The notes under the pieces are model-generated. The model made no database searches. It saw only the letters and a list, made by a program, of their open reading frames with translations, and was not told where the DNA came from. The translations under genes were made by a program, and so were the position numbers. From the human T2T-CHM13v2.0 reference genome, Homo sapiens: a stretch of DNA of 64,000 nt. Position 1 is the stretch's first letter, and every line of letters begins with the position of its first letter. Shown here in pieces: positions 1-64,000 of this stretch. The stretch lies in the NCBI RefSeq assembly GCF_009914755.1, contig NC_060930.1; one strand, 5' to 3'.

Positions 1-254
1 AACGCCTGTGCAGGGAGGCACACAGACCATTACTGGGTCACAGCAGGAGTAATATGAATACTTAAAGAGCACTTTGAAAAGAAATAATGTACAAATTCAT
101 TAATTAATCTCATATCCTGTAATTTCTGTGCCTTTTCACTTTCTCTGCCTTTTTACTAAAAACAAAAGAAAACAAAACAAAAAGCACATGCTGTGTCTTG
201 TCCTCACTCCATGACCACAAAGTATGACTAACTACTGTCTTCCTTTCAGAGCAT

Positions 255-400
255 TTTTCTATAAATATGGGAATACTAACTACTACCTCATAAAATCGTT
301 AAGAATATTTAAAAATACAATTCATGTAAAGCACTTAGAACTTCAGCTGGCAAGATAAAAGTCCCAATAAATGTTAGCTGCTGTTGTTTTTTATCATTAT
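255..400 (+). mobile_element. MIR SINE, 3' half
   Basis: 'actacctcata...catgtaaagcacttagaac...caataaatgttagct' matches the MIR core/3' end. Confidence 0.75.
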
Positions 401-403
401 TAT

Positions 404-883
404 TGAGAACCAAAGCTATACAGCCCAATGTATATATTAACATGACTTTACTCTTACAAGAAACTCTTGCCCAAGAAGATGAAAAGGCAAATAATTGTAT
501 TTTTTGTTTATTTCAAGAAATTCCACCAAATCCATATATCCAAACTTTCAACTATGCTTTCATCATCTCATTTCTCATAACAGATCATGCAACCAGGCTT
601 ATCAAGAGATGACTTACCTTTCTACACTCATTCAAAATCCTTGCCTCACTGTGTCCATCAATTTTATACTATTATGTCACAAACTCTAGTCAATCCAGTT
701 AAGTTCTCTGCATTGAAAGACCTGCCTGTCTTAAACCAGCACCCCAAAACCTCATAAATGCCCTGGCTTTCACCTCTACCCTAAGAAGATTTACTAAGAT
801 TTCAACAAGATATTGATCTTCCTTACTGGGTTAAGAATAAATGCAGTTTTCTTTATTTTGGTGGTCTTTTTAGTGAGTTGGCA
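404..883 (+). mobile_element. Possible ancient ERV LTR, family unresolved
   Basis: AATAAA followed by 'tttggtggtct...ttggca' resembles an LTR 3' end; very decayed. Confidence 0.3.
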
Positions 884-928
884 GTTGACATTATTATTAT
901 TGTTATGTCTGTCTTTCAACTTCATAAT

Positions 929-1470
929 CCCATGGTTACCAACTTTTTACCCAAGGGGCACTGGGACTCTGTAATGAACTCACAGGGTGCGCCAATATAT
1001 TTTACATTTTTTAGGAAGACACAATTCCTGACATCTGTCAGACACTGCAAGACTACTTTAACATTAGATGGCTAGGTTCCTTTCCAAATATCATATCTTT
1101 CTGAAACAGGATTTTTCATGGTTGCTGGGATAAAAATCAAGTACAGCATGAAAGTCACTGTGGAAAGAAAACCAAGGGTAGCAGTGATATCAGTATTTGA
1201 TCAATTGTAAAGTGTTCAACAGGCACACACATCCCATTGATAAGGAATCCTAGTTATTTCAGAAATAAATTTACAGGTTTTCTTCTCTTAATTTAAACAT
1301 ATTGTTTATTCAAATGGCTACTAAGTTGTTAGGACTTAAATACTGATTTATTTAGAACTAGCTACTTAATAAGTGAAACTATTGGCTTTTTCTTTTGGAC
1401 TAAGGGCACTGTGAAAAAATAATGACTAACCCTAAGGGCACCAGGAACAAAGAAAGTTTAGAAAGTTCTG
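929..1470. mobile_element. hAT-Charlie non-autonomous DNA transposon relic
   Basis: 'caacaggcacacacatcccatt', repeated 'taagggcac' and a decayed terminal inverted repeat 'agaaagtttagaaagttctg'. Confidence 0.6.
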
Positions 1471-1682
1471 CACTAAAGTATTCTTTACACAAACTGTGAC
1501 ATTTAAAATTTAAAGACTCCTTAACTCCATGGCAAAATTGCCCTTGTGGATCTGTCCATTCTTCAGCCCTACTGATCTCTCTATGGGATTCATCCTTCCT
1601 TAGAATGTCCTCATATGACAGTCTGTATTCCCAGAACTTCCACCATACCCTGCTGAAAGTTCCCATTTTTTGTTATTGGGAA

Positions 1683-2026
1683 TGTTTTCTTAATTTGTTC
1701 TTCCTGCTATAACAAAATATCTTATAGTGGATAATTTAATTCACAAAGAACAGAAGTTTATTTCTTACAGTTTTGGAGGGTGGGAAGCCCTAGATCAAGG
1801 TACGGTAGGTTCAGTGTCCGTTGAGGACCCAGTTTATGCTTCCAAGATGGCACCTTGAATACTGTGTTCTCACATGGTAGGGGAGATGGACGGGCCAAAT
1901 TCACCCTTTAAAGCTTTTTCATAAGGCCTCATCACCTTTTGAAGGCCTCGCCTCTTAGTAATGTTACACTGGGATTTAAATTTCAACCTGAATTTTGTAG
2001 GGGACATAAACATTCAAACCATAGCA
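1683..2026 (-). mobile_element. ERVL-MaLR solo LTR (MSTD/MLT1A-like)
   Basis: 'tgctataacaaaata...tcttacagttttggagg...ccaagatggcacctt...cattcaaaccatagca'. Confidence 0.85.
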
Positions 2027-2080
2027 GAGATTTAATTTATGTATACTAAAGATGAAGTTGCCTCTATCTCAGCTAACTTA

Positions 2081-2150
2081 ATTCATTCACTTAAAAAATA
2101 GTTATTGAATGCCTAATATGTGCCAGAGATTGCTCTGGGACTAAAGACAC
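2081..2150 (-). mobile_element. L2 3' end fragment
   Basis: 'attcattcac...ttattgaatgcctaatatgtgccag'. Confidence 0.55.
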
Positions 2151-2715
2151 ACTGGTTAGAAAATTTATTAAATTAATAGTTTTAATGCTCCAGCAGCTCA
2201 TTTATAATTAGCTAACCATTTCCAACCATAAATGCATACTTGAGTAAAATTATTTTTACAGTTGATGGCAGAATTTTCAGCAAAGGACATGGAGACACAC
2301 CAATTATTCTGCCCACATTAAATTTAGACCAGGAGTAGGGTTGGTTATTAAACCTTCAAATTTATTATTCAAGCTTTGAGAGAAGCAAACACATGAATGA
2401 CCAATTTTATTTTGTCCCAGTTTTCTGCTTCACTTCATACACATTTCAAGAATTTCATTGAAATGATCCATTTTTTCCCTAGAATCTAAAATCAGTTCCA
2501 GATCATCCAGTTCCTTGATCAGGAAATAATTGTCCCTGTGAGCCGAGCTAATACTTTCCTGCTGTAGTTCAAATTTATTTTACTAAGACACTCCTGGATT
2601 ACAAGTTCAAATTATCTTTGATATTATAATGATTTGAACATATTTTGAATTATATTCTGAATTTTTCTTTTTCCACATACAAAAATTTAGACAGTATATA
2701 GATTTGTTTTGTTTT

Positions 2716-2956
2716 GTTATTTTATTATTATCATACTTTAAGTTTTAGGGTACATGTGCACAATATGCAGGTTACATATGTATACATGTGCCATGCTGGT
2801 GTGCTGCACTCATTAACTCGTCATTTAGCATTAGGTATATCTCCTAATGCTATCCCTCCCCCCTCCCCCCACCCCACAACAGTCCCCAGAGTGTGATGTT
2901 CCCCTTCCTGTGACCATGTGTTCTCATTGTTCAATTCCCACCTATGAGTGAGAATA
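2716..2956 (-). mobile_element. L1PA3/4-like 3' UTR, strongly 5'-truncated (~240 bp)
   Basis: Near-consensus young L1 3' UTR with T-rich tail and 'ccctcccccctccccccacccc'. Confidence 0.92.
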
Positions 2957-4803
2957 TAGTTTTTAAACTTTACAGAGAACTACATTTTACTAATTAATAA
3001 CAGTCTAGTAAAGATGCAAGTAAGTTTTATTCCTGCATGGAGATCCTAATTGCTTTGTCTATATTCCACTTTCCTTGTAACAAATTCAGAGAAAGAGGAG
3101 CCTTCAAGATTATATTTCATTTACCACCCCCCAAGAAAAATAAAAAGAAAATAATTCAGAGCCTTTATACCAGGGGGGGCTGCTTTGGCTTGACAATAAG
3201 TCAATACAGGCAGTTTGTCAAACTCCAATAAGCAAATTAATGCCTTGTCTGATCTATAGGACAAGCACATATGTGAAGTAGAATTATCATTATAATTTTA
3301 AAAGAAAACTAGAATGGGGAAAAATACTACTCACTATGAAAGCCTTAAAAAAAAGAAAAACAAAAAAAAAACCCTGCTCTCTTTTCACTCTTTTTGAACA
3401 TTACTTTCAAGTAGGGAAAGGGGTCACCGAAACACCTTCAGTTTTTTAAAAGCCAGGCCAGGGAAAGACAAAGCCAGTAACTTTTAGGGTCCACCTTTCT
3501 TCCTCACCCCAAATTGTACCCCAGATGTACAATCAGAGAACAACACAGCAGCAGGAAAGAGGGTTTCCAAACCAGCAACCCCTGGTGACAATAAATGCTT
3601 CTCGTTTCCTCAGGGAAGCTCAGAATGGAAAGCTTCAGCAAATGGACCCATTTTAAGTCCGAAGGACCAGTGTCTGCTAGTTTAAGGCAAGAATAACTCA
3701 ATATGAAATTCTGCCTGAATGAAGCCCTAAAATCTTTAGGGACAAATTTGCAGAACCAGATATTGAATGTGCACTTCTGTCTCCTTGCTTAGCAACATGC
3801 CCTGCAAGCAGAACACACAATCACATGGCAAGAAGAGGCTTGGATGATGAAAAGTCTGCTTTTCTCAATTTTTCCAATGTATTCAAGTCCTGAAGGCTTA
3901 CCTTAAAAATCATTAGTGTCAAAGAAAATTAATAATAATGTGCACCCAGGGTTGATTCTAGACCATTTTAAAGTCAGCTATTTTCATTCCCAGCATACTA
4001 GCTCTCTCCTTTCAAAGACTTTCCCGGCACAGCTCTCCCTACTTAGACTCACTCTTGTCTCTTCCTCTGCCCACTCCTTTCCTCACCATCATCCAAACCC
4101 ACCAGTTCCTACCTTCATATAAATCCAAGCCACTTTGCTACTCCTTCCAGGGATTTTTGAGTTAAATGGCATCTCCAAAAATGGAGTAAATGGCTGTGAC
4201 CCCCACTGATGAAATGATAGACATAAATGAAAGAGGTAAGAGAATTATTGAAATTACCTTTTGGCCAACACCTTATAAAAACAAAGACTTCAAAATATGC
4301 TTTCTGTTTTTATCCTCAGGGGACTCTGTAATGGAGCAACTATTTTTGATAAATTTTCTTAACCTCAACATTTCTTTCTGTATCTTCATATAAATTTGCA
4401 AATATTCAAGATGTTATTTTTTTAAAAACCCTGGACCTTCCAGAACCTAGGTTCACTTCAACCTTACTCTGGAGCTGCCTTTGGCAGACAGTACATGCCC
4501 AAAGGGTATGCTGATTAAATTGCATTTGAGCTGGAGTGTGCAACCCAGGTTCCGATTGCTAGATAGCATTTTGGCTAACTCCATCTGTCCAGAAACTTAT
4601 TGCAAAGCCAGGGACTGCGACTGGTATAGTAAGACAGTAAGACAATGCAGTTTGAAAACTAGTTTAGCCTCTGCTATGTGCCCAACAATTTACGTGCAAA
4701 AAAACTTAGAAGATCCCCTAGCAAAAGATATCAAATACATGTTACTATTGAACAGAAAGGTATGCCTTTATTCAGAGCATACTCATGTTTTATTTGCTTT
4801 TCA

Positions 4804-7800
4804 TTTTTTTTTCTGAACTTTGATTTTAGGTTTGGGGGTACATGCCTAGGTTTGTTACATGGGTAAATTGCATGTCACTGGGGTTTGGTGTACAAATGGT
4901 TTCATCACTCAGGTAGTGAGCACAGTAATAGTATCCAACAGGTAGCTTTTCGACCCTCACCTTCCTCCTACACTCCCTCATCAGGTAGGTACCAGTGTCT
5001 ATTGTTTCCTTTGTGTCCATGTATACTCAATGTTTAGCTCCCACTTAGGAGAACACGTGGTATTTGTTTTTCTGTTCCTTAGGATAATGGCCTCCAGCTG
5101 CATCCATGTTGCTGCAAAGAACATAATTATTTTTTCTGGCTTTGTAGTATTCCATGATATATATGTACCACATTTTCTTTGTCCAGCTCACCAGTGATGC
5201 ACATCTAGGTTAACTCCATGTCCTTGTTATTGTGAAAAGTGTTGTGATGAACATATGCATGCATGTGTCTTTATGTTAGAACAATTCATATTCCTTTCGG
5301 TGTATACCCAGCAATGGAACTGCTGGGTTGAATAACAGTTGTTTTAAGTTCTTTAAGAAATCTCCAAGCTGCTTTCCACAGTGGCTGAACTAATTTACAG
5401 TCAGCAGTGTAAAAGCATTCCTTTTTCTCTGCAACCACACCAACAACTATTATTTTTTGACTTTTTAGTAACAGCCACTCTGGTGTAAGATGGTATCTCA
5501 TTGTGGTTTTGATTTGCATTTCCCTAATGATTAGTAATTTTGAGCATTTTTTCACATGCTTGTTGGCCGCATGTATGTCTTCTTTTGAGAAACATCTGTT
5601 TATGTGCTTTGCCCATTTTTTAATTGGGTTGTATGTTCTTTGCTTAAGTTCCTTACAGATTCTGGATATTAGACCTTTGTCAGATGCATACTTTGCAAAT
5701 ATTTTCTCCCGTTCTTTAGCTTGTCTGTTTACTCTGTTGATAGTTTATTTTGCTGTGCACAAGCTTTTTAATTAGGTCACCCTTATCAATTTTTGTTTTT
5801 GTTGCAATTGTTTATGGAGACTTCATCATAAAATCTTTGCCAAGGCCTATGTCCAGAATGGTATGTCCTGCATTTCCTTCTAGGGTTTCTATAGTTTTAG
5901 GCTATAAAGCCTTTACATTTTAAGGCTTTAATCGATTTTGAGTTAATTTTTATATGGTAAAAGGTAGGTGTCTAGTTTCAGTGTTCTGCATGTGACTAGA
6001 CAGTTATCCCAGAGCCATTTATTGAATAGAGTCCTTTTCCCATTGCTTGTTATTGTCAACTTTGTTGATGATCAGATGGTTACAGAGGTATGCAGCTTTA
6101 CTTCTGGATCCTTGAACCTGTTCAATTGGTCTATGTATCTATTTTTTTGGTACCAGTACCACGCTATTTCGGTTACTATAGCCTAGTAGTATAATTTGAA
6201 GTTGAGTAGTAAAATGTCTCAAGCTTTTCTCTTTTTGCTTAGGATGGCTCTGGCTATTCAGGTGCTTTCTTCTTGTGGCTAATGTGAATGGAATTGTGTT
6301 CTTGATTTGGGTCTCAGCTTGGACATTACTAGTGTTCAAGTATTACATTAGCATTATAGAAATGCTACTGATTTTTTGTACATTGATTTTGTATCCTGCA
6401 ACTTTACCAGAGTTGTTTGTCAGATCTAGGAACCTTTGGGCAGAGACTATGTGGTTTTCTAGGTGTGGAAGCATATCATCTCTGAAGAGAGAGAGTTTGA
6501 CTTCCTCTATTCCTATTTGGATGGCTTTTCTTTCTTTCTCTTGCCTATTGCTCTGTCTAGGACTTCCAGCACTGTGTCGAACAGGAGTGGTGGTAGTGGA
6601 CAACCTTGTGTTGTTCCAGTTCTCAGGGGGAAGCTTCCAGTTTTTGCCTGTTCAGTCTGACATTGGCTGTGGGTTTCTGACAGATGGCTCTTATAATTTT
6701 GTGGTATGTTCCTGTGATGACCAGTTTATTGAGGGTTTTTATCATAAAGGGATGTTGAATTTTATCAAGACTTTTATGCTTCCATTGAGATGATCATGTG
6801 GTTTTTGTTTTTAGTTCTGTTTATGTGATGCATTATATCTGTTGATTTGTATATATTGAACCAACCTTGTATCCCAGGAATAAGTCCGTCTTAGTCATAG
6901 GAGATTAGGTTTTGTTGGGCTGCTAGATTTGGTTTTTGATATTTTATTGAGGATTTTTTGCATCTATGTTCTTCAGGGATGCTAACCTGAAGTTTTCTTT
7001 TTTCATTGTGTCTCTGACAAGTTTGGGTATCAGAATGATGCTTGCCTCAAAGAGTGATTTAGGGAGGAGTACCTTCTCCCCAGTTTTTTGTAATAATTTC
7101 TGTAGGTTTGGTATGAACTCTTCTTCATACATCTGGTAGAAATTGGCTTGAATCTGTCTGGTCCAGGGCTTCTTTGGTTGGTAGGATTTTTATTACTGAT
7201 TCAATTTTAGAACTCATTATTGGTCTGTTCATGATTTCAATTTCTTCCTGGTTCAATCTTAAGAGGTTGTATGTTTCCAGGAATATATCCATTTCTTCCA
7301 GGTTTTCTAGTTTATGTGCATATAGGTATTCATAATAGTCTCTGAGGGTTTCGTGTGTTTCTGTGGGGTAAGTTGTAACGTCACCTTTGTCATTTCTGAG
7401 TGTGTTCATTTGGATCTTCTCTATTTATTAATCTAGCTAGCCATCGATCAGTATTGCTTATTCTTTGGAAGGACCAACTTTTGGTTTGATTTTTGTATAG
7501 ATTTTCACATCTCAATTCCAATCAGTTGACCTCTGATTTGGTTATTTCTTTTCTTCTGGTAGTTTGGGGTTGGTTTTCTCTCACTTTTCTTGTTCCTCTA
7601 GGTGTGATGTTAGTTTGCTAATTTTAGATCTTTCTAATGTCTTGATGTAGGTGATTAGTATTATAAACTTTCCATTTACCTTTTAACACTGCTTTAGCTG
7701 TGTCCCAGAGATTCTGGTACGTTGTATCTTTTTTATTTTCAATAGTTTCAATGAACATTTTATTTCTGCCTTAATTTCATTCTTTACCCAAAAGTCATCC

Positions 7801-10800
7801 AGGAGCAGGTTGCTTAATTTCCACGTAATTGCACAGTTTTGAGAAATCATCTTGGTATTGATTTCTCAATATTCTTGGTATTTTTATTGTGCTGTGTTCC
7901 AAGCAGCTGGTTGGTATGATTTCATTTTTTTAATTTTTTTAGAAAATTGCTTTATGGCAGATTGTGTGGTCAGTCTTAGAGTATGTACCAGGTACAGGCA
8001 AGAAAAGTGTATATTCTGTTGTTGGGTGGAATATTCTGTAGATGTCTGCTAGGTTCATTTTGTCAAGTGCCAACTTCCAATAGGTCCCAGATATCTATGT
8101 TAGTTTTCTGCCTTAATGATGTGTCTAACACTGTCAGTAAGGTGTTAAGTCTCCCACAATTATTGTGTGGTTATCTAAGTCTCTTTATAGGTCTCTAAGA
8201 ATTTGTTTTATGTGGCCCAATGTTGGCTGCCTAAATATTTAGGATAGTTAAGTCTTCTTATTGAATTGCACCCTTTATCATTACGTAATGCCCTTCTTTG
8301 TCCTTTTTGATTGTCACTGGTTTAAAATCTGTTTTGTCTGAAATAAGCATAGCATCTTCTCTTTCTTGTTCTCTGTTTGCTTAATATTTCTCCATGCCTT
8401 TATTTTGAGCCTATGATTATCACTGCATGTGAGATGGGTCTCTTGAATATGGCTTATGGTTGGGTCTTGTGTCTTTATCTAACTTTCCACTCTATGTCTT
8501 TTAAGTGGGGACATTTATCCCATTTACATTCAAGGTCAATGTTGATATATGAGGATTTGATCCTGTCATTGTATTGTTAGCTGGTTGTTATGTAGACTTG
8601 ATTGTATAGCAGCTTTATAGTGTCAGTTGGCTATGTTCTTAAGTGTGTTCTTGTGGTGGGTAGTATTGGTCTTTTGTTTCCATGTTTAGCAATCCTTTAG
8701 AACCTCTTGTAAGGCACGTCTGGTAGTAACAAATTCCCTTAGCATTTGCTTCTCTGAAAAGGATTGTGTTTTTACTTCACTTATAAAGTTTAGTTTGGCT
8801 GTATATGAAATTCTTGGTAGAAATTTCTTTTGCTTAATAATGCAGTATATAGCCCCCTTCCCTCATTTCTTCTAGCTTGCTAAGTTTCTACTGAAATGTC
8901 CACTGTTAGCCTGATGGGGTTCCCTTTGTAGGTGGCCTGCCACTTATCTCTAGCTGCTTTTTTTTTCTTATACATTGACCTTGCAGAATCTGATGACCAT
9001 GTGTCTTGGGGATGATTGTCCTGTATAGTATCTCACAGGTGTTCTTTTAATTTTCATGTTGACCTCTCTAATAGCGGAGATCAACATGAAAATGAATAAT
9101 GAGATTTTCAGGGACAATATTCTCAAATATATTTTCCAATTTGCTTCCTCTCTCTCCATGTCCTTCAGAAATGCCAATGAGTCATAACTTTGGTCTCTTT
9201 ACATAATTCCATATTTCTCAGTTCATTTTTAAATATTTTTTTTTATTTTTGTCTTCTTGTGTTTGTTCAAAGGAACAGTCTTCAAACTCTAAGATTCTTT
9301 CCTCAGCTTGATCTATTCTGTTATTAATGCATCCAGTTGCATTCTGAAGTTCCTGTAGTATGTTTTTGTCAAGATGTTCAGTTGGGTTCTTAAAATGCTT
9401 CTGTTATCTTTCAACTGTTGGATCATTTTACTGCTTTCCTTGGACTGGATTTCAATCTCCTCCTGTATCTCATTGAGCTTCCTTGTCAACCAAATTCTGA
9501 ATTCTATATCTCTTATTTTAGCCATTTCAATCTGGTTAAGAACCATTTCTGGGGAGATAGTATGGTCATTTGGAGGTAAAAAGACACTATGTTTTCAGAG
9601 TTGCCAGAATTCTTGTGCTGGTTCTTTCTCATCTGTGTGGGCTGAGTTACTTTAATCTTTAAAGTTGCTGTCCTTTGGATGGGGCTTCTTGCTTTTATGT
9701 TCTTTGATGTCCTTAAGAAGTTGATTGTGATATAAGTTGGGTTTAGTCAACTGGCTTCATTTATGGATGCTTTAAGGGAACCAGGGCTTAGACCAGCACT
9801 CCTGGGCTGCCTACTCTAACCCTGAAGTGCTAGGACCAGGCCCACAGCTTTGTTCTCTGGCCCCTCAGGGTCAAGCTCCTGCTGTGCTATAGAGGCCAAG
9901 GTATTCTCAGTCCACTGGCAACAGCACTCTGACAGGGGCTGCTGGCATATGCTCTGCAGCTGGGCAGTGGGGGAGTCGTGGGAGACTGCTGCAGCAGGGG
10001 GGCCACAGGCAAGTGCCCCCACATGCATGCATGACAGCTGGGTGGCAATGAGTCCATGCATGTGTGCTTGCCAGTGGGGCAGTGGTGGGTCCCTGCACAT
10101 GTGCACACTGGTGAGGCAGCAGGTCTCCATGTGCATGTGCACCATGGAGGCCACGAAGGGATACTGCAGGGTGGCAAGTGCATACTGGCAGGGGAAAACT
10201 GCAGGTGGGTATGCACCCAGCAGAGGTTCATCTGTAAAAGTACTCCAATGGGAAGGTGGGAGCTGCTGGTGAAAGAGCCATGGCAGTGGCCACTGGCAAG
10301 AATTTCAGCAAGTGGATGCAGCCAGAGACCCTGGGAGAGTCTGGTTGATGGGGGGCATTCATATCAGACTGGCCCCATCCCATGGGCAGGATAACCCTGC
10401 TCTCTCCATGTCCAGCTGATAACAAAGACTAAAGCCACCAAGTGTCATATGGCAAGACTTGGAGGATGGACATCCGTGGCTATGCTCTACTGCAGCTGTT
10501 TCCACACCAAACACTCTGGGCTCTGTGCAGACTGGAGTTCTGTCTCTGCCAACTCTCCAAGCAGTTCTCCCTGCCAATTCAAATGTTTGTGGGGGCTGTG
10601 GGGTCTCCCACAGCTGGGATCCCAGAGGTTCGTGACAAGAGTGGAATTATTCATGCCTTTTAATTCACCTCTTCCCTAGGAGCTGCTTGGGGACAGGAAT
10701 GAGTCCTGGTGCTCAGCAACCACATGCAGGTTTTCCAGCTTCCTCCTCTTTCAGCCCCTGGGTTCCGTGTCTTCCCTGTATCCACTCTCAATGCCTTCTT

Positions 10801-10890
10801 TCCAAATGTTCAGAGTGTGTCAGTCTACCTGATGGTCTGGTCTCTCTTGGTGGGAGAAGCTCTTCCAGGCTGTATATTTAGCCATCTTCC
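4804..10890 (-). mobile_element. Near-full-length decayed L1 (L1PA15/16-like)
   Basis: Poly-T and 3' UTR at 4804; ORF2 remnants (RT 'SLFRDDM', '[14 protein letters not shown]'); ORF1 remnants ('SSPRHMVIRF', 8968-9546); GC-richer 5' UTR ending 'gccatcttcc'; degenerate TSD catgttttatttgctttt / caggttttagattcactttt. Confidence 0.95.
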
Positions 10891-11390
10891 ATAACCAGGT
10901 TTTAGATTCACTTTTACTATCTCTCAGCCTTAGCACTGTACTCTCATAGAAGGCAAATTCAGCATCAGCTTTAGCTCCTATTAACTAAGGAGAGTCTTCA
11001 AGAAAATGTGAATTGTAATGATGGAATTTAATTCTCCCCAGAGTCTCACACTGGGGTGTGGGAGAAGGGTCAGTCATCACAACCCAGAACCTTTCATAAG
11101 TTTCTGTAAGTTTCCATGTGCTGTTGCAGTAGGACCTCTCATGATCCTATTGAGTGATGAAAAAAACAATAGCAGTTTTTCTCCTGAACTTTGAGAAACA
11201 AAAAGGTGTCATTTATTTGAAATCCAAGGCATTGTCACTTTCCAGAATGAATGATTTGATGATTTAACCCTCTTCTGACTGGTAGGAACAGTAATGGGAA
11301 TTCAGGGCTCCCCGTGGCAGAGTGCACACACTGGAATTTCATTCCTACACACTACCATAGTGAAAGGAAGGCTTTAAATCTGGCTTTAAA

Positions 11391-11912
11391 GTTCCTAGGT
11401 ATAATCTAGAATAATTAAAAACAGAAACTCAAATACTCGTGCACCAATGTTCATAGCACTATTATTCACAAGAGTCAAAAGGTAAAAACAAGCCTAATAT
11501 CCATCAACAAATTAATGAATAAACAAAATCTGATATATTCACACAATGGAATATTATTGATCCATAAAAATAAAGTTCTGACACGTTACCACATATACGA
11601 GCCTTAAAAACATTATGCTATGTAAAATAAGTGAGATGCAGAGATGCGAAGGACAAATATGGTATGATTCCACTTATGTGTGGTGTCTAGAATAGGGAAG
11701 GTTATAGAGACAGAAAGTAGAATAGAGGTTACTTCAGATTGGAGGGAGGATGGAACTGGGAATTAATGTTCAATGGACACACTTTCAGTTTGGAGTAGTG
11801 AAAAGGCTCCACAAATGGATAATGGTGATGGTTGTACAACACTGTAGACGTATTTCATGCTATGGAATTGTGCATTAAAAATGGCTGAAGAGGCAAACTT
11901 CATGTTATGTAT
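11391..11912 (+). mobile_element. L1MB-type 3' end
   Basis: 'atgttcatagcac...cacaatggaatattatt...gagacagaaagtagaatagagg...ggtgatggttgtacaacac'. Confidence 0.88.
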
Positions 11913-13120
11913 ATCTGTGCCTAATGTCTTTAAAAAATAGTGCTTAATGGCTTCAGAGACATCACTCACAGGTGTTTAATTGATCCAAAATGAAGTTTAG
12001 GCAATTGAGTGGTATTAAAGATTTGTTGATGCTAGAATTTTTTTTTTTTGGCCTGGTGTCCATTTTGCATCATATATCATATTTAACATTCTTTCCACTG
12101 CTTAGTTTAGGCCTTAATCATTTACCTCATCTATGCAAAAATTTCTCAGAGGTTTTCCTAATTCCATTCTTTATTCTATTTTGTACAAAACCACAAGTTT
12201 GATGTTCCTATACCCTAACTCTAATCCCTGCCTTAGTCATCTTCCATGATCCCTATCACCTAAATAACAAGTACCTTATAACAATGGACAATTCTCCCCA
12301 CACACTTAGCCTATCACCTAACTATTAACACCAGCCTCCTACTTGTCACAACAATGTTCCTGCCATTCTGGACCACTTGTTGCCCTGCCTTCTCCATTTG
12401 TGCCATTTCTACTATGTGAAAATATCTCCCTGGCCCCCATAGGATGCCCCTTATGATGGCATCAGACTAAGCCTGAAACAGCCATCTCCACAAGAAAGAT
12501 ACCCCTGCCACTTGGCCCTGAGAGGTTTGTTACTGACCAAAGGTCCTCTTCCTGTGAAAAGGTTGGAAGAGCACTACCGTGATATGGGCCATGACTTACC
12601 ATTTTTACATTTTCATTTTAGTCCACCTCCTCAGTTGCTTGGTATCACCTTTGTTCCGATATAACATTATGGTTCAGGTATTGTCATGTGTTTCACTTCT
12701 TTGGGAGTTAGCTTAACTGTCTCCTTAGCTGGCTTTATTTTTGTTCCAACGTATTAGGGACTGATTTTCAGTTTCACTTTCTGAGGGCAGCTGTACTCAT
12801 GCAGCTCACCATCACATATCCAGTGCAGCATGCTACCCCATTCAATCTTTAGTAAATTCTTTTATATGGGTTATCCTAGATTATTAGCCTTATGGAACAC
12901 TTCAGGTTATTTCTTTCCCCATTCTAGTACCTCTGGGAAGAGCTAAAATATAGAATATTGCCTCGATATTAAGAAATTTGTTATTAGAAAAACATACCTA
13001 TCTATATCTATATATGTGTACATATAGATATATAGAGAACAAAAAATTTATTGATTACTAAATAGACATTGAGAATAGATTCTTTAGCACTTATACTTCA
13101 TTGTAACCAACACCAATTTG

Positions 13121-13400
13121 TTTACTCATTCAACAAACATTTTATTATGCACCTGTTAGGCATTGTTCTAGATTTGGGGAAATAGAAATAATTATAACAA
13201 GTTTCCTGCTCTCAATGAACCCATGATAGCAGAAGAGGTAGAGATATAAAGAAAGACATATAATTCAGTGTTTTAACTGTAGCAACAGAGTTATACACAA
13301 AATACTGGCTGGAGTGAAGATTAGTAAACAAAACCTAGTCTGAGAATTTATGGAAGTTCTCTCAGAGACCTTAATTCAAAAGCTGAATCTTCAAGAATAG
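13121..13400 (-). mobile_element. L2 3' fragment
   Basis: 'ctcattcaacaaacatttt...cctgctctcaatgaac'. Confidence 0.7.
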
Positions 13401-13999
13401 TAATATAACATAAAGAATCAATTCAAGCCTAATATTAATTAAAAAGAACTCTAAATATTAGGGTAGAAACATACCCTACCCTAGTCTCTGCCCAGGGACT
13501 TTACAGCAGAATAGGTTTTCATGGAGGGCTCCATGTTTTCTCCATTTTCAACTGATTGATCTTTTGGGCTTGAAAGACATGTATTTAAGTTCATTTCCCT
13601 ATCACCAACAGTGAGGATAGAAAAGCAAGAGTGCACATTTCCAGTATGTAAAATCTAAATAATTTAGGGCTCACATGTCTGACTTGGAGGCACCATAAAA
13701 TTTGACCATGGTCTATTTGGAAGGGACAAGGCAGTGCCCTGGAAAAAATAATAAAAATCTCTCCTAATGTTCAATTTCACTAAATGGCTTTTCATAATGG
13801 GAAGGGTTAGCCATTGGGGTAAAACTGAAGCAGCATTTTGATGAAACTTTTGTGACTATTTCTTGGTCTATGTCATGCCTAAATTTGAATTTCTCTGACA
13901 TTTAGGTCATGCAGAGCATCATGTGGCTACTATAATCTTCTCATATAATCTACTTTAAAATCCCATGTGACTTATTTTCTATTCTTTTAAATTACCCCC

Positions 14000-16218
14000 T
14001 GATATGGTCTTTGTCCCCACCCAAATCTCATCTTGAATCTCCACGTGTTGTGGGAAGGACCTGGTAGGAGGTAATTGAATGGGGGCAGGTCTTTCCTGTG
14101 CTGTTCTCGTGATAGTAGATCTCATGGTTCTATAAGAAGGAGTTTCCTTGCACAAGCTCTCTCTTCTCTTGTCTGCCACCATATGAAATGGGCCTCTCAC
14201 TTTCCACCATGATTGGGAGGCTTCCCCAGCCACGGAGAATGGTAAGTCCACTGCCCAGTCTCAGGTATGTCTTGATCAGCACTGTGAGAATTGACTAATA
14301 CAGTAAACTGGTACCAGGAGTGGGGCACTGCTGAAAAGATACCCAAAAATGTGGAAGTGACTTTAGAACTCAATAATAGGCAGAGTTTGGAACAGTTTGG
14401 AGGGCTCAGAAGATGACAGGAAAATGCGGTAAAGTTTGGAACATCCTAAGACTTGTTGAATGGCTTTGCCCAAAATGCTGATAGCAATATGGCAATAAAA
14501 CCCAGGCTGAGGTGGTCTCAGATGGAAATGAGGAACTTGTTGGGAACTAGAGCAAAGGTGACTCTTGTTACATTTTGGCAAAGAGACTGGTGGCATTTTG
14601 CCCCTGCTGTAAAGATTTCTGAAACTTTGAACTTGAGAGAGATGATTTAGGGTATCTGATGGAAAAAATTTCTAAGCAGCAAAGCATTCAAGATGTGACT
14701 TGGGTGCTGTTAAAGGCATGCTGTTTGAAAAGGGAAACAGAGCATAAAAGTTCAGCAAATTTGCAGCCTGACAATGCAACAGAAAAGAAAATCCCATTTT
14801 CTGAGTAGAAATTCAAGCGGGCTGCAGAAATTTGCATAAGTAATGAAGAGCCAAATATCAATCACCAAGACAATGGGGAAAATGTCTCCAGAGCATGTTA
14901 GAGACCTTTGTGGCAGCCCCTCCCATCACAGGCCCAGAGGATTAGGAAGAAAAAATCATTCTGTGGGCCGGAACCAAGGGTCACTCTGCTGTGTACAGTC
15001 TAGGCACTTGGTGCTCTGCATCCCAGCCACTCCAGCCGTGACTAAAAGGGGCCAAGGTACAGCTCAAGCTGTGGTTTCAATGTGTGGAAGCCCTAGTCCT
15101 TGGCAGCTTCCATGTGGTGTTGAGCCTGCGGGTGTAGAGAAGTCAAGAATTGAGGTTGGGGAACCTCCATTTAGATTTCAGAAGATGTATGGAAACAACT
15201 TCACGCCCAGGCAGAAGTTTGCTGCAGGGGTGGGGCCCTCATGGAGAACCTCTGCTAGGGCATTGTGGAAGGGAAATGTGGGATTGGAGCCCCCACACAG
15301 AGTCCCTACTTGGGCACTGCATAGTGGAGCAGTGAGAAGAGGGCCACAGTTCTCCAGACCCCAGAATGATAGCTCCTCTGATGGCTTGCACCATGTGCCT
15401 GGAAAAGCTGCAGACACTCAATGCCAGCCCATGAATGCAGCTGGGAGGGAGGCTATACCCTGCAAAGCCACAGGGGAGGAGCTGCCCAAGGCCATAGGGG
15501 CCAACCTCTGCATCAGCATGAACTGGATGTGAGACATGGAGTCAAAGGAGATCATTTTGGAGCTTTAAGATTTGACTGCCCCACTGTATTTCAGACTTGC
15601 ATGGGCCCTGTAGCTGCTTTGCTTTGGCCAATTTCTCCTGTTTGGAGTGGCTGTATTTACCCAATGCCTGTACTACCATTGCATCTAGGCGGTACTTGCT
15701 TTTGACTTTACAGGCTCATAGATGGAAGAGACTTGCCTTGTCTCAGATGAGACATTGGACTGTGGACTTTTGAGTTAATGCTGAAATGAGTTAAGACTTT
15801 GGGGGACTGTTGGGAAAGCATGATTCATTTTGAAATGTGAGGACATACGATTTGGGAGGGGCCAGGGGCGGAATGAGATGGTTTGACTGTGTCCCCACCC
15901 AAATCTCATTTTGAATTCCCATGTGTTGCAGGAGGGACCTGGTAGGAGGTAATTGAATCACAGGGGCAGGCCTTTCCCATGCTGTTCTCATGATAGTGAA
16001 TTAGTCTCACGAGATCTGATGGTTCTATAAGGGGGAGTTTCCCTAACAAGCTCTCTGTTCTCTTGTCTGCTGCCATGTGAGATGTGCCTTTCACCTTCTG
16101 CCATGACTGTGAGGCTTCTCCAGCCACATGGAACTGTAAGTCCATTAAACCTCTTTCTTTTGTAAATTGCCCAGTTTCAAGTATGTCTTTATCAGCAGCA
16201 TGAAAATGGACTAATTCG
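14000..16218 (+). mobile_element. Complete THE1B-type MaLR provirus (LTR 14000-14302, internal 14303-15873, LTR 15874-16218)
   Basis: Two homologous LTRs 'tga(t/g)atgg...gactaat(aca/tcg)' flank THE1-int; 5-bp TSD ccccc/cccct; the 229-aa ORF 14843-15532 is a MaLR internal remnant. Confidence 0.96.
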
Positions 16219-16279
16219 CCCCTAAAGCCCCAAAGGGTTGCAATCATAAAAAAATTGGAGATACTTCTTAGTTGCTAAA

Positions 16280-17290
16280 ATAAGCAGAAATACGTCAAGG
16301 AGGTGAAGACGGTGAGGACATTTCAAGAAGAGCAATGACACAGACGTGTGAAATCATGTAACCGTAAACACTTCTTGCCAGGTGCCAGCTGAAGAGATGA
16401 TGAAACAGGAAGTAGGTAGGAGCTAACGGAGGGTCTTAAATTCTACGGAGAGAAAATTGTCATGTATTAAGTGATACTGAAAGTTTTAAGAAGAGTAATG
16501 AATATTAGATTTGTGTCTAACAAGTTCAGTCTCTTACCTCTTTAGAAAATGGAGTTGAAAGGGGAAGAAGACTGAATATTCAGAAACCACTTAGAAAAGC
16601 ACTATAGGAATTCAAGCTAACTAGAACACGGATAATAGAAACAAAGCAATGAAGACATATTTGGAAAATACTTAGAGATTAATTAGATACGGTTGGTGAG
16701 GGAGAAGGAAGTCTCAATAACTGCTCTGAAGTTCTCGGGAGAACTAGGTGGATAGCAATACCACCAGTTGCAATAAAGACTGGAAAGGGACTTTTTTACA
16801 GAAGGAAGTAGGGTTCTATTTTAACTATGCAGAATTTGAAGGGCATATCAGATGTAGAGCTGAAGGTGTTGTATGAAGAATCTACACACAAAAATACTTG
16901 CCAGAAAGAAGCATATACGTAGTACTCAAAACTGTGAGGGCAGATGAGATCAGCATAGAAGAGCACATAGATGGAGTAAAGATATTGACTGAGAATAGAA
17001 AACTCAAACTTGAACAAACACGAAAGGAATTAAGGGTGCGGCGGAGAAAGTACACTAAAGTCACAGAATTCAAGTTTTGAAACTGATTGTTTAAGAAAGC
17101 AGAGATCACAAAAATAAATTCAACAGAGAAGCCCAATAGTATGTAGACTGAAAGTGCCCATTTGACAATGAGGATGTCACTGTTGGCTTTATGAGGAATA
17201 ATTTCTGTAAAATGGTGAAAGCAGATGCCAATTTGCAGTGGGAAGAAAATACATGGAAAGTGAGAGAAGGGAGATAATTTTTTTCTACCA
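16280..17290 (-). mobile_element. Decayed L2 fragment
   Basis: Purine-rich L2 antisense motifs ('gaactaggtggatagcaataccac', 'tttgacaatgaggatgtcactg'). Confidence 0.55.
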
Positions 17291-17685
17291 ATATATGAGA
17301 ATGTATGAGAACTCTGGGCTTTGCTGCTTTTGAGTTCAGCATCCCAACACTCTAAGGTCTCCAATACAGAGGATGAATCTTAAAGACACTTAGTCATTTT
17401 TATTGTTGTTGTCATTCCTCTTCTTCCTGTTTCTATTTTCATTCTCCAAGCCTCCAGTTAACCTGGACTGTAAGTTCTGTACTTCCCCCCTTCTGGGAGG
17501 CAGCAGATAACACAAGATCTTTTATCTGTCTACCCTTGTTTCTATGGAAGACATTTCCACAAGAGTCTCTTGGATTTTGCTGGAGAAAAAAAGAACTCAA
17601 TCTCTTTCATAGTTATTCATTATTTTCCCTCTTTCTTACTTTTCTTGTCATCCAGGGAGAAAGAGAAAGATACAGTGACACAGAT

Positions 17686-17710
17686 GAGAGAGAGAGAGAG
17701 AGCGAGAGAA
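17686..17710. repeat. (GA)n microsatellite
   Basis: Directly visible. Confidence 0.85.
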
Positions 17711-19320
17711 AGCACGAGCGCGCACTCCTGTCTCCTTGGGTTCTTTGCAGCCCTTCTGACACTTAACAGCTCTATAGTCAATAACCCTCACAACTTCAGG
17801 GGCTGTGAATGTGCTCCTAACCAACTGAGAAGTACTCAGTAATGAAAAAATAAATATTTTTAAATGTATCTCTGTGTCAGTCTTGTTACATATCTTTTCA
17901 TGTTTCTTTCCTTGTCTATGCTGTAAAAGCCTAGGAAACAGTAGCTGCCTTTATGTTTTGTAGCATTTTTTGTGCCTATATCACACCCAACTGTGAACGA
18001 CATAGATAAATAATTTTTTCAGTGGTTGAATGAATTCCCACAGTAGTATGGAAAACAGCAGAAGGAGTACTCAGCACTGTCAGACATATATACAAAGAAT
18101 AAAAATATCTTCTTCTCTTGAATATTTGGAAAAATTATATACCAACATACAAGAAAAACTTTGGGGAAAATGTTAACACTGTGTGATTGTAGCTATAAAA
18201 CTGTTCAAAGAGCTGAAAGAGTCATGTGCACTGGAAATGGCAGGAAAAGTTTAGTAAACAAGGCAAAACTCAATTCGGCTCTTTGAGAAGGGGCTGACAT
18301 TAAATAAGTGGAGGGAATATAAATTCAATACCTGGGTTGGCAGTGCCAAATTGCAAGAGAATGAGTCCCGAGGTGGAAGGGAAGACATTGGCAGTCCAAA
18401 CTAGAAAGAAAGCTCTTCTCTTTGTTGGAGAGATAGGAAAAGATGACAGACTCTGTGAATGTATTTCAAGCTCGTATTCCTTTCTGTTGAACATGGCATA
18501 GTGAAATACATTGTACCGACTGCTCACTAATTTGAAATCCAAGTTCCTCCTCAGGGTGTCATGGTAGAGATAGTGCATCAGACTTGGCAGGGCCCTCCTG
18601 ACTCTCCTAGTCAAGCATGCTGATGCTGGCAGTGAATCTGGGAGGCAGTCTAGGGGAAAGGCAAAAGAACAGATTTATTTTTCAGCAACATTTATTTCCT
18701 CTTGGCTCATCAATATTGATACAACTGATAAAACACAACAAGCAAAGACAGGAAAGTCTCTCTTCTCTCCAAAGAGAAGAGATTGGATGGAATGTAGCTA
18801 GGAAAAAAGTTGTGAGTATTTAAAGTGAAAACACTTGCAATACAGCTAACTCTTGTTTCCTACAGATAGACAGTGCAATAATATATCTGAAATAACACTA
18901 ACAAGAGTAGCTGTGCATGAATAAGGAAGTCACTAAAAATTTGTGTTCTACTGTTTTTTAAAGGATTAATAGAGGCTCAATCAAACAGAACAGGATAGAA
19001 AACCAAGAAAGATAACAATATGGGTTGGGGGAAGCAATAGCTTTAACCAGGAGTTCAGTTAAGGATAGCTGCAGAATAACCACACAGGAGGCCTGGGATG
19101 AAGAGTCCTGACTGAAGCAGTAAGCAAGGGCTCTGAGAAAAAAGAAGCTTGGGTTCTTCAGAATATCAAGCATATCACTGAGAAGCAGAATGATTTTTCC
19201 TGATACGCTAAAACGCTATTTTGTGGTCTACAAGACAGAAAATTCCAAATATAGAAATGTCAAGAAAAACAAAAGCTCAACAAGAAAATAATTTTCCATA
19301 AAGGAATTAAATTTGGCAGT

Positions 19321-19680
19321 TAATTTTTTATTACAAAAATCTTGAAATATACACAGAGGTGGAGAGAATAGTGTAATGAACTATATATCCCTCTATCATA
19401 TTCAGTAGTGGTCAAGAATATTCCACATTTGCTTTATCCTTGTTTCTTGCTTTCTTTGCTGAAGTATTTAAAAGCAAATTGCAGACAGCAAATAATTTTT
19501 ACCCCTACTTTTGTCAGTGCCAATCTATAAAAAAAGATGGACATTTACTTTTCTAATCATAATGCTGTTATAACACCTAACAAAATTAACAATAATTTCT
19601 GGTATAATCTAAAATTCAGTTCATGATCAAGTTTCTCCAGATGGCTCAAAAATATGTTTTTACAGTTGACTTGTCCAAAT
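19321..19680 (-). mobile_element. L1MC4/5-type 3' end
   Basis: 'gagaatagtgtaatgaac...gaagtatttaaaagcaaat...acacctaacaaaattaacaataattt'. Confidence 0.75.
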
Positions 19681-20160
19681 TAATTCAAAATTCTTGTATT
19701 AAAAAAAAGAAATCTGTGTTCTTTCCAAAGTGTTTTTATTCATGAATAAAACTGAATTCTGTAATAATAATATAGAAAAATCTTCATTGTGCTACTTATG
19801 ATGCCTACATATATTTGTTTTATTTTAAATGCTCACCTATAAATCCCATTTTGATAGTTGGTAGAATTTCAACTCACCCAAAGATATTCTTCACATGGTT
19901 TTAGTTTGCCATGCTCATTGTATCCAACAAAGGAATTACTGTCACTCATTAACAGTGCTAACAGTGCTTGGTATATAGTAGATGTTCCATCAATATTTGC
20001 TGAATTCAATCCTCAGGAGATTTATTTACTTTGCAGCTAAACACACAATCTAAAATAACTAATTTCTATAGAAATGCCATTTTTCCCCAGACTCTAATAC
20101 CAGAGCTTAGAATTTTTGTTTTGTTTGCAATAACAGTAATGATACATAATCATAATTTAT

Positions 20161-20272
20161 TCTCCTCTACTAGATTGTAAATCCCATGAAAGTAGCAATA
20201 TTGCCATTTTGTTTGATGCTTGGTATTTCATAATACCAAGATTTTCAATAAATATTTGTTAAATGAATAAAC
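20161..20272 (+). mobile_element. L2 3' end
   Basis: 'ctagattgtaaatcccatga...caataaatatttgttaaatgaataaa'. Confidence 0.65.
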
Positions 20273-20964
20273 AAACAAAAGTGACCTCCTTGACATCTTT
20301 GTGTGTGAAAGAGAAAGAAATGTTCTTAGTACTTTAATACATGCATACATTTACCTCCAAAAGCTGAACTGTTTTATAACTTTTTGTAGAGGTTTCTTCT
20401 GACTATTCTGCTTTAGAACTACAAGAAATGAACAGAATTAGAATGCATCTAATTCTAGACAGACTGGACACAATTGAGAATTTTCAGGAATTAAATATAT
20501 CAACTCATTTTTTTCCATTTATTGGCCATTGGAAGCTTATTTTTTTTAAAGTTCTAAAAGAATTTCAAATTAAAAACAAAACACAGCAGCAACAAAATAA
20601 GCATAATTTCTGATTCAATAATGTTCTTAATCAAGGCAAACTTAAATAAGACAGAATGTTCTGCTTTACTATAATATGAATCTTATTCAGGAACCCTTGA
20701 ATATGTCAATTAGAACCAAAATCCAAACATAATAAAAGAGAGGGCACTTTTCTAGAAGTGTCTCATCATGATTCTCGTCTTAAAAACTTACTTTGGCTAT
20801 TATTTGCAGCCATTTGAAAACTTTATAAACTTCACAATTCTTTCAGAGAAAAACTTCTTGCAAAAAAAGCAGTATGGAAAATAGATTACATAACAGATTT
20901 GCTCAGGTAAAAAGTGTGGTGGAAGAAGGTGAGGATCCCCGAGGAACTAGAGGACACTGCTGTA

Positions 20965-21170
20965 CACAGGGAATTTGGGAGCCAGCAAGAACTTGGTTCT
21001 AAGCACTGGCCGTCTAACTACACTGATCAGCAGTTAGTGACCTTCCAGCACCACAATTCTCATCTGTAAAATAGAAAATATCCCCTACCTTGTGGAGTTG
21101 TTATGAGAATTAAATAATTATTTGCTAGATCATTATTTGAAGTACTAAGTACAAAGCTAAGATGCAATAA
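20965..21170 (+). mobile_element. MIR
   Basis: 'tctcatctgtaaaatag...ctacctt...gttgttatgagaattaaat'. Confidence 0.7.
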
Positions 21171-21252
21171 GAGGTCACCCAATGGCTTTGTGGCATTAAA
21201 AAATGTCAGCACTGTGCCCCTTCCCCTCAGATTTCCATTGACCACTTTAGTA

Positions 21253-21256
<4 letters not shown>

Positions 21257-21293
<37 letters not shown>
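21257..21293. repeat. (CA)18 microsatellite
   Basis: Directly visible. Confidence 0.95.
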
Positions 21294-21296
<3 letters not shown>

Positions 21297-21299
21297 ACT

Positions 21300-21951
21300 T
21301 GCAGGAGCACTTGCCCTTGCTTTTGGAGCACCCAAGTGAGACAGCTGAAGGGCCTGGAAATTTACATCACCGACCCACACCATGCCTCAAGGACCTGGTC
21401 CTTAATGACTGACAGGTGGCAGGAGTATTTAAGGCTTTTCTTTCACTCTAGTGCCCCCTACAGAATCAGGGTGAAGTCACCTCTGAAATTTTGCCTAAAA
21501 AGCAAGCTCCCTTCCTTGGCTTCTTGCCCTTCCCTCTCCTGCTGTCCCATTCCCTTACAGGTCTTTGTGGGTGTGCTTCCTTAACAAAGTATTTTTTTCT
21601 CCTTTTTTGAGACAGTCTCGCTCTGTCACCCAGGCTAGAGTGCAGTAGTGTGACCTTGGCTCACTGCCAGCTCTGCCTCCCAGGGTTCATGCCATTCTCC
21701 TGCCTCAGCCTCCCAAGTACCTGGGATTACAGGTGCCCACCACCACACCCTGCTAATTTTTTGTATTTTTAGTAGAGACGGGGTTTCACCATGTTAGCCA
21801 GGATGGTCTTGATCTCCTGACCTTGTGATCTGCCCGCCTCAGCCTCCCAAAGTGCTGGGATTACAGGTGTGAGCCACCACGCCTGGCCTTAACAAAGTAT
21901 TTACACACGAACAGTCTTCTCAGAGTAGACCTCTAGAGAACACAACATAAG
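21300..21951 (+). mobile_element. LTR16-type ERVL LTR interrupted by an Alu
   Basis: 'ggcctggaaatttacatc...aatgactgacagg...cttccttaacaaagtattt[Alu]acacacgaacagtcttctcagag...gaacacaacataag'. Confidence 0.7.
21595..21888 (-). mobile_element. AluY/AluSc-type
   Basis: Full dimer; 'gccattctcc', 'ttagccaggatggtc'; TSD ttaacaaagtattt at 21581-21594 and 21889-21902. Confidence 0.96.
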
Positions 21952-22099
21952 TGGGGAGTGGTGGATGGTTATTAACATGGCATACAAGGTATCAAATAAT
22001 AATCCCAGTCTCATTTTCAGGCACTTGGATCCATAATAACCTCTCCTCCGCCTAACTCAGCTGCAGAGAAGCTGTGGGGCCCCCATACCCCATGAATGT

Positions 22100-22350
22100 C
22101 CATGCCTCTCTTCTTTCTGTTTGGAATGGCTTTTCCTATGTAAAATATCTATTATCCTTAGGATCCAATTCAAACATCCCCTTCTCTATGAAATGCCCAT
22201 AATCCCAGCAGAAATCCTTGTTTTCTCTTAAATTTTATCCACGTACCTTCTATAAAGCATATCATATTATATTGTTGAATATGTCTGGGAATTATTTGAG
22301 AAAAGTGAGTCCTATTTACCTTTGCATCACATTCAGCTGCCCTCCAGCCA
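22100..22350 (+). mobile_element. L2 fragment (3' end resumes ~22694-22725)
   Basis: 'ttggaatggcttttcc...ccaattcaaacatccccttctctatgaa'. Confidence 0.5.
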
Positions 22351-22379
22351 TCCTCTTGTCTGCCCTCACTCTTATCACA

Positions 22380-22693
22380 CACATGTCAAATTTTTTTTAC
22401 TTAAAACCTTGGGACCAGATAGCTTTGGAATTCAGAACTGTTCAATGCTTAGAATGGTATTGCAAGCCATGTACTACATCTTAAGGAACATTCCCAGCAG
22501 GTCCTGTGGTGGCACTCCAAAAAAACAATAACATCAGTTTCTTCAGTGAGAGGAATGTGTATTCACACTAAGTAGGATAAACAAAAAATGTACATAGCCT
22601 CATATCCATTCAGGTCAGGTCTTGCTACTAAATGATCTCAGGGTTTTTAGAGCTCTTTGGATTTCAGATTTATGGATAAGAGGTTGTAAACCT
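22380..22693 (+). mobile_element. MER46C (TcMar-Tigger)
   Basis: 'ccttgggaccagat...attcacactaagt...ttcaggtcaggt...agagctctttggatttcag...ggataagaggttgtaaacct'. Confidence 0.85.
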
Positions 22694-23117
22694 TTAATAG
22701 AAGTTCAATATGTGTTTATTGAGCTGGGTTCAAGAAAGCATCCTCTCATTGCTGTTATCACTAAATCTCTTTTCTGTTTAAAAAAAAAATTACAAACAAC
22801 ATTTTTTAAGCTCTTGGATTCAGTTGGTTTTTTTTCCCCAGAAGTAAAGATGAACTGCCAAAATCACCAGATTTCCTCGTTCAGTTTCTGGAGAAACAAA
22901 TTATGCTGCTTTCCTGCTGCTCTGAGTGTCAGACCAGTGAAGCAAGGTCTTCAACATCGATATATAGAAGTTGAAGAGGCTGGAATACTACTAATTTGAC
23001 TACTAAATCTGAGTGTAGCAAATCATTTAAATGTGCCTTTCCTTTGGTTTGCACTTGGCTAATAACAGTCTTACACACATAAAAACTAAATCCCCCAAAA
23101 AGGTGGAATTACATTTG

Positions 23118-23295
23118 ATGGCTGGAAGAATCTTGGAGGGCATCTAATTCAATCCCTTCACTTTATATATGATGAAACCCAGGCTCAGAGAGGTTAATTC
23201 ACTTTCCTGAGTTCACATAGTAGGTTAGTAGCAAAACAAACTAGAATCAAGGTCTCAGGAGGTGAGTCCTCTTTTCTCCACACTGTATTGCCTCC
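23118..23295 (-). mobile_element. MIR3/MIR
   Basis: 'gatgaaacccaggctcagagaggttaa...tcacatagtaggttagtagc'. Confidence 0.75.
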
Positions 23296-23424
23296 ATAGA
23301 ATAGGATTTCTTCCAACCCTGACCCTTAAGTCCAGCTGTTCAAAAGGCACAGATATCCTGTTCTCCAAATAACTGCATTGCGTGGATAGCATGTGTCTTG
23401 AATTCTGTGTACCAAGGCTGTCAT

Positions 23425-23475
23425 AATAGTAGCTTCCCCTTTACTGAGAGGAATAGTAGCTTCCCCTTTACTGAG
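23425..23475. repeat. Exact 24-bp direct duplication with 3-bp spacer
   Basis: aatagtagcttcccctttactgag at 23425-23448 and 23452-23475. Confidence 0.95.
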
Positions 23476-25342
23476 CCTGTATAATATCAAGGTCTGTACT
23501 CAGGGCCTAATAAAGGGAAGATATAAATGGAAGATAATATTACTATAGGTGATTATGGGTCTAACAGCATACATTAAAGGTTTAATAAAATTATCTTTGA
23601 AAATGTGCTTTTTTATATATACTCTATGTATCTTTTTTATATATACTCACATTGAAACAAGCCAAATTAGGCTCATTCACCAAATTCTTAATATGAAAGT
23701 TCCTTATAGACACTTTGTTGAAATATTGTCACTCATTTAAATGCTACATACATTTTAATTTGCTGGCTCCGTAGTATCACTCAAATATAAACTTTGAATT
23801 AAATTCTAATCATAAAATTTGAACATATTAGTCCAAGGAAATAGCTGGTTTTCATGTGTACACCATAAAATGTCAACATTATTTTAAATATTATCTTATC
23901 TAATGAATGGTGTTTTCTCAAGTATCAAGTAGCTTGTTTCCTATTACATCATAATATCCAGAGGGCATTTTCTCCTCCACTGCCCCCCACTTCCTTCTTA
24001 CTTTAGGGAAGACAAAGACAAAGAGGTAAAGGGCAAAAAGCAATCGTGAGTTCAATTTCCCAAAAACTGTGAAGACTCAGGGGGTGGAAAATAAAGAAAT
24101 AACAAGTTTAGAACATCAGTGTCCCTCCACCTCAGACCATTTGAAGTAAAGACAAAAGAATCTGAATTATTCTTCTTGCAGTTTATTCCTTAAAAAAAAA
24201 GCAGTGATTACCTTCAGTGAAAATATGTGAACCTCTCTAACAAGTCAAAGCTACTGCTGGTTTGGACTCAAACAATTGATCATCATAAAGGACTCTGTTA
24301 ATATGTCCTGTAATCAAAAATGTTCTGATGACAGATTTAGTACCTCTCATAAGTAACAAAGCAGAGTGGCATATGAATGAAGTAAATTCATTTCTGCAAA
24401 AATGTATTGCAAGAACCCAAGAGCTGAGGTCTAGCCCCACTGAGTCTCCCCTGGGCTGTAGGTAATTGTAACACTGATTCTTTCAGAGACCATGTCAAGT
24501 CTCATTTGAGTTTCTTAAGTGAGTGGTATAGCTGCATGTTTCGTTTCACTAATGATCAAATTTCCCAACCAGTGTAATTAGACCAGCCAGGTCACTGAGA
24601 ATTCTTAATTAATGAGAAATTCAAAGCCAATTTCACACACTACCTATGTCTAATTTTTCATTAACCTGTTGCTATTAATTTAAAGGCAGTAAAATCTCTT
24701 TGAAAGGTTTGTTCAAAAGACTTGTTTACTTAAATTTGTCTTTAAAATGGTTGGTTTCATAAAATTCACGGCTCCAAACTCACTCCTCTCCACCCTCCAC
24801 TTCACTTGTAACCAGGTTATGTGAAATGCTTTATTCTGTTGATAACAAGAATGCCAAGTATAAAGTGAGAAGCACCAACTTGAAGTGTCAGGTAAGCAAA
24901 AGACAACATGAAGGAAAGGGCTAAGTAAAAACAAATGCAGAGATTTTGTTTTGTTCTGGTTTTCTTTCCCCTTGCTGTCTCTTCAGTACCTAGGACAGTG
25001 CCCAGCACACACTAGGCACTTGGTAAATAATTCTTGAAAGAAGAGCTGTCTTGTTCTTTATCACTCACGTGTGTCACATTATCCCAGGTAATGTCCTTAA
25101 AAGTACATTAGCTCTCTTTGCCAGACACACCCAGGGAGGCATCGACCCTGTAGAATTGCTCCACAAAGCACCCATCAGGAGACCACCTCTAGCATCACCA
25201 CAACATGAAACATCTTCTGACCTAAGACAGACACTGCACTTACTACACTATGCTGACTTCCTTAAACGTGTCCCCCATTTCAATCCAGATATTACCTATA
25301 AATCACTTTTCTGTACCCATATGAATAACTGATATTTGACTC

Positions 25343-26126
25343 TGTAGCAGTCTAGGTCTAATCTGGAGATAGAAACTACAAAGTGGGTTAAACAAAGGAA
25401 GATTAATATAAAGAATAATTAAACTATAATAAAGGAGAATAAGATATAAGGAATTCTACATGGTATCCCAGGGCAGATGGAGAGTACCCAAAGAAGAACA
25501 AATTTCAAAAGGCATCCCTTCCCCAAGGTTGGGGTTTAGACCTCATTGGAAAAAGTATATTTCAGCTCATGGAAAACCAGAAGTTTTCTGGTTCCAGCCT
25601 GGAGCTAGTCTGCAGTCATTGAGCAAGTGGGAGGCAACCCTCTAGAGTGAAGGCAAAGAACAAGTGATCAACAATCAGTGGTGTGGGCATGCAGAAAGGG
25701 TCAGATCCCTCCAGGGTATAGAGGGAATCTGGGAGCCAGTAGGATTGGGAGGCCTTTGGGTGCTGGTGCAAGTAGGAAGCCTTTGAAGCACCACTTCTCA
25801 ATTCAAAAGGGGCACAGAAAGGTTATCACCAGGCCAAGGCTGCAAGGTAGCTGAGGACTCTGGTCCCATGGCTGGAACGGACCTCTCTACCAGATGTTCA
25901 CACTCAGACACTGCTAAGCCCTTCCACCCCACCTCCCTCTGCCATAGCAGAAAACAGCAGGAGAGCCACTTCCTCCTGCAATACCTCCCCATCACCCTCT
26001 GCTGAGAAAGCTTAGTGTTATACTTACTAGGAAGAAGAGATGCCTAAAGAAGTTCCCTCTATTATCATGGGATATACCTTGAAGTGTAAATTTGGAGCTA
26101 AGAAGCAATAAATTAATAGTGGCACA
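25343..26126 (-). mobile_element. LTR41-type ERVL solo LTR
   Basis: TG...CA ends; 'ggagatagaaactac...ttaatataaagaat' and 'aatttggagctaagaagcaataaatt...ggcaca'; TSD gactc/gacta. Confidence 0.75.
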
Positions 26127-27989
26127 GACTATTATCCCAAAAATAACACTTGCGCACTTTGTGCATGGACCAGCCTATGAGTAGAAATATTTCCCAATCT
26201 GAACATAACGCAGCCTCCAGAGAACTGTCTCTCCAGAACATGCATCTCTCCAGACATTACCTCAAAGTTAGTTCTCAAATTGGGGGCAGGTCTAAACTTA
26301 GAGCCAAACCAGGTTTGGAAACATTTTTCTCCCCAGATATATCCAGAGAGATTCCAAGAATTGTCCTAAATAGCAACAAGACCCTTCCAATAGTATGATG
26401 ATTACAGTTATCATAGAGATTAATTCATTTCCATTCACCTGCCTTTTACATCTATGACTATCCTGAAATTTTCAAGGAGACATTTTTTCCCTAAAATTAT
26501 ATATTTCAGTGACTTGATTTTGTTCTTCACCAATGAAAGTCTCACATATCAAACTACTTGCTACACTCATTACAGTGAGTAAGCCACCCCTCATTGTTTT
26601 TACTTTTAGGTTAAAGGACTCTTTGATTGTCAGGCAAGTAGAAAGTACACGTCTCCAACAACAGTAACACCAACAAGGTGCATTACAGTCCTTTAAGCAA
26701 TGGCAAACTCTCTAGTGAGTTTTCGTATATAATGAAAATAATCCAAACATTTTCATTTCCAGACGTTCTTTTCACCTCCAGATCTTAGAAACAACTCTTC
26801 AGAAAGTTACTTTAATCTTTCATGTACTGCCCTTTGGCTTTCCTGAAAGTAAAAATTTGACAATTGCAAGACTCCTCCAAAAAGTGAAACAGAGAAGAGG
26901 GAAAATAAAAGGAGTTAATGTTTTATCTTTAAGGTAACACAAAGATAGAGCTTATGCATCTCTTCATCTGTCCACAAAAAGAAGTAAATAAGAAATGTTT
27001 CAGGTTACTCTGTGGCTCTGAGACTATAAGGACCTAGAAGGCCAGTGTCATAAAACCTATTAAGTATTCTTCCATTACATGACCTTAGGAATGAACGCCA
27101 ATAAAACTTATGAAAATATTAGAGTATAAAATGAAGTGCTTATCCCCTAAGAGTAGAAAGCATCTTGAAGGAAAATAATCAGTTAATAAAGGCAGGCTCC
27201 CATCTTGAATTTTCTAAACTAATCCTGATTATACCATGCTTCCTCAAGTATCCCCATAGCTCATTTCTAAATGTATTTGTTTTAAAACAATTCTCACTTA
27301 GATTATGCAGGCACATGTTGTGGAGGAAGATTTGAATTCCCACTGAAAACAGGTTTTATAAATTGCTTTTTACTGCCCAGGGAGGGTCTGGAAAAACCTG
27401 GCGAAAGTTAATAAACTATTTTCTCAGTTTGTAAAATTTTACATTTTCAACTGTTGAATTATGAAACAGTTGTCAGAACCTCTATTTTCTTACAGCCCTA
27501 GGACCATCCTTGTGCAAATACCTGCAAGAAAAACAATAAAGGGCTAGAGGTAAAGAATACATGTTTCAATTAGTTATGCCGTGTTTGCAGCTCAAATTCC
27601 AACTATGTAGCCAGAGAATAGTATGCTATTTAGAGGTCTAAGCTACAGGTGTGTTAATCCCTACTATTAAAATTCCAAGCCCTTTTTAACTGACAAAAAG
27701 CGACTGTCCTCATTGATTTTAATATCTATCATATGATTTATGACCAGAAACAGTGAGTGTCCATTTCTTGGGAATCAAATAATGGTTAAAACTAAAATTC
27801 CACTGAAGGATTGGGCTATATCCAAGTTTAAGATTTCAAGAGTGTTAATTGAATAACACTCTTGTATTATTAGTAAATGTGGTTCATTTAGTAATCACAT
27901 ACTATGCATCTATATGTAAGTATAATAAAATGTTAAATTTGTCTTTTCCTATTTTCTCGGAGTTTCTACAGAACAATTAGTGAAATATC

Positions 27990-28830
27990 ACTTATGGAGG
28001 ACATGCTAAGATACTGGGAACCAGTTTTGAAACTCTCAGCTGTGACTCACTTTGAGTCTCCCAGTTTCCAAGAGCAGAGGGAGAGTCCACTTTCTATGCC
28101 TAAAGCTAAGGAAGACAGCTTCTGAGAACCACACAAAGAACTGGAGTTTGAGGGCCACGGTCTTGTGACTGTCGCCTGGAAAAGTCTACAGTCAAGAGGA
28201 TGGCTGCAGCCTCTCCTGAAGACAAGAGGAGAGACAGCCAGGGTGGAATGGTAGTGTGCTGCACTTCCATCAACAGCAAGATAATTGTTTCCCATGGACC
28301 AGATATGGGTCCACCTAAAAGCACACCTGGAGAAGCAAGGTATCCCCAGAGTGATTCTAACAGAAAGTCTGGCAGGATGAGCCTCTAGAGAGGACTTTCA
28401 AGCAGTAGAGGCATCACTCAAAACAGAGATCTACAAATGGAATTACTCAGAAAAACACTCCACAGGAGAAAGTCAGTATTTGAATACCTGCCCCTGTTGA
28501 TGCCATTTTAGCAGCCAAGAGAAATGTCAAATCATCCAAGCTACATATATATATATTTTTTGCTTCCTTTACCTGTTTCATCTTTTCTTCACACTCTCCA
28601 ATCCCAGATGAGTTAGAAGCAGTGAATGGAGGAAGAAGGAAAGTATCAGAATGAGTGATGAAAAAGACTAAACTATTTATCCCACTGCAGATCTTGGAAT
28701 CTGAGCTGAGTCAGACCTGAAGGAGAGAAAAGGTTGGATTGCATGAGATTGTGAGACTTTGAGACTAGATTGGACCAGACTTTTCAACTTTTGAAAAATG
28801 AGATATTTCTATTTGTTAAAACCTGAAAGT
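27990..28830 (+). mobile_element. Possible ancient LTR (LTR78-like)
   Basis: GC-richer block with decayed LTR78-like motifs ('ttgaatacctgcc', 'gattggaccagactttt'). Confidence 0.35.
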
Positions 28831-29542
28831 AACTAAGAAACAAAGCCAAAGAAAGAAACTAGGCTAAATGGGGAACAAAGTATCAACTTTGTTAACAGCT
28901 TGATGAAGCCTATTAAATGCCTCAAAGTCATGGTCTAATGAAAGCCAGATAGAGAGAGACCGTAACTTATATTGAAATCCCTAAATGAGCCTCTTTACTT
29001 ACTCCCCACATCTGACGAATGCACAGGCACATCAAGATCAATTCTCAGGGTGAGATCAAACCACTGCAATCTAAGGAAAGTACAACATAAAACATGCACA
29101 CCAGTGCAAGAACAAAAGAAGGAAGACAGACAGCTGGAAAGACCTTGTTTACCCCCAGCATCCAGCACTGTGCGGTATGTGCTATCTGGTTTATGCCTGG
29201 GAAATAGCCCCAATACAAGCTGCCATGTAGAAAAGAAGGAAGCTGAAGATCTTGCAAGAGAAATAAGGGTCTTGGGATGCATAGCAGGGTGTAAAGGAGC
29301 ATTCAAGAGACTGGCTGAGGCTGGAGGGACTGAGAAGGCAGTCCTATGTCAGATCTCAGGAGGTAGGAGTGACACTTCACCACTTTCCCACAGTATAAAA
29401 CATGGCCGTGGGACTATCTGAGTCTGACCAACTTGAGTCTATCCCTTCCTCCTGTAAGGACAAGGACTGGGAAGAAGTAGAAGGTGGGAAAACATTTTCT
29501 CTGGTAAGGGGAAGAATGAGCTCCCACAACATTACTTGATGG

Positions 29543-29820
29543 TTTTTTCTTTTTCTTTTTTTTTTTTTTTTTAAGAGATGGGGTCTTGCTCTGTCACCAA
29601 AGCTGCAATGCAGTGGCACAATCATAGCTGACTGCAGCCTCAAACTCCTGGATTCGAGTGATCCTCTCACTTCAGCCTGCCAAGGAGCTAGGATGTGATA
29701 AGACATCTGGCTTATCTTTTTTTTTTTTTTTTTTTTTTGTAGAGACGAGGTCTTGCTATGTTTCCCAGGCTGGTCTTAAACTCCTGGCCTCAAGCAATCC
29801 TCCCACCTCAGTCTCCCAAG
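29543..29820 (-). mobile_element. AluJ, 5'-truncated by ~35 bp
   Basis: AluJ diagnostics ('ctgcagcctcaaactcctgg', 'gtcttgctatgtt'); TSD acttgatgg(t/c)tttt at 29534 and 29824. Confidence 0.93.
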
Positions 29821-30254
29821 CAAACTTGATGGCTTTTCAGAGAACTACTTATAAGAATAGACATAGCTCTTTCGAGGAAATTATACTTTCACTACATTGT
29901 ATGATTTGTCTGAAGACCTAATCAATAGCTCTACTCCCTACTTCCCTTTTTGCTGTGAATGCCTAACATTAGCTAATGATGCAATGCCATCACCCATTAT
30001 AGCAGCTAAGTTTCTTAAACCTAAACCTCATCATGTCTTCTGACCTACTCTAAGACTTAAGTAGTAAGACAGCTCTTCATAAATCCATATTCCATGAGCA
30101 AAGCTCACAGAATAAACGCATTCCAATTTGTGATGATACCAAACCAAGCTCTATTAACGCCTATGTGAAATGCACAATCTTAATTGTTCTGAACAAAATA
30201 ACAAAATCAAAGTGAAAGGTTTCTAACTTTTTAAATTCTTCACACATCCATGAT

Positions 30255-30470
30255 CATGACAATAACACAACTTTAGTGTTTATCGTAAACCAAGCACTAG
30301 AGCTAAGCATTTTATATACTGTATGTATGCTTTATATACTCATGGGAACCCTAGAATCTATTATTTCCCCATTGTCAGCAGATGAAACAGTTTAACAATT
30401 GTAAGTCACTTATTCTAGGACATACAGCTATAAAGTGATAGGGAAAAGATTCTAACCCAGGTCACTAAGC
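30255..30470 (-). mobile_element. MIR
   Basis: 'ccaagcactagagctaagcatttt...ccccatt...gatgaaac...ttctaacccagg'. Confidence 0.7.
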
Positions 30471-32644
30471 TTGACAAAACACCTCTCACCAGAATAAATG
30501 GCATCCTTGGTTCTGATTCTTAGGCTGCTATTGCTAGTACCTTAAAGAAAACATGTTTAATGATTGTGATATAAAAAGGCATGCATGCCTCAACCAGTTG
30601 TTTTCTTACTTCGCAATTACTCCCTAAACATAAGGGGCCATTTTGAGATATCTTAAATCATGGGGTAAATGAAAACGACAGTACAAATAGGCCCTTATCA
30701 GTCTTTACAGAAATTTTGGTGAACAACATTATTTTTAAGTTTAATAACATTATTTTTAGACATTGCTTTTAGGTTAAAGTGTTGATTTTATGTATTATGC
30801 TGGACATGTGCTTCTGTGTGGTCAATACAGTTTTCTTAAAGTTATTTAATAAAAATGTTACTTAAAGGATTTTAAGAGGTGATACTTTCATGTGTATGTT
30901 CAGATATATATTTTATATATTTATATCAAATGATAACAGAATGCCTTTTGCCTTTTGTTATATATGTGCATATATACTGTATTCCCATCAGGTTTCCAAG
31001 AACAAAAACTTTGTACTTGCCCTGTATGGTGCCTGACTTGGAGAAACCTTAGAGAATGTTAAATAAGGAACTGTTGATTGCTTTATCTCATATCTAAGGA
31101 TTCAGAAGAGAAATTCTGTGACAACAAAAAGTAAACATAGATTAGAAATGACTAAAATGCTTCTGTTGGTACTCCCCCACAGCTAAAGTGCCCAAGGAGT
31201 GTTCTATAAATGTATACACCATAGTAATTGTGCAAACAGGAAACTGCATTTTAGTAGTCATTTGTATTCCAATAAATGAAAGCTGAGGCCTTCTTGCTGC
31301 CAATGCTTTGCTTCAAACAGCTTTAGTAGCATGGAACATGTCCTAGGAGTGTTGCATAAAGAACTAGTGTGCCAGCTCTGGGGAGGGTCAGCAGTACCAG
31401 AGGACTCCAAATTATACTGAGAAGTAGCCCAAGAGTTCACATATCCCTTCCCTACTTCCTTTATTTCCTCTCAAACTTTCAGAGAGGACACTGAAAGTCA
31501 AAACTGCACTGAGCTCCACTGGACACAAACCACCCGAGGATATGTATCAAAATTGACACATGGCCTCAAGAACATAGCCTGAAGCTCAGAGTAGGCTCTG
31601 GGATTAGCCTCAGATAACCTGAAACAATTCCTATCTCTACTCCTAAGCCATGAGCAAGCATAGAACCCCCATGGTGAAATAAAAGAGATTTTCCCTGGGA
31701 CCATATTTCCCATGTCCCCACAATGCATTCTTCCACAGATGCTTCAGTGAAATATCTACAGGATTGGGTGTCCATCTGGTTACTGACTGACCAGAGGAAT
31801 TTCCAACATGCCTTTCCATCCTTATTGGGAAATAAACCACATTTTTTCCCCTTGGATTAATTAAGCACCTGAAGGTAGTTTAGAAAGTAGAACACCTGAC
31901 ACATGTGACTCCAGTGTATTTCCCCAACGCTCTCTCCTTGTGCAAGTCTAGTGAATGGACCAAGCTGATCTGTCATATTTATTCCAATTCGTGGAATAAA
32001 TATGCCACCTGAAGCATCAGCCCATCTCACAGAGCCCCAGAATCTTCCTGCCACTCCCAGACTTTATTTTTATTTCTGGCACATGAGCATGAAGCACACA
32101 ATCACATAGAAAGGCTGAATCTTGGAGAGCTGAGTGAATGTCAACTTATATTTCAAAAGGTGTTTTTCTGTTTCAGAAGACATATCATGTGCTCATTAAA
32201 CATCCACCTACAATCAGCTCTGATGAAGAGTGGACCCTGATCCACCTCTTACAGATTTGCTTGAGAGCTTTAAACCCTTCTAATCTCAGGCTGGTTCACA
32301 TTTGACTGCTGAAGTTTTAGCTGAGTATTCAGCTGCAATCACCACTTTATTTGATTATTTAAATAGAGAAATTCATTTTTTTCTCTTCACGCCTTTAATC
32401 TTTTCCTTATTAACAAAGAAGGCCTTAGGTCAGAAGGTGGGCAGGGATATAAAGCAAATTACTGATCTTTTTGGAGAAAATCTCTGTTCAAACATAAGGC
32501 ATTATTGCATCTGGCTCTTCTAAAACTGAACTTCCTGCCCTTTACAAAACTTTTACCTTCTGTAGGGTTTTACGAATAATTGAAAACACCTATATTTGTG
32601 TTTTCTTAAGTAGTTCCTACATATTCTTTAGTACTGCAAGATAG

Positions 32645-33045
32645 GACAGTAAAGTGGAGACAGATTGCCTGGGCTCATACACCAGCTCTGATAATTCCTG
32701 TGCTTCTTAACCTTCCTGTCCCTCAGTCTGCTCATCCGTAAATTAGTCCATCATGGGCACAAGGTTGGGCTCTATAATCTTAGCTCTTATTTCTTAAAAC
32801 AACCTGCCTAAAACATATTTTAGAAGTTCAAATTAAGTTAAACTGAATTTTTACTTCCTTTGCAGTTATCCATCATCAGGACCTGTCTCCTTCAGCAATA
32901 AACTCCAAGGGTTGCACCTTGAAGAAACCCTTTAATTTTTTGAGTTTTGATTTTCCTGGTCTATAAAATTGAGACAATAGTGATCCTTGCCTCATATAAG
33001 TGTTATCTAGAAAATGAAGCAAAGAATGGAAAACTGTTGTGATTC
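32645..33045 (+). mobile_element. Two MIR fragments (~32645-32745 and ~32935-33045)
   Basis: 'cagattgcctgggctca...cctcagtctgctcatccgtaaa'; 'ctataaaattgagacaatag...cctcata'. Confidence 0.55.
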
Positions 33046-33776
33046 TGAGATCCTCCACCTGGCCCAAGGAAGGAAGGAACAACAAGCTTATTTCACATAA
33101 GAGCAGACGGAGTTGCTCTACTGAAAGCCAGAGTAGTGATGATTAGGTAAACAATGAGTAGCCTGGGATCTCCAAAAGGCAAGCACAGAACTGGATAGGA
33201 TATCAAAATCAAAATAAGTCAGAAAGGAACAAAATACAGAAGTAAAAATAATTCAGGTATTGGAGCAGATAGGATAATTTTTCTATTTTTTTTCCCCCAA
33301 ACCAAGGTCCCCCCCTGCATACAATATCCCCTAATATTTGCAATAATGTTAAACAAATGTGTAGCAAATGAACAGTTGAATGCTCAAAGAGCCAGATTCT
33401 CTAGTGGAGAAAGAAAGGAGATTAAAACATTTGGGCTCACATGGAAGAGAGGGCAAAGGGGAGGGTTTGGCCAGAGTGCAAGATGTCTGGGAGAACTGGC
33501 ACAGTCCTCTTTTGTTCCATTCAAATTCTCATCCACCCCTCCATCTAAGGGAAACACATTCAGAAACCGGCCCACAGGCCTGCCAAAATTGGGCACTAGA
33601 CATAGTAATCAGTCAAGCTGGTCTAATAACTATTAGCATGGAATAGTTGGTTGAATTCTCCCAGAACACAGATGGGCTGGCTGTTGAGAGGCATTGTGCA
33701 GGATTCAAAGGTCAAGTTCAAAGCAGGGAGGTGCTTTTCCCTAGTCAGGAAAGCCCCCACGGAGTTTTTTTCAGTC

Positions 33777-33939
33777 CAGTGTGTCTCAGTCCTTACTGCC
33801 ACCTGAATTACCTATGGATCCTCTCCCTGTTCAGCAGGTCTGGGAGAACCTTCAAGATTCTGTACTTCTAACAAGCTCCCAGATGCTGCCACTTTTGCTG
33901 CTCCAAGACAGAATCACACTTTGTGGAGCGGGGGTCTAG
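33777..33939. mobile_element. MER5A-type hAT-Charlie MITE
   Basis: 'caggtctggg...ttctaacaagctcccagatgctg...cacactttg'. Confidence 0.7.
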
Positions 33940-34085
33940 TCCTCTGCGCAAGTCCCACAGAAACCAAGTATGTTGGCAGGGGCGTGACCTCTGAGAGATT
34001 TCACAAGAGGTAAGAGCTCATGTGTTGGTACATCTCTTTGGTGCTCTCTAGAGGTTGGAAAGGTGTGGACTCTTTTGCCCAGGTT

Positions 34086-34916
34086 TGTTCTCTGGGGAGT
34101 GGATAGATTCTCCTTCTCTCATGAAGGTGTGTGTTGGAAAATAAAATGTTTGGGGCATGCTTCTAACATGCTCTTCCAAGCATGTTAGAGATCCCCTTGT
34201 GAGACTGTCATTCTTTTTATAGATCAGAGGTAAGAGATCAACCCCAGTGGTCAGAACTACCACTGGGCTGGAGCCAAAACACCCAGATGTGACATAATGG
34301 GGTGGGATTGAATTATCTCTAAGAACTTGTCCTGTTCTAAAGTGATATCATTCTAGCTTTTAGTTCTTTTTTTCATCAACATATGGGGAGTTTTTTTTTT
34401 TTGTTACTGTTTGTTTTCATCAGAGCTAATGTGCTATACCCTGAACAAATGGGGGAACATAAAACATGTTCATCCAATAGTGAAAGAGATGATGCTTCTA
34501 ACATGTTCTCTGGGGAGTGGATAGATTATTCTCCTTCTCTCATGAAGGTGTGTGTTGGAAAATAAAATGTTTGGGGCATGCTTCTAACATGCTCTTCCAA
34601 GCATGTTAGAGATCCCCTTGTGAGACTGTCATTCTTTTTATAGATCAGAGGTAAGAGATCAACCCCAGTGGTCAGAACTACCACTGGGCTGGAGCCAAAA
34701 CACCCAGATGTGACATAATGGGGTGGGATTGAATTATCTCTAAGAACTTGTCCTGTTCTAAAGTGATATCATTCTAGCTTTTAGTTCTTTTTTTCATCAA
34801 CATATGGGGAGTTTTTGTTTTTGTTACTGTTTGTTTTCATCAGAGCTAATGTGCTATACCCTGAACAAATGGGGGAACATACAACATGTTCATCCAATAG
34901 TGAAAGAGATGATGCT
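34086..34916. repeat. Recent tandem duplication, 411/413-bp copies
   Basis: 34086-34496 and 34504-34916 are near-identical, with a 7-bp junction insert. Confidence 0.98.
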
Positions 34917-36479
34917 CCTTTTGGAGACATCTGATTATAAAAGTAGTTTAAATAAAACATGCAATTAACAAAGGAGAGAAAACCTGCAAAACCTGCTTTA
35001 AAAACCTCTGCGCGGTCCTACGAATTCATCCATTTTCTGTGACACAGACAAAATTAACTTTTCCTTTTTATGTTGAACATTAGCCTATAATCATTTTGAA
35101 CTAAAAAAGTCTAAATATACTGAATATCCTATGATCATCTCCTTCAAGTCTTTACTCTTGTTTGTTTTCCCAAGAACAACCATCATCTTCTAGCAGATTA
35201 TATAATTTAGATATTTCTTATGAATAGGGCTTATTGCCTATCATCATGCCAAGATGGGCCTCTACCTCATAAGAGCAGAAACCATTTTTTTCACTGAAAA
35301 ACTTAGAATAGTGTTTGGTTTACAGAAAACACTCAAAAAACAACCTAAACCACCTTGAATATTGTAAGTCCAAACCTCTAATTCTATTCTCATGGGAAGA
35401 TAAAATGTAAGGATAAAAACAGAGAAAGAGGAATACATTTGTGCATACTGATTAATCTTTACATTATGCATTGCACTTACTGGATGATTAAAAGCCTTCA
35501 AAGTTTTAGAATAAGCTTTACTAGTTAGTTATACCATCTAATGTGATTTATTTTTAAATTATCTTTCATTGAAAAGATATTTAGAAATCAAAGAGAAGAA
35601 ATAGTAAGAATTGTAGTAAAGCAGTTTAGTGCAACTGATTTAATGACAGCAGAGACAGGTGAGGGTAAATTTTAATTTTCTTCCATTTTAAATACAGATG
35701 ACTGGTTTGTTTTTATTTGTCAATATCTGTCCATCTTTGAAGACAGCAGAAACTTGATAACCTTTCAAATACTGACAAAGCCCAGTATTATCAAGAGCTC
35801 TCACGTATCCACAAAGATGCCATGGTGGAGATAAAAGTGGAAGTGAGTCCTTAGCAATGAAAGATGCTCACATCACATCACCTGCACCAGGAGTAACTGA
35901 GCAGTACCATCATTGCCTCTGCTGGCTTCTTCAATCGATGAAACTTATCTAAGTGCACAGCCTCCTTGTCCCAGGCATGTTTTAATTCTCCACTACAAAG
36001 CCTTTCATTCAATCATCTTCTGTGTACTAGTGCCTTAGGGAAGTTCTCTTTCATGTGGAATACATCAGTTTAGGTAACTGGAGAAATGTTCTTTTTATTG
36101 CTGCATTTATCTCTCAGTAATCCATTTAATAATAACAATTATAATAACATCTTGTATTTAAACAGTGCCCTTAGCACTGTTTTCTCTTCAGTCAGGGACT
36201 ATTTCTTTGGTAGTTTTCCTCTCAATGACTACACATAAAATGTAGAGATGTAAAGAACTGAATCCTTGAATTATAAATACAACTTTACTGTATCATTTAG
36301 TCAAATATGGTGATGCCCAGAACAAATTACTGCAGACTGTTTTGTGATTTATAGTAGATGTGCCAAACTACTCATAAAATCCAGGCTCGATAAAATCTGG
36401 AAGGCCTTTGAGAAGAGATCATCTGCTACAAACACAGGCCAACAAGAGAATGCAGGGCACACATTTTCCTTGTGTCACA

Positions 36480-36660
36480 TGGCACAGAAGAAAGAGCATT
36501 AACTTCAGAGTCAGAAGGACCGACAGTGAAACTGAAATTCTGGTTCTGCCCTTAGCTGTGTGACCTTGAGCAAGTTTCTTAACCTTTCTTCCCCTGAAGA
36601 AAGTTGAAGTGCAGATTAAATTGGATAATATAATACAGAAGGCACTAAATAAAAGTAGTT
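36480..36660 (+). mobile_element. MIR
   Basis: 'ttagctgtgtgaccttgagcaagtttcttaacct'. Confidence 0.75.
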
Positions 36661-36894
36661 GGCATCTCTGCTACTCTTTAAATCTCCAAGATATTAGCTT
36701 TACAGCATCTACGGTATATTTCTATGAAGAAAAATGGCCATTTTAACAGATATATATTATATTTGTAATATTTATTGAGCATTTAATATGTGGTGGGTTA
36801 TTTTTCACAAAGATAGAATATATATTGAGACTATTGTAAATATTATACCTACTTTATAGACAAGGAGATTGAACAAATCTTAACTTTTCAGTGT

Positions 36895-37450
36895 CCTGCC
36901 TAAAAGCCTTCAGAGGTTTCCCATTGCATTTGGAATAAAATTCACTTAAGCCCAGCAAAAGCTACCCCTGCAGTCCTCGGTGACCTCATCTCTTACCACT
37001 GCATTTCTCATCTTCCACTAGCCCCACCCCAGGTTTCCCAAACTCAGAAAGATTGTTCTCTGGCTGTACAGTCCTTGTACTAAGGGCCCCCACCACTCTC
37101 CTCAACCCCCACTTTTGCATGTCTATTTCTTTGTCATTTAGATCTTGGAATAAATTTCTTTTCCGGAGAAGTATTGCTTGACTAGTCAATCAATAGTAGC
37201 CACTGTGTCATCCTGTATGGCATTACTGGATGTTAATTTTGTTCATAGTTCTAATCACTCACTGATTGTTGCTCTTGTTTAGTTATGCATTTGTTTGTTA
37301 TCAACTTGCACACAGAGACACACACAGACACATTGAAGTTAGCCCAAGGATCTTCCCAGGAATCTTGACAGTTTTGTTTACCTCTGCATCCCCACTTTTT
37401 AGAATACTGCCTGGTACATACACACTGGTGCTCATAAATGTAATTGACTG
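36895..37450 (+). mobile_element. L2 3' region
   Basis: 'aaagccttcagaggtttcccattgc...agaatactgcctggtacata...tgctcataaatg'. Confidence 0.65.
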
Positions 37451-39699
37451 ACAAGATGAGAAAATGAGTGAGTGACTTTATCATTTAGGTGTTTAGGAGG
37501 CTTTCTTGTGCCCAGGAAAAATTTAAATGTGAAGTCACGTTCTCTAATTTGGTTGTCTTTAGACACAAAACTCATGCATCAAAAATCTTTTATTTGCTTA
37601 AAACATAGTAACTAGCTCACCTTTTAGACTTTGAACACAAAAGTTGAAAATATTACCTTCCATACACTACCCACTTCATTCTCCTTTCCTGTGACTGAGT
37701 TTGTTGTGACATACTGATTTACTTCTATTGCATCTTTTCTGGTCTCGATTTACACTGAGAGTCTTCTTAAATCCCCAGTGTCACCATGGACAGCACCACC
37801 AATGCTGCCTTCATGGGCCACTCTGTCCCTTTGAGGCTCACACCACGAGGACACCCAGCACTGACAGGGACTGTGATGCCACACCATCCTCTCTGTGCTG
37901 TTCCTAAGCTTCTCGGTCCTAGTGAGCAATGTTCATGCTCTCTGAAATGTTTCTTCCTGAGATGAAAATACCTACTCAACTGGGTTATAATGGAAATTAA
38001 ATGAGGTGATGCATGCAAGGCACCTGTGAACACTCAAAATTCGCACCTAATTTTATACATGTGTCTGGAAAGAGATGAATGTCAAAGGAAAATATCAAAA
38101 ACTACTTAAAGTTGCAACAAAACAAGCATTTCTACAGTAGGCACAGATTTTCCCTGCCTAGAGCGCTTTAATAATTAAACCTTATAGCTATTTGCTTGTA
38201 ACTAAGAGAGGAATTCTATCAGATAGCAATTAATTATTGCTGTAATATAGGGAACAAACCAGAATATGATTTGTATTTTTAAAAGGTACATTTTTAAATA
38301 TTATTTTCAAAACAATCCAGACAACTTGTGAACAGACTGTCTCAAGTAAATCCCCGCACATTATGAGCTCTTCAGAACATAAAGCTGAATGCAGCTAAGC
38401 TGCACAAGCCTTAAAAACAAAGGTAAGGTAGTGAAAAGGCCAAAATTGAAACAATGGTGTGTATGGGAAATGAGACTCTCTTCAACAAAGTGGCACAGTT
38501 ACCCAAATTAGTGGGCTTTTAATTAAAATTTTTAGTTCTCGTTCAACTAAAATTATTGGATATAAGACAGTCTTCAGTGTATAAAATTAATAGCCTCCAA
38601 GAAACAAATAGAAAATAATTCAGAAGCAAGACTCTTTCAGTTTGTTTCTATGTGCTTTCACGAGAGAAATTAAACGTGAGACCACATTTACATTGGAAAC
38701 CACTTTACAAAAGCGTTCATCATAGAGTTCCTCTAAACACAGTGCTCCCTTTGTGTGGTTAATATTAAATTTACAAAAATTAAATTTACACACACTTTTC
38801 AGGAAAATATTGTCTAAAGTTTTAGTGAGCCATAACCTGTGAAAATCACATTTCATTATAGTTCAAATAAGGTAAATTAGGCACACAGATTTCTATTTTA
38901 AAACACACACACACACACTTCATTTGGAGGAATCTTGTTTGTTTTTAAGGAAATCCAAGAGTTCAGAGCTTCATTTAAGCATCATGAGTTTCTCTCAATA
39001 GTTCAAGAATGGCAGTCAAGGTAACTCTTAACTACTTAAGGAGACATACAGGGAGATGAGGGAGAATTAGATGGCAGGGGCGAGAAAAGGAATAAACTTC
39101 TGAATAGTGTTTGTATTCAATGTTTTATGGATAATTTTTATGTTTCTTCGTGGTGAGAGCTTTCTGAACAGAGATTGCTGGCAAGCTGGATTAAAGAATA
39201 ATTGAATAGAAATTTTAAAAATAGAGACCCCTGAGAGACATAAAGTCTTAACTTTCCTTGGAGCTATGCTTTTACCTTCCAGGGTGATGAATAAAGACCT
39301 TTCCCCTCCTCTTTCCAGAGAAGAATTATTTACAATCCAGAGAAAATGGCTCCCTGCATCTTCTGGTGGCAGAATGCATACACATTCCAGCCACCCTATA
39401 TAAGCTCCAAGATTCGTAATTCTGGGGTTCTTCTCCCATGGTGCATGCATAGGGTCACTAGGCCTTCACAGTACCTCCCTGTGGGAAAGTGGGGTCTGGC
39501 GAACTGATAGCAAGATGCTCTATTAGAAATAATTAGTCTATTTTCTGATCCAGAAATCTTGTGTTCCCTATTCAGGATAAATAAAAATACATGTTAAAAA
39601 GCAACAACAAGACAACAATAACAACAGATAAAAATAGAATCTGTGGATAAAGAAAGGGAGTAACATTGGGATCAAGGGGAAGAGACCTCTTAATTAGGC

Positions 39700-39897
39700 C
39701 TGAATTTCTCAACCTTAGCACCATTGACATTTTGTACCAGATAATTCTTTACTCTGAGAGACTGTCCTGTGCATTTACTAGCATCCCTGGTCTCTAGCCA
39801 ACATTAGCAACCCTTCCAGTTTTGAAAACCAAAAATATCTCCAGACGTTGCCAAATGTTTCCTGGGTTGCAAAATGCCCCTACTTTAGAACCGCTGA
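39700..39897. mobile_element. MER20 (hAT-Charlie)
   Basis: 'ttctcaaccttagcaccattgacatttt...ctccagacgttgccaaatg...agaaccgctg'. Confidence 0.9.
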
Positions 39898-39920
39898 TAT
39901 AGACAAATTGTTATCAACTA

Positions 39921-40341
<421 letters not shown>

Positions 40342-40549
40342 TCAGAATTAGTTTGAGCTGTTAAATTTAAGTCACCATCCCTCAAAACCATACTTAAGAG
40401 GATTATTCTGTTTAGAATGGCTAGCTCTCCTAGAATAAATTACGGAATAAATTACGTAATTTACTAAAAAGAGTAGTCGTTCAATTAATTTGACAGGAGT
40501 AGCTCAATTTAAAAACAAAATATTAATATATGAAGTACTTCACCATCTA

Positions 40550-40990
40550 CTGAATTTCAAATTTAGAATGGACCTAATTCCTCATCATTTCTGACAACAT
40601 ATTCCCACAATATCCCTGGTGAATAATAGTCCACTCAGTGCTTGAACATCTCCATTGATGGGAAACTCACTTCTCCAAAAGAGGCTGACTGATTTCTGGG
40701 CAACTGGAATTTTCTTCTTTAAATTGAGAGAAAAATAGTTAACATGTTTCTTCAACACCTACCTTTTTCTGGATTAAATATCTTCCACCATCTTTTGTAG
40801 GGCAAGATTTTGAGTTCTTTCATCTTCCTGACCATTCCCTAAAATGTCTGCAGTTGTTCCAATAGCTTTTATGATCTGGCTTTCAAAATTGAATGCATGC
40901 TCCAAGTATCTGAACATTAGCTGCACTGCAGATACAGAGCGACTATCACTTCCTATTCAAGACTACATTTCTCGTAACGTAGCCTCAGAT
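40550..40990 (-). mobile_element. L3/CR1 relic
   Basis: 'tgcttgaacatctccattgatgggaaactcact', 'gactatcacttcc'. Confidence 0.6.
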
Positions 40991-41947
40991 GGTTGTATTC
41001 AGTAATAAAACAAACAGAGAAGTGCTACATGGCCTACTTGAGGTCAATAGTATAATTCTGATGAATAATAAAGAAAATAGAGATTATGTAATGTTTTTGT
41101 CTTCTCTAACAAGAAAAATTCTCTCTTGAAAGGGAATTTTAAAAGAGAAAGTTGCATGATCTCTTTTTTCAGACAAACCATATTGAATTTATCCTCTATT
41201 TCAACTCCAAAAATTTCCCTTCTCAAATGTGATGCTGCCAAATCCTCTCCTATCTTTATTTCTGATGGTAGTATTTGCAACCAAGTTTAGAATCTTACAT
41301 TTAATCAGTGAATCTCTAAAATAATATTTTCTAGATTTTTAAGGTTAATATTAAAATCCCAAATGTATTGTTATGAACTCTGCATCCTCATGTTTTTAGA
41401 AAAACATGACATTTTGCCTCTTTCTCTCCTCTAGCACTTCCTGCAGTTGTTTATATTTCCATTGTTGTTACTCAGCCTCATTTAAGGCCTTCTACATTAT
41501 GTTTTCCACTAAGATGAATGAACCACTTCAAGGGGGAATAAACTTGCCATCAATGGACATGATTAAACATAGGCAAGACCATCTCTTAAGAATTCTCTTT
41601 CACAAAACAATTTACTTTGTTATAAAAGACAGAAGGAAAAATCTATTTTATTATCAGAATTATACCATTAACACCTAGCAACTATTATTTCTTCATTTGT
41701 TCCATTGTTAACATGAGAAATTAAAGTCTTTTGATGTTCTCATTTTTTTCTTTGCCTCAGTTTCTGAACTCTAGTACAGGTCTTGCTGACCTAAGATGTT
41801 TTGGGAGATGTGAAAAAGGATGAATGCTGAGTTTGAAATGCTGCTCAATATAAGGCAGAAGTTGTCCAAGAAGCCAAACAGGATGTAAACTTCCAGATTG
41901 TATAGATATTACCGGATAATTGCATTTGCCTTTACCTACTATAATAT

Positions 41948-41984
41948 GCCTTAGCTTCCCAAAGTGCTAGGATTACTGGCGTGA
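41948..41984 (-). mobile_element. Isolated 37-bp Alu 5'-end fragment
   Basis: gccttagcttcccaaagtgctaggattactggcgtga. Confidence 0.8.
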
Positions 41985-42195
41985 TGTATTTACTGTCGAC
42001 AGAACTCCAATAAAGAACTACCAGGAGGGATTCCAAGAAAAAGGAAAATCACACCAAAGAGAAGTATAAGACAAAAAAGGAAATGAAGAACAAAATAGTT
42101 GGTAAATGTGTAGAAAATTCTCATTAAACACTGTTTGGATTAAGAATAAAAAGGCAAAACAATATGTAATGTGTGGAATTAAAAATGACAGAACA

Positions 42196-42663
<468 letters not shown>

Positions 42664-43949
42664 TTAAAAATAAAAATATGTATAATAGACTATGTTCGGA
42701 ACTGAAATCACAGGCATGAAAGACAATGATTCCACAGGAAGAGAACAACAGGGAACACAGTGTGAAAAGACTGAGTACCAGGAAGTAGTATCACAAGAAC
42801 ACAAAGTTGTAACCATCTAGGCCAAGTTGGATTAGGGAGAGCTTTCAGGAGGAAATGATATCAGAGCTGAATTTTAAAATATGAACAAGAATTATCTAGA
42901 CCTAGTAAGAAGATATGTGCTGATGCACAGATGTGAAGGAGGCTCTGGCAAGTGTGGGAAACTGAAAGTGAGTTCTCAGAGTTGAGTGGAGACTATATGT
43001 TCTGGAGTAAAGCATAATGTATGTTGAACTCAGTTTCTATTTTATTCAAAGGAATATTTTAAAACACATACATACACACACACAACAGGAAATCCCTAGT
43101 TGTTGGAGAATTTCAAGAAATACAATGATTTACTGTTTTAGAAAAATTATTGTGACAATGAAATGGAGAGTGGGCTGGAGGGGCAAATGCCAGAACAAAG
43201 GCAATTACAAAAGGATACAAAGAGAGGGAATTACAGGATCGATACAGAGTCAACCCAATCTGGTCATAGTTTTGGAGGTAGAAAGGTAGTTTCTTCACTT
43301 GGATGACAGGTTACATGATTGTCGCAGAAAGGGAAGTATGAGGAAAATAGAACATATTTGAGGAGAAGTTTCCCATAAAGCATCCAATAAGGTATCTGAA
43401 ACAGCCATCACAGGAACCTCTCCTCTTTACCTATATTTTAAAGCTCATTCCAGATACTACTCCTGGGAAAAAAGTTTTCTCTCCTTGCACTTACTGTATT
43501 ATTCATATATTGTTATAAAGTTCGTAACTAATTTACTTTACTCAATGACACTGCAGAAACAATCACATTTACTTTCCACAGAACTAAAGTAGACCTGAGA
43601 CCTTAATAAGTACTCAACAAATATTGAGTAAATTAATTAATGCCTGAATGCCTGCCCCCCACCACCCCATGTTTACTAGGACTAAAGACTATAATACGGC
43701 CAGGTAGTTCCTCTTTTGAGAGAGCTGCTAAAAGTATCTCTTAGGCTTACTTCAAAGAAAGAAGGAAACATAATTAACTGTTTTAAGCATTGAGTAGAAG
43801 CAATAACCTTTATCAATCTCTCTCTTCCAGGTTACAATGTTGAAGTCACAAGATCAGAGAGAAACAATACTTTTAACAAGAGTTAATGTTTATTAAGCAC
43901 CCACTGTGTACCAACACAATACCAAGTGCATTATTTGTGTAATCTCATT

Positions 43950-45280
43950 TCATTCATTCAATAAATATTAGTTGAATGGTCTGTGCAATATTCTAGGATT
44001 CAGGGATATAACAGTGAACAAAAACATATTTTCTGCCCTCATGGATATGGTGGCTTTAGGGAATATGAACAGTGAAAAAGGTAAACAGAAAAAAACTAAG
44101 TTCAGAATGTAAACTATCATAAAGGAAATAAGCTGGAAGACATAACAGAAGAGCTTGGAGGCAGAAGGCACAGGTTAGGTTGAAAGGTCTCTTTGAGAAG
44201 ATAACATTTAGGCTAAAACCTGGATAAGAAGGATCCAGCCATATGATGGTCTAGAAAATTAACCACCTTGAGCAAAAGGAGAGGCAAGTGACAATATCCT
44301 GAGGCAAGAAATGGTCTCGTTTGTCTGAGAAAAAGAAAGAAAATGAGTGAAGCTGGAGTTTGATTAGCTGGGAGGAGATATGAAAGACCTGGGTTAATAA
44401 AGATTAGAAATGCCAGCCATGGAATGCCTAGTAGAGCATTATGAGGAAGTCAATGTTACTGAATTAGCAAAGGAAAGCCACTGAAATGTTTGTTTAAGCA
44501 AGAGAGTTACGTATGGTTGGAAGTACATGTCCTGGCTGCAGGGTGGAAAACAAATTTGGAGAGAAATTCAAGAGTGGACATAAAGGAAATAATTGGAAGA
44601 CTCTCCCCTGAGGTGTGGAAAAGATGAAGAAAAGTAGATGGATGACTGAAGACAATGTGGAGGCAGAACATGCAAATCTTGCTGGTCAATTGGTCAATTG
44701 GGCATGGGTAATGAAAAGAAGACAAGTATCAGGGGTAAAACCTAGGTTTCTGGTTGAGCAACTGAAAGTATAAATGTTGTCACTAATAGAGAAGAGAGGG
44801 AAAGAATTAAGTAGAGGGAATCAAGACAACTGTTTTGAGCAAGTAAAGCAAAATATACATCTAATTTTGAATAAGTAAAGTGATATATACATCTAAGTTA
44901 TGTATCAACTCAGCAGTTGTATTTATTAATCTGAAGCCAAGGCAGGAGACAAACATTTGTAATTTATTGAGAAATAGAAGTTAATTAAAGAAATGAGGAT
45001 GATGAGGATGGTTTAGATTACCAAAAGATAAAATATTAGAAAGAAGATAAAAGGGAGCAGAGGAAGAGGGAGAGATGAGGAGAACAGAGGGAGAAGGAAA
45101 AAGAGGAGAAACCAATTTAGCTTCAGAACATATTAACACTAGAATTTGGAAAGAAATAGAGAGGCAAGGGCTAAATAAAGGGGAAGACAATTAGGAGAGT
45201 AGTTTATACTCAAAGCGAAGGAAATAACGTGTTTCAAGAAGGATGAAGTTTGCCAAATGCCTTTGAGAGATTGAGTAATA
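43950..45280 (-). mobile_element. L2a-like fragment nested in a MIR (MIR halves ~43880-43949 and ~45308-45420)
   Basis: 'tcattcattcaataaatatt...ctgccctcatgga'; MIR antisense stops at 'aatctcatt' and resumes at 'tcataatatccctgagg'. Confidence 0.7.
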
Positions 45281-45589
45281 GAAGAATAAAGAAACACATA
45301 AAATAAATTTTCATAATATCCCTGAGGTAATTATTACTGTATCTTAAAGTTGAAAAGCAAGAATCTTAGAAAGTTGTCACTTAGAAAGCAAGGTCTGGGA
45401 ACATAATTCTAATTGAGACTATCTGATCATGGACAAGAAGCTTCACATAAAGAGGCAGCAACTGAAAAAGAGTACATAGAAGGTATAATCTGGGAGAGAC
45501 AGCACCCTAAAGAAGTGATAAGAGATAGGATTCAGAATGACAAATTATGATTCAGGGGAATGAAACATTGCTCATTGTATTTCAATGTG

Positions 45590-46245
45590 AATGATTCATT
45601 CATTCACCAGAAACTTTGAGTGTCCCCACCGTGCCCATACACTGCTCTCAGCTCCAGACTGCTCTTAGCTCCATGATTCTGCCCTCAGCGTACTTATCTT
45701 ATAGAGAGGGAAGCTAACAATAAACAAGCAAACAAGTAAATAATATTATAGTTTTAGACAGTAACTAATGTTGTGAAGAAAAATAAGTCAATGGAAGCAA
45801 AAAGACTATGTGAAGAAGCAAGCATTTTTCAATGGGGTGGTCAGGAAAAGCCCCCTTAGGACCACGCTGAAAATATTTGAGCAGAGACTTAAATGAAGTA
45901 AGAGTAAGCCCTGTGTTGATCTAAAGGCAGATCCATCAGCAAGTGTAAGGGCCAGGAATGGGCTGAACTTTGTTCTGTTTGGCAGCAGAGCCAGGCCAGA
46001 GGGGCTAGAGAAGAGTGAATGAGAAGGAGTGGTCAGGAAACAAGTTTTGGCCTAATAGGCCATGGCAAGGAGTTTTCATTATACTCTAACTATGATCTCT
46101 TAGAGGAATTTTGAACACATAGGGGATTTGGTCTGACTTATATTTTCAAAAGTTCATTCTACCTGCTATGTGAGAAATAAATAAGCTCTGGGAACAAAAA
46201 TGGAGGCAGGAAGACCAGTTAGTAATCTACAGCAGTTGCCCATAG
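45590..46245 (-). mobile_element. L2a-like fragment
   Basis: 'attcattcattca...ggggtggtcaggaaa...tttgagcagagact...ggaggcaggaagaccagttag'. Confidence 0.8.
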
Positions 46246-46420
46246 ATTTAATACAGCTTTTCAGACATAATCCAAACCTTTAAATTATCGTAAGTCCTCA
46301 TTATGCTGAGGCTCAAACTGCTCCTGACATGTGAATGACATGTGTTGATTAAGAAAAGTGCAATTTGAATGAGATGGTCTTGCCACCAACAACATAAGCA
46401 TTTGAAACATAATTAACCGC

Positions 46421-46784
46421 TGTTATGTGCTAAAGGTTTGTGTCCCCTCAAAATTCATATATTAAAATACTAACACCCAATGTGATGGTATTAGGAGGTT
46501 AGGCCTTTTAGATATAATTAGGTCATGAGGTGGAGTTCTCATTAATAAAATTAATGCCTTTAGCTTAAAAAAAAAAAAAAAAAAAGGAAGAAACACAGGA
46601 TCTCTTTCCACCCTGTAAGGATACAATGAGACAACAACCACCTGCAAACCAGGAAAACAGCCCTCACCAGAACTCACTATGCTGGCATCCTGGCTTCAGA
46701 TTTCCCAGTCTCCAGAGAAAAAAAATGTCTGTTAAGTCAACTATCTGTAATATTCTGTTATAGCAGCCTGGACTAACTAAAACA
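46421..46784 (+). mobile_element. MLT1A-type MaLR solo LTR
   Basis: 'gtttgtgtcccctcaaaattcata...ccctcaccagaac...ttatagcagcc...actaaaaca'. Confidence 0.9.
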
Positions 46785-48178
46785 ACTCCTATGGTTTTAA
46801 GGGCATTTATCCAGACAGAAGCTGTGTGGTTCCACTTTATATTTTCAGAAAATCTAGTAGAGTAAATGTTTTTTTCTGTTCTTGGAGATACTTTAAAATA
46901 TTTCGTAAGTTATTAGCATCATTTACATGGATGCTAGGATATAGCATCACTTACATGTATTAAGGAGAAAAGATAAATATTATGAATCATTTAAATATTT
47001 CATATAATGATTGCATTTCAGTGTTAAAAGAGAATATAAGTATTAAAATATGGAATAAGCAAACATATGTTATAGAATAACCCAGTGAAAATCAAATGAA
47101 TTTTAAAAACTAGACTGTCTTAAGTTTCTTGCTATTATTTTTCTAGGTAAGCATATCAACCTACAAGAACAGTAGAGAAAAAAATTGCTAGACACAGTAT
47201 AAATAAGTTTCCTTATAAAATGTTAGAAAATGCTTTTGTGTCGGTGTGCCTAGGACTAAGAAATTTCAAAACTCCAGTTAACACTAATCCTATCCTACCT
47301 GGAATTCTATTTTATCCTTAGGGATTCTGAGTAACATTTTAGTAAAGAGGATTACTTCTAAATCAGGCTATAATCATGTATTTGATACAACAATGTTTTT
47401 CGAGTTTTTACCATTGTTGTCTGCCTTGAGCTAAGTGAAAATAATTTCAAAAGATTGAAATGAGCTTAAAGGAATATCATAGATTATTTTTAATGTCCTT
47501 TCCATCATGGAGGATGGGTTCAGAGATGGAGAGGAATTAAATCCTTGTAGGCTTCACGTCTTAATGATTCTGGAGGGAGAAAACAAAAGTTGTTGAGAAA
47601 AGCCTGAGGCAACAGCTGCCCATTTTCTGGGGAGTATAGAATCCAGGCCATACAGTTAAGTAAAAATTGAATAGTGCTCAAAGGGCTCGAGGCATATTCT
47701 GTTAAACATTTTTCCAGACTTTACAATTATTTATCAACTTGGGAGATAGGACCTGAATTTAATCCTATTCCCAAAATACACTTAGCTTTCTTATATTTCA
47801 ATCACAGGTCTGAGGAGTGCTTCATACTCAGTCAGGGGACAGAGTCAGAGCACACTAATTCAGACAAGGGATAGAGCCACTTTGAATTGGGGGAATTGGA
47901 ATTCAGAGTATTTTCAATCAAAGTGATCTTAATATTTCCAGATACAGCAAAGACCTGAAATTAAGCTATATTTTAGAAGTTCTTGGGTAATTGTGATTTA
48001 ATCAAGAAAATATCTGTATTGACATCACTTTGTGAAAAAATGTACTTTAAAAATGTTCAAAAACCATAGAAAGTTGTTTGCATGTCTAAAGCAATTTAAA
48101 TATACCCTGAACAATCTTTTTCTATAGAATTAATTTAGAAAGTTGGTATTCTGGGGTTTTGTTTCTTTAATAAAAACA

Positions 48179-48553
48179 TTTTATTTTTTAACTTTTACTT
48201 TAGATTCAGGAAGCACATGTACAAGATTGTTACAAAGGTATATTGTGTGATGTTGAGGTTTGGAGTATGATTGAAACTGTCGCCCAGGTAGTGGGCATAC
48301 TACCAATAGGTAGTTATTGAACCTTTGCCTCCCTCCCTTCCTCCTTTTTTTGGAATCCCTGGTGTATATTGTTCCCTTCCTTGTGTCCATGTGTACCCAA
48401 TACTTAGCTCCCACTTGGAAGTGAGAACATTCAGTACTTGGTTTCCTCTTTATTAGTTAATGTAGGATAACAGCCTCCAGCTGCATCTATGTTACTGCAA
48501 AGGACATGATTTCATTCTATTTTATGGCTGTCTAGTACTTCATGTTGTATATT
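48179..48553 (-). mobile_element. L1PA16/17-type 3' end
   Basis: 'ggtatattgtgtgatgttgaggtttgg...cccaggtagtg...gcaaaggacatgatttc'. Confidence 0.9.
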
Positions 48554-48700
48554 TTGTATTTTAATCATTTGTAGTGTAATGAGGTAATAACTACCTGCCG
48601 CCTTGGGAGTCATGTGGGTCACTAAAGTATTTAACATTCTGAACCTCAGTGTTTTACATCTGAAAACAGAAATAAATCGTAATGCGTTATATATATAGCC

Positions 48701-48788
48701 AGAAAGTGAGACAGCGAGACAGCGAGAGAGCCAGACAGCAAGAGAGCCAGACAGCAAGAGAGCCAGACAGCAAGACAGCGAGACAGCA
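48701..48788. repeat. Octamer tandem array (AGASAGCV) with 16-bp higher-order unit
   Basis: 11 units; (agagagcc agacagca)x3 in the middle. Confidence 0.92.
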
Positions 48789-49062
48789 TCTTGTTCTGTT
48801 GCCCAGGTTGGAGTGTAGTGGCCTAATCACAGCCCACTGCAGCCTTGAATTCCTGAGCTCAAGTGATCCTCCCCTCTCAGCCTCCTGAGTAGCCAGGACT
48901 ACAAATGCACGCCACCATACCCAGCTTGTTTTTTTTTTATTTTACTAGAGGTGAGGTCTTGCTATGTTGCCCAGGCTGGTCTTGAATTCCTGGGTTTAAG
49001 CAATTCTCCCACCTCAGCCTCCCAAAGTCCTGGTATTACAGGCATGAGCCACCCACCTGACC
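48781..49062 (-). mobile_element. AluJ
   Basis: 'ctgcagccttgaattcctgagctcaag', 'ggtcttgctatgttgcccagg'. Confidence 0.93.
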
Positions 49063-50333
49063 TAATTTATAAAATTTAAATAAAATAAGGTTAAACAGAG
49101 CATAATTCTTAGTGTTATAGAGAGTAAAGATGAGTTCCTCTGTCCTGTCCAATCACTGAAATAACATAAACCTACAGAAGTACAATATCTCAGTTTTCTG
49201 CTGTCAAAGACTATCATGCCTAATAGTGTTAGGATGTGGTTTGGACTAAAGTCAGACTGCATATAAAGTCCTTGGCCTAGTACTCAAGAGATGGTGATTG
49301 CTAGTATAATTTCCTGGACTTCCTTATTACTTATGGCCCAAAATGTTTTAAAAACCATTTGATTCATCAATTTTATCACAATTCTTAAAGCCCGCCTTAT
49401 ATTAGAGTTATGTACTCCTATTCATGGATATAAAGACAAATAGGTCACAACCTTTGCAGCATTAACTCTGACAGTTTGTTAGAACCAAGAGCAAAAGATG
49501 TTACAATGGTCTCTGACCTTAAAACCCCAAATCGGGAAGAGTAGCTATTTAATTATAATAAAATACAAAGAAATACCATTAAAGAATGATATGAATATGG
49601 CTTTAGAGGTGCAGAGCAAGAAATGAATAATTACCTTGGCAGAAAAAAAAACCTTCAGACATTGAAGGCAAGGCTCACTACAATATTCACTAGAATAAAC
49701 TTTTGCATTCCTCCCTATGACTGAAATAGCATGATCACTTTTCAAAAATTAAACGTAAAATTAAAACAAAGTTAAGATGAGATAATTTGTTTCTTTTGGA
49801 GATGTAAAGAAAATAGCGACGGAATTTTTAAGTGTATATCACGTCGACAAACAAGAAAACATCTGACATTCAGGGATTTTAAGCATCCCTAAACAAACTT
49901 CCATTCAAATTACCAAAATATATAGAAATGGAGAAGTCGGCAAAGAGGAATAAGAACATGCCCAGATTTGACAAGCATCTGATGTGCTATTGTTGCAATA
50001 AGGTCTCATAAACAATTTCATCTGTATCATTCAGTAAGTTCTACTGCAGTTATCTAGGCAGAAAGGCTGCTGGGGAAGAAGCAGAGATATTTCAGTGTTA
50101 CATTCTGTTCCTGCAATTATCTTGCCATAGCGAAGGTCCTGGTTTTGAGCGGGGGTGATAGAAGGAAAACTAGTAGGAGTTAACATTAAAAGTATAAGGG
50201 AGGGATAACTTTTAACAAAAACAACTTTCAAATAATAAGAAACTGATTTAAGTACCTTATTAAACCAAATATCCTTTGTAAGGTAAAAGAACTTGGGCTC
50301 AGTTCTGATAAGTATAGATATTCAAGTGATCTA

Positions 50334-51468
<1,135 letters not shown>

Positions 51469-51919
51469 TCAAGTGATCTAATACAAAGGGTGGAAGCCAG
51501 CAGCAAGGAAGAGAAAAGGAGAGTGAGAAAGGAAAACTCACTCTGGTTTAAAGCAGGACTTCAGGTGGTAGTCACAGTTGAAGAACCCACGTGGGGACAA
51601 AAATAACAGAGCTCAGCTTATACAGGGAAAGAAAGAGTTGGCAAGGGTTGGCAAATTTCTCAGGCTTAAACAAGTGGTATGTTCTTTAGTAGAAATCTTG
51701 GCCTTAGACTGCTCATGACAGTTTCAAATTTTATTCACAATTTTTATGTAATGAGAGAATTGCTGACCACTGTTACAGTTTAGAGTCCTCCCTACAGAGC
51801 TTCTCGTTTCTGATCTCATTAGCTCCCCCACCCCTATTTGTGCTAATGATATCCTGGAGCATCACAGGTAGCTGGGTCATAAATGGAGAGTGGGAAAGAT
51901 AAACATCCTTGTTAGAATT

Positions 51920-52430
51920 GAAGAAAAAGTAAATGTGGGGAAATGTGGTGTATGGGGTATATAAAAAAAGTTGATGCCAGCAAGGTAAAGGTAAAGGAGG
52001 GTATGGTTAACAAGGGCCTTAAATGCCACCCCAAATTTGGATTTTAATTGTTCTGTAGACGATGGTGAGCTACTGGAAGTACTTCAGGTAAGGAGCAATG
52101 TTTCAGTCAGGCATTTTAAAAGCATAATGGTGGAGGGTATTTTGAAGAAGTAAGCTTTTAAGACAAGGATGCTAGTTAAGAGACTATAATAACAAAACAA
52201 ATAACAATGATGAACTAAGACTAGATAGCAATAATGGAATGGAGAAAGAAAGGGTAAGAAAAGTTGGGGAGAGAGAGCCCTTAAATGTGGGGATGATGGA
52301 CAGGGAGAAAGCGACAATGATGGATGCTTCTAATCCAGGCACATTTGAAGCTAGTGATGCCATCCATCCAGGAAAAGGAAAGGATGTTGGAGGAAAAAAG
52401 ATAATGAATTTGGTTTGAGGCATGCTGAGG
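51920..52430 (-). mobile_element. L2 fragment
   Basis: 'gggccttaaatgcca...ttggattttaatt...gagctactggaag...ataatgaatttggtttg'. Confidence 0.6.
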
Positions 52431-53029
52431 ATGGAGTAGCAATATAAATATTAATGTATAAAGCCTTACTTTTTAAGGCCATTTTATATTCTCATCAAGC
52501 ATATGACTAAAGGAAATCTTGCCTTTTTGAGACTCAAAAATTAGATAGTGATTTCTCACATTACAAGAAACTCCATCCTGTATAAAGTAATTCTACTAGA
52601 TTCTTTCAATCAGAGCTTTGCCCAGTGCATCAAAATCATGATTGGATTTTTAATATTTATGTACAGAGATAAACAACAAGGGATTATTTGGTGATAGAAT
52701 AATGTAAATGCAAAGAAAAATTTTCTAGAGGAGAGATAAGGAGAGACAGAGAAATGGGAAGGCAAAGGCAAGCAGAAAGGCAGAGAAAATCACAAGGGGA
52801 AAAGAACATGAATCTGAGGGAAAGTGTATCCAGCAAAGGAAGAGCTGGAGGGTGAAGCTGGGAAGCTTTGCAGAATGGTGGGGAACCAGAATTAAGGACA
52901 GAAAATAAATACTCTTATGTTAAATATTGTACAGAGTATCTCTCAGAATCCAATAGTCAAGTTAGCCAGGTGTGTATTTGAGGGTTGCAGGAAAGGCCCT
53001 CCTTAAAGAAGGAACTCTGAACCAGCTTT

Positions 53030-53215
53030 GCAATCTCTTAAGCCCTGAATTCTGCCTCTTATTAACACTGTGATCTAGACAAGTTGTTTGACCTCAGCCT
53101 CAGCATCTGTGTCTGTGGAATACAGATAAAATGTAAATGATTGATATGGAAATTAAATGAGATAATGTAGTGTGGTGCCTGGCACATAGAAAGCATTCAA
53201 TAAATTATTATTAAC
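53030..53215 (+). mobile_element. MIR
   Basis: 'attaaatgagataatg...gtgcctggcacatag...caataaat'. Confidence 0.8.
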
Positions 53216-53579
53216 AATAAAAAACATATATGGGTTCCAAGCAATTTTATATTCCACATTAGGTATTAATTCATTGTTCTTTCCAGCAGTCTTTTATTAA
53301 AATGAAAGTCCACTTTGGGAAGAATAAGCTATTCCACATAAATAAAAATGTGACATAGCATACTTCATTGTAGGTTGAAGTCTTTAAACAGCACCCATCT
53401 TCCAAGCAACAGAAGCAATTTAGGGTAGCACAGTTACAAGATAGCACATGGATACTTTTTAAAAACTGCAAAAGAAAGGGAAAAATTCCATTTTAGAATT
53501 TGGAATGTTCTGTCCTGGCTTCAAATATAGAAGAATTATATGATCCTGGCTTTTTCTTAATAAAGTAATTGTGTGTAAG

Positions 53580-53710
53580 AACCATTATATTCAAAAGATA
53601 CCTGCACTCATATGTTTATCATAGCACTTTTCACAATAGCAAAGTCATAGAATCAACATAAGTGTCCATCATTGGATGACTGGATAAAGAAAATGTATAT
53701 ATATATATTT

Positions 53711-53758
<48 letters not shown>

Positions 53759-54110
53759 CATGGTGGAATACTACTCATCTATAAAAAAGAATGAAATTAT
53801 GTCTTTTGCAGCAACATGGATGGAACTGGAGGCCATCATCTTCAGTGAACTCAGAAACAGAAAATCAGATACTGCATGTTCTCACTTACAAATGAAAGCT
53901 AAGTAATGTGTACACATGGACAGAGAGAGTAGAATAATGGACACTGGAGACTTGGAAAGGTGGGAGGGTGGGAGGGGGATGAAAAATTACCTAATGGGTA
54001 CAAAATGCACTATTTGGATGATGTTTACACTAAGAGCCCAGACTTCACTATGCAATATATCCATGTAACAAAATTGTACTTGTACCCCCCTAAATCTATA
54101 AAACTAAAGA
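53580..54110 (+). mobile_element. L1PB4-like 3' end with internal (TA)n(TG)n microsatellite (53696-53757)
   Basis: 'gcaacatggatggaactggaggcc...aaattacctaatgggtac...agcccagacttcac'. Confidence 0.9.
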
Positions 54111-54528
54111 CATTTTTAAATTTTAAGAAAAGATTTCAAAGGAAGTGTTAAACATGAGACAACCCAGTATAAAGGGAAGAGATTAAAAATTTAGCAAGAT
54201 GCACCAAAAAAAAAAAAAAGTAAAGGATGTGAGTTTGAAATAAAAATGTGACAGAGCACTAAGGGTACTCACTGGTGAGCAAACAGATGTTGGAGATGAG
54301 TTAGAATGAGTCCCCAGTAACTAAAGAAAAAGACTGAGTCTAGGCACTGTGGGACACAGAAACAAAGGAATCGAGATTACAGGGAGGGTAGCATTTAGTG
54401 AAGAAATTATCCAAACTACAGTAAAAAGGGATACCTATTGGATTTCTGATCTAATATATATTGGTGTGTTTAGATTTCTTATACAGCATACTTATCGCCA
54501 AATATTGAGACATCCAATTCTGTAAACG

Positions 54529-55440
54529 GTTTTTTTTTAATTTTTATTTTACTTTTACGTTCAGGGGTACATGTGCAGGATGTGCAGGTTTTTACATAGG
54601 TAAATGTGTGTCATGGGGGTTGGTTGCACGAATTATTTCATCACCCAGGTATTAAGCCTAATGCCCATTAGTTATATTCCCTGCTTCTCTCCCTCCTCCC
54701 ACTCTCTACCCTCCAATAGGGCCCTAGTGTGTGTTGTCCCCTTGTGTCCCTGTGTTGTCATCATTTAGCTGTCACTTATAAGTGAGAACATGCGGTATTT
54801 GGTTTTCTGTTCCTGTGTTAGTTTGCTAAGGATAATGGCCTCTCCAGCTCCATCCATGTCCCTGCAAAGGACATGATCTTGTTTTTGTGGCTACATAGTA
54901 TTCCATGGTCCATATGAACTATATTTTCTTTATGCAGTCTATCACTGATGGGCATTTAGGTTAAGTACATGTCTTTGCAATTGGGAATGGTGCTTCGGTG
55001 AACATATGTGTGCATGTGTCTTTACATAATAGAACGGTTTATATTCCTTTGGTTATATACCCAGTAATAAGATTGCTGGATCAAATGGTATTTCTATCTT
55101 TAGGTCTTTGAAGAATCACCATACTGTCTTCCACAATGGTTGAACTAATTTACACTCCGACCGACAGTGTAAAAGGATTCCTTTGTCTCCACAACCTAGC
55201 CAGCATCTGTTGTTTCTTGACTTTTTAATAACAGGCATTCCAACTGGCATGAGATGGTATCTCAATGTGGTTTTGATTTGCATTTCTCTAATGATCAGTG
55301 ATGCTGATCTTTTTTTCATGTGCTTGTTGGTCACATATATGTCTTCTTTTGAGAAGTGTCTGTTCATGTCCTTTGTCCACTTTTTGATGGGGTTTTTTTT
55401 CTTGTGAATTTCAGTTACTTGTAGATTCTGGATATTACAC
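54529..55440 (-). mobile_element. L1PA10/11-type 3' end
   Basis: 'gtgcaggatgtgcagg...cacccaggtattaagcct'; ORF2 C-terminal remnant 55116-55367. Confidence 0.92.
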
Positions 55441-55489
55441 TCCTAAACTAAGTTCTACCTTGTAATTTTTAAGTTAACACATATTTATA

Positions 55490-55981
55490 AGGAGAAAGTT
55501 GTTGAAATTAGTCTCTCATCCAATCAAAGCTATAAATATGGCTGGTAGAACAAGGGGTTCCATTGGTCAGTGTCTGTGAGTTGGATGAGTTGTGATTGTT
55601 TAATATTGTTTATCTAGAGGCCAGTGTTTGTTTGGCTGATAGAGAAAGAAAAATCTGCGGGGTTAGAACATAGTTTATTTTTCAAGTGTAGGGATATGTG
55701 ACTTAATCCTTGTCTGGCATGGCATTAGGTCTTGTTTATACTTTGATATCTTCTTGTCATAAAGAGTCTACTCTGTCAGTCTTACAATCTCTATTTTAAC
55801 ATTAATGCTGGTCAGTTGTTGTGTTTAGACTGAAAAAGGGAGAAGGGTGTATAATGAAGAGTGTCTGGGCTCCCATTCTATCATAGCTGAGAACTCAGTT
55901 AAGTATATTGGGGGGGTCTCCTTGGCTAAGAGGGTGTTTCTTTAGTTGATGGGGAGCTTAGAATTTTATTTCTAGTTTACA
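55490..55981 (-). mobile_element. MER39-type ERV1 LTR, 5' (U3) part only
   Basis: Reverse complement begins TGTAAACTAGAAATAAAATTCTAAG; homologous to 56605 onward. Confidence 0.85.
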
Positions 55982-56570
55982 TTTCCCCCACTTTGGGCCA
56001 AGATTTGCCGCAGGCTGCATCTATGGCCAAACTTTCATTTTGTCCCATATTGTTGGGGTAGCATGGCTACCTGCCTGGGGTCTATCCTGTCCCTTGGTGG
56101 GATCGCTGTGGCCAAGGGACTTAATAGAGTCAAAAGATTTATAGTCAATAAAATGTTTTAGTCCAGATGGAAATGGAAGTAGGCAGGTACTCACTTATTC
56201 CTAAAATCCTTTAAGTAATACAAGAGCCAAAACCAAAAGCAAGATTATAAAATTGACTTATGTATAAGTTTTATGTGTTGAGTCATCAGCTGTTTAGGTA
56301 TTTGCATACCCATCTTTGATTTGGAGGGTCTGAACTAATTTTCTGTCTTGAAACTGGCCCTTATAATCTTATATGCCCACCTTTTTGTGATAGTCTCTGG
56401 ACATAGAGGTAAGTTGCTCAACATAGTTTAGATTTAGTAGTGTGCTGGCAATGGAAAATAGATTGGCCTAGTGGGATTAAATAGTTTTTAAATTTTGGAC
56501 ATAGTATTAAGTAGAGAAAGAAAAGTAATATTTGTTGTTTCATTCAATTTTTGTAAGCTATAGTTTTAAA
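55982..56570 (-). mobile_element. ERV1 (MER4-group) internal 3' segment with polypurine tract
   Basis: 'tttccccca' (TGGGGGAAA on minus) abuts the LTR start. Confidence 0.65.
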
Positions 56571-56604
56571 TTAAACTGACAAAATAGCTTGTTTAATACA
56601 TTTA

Positions 56605-57360
56605 TATACACTAAAAATAAAAGCTTAAGCCTTCTACCAACTAAATAGACCCCCTCTTAGCTAAGAAGACTCCCCAAAAAACTTGAAAATTGAGTTCCCA
56701 GCCATGATGAAATGAGAAGTCAGACATGCCTTGTTATGCCCCTCCTTTTGGAGTTTAGACACAACAGCTGACCAGCATTAGTGTTAAAATAGAGATCATA
56801 AGACTGACAGGACAGACTCTTTGTGACAAAAAAAGATACCAAATTATAAACAAGACGTAAGGTCATGCCAGGCAAGGTGCCATAACTACAGCTTTGATTG
56901 GACAAAGAGACTCATTTCGGTAACTTTCTCCTGATAAAACATCTACCAACCACGGACTGGTTCTGGCCAGTTTGCAGAGACTGTGCACTTACGTGCCTCC
57001 ATGTCCTGAAAAGACTATTTGACATATAAAGCCTAATTACAATACATTTAAATGTTAAACCTTCACCCCCAAATAAACATGGGTCATATATACATCAATT
57101 TGTTCGATACACATATATCAGGACCACCTTCATAACTATTCATAACTCATCCTATAACCTGTTAAATATATATGCTTAGCCAACTTGTTCAACATAAAAC
57201 TCCTACCCCAACTTATCTTCACTCAAAATGCCTACTAATGGCTTTGGCCAGAGGCATGCTTCCCAGTCTGCAAGATAGCCACCTTACAGTCTATAACCCT
57301 TTACAAAAAAATAAAGTATCCTTCCTAAATTTGTAGGTCCTGTGATTTTTTAACTTGACA
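56605..57360 (+). mobile_element. MER39-type ERV1 LTR with internal deletion near 56879
   Basis: 'ctgaccagcattagtgttaaaatagagatcataagactgacag'; AATAAA ~57310; ends 'ttgaca'. Confidence 0.88.
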
Positions 57361-57479
57361 CACTGAGTCCTGTTTCTGGCTGGAGGTGCACTTCCTAGCC
57401 TGCCAGCATGGCCACCTTTATAAGAAATAGTCTCTTCTTTTCAAATATTTTTTTTGTAAGTTACCATATCTTGTGATGA

Positions 57480-57580
57480 GGATTTTTCACTTAAATGTGT
57501 AAAATAATATATGGAAAGTGCTTAGCATACTGCCTGATATGTAGCAGGTACTTAAAAACTAGCACCTGTCATATTATTAC
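57480..57580 (+). mobile_element. MIR 3' fragment
   Basis: 'aaagtgcttagcatactgcctgatatgtagcaggtact'. Confidence 0.6.
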
Positions 57581-57719
57581 TGATACATTCACCTACTTCC
57601 TGTTTTCTTCAGGCCTCTTTCCTAAGGAATGCTGAGGTGTTCACCAGTTACTGAAGAAGAGGAAGTCACTAAAGGGACTTAAAGTCACTATTACACATTG
57701 TGACACTTCCTATTATTTA

Positions 57720-58034
57720 TTTATTTTTTATTTCTTTTTATGTATTTTTTTTTTTGAGACAGAGTCTCGTTCTATTGCCCAGGCTGGAGTGCAGTGGTAC
57801 AATCTCGGCTCGCTGCAACATCCGCCCCCTGGCTCAAGTGATTCTCTCGCCTCAGCCTCCCGAGTAGCTGGGGTTAGAGGCATGCACCACGACACCCAGC
57901 TAATTTTTGTATTTTCAGTAGAGACTGGTTTCACCATGTTGGCCAGGCTGGTCTTGAACTCCTGACCTCAAGTGATCCGCCAGCCTCGGCCTTGAAAGTG
58001 CTTCGATTACAGGCCTGAGCCACTATGCCCAACC
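57720..58034 (-). mobile_element. AluSx/Sz
   Basis: Full dimer; TSD cttcctattattta at 57706-57719 and 58037-58050. Confidence 0.96.
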
Positions 58035-58411
58035 CTCTTCCTATTATTTAAATGCTTTGGGTGTTTATGTTGCCTCCTCTACAAGAAAGTAACGCAGTAG
58101 ATCATTTATATGATCTAAAATATGGTAAGTATTCAATAAATACAAAGTACTCTCCCAGGTGAATTTAAAAAGGTGCTTCCCTTTCTCCAGTCACCTGTCA
58201 AGTAAGCAAGCAGAAGAAAATGGGAAACAAGAGTCTGGAAAAGAAATTTTATTTTAAAAACAGAATAATTATTATAACACCTATGCAGCAGTACTAATCT
58301 ACATAAGAAAAAAAATGCAAACCTAGGCAGTGTTTTTTGTGGAAGAAAGTCCAAATCAGTTTTTTTTTTTAAAAAAATGAAGCATCATCTGAAAAAGAAA
58401 ATATGGAAATA

Positions 58412-58448
58412 TGTGTGTGTGTATGCTTGTGTGTGTGTGTGTGTGTGT
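58412..58448. repeat. Interrupted (TG)n microsatellite
   Basis: Directly visible. Confidence 0.85.
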
Positions 58449-59707
58449 TAAGGTCTAGGATTCAACAAAAAAAAAAAAAATAGAGACATTCTTACTAAGC
58501 CCCTGTGAAAATCAGATATAATGAATTACCTTCAAAGAGTTCTATGCCTGGAAACCCATTGGGGTTTGCAAAAAAAAAAAAAAAAAAAGTGTAAGATGCA
58601 ATATACACAACTATTATGGAAAAAAACTGAAAGAGCATCATTTTATGAAGAGAGTTTATTTTACCTAATATTCTATAGATACTAACAACTAGTAGAAATA
58701 ACTTGTGTCAAACTGTATTTTTCCAGAACACTTTCACACTATGAAAGTCTATTCAAGAATTATATTTTCTGAGAATTGAGTCATATTTGGTTATCAAGGT
58801 GAGAAACCTACCCAAACTCAGTAATACCGGAAATGTCTAACCTCAAACACCAAGTTAATTAATTATTAAGGAAAAATTCTAAATTTAAAATAAAAATTAG
58901 AGTGGTACAATTTTCCGAAGGTCAGCATAATTGCTTTTGGCAATATGTATTGAATTCCTTGCAGCTGGCTTCCATTTATATTACATTTCCCCAATTATAA
59001 TTTTTCTCCACAAATGACCAAGGTGTTTATGTAAGTGTCCCTTTCTTAAATTCTATAATGATTAATTAGTGACCATACAACTCTGCTTTAACATCTAATT
59101 GTTTAAAATTTTAATATACTCTAATTCATAAGAATGGGTTTAACATTACAATGAATAATTTTATAATAAAACAAGATAAAAATATCAACTTATCATTGTA
59201 TTAAGATTGAGCTCTTCAATTATACATCCAAAGATTATAGGTAATTCTCCTCATCTTTGTAAGGCCACAAGTTTTCAACTGACTGTTAGGCAGCAAATTT
59301 GTGCAAATTAGACCATAAAATTAAGACATTCTCTACATCAATTCTAGAGATACAAATAAATAACACCCTGAAGGGAGAATCGTTTATCACTGAGTTTGTT
59401 TCCATAGTTTAAAAACCTTTTCTTCAAAATTCAAAAAAGTACTTAATGCAGTGTAAAATATCTGACGAAATTGCATAGGTATTGACATAAACTAATGCAA
59501 AAGCCCTACTGCCAAGCAAAATTTATAACTGCCAAACATTAAGACTAAAAGAGCTAATAAATCAACAAGCACTAAGGTCTTACTCTGCCTACAATATTAA
59601 ATGAAAAGAAGCTTTAATAGACAATATCTATATTTAAGTAAGTTGCACTCTAGTGGTGGTGGTTAGAATATACATTCTAAATTTAATACTAACATATACC
59701 TAAAAAT

Positions 59708-60773
59708 ATGGGTAAATTGAGTGTCACAGGGGTTTAGTGTACCGACTATTTTGTCACACAGGTAATGAGCATAGTACTTGCTAGGTAATTTTTCAATCCT
59801 CACTCTCCTCCCACCCTCCATCCTCAAGTAGGCCCAGGTGTCTGTTGGTCCCTTATTTGTGTCCGTGCATACTCAATGTTTAGCTCCCACTAAGTGAAAA
59901 CATGTGTTATTTGCTTTTCTGTTCCTGGGTTAAGCTTAGGATAATGGCCTCCATATCCTTTTCAGCAACATGGATGGTGCTGATTTTGTTCTTTTTTATG
60001 GCTGCATAATATTCCATGATGTGTATGTACCACATTTTCTTTATCCAGTCTACTGCTGATGGGCATCTAAGTTGATTCCATGTCCTTGTTATCGTGAAAA
60101 GTGTTGTGATGAATATATGCATGCATGTGTCTTTATGTTAGAAAGATTTATATTCCTTTGAGTATATACCAAGTAATGGGATTGCTGAGTCGAATGGTAG
60201 TTCTGTTTTAAGTTCTTTGAGAAATCTCCAAACTGCTTTCCACTGGCTGAACTAATTTACATTTCTACCAATAGTGTATAAGTATTCCCCTTTCTCTGCA
60301 CCTTGCCAGCATCTGTTATTTTTTTGGCTTTTTAATAGCCATTCTGACTGGTCTGAGATAGTATCTCATTTTGATTTTGATTTGAATTTCTCTAATTATT
60401 AGTGATATTCAGCATTTTTTCATATGCTTGTTGGCCACGTGTATGTCTTCTTTTGAGAAGTGTCTGTTCATGTTCTTTGCCCATTTTTAATGGGGTTGTT
60501 TGGTTTTTGCTTGTTGATTTGTTTCAGTTCCTTTATAGATTCTGGATATTAGTCCTTGTGGGATGCATAGTTTGTGAAAATTGTCTCCCATTTTGTAGAT
60601 TGTCTCTTTACTCTGTTGATAGTTTCTTTTTCTGTTCAGAAGCTCTTTAGTTTAATTAGTTTACACATGCCAATTTTGTTTTTGTTGCAATTGCTTTTGA
60701 AGCTATCATTAGATCTTTCCCAGGGCCAATGTCCAGAATGGTATTTCCTAGATTTTTCCAATATTTTAATAGT
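59708..60773 (-). mobile_element. L1PA14/15-type 3' region lacking its extreme 3' end and tail
   Basis: 'ggtaaattgagtgtcacaggggttt...caagtaggcccaggtgtctg'; ORF2 C-terminal remnant '[20 protein letters not shown]'. Confidence 0.92.
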
Positions 60774-61156
60774 ATAATTTCATCTGAAATGCCATCAATT
60801 AATAGAAAAGCATTTCTGACTTGAAAAGAAATTATGTTGTTACCTCTTCAAATACAATTTGAGAGTCATCTCTATGTTGCCATATAGTTGTCTTGATGAC
60901 AAATATTATGCCCTCACATTGCTATTAGGTTTATAATAGGAGCAGTAAAGAGAGGAATAGAGCCACCACAGAATAAGAAGAAAAATATTTTGATACCTTT
61001 TTTAGTGTTGCAACATAGAATAAACGAATAAATGTCTCTAGTACCAAATAATGGATAGGTTTGTCACTGTGGCAAATATTTCTATTCTTAAATGTCAGTA
61101 TTGTATGACTATAGGTTAGTTTTTAAGGCAAATCATTAAAATGTATCTTTCTATCA

Positions 61157-61183
61157 TTATATATATGTAACAAAGGGAACACT

Positions 61184-61217
<34 letters not shown>

Positions 61218-61318
61218 CACTTACATACTTTTGAAGCTCGATGGAGCTGGAGGCCATTATCCTATATATACTTCAATATAGGATAATGGCCTCCAGCTCC
61301 ATCGAGCTTCAAAAGTGT

Positions 61319-61354
<36 letters not shown>

Positions 61355-61360
61355 TTCAAA

Positions 61361-61394
<34 letters not shown>

Positions 61395-61610
61395 CACTTC
61401 AAAAGTATGTGTATATATATATACACACTTCAAAAGTGTGTATATATATATATACACTTCAAAAGTGTGTATATATATATACACACATCTATAAGCTTCA
61501 AAAGTGTGAGTGTATATATATATATACACATATACATATACATATATATATACACACACTTTTGAAGCTCGATGGAGCTGGAGGCCATTATCCTATATGC
61601 TTCAAAAGTG

Positions 61611-61644
<34 letters not shown>

Positions 61645-61846
61645 GATATATGTATATATACACACATATATATGTGTGTATATATATACATATCTGTGTA
61701 TATATATACACACACACTATATATACACTTTATATATATATACACACACATATATGTAATTGTTCCCTTTGTTACACATATATAACAATTGACGATATAT
61801 ATACACTTCAAATACATACAAATAGAGTTTAGATATATATACTTCA

Positions 61847-61878
<32 letters not shown>

Positions 61879-61890
61879 TATACTTCAAGT
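61157..61890. repeat. Complex nested palindromic (TA/CA)n minisatellite
   Basis: Outer inverted arms, a perfect 41-bp hairpin and repeated acacttcaaaagt units. Confidence 0.95.
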
Positions 61891-62259
61891 CATAATGGTT
61901 CAAGAAACTAGAGCAGAAAGAGTAAACAGTAAGGGGCGAGGAATAATATTTGAAAGACGTGGGATTTAGACAACATCTTGAGAACAGGTACTGGGTGTTT
62001 TCATCTCTGTAGTAGAATGAATGTTGTCATGCAGTATTTGTATAATAAACGTTTGTGGAACTACATTTATTGCTAGCCATAGGAAAAGATATTTCACTTA
62101 GGAAAAGTACTGTACAAAATGGCTGGAGGGATGGGGGACACAACTATGTTTGTGAAAAGAATGCTAACTCAGGGAGACAGCTGGCATTTTGGCAGAGTGA
62201 GAGGTGAAGCTGGCAATGTCAGCTCCTGATCATTTATATCTTCTCTGATGTTCCTGTCT

Positions 62260-62647
62260 GCCAAGAAATAGAATCCAGCTAAATGCCCATCAGTGAATGA
62301 ATGAAGAAAATGAGGCATATATGCACAGTGGAATAATATTTAGCATTTAAAAGAAGGAAATCTTATCATTCGCATCAATATGAATGAACCTGAAGGACAT
62401 TATGCTAAAAGAAATAAGCCAGGCACACAAAGACAAATGCCACATGATCTCATTTATATGTGGAATCTAAAAATGTTAAACTCATAAAGGGTAGAATGGT
62501 GGCTACCAAGCATTTAGAGTACTAGAAAGTTAGGGAGATGTTAGTCAAAGGAAACAAAATTTTACTTAGGAGAAATAAGTTCAAGAGATCTATTTATAAA
62601 ACATGGTGACTATGTTTTATAGCAAGGTGCTATTTTCTTGAAAATTT
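62260..62647 (+). mobile_element. L1MA7/8-type 3' end
   Basis: 'gaacctgaaggacattatgcta...ataagttcaagagatcta...catggtgactat'. Confidence 0.85.
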
Positions 62648-62906
62648 CAACAACAAAATTAAAAAAAATTGAGTGAGCCATACACCTGCTTTACTTAGAA
62701 AAAACATGTCAATTTTTTATATATACTGTATACTGAAGATTTTGTTAAGAGGGTAGATTTCATGTTATGTGGTCATATTTTAAGTAAATATAAAGGGTAC
62801 TAATGCAATTTTCTTACACGGATATGTTGCATAGTGGTGAAGTTTGGGCTTTTAGTGTATCCATCACCTAAATAATGTACACTGTACCGATTAAGTAATG
62901 TCTCAT

Positions 62907-64000
62907 TGTATTAGTCCATTCTCACACTTCTATAAAGAACTTCCTGAGACTAAGTAGTTTATGAAGAAAGGAGGTTTAATTGACTCACAGTTCTGCAGGA
63001 TGTACAGGAACACAGCTGGAAGGCCTCAGGAAACTTAATCATGGCAGAAGGCAAAGGAGAATCAAGCATGTCTTACCATGGTGGAGCAGGAGAGAAAGAG
63101 TGAAGGGGGAAGTTCTACACACTTTTAAACAACTCATTCACTGTCATGAGAAGAGCAAGGTAGAAGTCTGCCCCTATGATTTAATCACCTTCCACCAGGC
63201 CCCTCTTCCAACACATTGGGAATGCAGTTCGACATTAGATTTGGGTGGGGACACAGAGCCAAACCATATCATTCTGCCCCCTGGCCCTTCCCAAATCTCA
63301 TGTCCTTCTCACGTTTCAAAACACAACCATGCCTTCCCAACATTCCCCCAAAGTCTTAACTCATTCCAGCATTAACTTAAAAGCCCAAGTCCAAAGCCAT
63401 ATCTAAGACAAGTCCCTTCTGCATATAACCCTGTAAAATCAAAAACAAGTTAGTTGCTTCCACGATATAACTAACTTGTACAGGGTTACAGGCATTGGGT
63501 AATGCTCCTGGTTCCAAAAGGGAGAAATTAGCAAAAACAAAGGGGATATAGGCCCCATGCAAGACTAAATCCCAGCTGGACAGTCATTAAATCTTAACAC
63601 TCCAAAATAATCTCCTTTGACTCCATGTCTCACATCCAGAGCATACTGATGCAAGTGGTGGGCTAACAAAGCCATGGGCAGCTCCACTCCCATGGCTCCA
63701 CAGGGTACAGCCCCCATGGCTGCTTTCACAGGCTGGTGTTGAGTGCCTGTGGCTTTTCCAGGTTCATGGTGCAAGCTGTCGATGGATCTACCATTCTAAG
63801 GTCTGGATGACAGTGGCCCTCTTCTTGAAGCTCCACTAAGAAGTGCCCCAGTGGGGACTCTGTGTGGGGGCTCCAACCCCACATTTCCCCTCCAAACTAC
63901 CCAAATGGAGGTTCTCTGTGAGGGCTCCACCCCTGCAGTAGACTTCTGTCTGGACATCCAGATCTTTCCATACATCCTCTGAAATCTAGGCTGAGGCTCC
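62907..64000 (-). mobile_element. MSTA-type MaLR: 3' LTR (62907-63271) plus internal region running off the window
   Basis: 'tgtattagtccattctcacac...ggcctcaggaaactta...gccaaaccatatca', then MaLR-int homologous to the THE1-int at 14.3-15.9 kb. Confidence 0.93.

What the first reader, a model, noticed from the sequence alone, without database searches (positions are those of the whole stretch)
61227..61316. Perfect 41-bp hairpin built around a captured 25-nt L1 fragment
Seen: 61227-61267 and 61276-61316 are exact reverse complements with an 8-nt loop (atacttca). A third identical arm lies at 61558-61598. The stem core taggataatggcctccagctccatc matches the L1 antisense segment near the ORF2 end/3' UTR (compare 5080-5104, one mismatch), yet there is no other L1 sequence, tail or TSD here. 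The adjoining 'agctc' is a fold-back copy of 'gagct' in the fragment. The CpG is intact in all three arms, suggesting youth. Inference: a templated-insertion repair scar (Pol theta/MMBIR-like) at a (TA)n break. It could extrude a cruciform and, if transcribed, form an shRNA-like hairpin complementary to many old L1 copies (speculative).
Basis: partly seen in the sequence, partly recalled or inferred. Interest (0 to 1): 0.8.

Follow-up and report, generated by a model that had tools for sequence, protein, structure and literature searches.

The report
L1-tagged hairpin in unstable TA-rich repeat
A real, perfect 41-base-pair DNA hairpin carrying a 25-base piece of an old LINE-1 element sits in an unstable TA-rich repeat in a human gene desert. 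It is most likely a neutral scar of break repair and fold-back copying, not a functional element.

Summary
61227-61267 and 61276-61316 are exact reverse complements around an 8-nt loop, and 61558-61598 is a third identical arm. The 25-nt core is a genuine LINE-1 ORF2 C-terminal piece. It has 336 exact and 16,652 copies at ≤3 mismatches in the genome, and 30 of 30 sampled copies share one context. Its junction with the flank is unique to this locus.

The hairpin lies in a locus-specific 629-bp TA/CA-rich minisatellite of TTCAAAAG units bounded by a 25-nt inverted repeat. Removing 36 nt (61277-61312, the exact reverse complement of 61231-61266) leaves an ordinary unit, and a CTTCAA direct repeat marks the spot. 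The third arm sits in a direct paralogue that lacks only the loop and inner arm.

Best reading: an L1-derived filler patch, then fold-back template switching or the converse deletion. Order and age need ape orthologues, which I could not get. The 'agctc' fold-back and CpG-youth arguments are weak. The RNA idea is untested and unlikely. This is a new example of known processes, of modest interest.

The parts
61157..61181 (+). Left copy of the 25-nt outer inverted repeat (TTATATATATGTAACAAAGGGAACA) bounding the 629-bp block
   Evidence: 61157-61181 vs 61761-61785, 96% over 25 nt, centre 61471; genome-wide, 11 hits at <=1 mismatch against 14 for the reversed control, so it is not a repeat family.
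61179..61220 (.). (AC)n tract left of the hairpin
   Evidence: TRF: period 2, 21 copies.
61227..61267 (+). Arm 1. An inverted repeat unit (ACTTTTGAAGCT), then C, then the L1 25-mer in sense, then TAT
61240..61264 (+). 25-nt LINE-1 ORF2 C-terminal fragment, sense. The same piece lies at 61279-61303 (antisense) and 61571-61595 (sense)
   Evidence: the frame around the 25-mer in genomic copy L032 aligns to residues 1161-1274 of the 1275-aa LINE-1 ORF2 protein (8sxt_A), E 1.7e-14; WMELEAIIL aligns to WMKLETIIL.
61268..61275 (+). 8-nt loop ATACTTCA. It is part of an ACTTCAA repeat unit (61270-61276) in the array's usual orientation
   Evidence: (family D8): TATATATACTTCAA recurs exactly at 61834-61847.
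61276..61316 (-). Arm 2, the exact reverse complement of arm 1
61277..61312 (-). 36-nt segment that is the exact reverse complement of 61231-61266. It is flanked by the 6-nt direct repeat CTTCAA (61271-61276 and 61307-61312). Proposed fold-back copy
   Evidence: Removing it leaves a unit that matches the six L1-free units at 29-30 of 34 positions.
61318..61555 (+). Locus-specific TA/CA-rich minisatellite, units (TA)n-CAC-TTCAAAAG-TGTG, periods 29, 31 and 43. All five TTCAAAAG cores in this stretch (61355-61497) point the same way
   Evidence: the unit ACACTTCAAAAGTGTGTATATA has 2 of 2 genome hits (<=1 mismatch) at this locus.
61489..61510 (+). L1-free unit CTATA|AGCTTCAAAAGTGTG, an 'empty-site' paralogue of the unit carrying the L1 piece
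61556..61598 (+). Arm 3, identical to arm 1 over 41 nt. It forms a 43-nt perfect inverted repeat with 61276-61318
61599..61611 (+). Unit GCTTCAAAAGTGT directly after arm 3. It pairs with 61556-61568 as a 13-bp stem, with the L1 piece in the 30-nt loop
   Evidence: DNA fold -13.6 kcal/mol, z -5.2; direct alignment of 61205-61360 with 61536-61650 shows copy 3 lacks only 38 nt (loop plus inner 30 nt of arm 2), apart from a 6-nt gap in a low-complexity run plus 6-nt and 4-nt indels.
61611..61758 (.). TA/CA/TG-rich palindromic simple repeats
61761..61785 (-). Right copy of the outer inverted repeat, embedded between TA-rich repeats on both sides

Best explanation
The hairpin is a neutral structural scar in an unstable, locus-specific TA/CA-rich minisatellite. 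It is not a gene or a regulatory element.

Step 1 (inferred): a break in the array was patched with about 26 nt of filler. The filler is one untemplated C plus 25 nt copied from the 3' end of LINE-1 ORF2, from L1 DNA or cDNA, with TA microhomology on one side. This gave inverted unit, L1 piece, direct unit: a short-stem hairpin with the L1 piece in its loop, as copy 3 (61556-61611) still shows.

Step 2 (inferred from the paralogy): a segment of about 100-150 nt containing this arrangement was duplicated in direct orientation 331 bp away.

Step 3 (sequence consistent, polarity inferred): in copy 1 the nascent strand, after copying ACTTCAA of the next unit, folded back on itself. It copied 36 nt (61231-61266) as their reverse complement (61277-61312), then returned to the template. 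That turned a 10-bp stem with a 33-nt loop into a 41-bp perfect stem with an 8-nt loop and left a CTTCAA direct repeat.

The same fold-back habit explains the 25-nt inverted repeat bounding the whole block. What the element does today is structural only: it can form hairpins or cruciforms and is probably prone to deletion.
For: - The arms are exact and far beyond chance.
- L1 identity: 336 exact and 16,652 copies at <=3 mismatches; 30 of 30 sampled copies share one flanking context; the frame matches the ORF2p C-terminus.
- The L1-flank junction has 3 of 3 genome hits (<=2 mismatches) in this locus, so it is not a dispersed element.
- The repeat unit is locus-specific, and the outer inverted repeat is not a family.
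- An L1-free AGCTTCAAAAG unit acts as an empty-site paralogue.
- The 36-nt segment is the exact reverse complement of 61231-61266, is bracketed by CTTCAA, and its removal leaves a unit matching the others at 29-30 of 34 positions.
- Copy 1 and copy 3 align directly and, apart from a 6-nt gap in a low-complexity run plus 6-nt and 4-nt indels, differ only by the 38-nt loop plus inner arm.
- The block holds every perfect inverted repeat in the window (arm >=14, spacer <=30) and folds at -170.5 kcal/mol against -60 for shuffles.
- Literature: template switching makes perfect hairpins in one event, with over 6,000 inferred in primates (PMC10710096, abstract and passages). TA repeats break and are repaired by MMEJ with short templated duplications (PMC13645644, passages). 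Class 2 templated sequence insertions show microhomology and untemplated bases, with no TSD and no poly(A) (PMC5110952, passages).
Against: - No outgroup or second haplotype was available, so neither the insertion nor the polarity of the 36/38-nt difference is shown.
- Either polarity also needs an A/G change and a 2-nt AT indel at the loop.
- An exact match to the family's commonest 25-mer is true of only 336 of 16,652 (2%) present-day copies at <=3 mismatches. A random old L1 copy is therefore an unlikely template, though the piece was noticed because it matches.
- 0 of 15 comparison loci with a GTGT(AT)12ACAC tract have a complex perfect inverted repeat with a spacer below 89 nt; the ones of 20 nt or more look like Alu pairs (my recognition). 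Such microsatellites do not routinely make this structure.
- The enzyme (Pol theta, replicative polymerase, BIR, NHEJ) is not identifiable from the sequence.
Confidence: 0.55

Rival explanations
1. Same ingredients, opposite order. The full 41-bp hairpin formed first and was duplicated whole. Copy 3 then lost the loop and the inner 30 nt of one arm through a palindrome-stimulated deletion.
For: Copy 3 equals copy 1 minus one contiguous 38-nt block. Long perfect palindromes are deletion-prone: PATRR size polymorphisms arise by internal deletion (PMC4940405, passages). CTTCAA direct repeats are available for slippage.
Against: Slippage between the CTTCAA repeats predicts ...TATATACTTCAAAAG. Copy 3 has ...TATGCTTCAAAAG, so extra changes are needed, the same number as in the other polarity. 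This order still needs a fold-back event to make the hairpin in the first place.
Confidence: 0.25
2. The 25 nt are the last remnant of a real L1 insertion, by TPRT or by the endonuclease-independent route. The rest was deleted or overwritten as the TA/CA repeats expanded.
For: The target unit contains CTTTTGAAG, which has a TTTT/G site close to the L1 endonuclease preference TTTT/A (consensus as quoted in PMC1920257 and PMC5110952). L1 copies lie nearby at 59840-60756 and 62265-62650. Endonuclease-independent L1 insertions lack a tail and TSD and are 3'-truncated (21 loci; PMC1920257, passages).
Against: There is no tail and no other L1 sequence in the flanks. The piece ends exactly at unit boundaries, with one extra base. 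An L1-free unit matches the site. At 25 nt the piece is short for an L1 insertion; I did not retrieve the sizes of the reported endonuclease-independent inserts. The neighbouring L1 at 59937-59960 carries a 4-nt-shorter version of the segment and is not an exact template.
Confidence: 0.1
3. The hairpin is transcribed and processed into small RNAs (endo-siRNA or miRNA-like) that pair with old L1 ORF2 3' ends.
For: As RNA it folds into a 44-bp stem (the 41 perfect pairs plus outer pairs) at -80.4 kcal/mol. The core matches 336 L1 copies exactly and 16,652 within 3 mismatches. Template-switch hairpins have given rise to at least 18 human miRNAs (PMC10710096, abstract).
Against: No Rfam family reaches its gathering score; the best on the hairpin is mir-633 at 50.3 bits against 90. 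The hub's table lists no gene within 100 kb other than MIR10524, about 14.5 kb away, so no host transcript is known. The same paper names a promoter as the limiting factor and states a preference for a 35-bp stem and a loop of 10 nt or more. Only 25 of 41 stem positions are L1. Expression was not testable here.
Confidence: 0.03
4. The hairpin is an assembly or polishing artefact of a hard-to-sequence TA-rich region.
For: Palindromes and TA repeats are difficult to sequence (PMC4940405, passages).
Against: There are three identical arms, in two different local contexts, with coherent unit structure. Reads could not be inspected here.
Confidence: 0.03

Closest known systems
Template-switch mutations (TSMs) that create perfect hairpins in one step (Monttinen, Frilander and Loytynoja 2023, PMC10710096; the quasipalindrome-correction model of Ripley is recalled)
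   Same: An adjacent segment is copied as its reverse complement, giving perfect pairing at once. A short pre-existing inverted repeat (10-13 bp) is extended inward. The size (36 nt) is within the range they screen (15 nt or more).
   Different: There is no ancestral reconstruction here; only a paralogue (copy 3) stands in for the ancestor. The event lies in a repeat array that such screens exclude (they draw from unmasked sequence). The copied segment carries foreign (L1) filler.
Palindromic AT-rich repeats (PATRR11, 22, 17, 8) and cruciform-forming (TA)n tracts
   Same: A block several hundred bp long, TA-rich, full of inverted repeats, strongly folding, and locus-specific in sequence.
   Different: AT content is 73%, not above 90%. 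It is only 62% self-complementary overall (shuffles 56-59%) and has a mosaic of small palindromes rather than one near-perfect spacerless palindrome. No translocation is known to me at this site.
Class 2 templated sequence insertions, endonuclease-independent L1 insertions, and Pol theta/MMEJ templated filler
   Same: A short foreign piece at a presumed break, with no poly(A), an untemplated base at one junction and TA microhomology at the other.
   Different: The piece is only 25 nt. The source copy cannot be identified among 336 exact copies. No pre-insertion allele is available. The enzyme is unknown.
Transposon-derived inverted-repeat small-RNA loci (for example MITE-derived miRNA hairpins; recalled)
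   Same: A long hairpin whose stem contains transposon sequence.
   Different: No evidence of transcription. The stem is perfect and longer than typical pri-miRNAs, and the loop is 8 nt. Only a 25-nt L1 core is present. It is a single locus, not a family.

Membership tests
Template-switch (fold-back) generated inverted repeat | An inverted fragment of 15 nt or more, at 80% identity or more, to an adjacent source on the same locus | tested here: met
   61277-61312 is the exact reverse complement of 61231-61266 (36 nt); the arms are 41 nt at 100%. Thresholds as quoted in PMC10710096 Methods.
Template-switch (fold-back) generated inverted repeat | A parent sequence lacking the inverted copy, shown by phylogeny or ancestral reconstruction | not testable with these tools
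   No primate or other human genomes are held. Only the paralogue copy 3 lacks it, and that is also compatible with a deletion.
PATRR | Several hundred bp long | tested here: met
   The block 61157-61785 is 629 bp.
PATRR | More than 90% AT (PMC4940405) | tested here: not met
   73.0% AT for the block and 57.8% for the hairpin.
PATRR | A nearly perfect palindrome without spacer | tested here: not met
   Global self-versus-reverse-complement identity is 62.3% (444 of 713 columns). The score of 147 is above 20 shuffles (-140 to -237), but this is far from near-perfect.
Canonical L1 (TPRT) insertion | An intact 3' end with an A-rich tail | tested here: not met
   The piece corresponds to about ORF2p residues 1246-1254 of 1275 and no A-tail follows. 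In 15 of 30 sampled genomic copies an A8+ run follows at a median of 296 nt.
Canonical L1 (TPRT) insertion | A target-site duplication of 7-20 bp flanking the L1 sequence | tested here: not met
   The only direct repeat is CTTCAA (6 nt). It flanks the 36-nt fold-back segment, not the L1 piece of arm 1 or arm 3.
Endonuclease-independent L1 insertion / class 2 templated insertion | 3' truncation, no poly(A), no TSD, and a site unlike TTTT/A (PMC1920257) | tested here: inconclusive
   The first three fit. However, the target unit contains CTTTTGAAG (TTTT/G), which is close to the consensus. The required pre-insertion orthologue could not be examined.
miRNA / shRNA-like precursor | A match to a curated RNA family at its gathering score | tested here: not met
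   118 sub-threshold hits in 60800-62200 and none at gathering. The best on the hairpin is mir-633, 50.3 bits against 90.
miRNA / shRNA-like precursor | A stem of about 35 bp with an apical loop of 10 nt or more (PMC10710096) | tested here: inconclusive
   The RNA fold has a 44-bp fully paired stem (41 of the pairs are the perfect repeat) and an 8-nt loop. This is close but outside the stated preference.
miRNA / shRNA-like precursor | Transcription and precise small-RNA products | not testable with these tools
   No expression data are held. The hub's table shows no gene within 100 kb except MIR10524 at 46647-46693.

The most novel reading that the evidence does not exclude
The locus is a young, still-evolving, possibly human-polymorphic palindrome-building site. 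In the germline or early embryo it is transcribed through, and its perfect 41-bp stem is diced into endo-siRNAs. Their L1 core pairs with hundreds to thousands of old L1 ORF2 3' ends, many of them embedded in mRNAs and lncRNAs. That would be a de novo small-RNA gene born from repair filler plus one template switch.
Probability: 0.03. Interest if true: 0.65.

Novelty: new member of a known kind. Interest (0 to 1): 0.25.

Why it matters
The L1 piece acts as a natural tag inside otherwise featureless TA/CA repeats. It lets individual rearrangement steps be read from one haplotype: filler capture, segmental duplication, and fold-back copying or its reversal.

If ape orthologues and human haplotypes confirm the order, the locus would be a clean worked example of how short inverted repeats in TA-rich DNA grow into long perfect palindromes. 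That process is thought to underlie cruciform-prone fragile sites and some de novo hairpin RNA genes.

As a sequence feature it is probably selectively neutral. Its practical relevance is as a candidate unstable or polymorphic site and as a hard case for sequencing and alignment.

Tried and rejected
- **Dispersed repeat or MITE.** Rejected. The L1-flank junction has only the 3 local hits genome-wide at <=2 mismatches. The repeat unit has only 2 local hits. The outer inverted repeat has 11 hits against 14 for the reversed control.
- **Local L1 as template.** The nearest copy (59937-59960) has a 4-nt-shorter version, and 62265-62650 is strongly diverged. Neither is an exact template.
- **L1 sequence in the flanks.** None found by BLAST of 60900-61200 and 61750-62100 against the rest of the window. 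I noted an 11-nt resemblance of the left flank (TATGTAACAAA) to an L1 3' end I recalled. I dropped it because the orientation does not fit and a match of that length is expected by chance (my estimate).
- **Pfam check of L1 identity.** It gave nothing: 0 families for 3 frames and for 24 open stretches from 3 fetched copies. The PDB sequence search then identified ORF2p.
- **Other individuals' copies of the junction.** Searched as chance human DNA in genome contigs and viral contigs; 0 hits each.
- **PMC8421209 (MMBIR templated insertions).** My query failed on a term-format error and I did not repeat it. That paper and PMC7165422 were seen only in the search listing, and PMC1851657 only in the listing.
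- **Literature on this locus.** None of my seven literature searches was aimed at this specific locus, and none returned a description of it. I cannot say it is undescribed.

Full report
**1. Observation**

The sequence is as described.
- 61227-61267 and 61276-61316 are exact reverse complements (41 nt) around the loop ATACTTCA. 61558-61598 is a third, identical arm.
- The perfect pairing stops at 41 nt; one search reports 46 nt at 96%.
- The second arm and the third arm also form a 43-nt perfect inverted repeat 237 nt apart.
- The single strand folds at -50.3 kcal/mol as DNA and -80.4 kcal/mol as RNA. No shuffle out of 200 came close.
- In the whole 64-kb window, all 23 perfect inverted repeats with arms >=14 nt and spacers <=30 nt lie between 61227 and 61746. 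This one is the longest and has by far the highest dinucleotide entropy (3.74 against at most 2.37).

**2. The core is LINE-1**

- The 25-mer GATGGAGCTGGAGGCCATTATCCTA matches 5080-5104(-) with one mismatch and 48463-48487(-) with three. No shuffle of the window gave any match.
- In the window's genome (T2T-CHM13, handle G000) it occurs 336 times exactly and 16,652 times with up to three mismatches. The reversed control gave 0.
- All 30 sampled exact copies sit in one shared context (...TTTGCAGCAACATG | 25-mer | AGCAAACTAA...CACATGTTCTCACTTATAAGTGGGAGC).
- The open frame around the 25-mer in copy L032 aligns to residues 1161-1274 of the 1275-residue human LINE-1 ORF2 protein (8sxt_A, E 1.7e-14). 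WMELEAIIL aligns opposite WMKLETIIL. Pfam gave nothing.
- So the piece is the extreme C-terminal coding end of ORF2 of older primate L1 families. The subfamily assignment is from memory only.
- At the locus, L1 similarity ends exactly at the 25 nt. The L1 context ...CATG / AGCAAAC... is replaced by ...GAAGCTC / TATATAC....
- The junction TTTTGAAGCTCGATGGAGCTGGAGG has only the three local hits genome-wide at <=2 mismatches. This is not a dispersed composite element.

**3.

- The hairpin lies in a 629-bp block (61157-61785). The block is 73% AT and is bounded by a 25-nt inverted repeat (24 of 25 matches). That repeat is not a repeat family: 11 genome hits against 14 for the control.
- The interior is (AC)n, (TA)n and a minisatellite with periods of 29, 31 and 43 nt. 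Its units read (TA)n-CAC-TTCAAAAG-TGTG-(TA)n. The unit is unique to this locus.
- Seven TTCAAAAG cores point one way. Only the two in arms 1 and 3 are inverted.
- Further right, ACTTCAA motifs at 61805, 61841 and 61882 lead into unique sequence (ATATACTTCAAGTCATAATGG). This suggests the unit was seeded from that flank (inference).
- The block folds at -170.5 kcal/mol against about -60 for shuffles. It is still only 62% self-complementary overall.

**4. Anatomy of the arms**

- In array orientation, the L1-bearing unit reads ATATA | GGATAATGGCCTCCAGCTCCATC | G | AGCTTCAAAAGTGT.
- The L1-free unit at 61489-61510 reads CTATA | AGCTTCAAAAGTGTG.
- GAAGCT is therefore unit sequence. The foreign insert is the 25-nt L1 piece plus one base, with TA shared at the other junction.
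AGCT is also its own reverse complement.

**5. How the hairpin relates to the third arm**

- A direct alignment of 61205-61360 with 61536-61650 shows two paralogous segments. Each has CA-rich sequence, a 41-nt arm, a unit GCTTCAAAAGTGT, (TA)n and CACAC. Apart from a 6-nt gap in a low-complexity run plus 6-nt and 4-nt indels, they differ by one 38-nt block: the loop plus the inner 30 nt of arm 2, present only in copy 1.
- Copy 3 is thus a 13-bp-stem hairpin with the L1 piece in a 30-nt loop.
- In copy 1, the 36 nt at 61277-61312 are the exact reverse complement of 61231-61266 and are bracketed by CTTCAA direct repeats. Removing them leaves a unit that matches the six L1-free units at 29-30 of 34 positions.
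- One intrastrand template switch explains this. After copying ACTTCAA, the strand folds back, copies 36 nt, then returns inside the shared CTTCAAAAGT. That converts a short-stem form into the perfect 41-bp hairpin.
- The reverse is also possible: the hairpin came first, was duplicated, and copy 3 then suffered a deletion. Both orders need the same two small extra changes at the loop (A/G and an AT indel). I cannot polarise them without an outgroup.

**6. Mechanism and literature**

- Template switching is documented to create perfect hairpins in one event, with over 6,000 inferred in primates (PMC10710096; abstract and passages).
- TA-rich tracts form cruciforms, are cleaved, and are repaired by MMEJ with short templated duplications (PMC13645644; passages).
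- Class 2 templated sequence insertions and endonuclease-independent L1 insertions are break patches without a tail or TSD, with microhomology and untemplated bases (PMC5110952 and PMC1920257; passages).
- The locus fits these known processes. The enzyme cannot be named from sequence.
- As a control, I examined 15 other loci holding a GTGT(AT)12ACAC tract (53 in the genome). In 4 of the 15 there are complex perfect inverted repeats of >=12 nt within 800 nt. Those of 20 nt or more look like Alu pairs (my recognition). None has a spacer below 89 nt. So the hairpin is not a routine by-product of such microsatellites.

**7. Age**

- Using recalled rates (0.45e-9 per site per year, about 6e-9 for CpG positions), the chance that three 41-nt arms stay unchanged is 0.64 at 5 Myr, 0.41 at 10 Myr and 0.07 at 30 Myr.
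- The arms are probably young or homogenised, but the intact CpGs alone say little.
- Only 2% of copies at <=3 mismatches are exact today, so the source cannot be narrowed.

**8. Function**

- No Rfam family reaches its gathering score. The many sub-threshold miRNA-model hits, on the hairpin and on the plain TA/CA palindromes alike, reflect generic hairpin shape.
- The hub's table shows a gene desert.
- Palindromes longer than 40 bp number 182,437 in the reference genome and are mostly AT repeats (PMC7680136; passages).
- I rate a functional RNA at about 3%.

**9. Verdict**

The feature is real, striking and locus-specific. It is a new example of known mutational processes rather than a new kind of element. 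Its interest lies in the readable history that the L1 tag provides.

Open points are the order of events, the age, polymorphism, read-level support and expression. None of these could be tested with the tools held.

Noticed in passing
61157-61181 and 61761-61785: A 25-nt inverted repeat (24 of 25 matches) of non-simple sequence bounds the whole TA/CA block. The right copy is embedded in TA-rich repeats on both sides, so it may be an inverted copy of the left unique flank. It is not a genome-wide family (11 hits against 14 for the control).
   Followed up: partly
61805, 61841, 61882: ACTTCAA motifs in TA context lead into the unique flank ATATACTTCAAGTCATAATGG. The minisatellite unit, and the hairpin loop ATACTTCA, appear to be seeded from this flank.
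   Followed up: partly
59840-60756 (-) and 62265-62650 (+): Two L1 3' portions flank the locus at about 0.5 kb and 1 kb. The left one carries a 4-nt-shorter version of the same ORF2 segment (GGATATGGAGGCCATTATCCTAAG). The right one is an older, strongly diverged L1 3' end with an A-rich tail near 62660.
   Followed up: partly
61317-61730: Plain TA/CA palindromes here give sub-threshold Rfam hits (up to 62 bits, E 1e-11) to the human miRNA families mir-3149, mir-1277, mir-568, mir-3688 and mir-4536, and to mir-297/466. Those models evidently describe low-complexity TA/TG palindromes.
   Followed up: no
G000 genome-wide (loci L043-L057): The palindromic microsatellite GTGT(AT)12ACAC occurs at 53 places in the genome. 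In the 15 sampled loci, the only long complex inverted repeats nearby look like inverted Alu pairs.
   Followed up: partly
G000:C2:130.5-132.1 Mb (list): Eight exact copies of the L1 25-mer fall in pairs about 13.65 kb apart within roughly 1.2 Mb of chromosome 2 (130.91-132.05 Mb). This looks like a segmentally duplicated region carrying the same L1.
   Followed up: no
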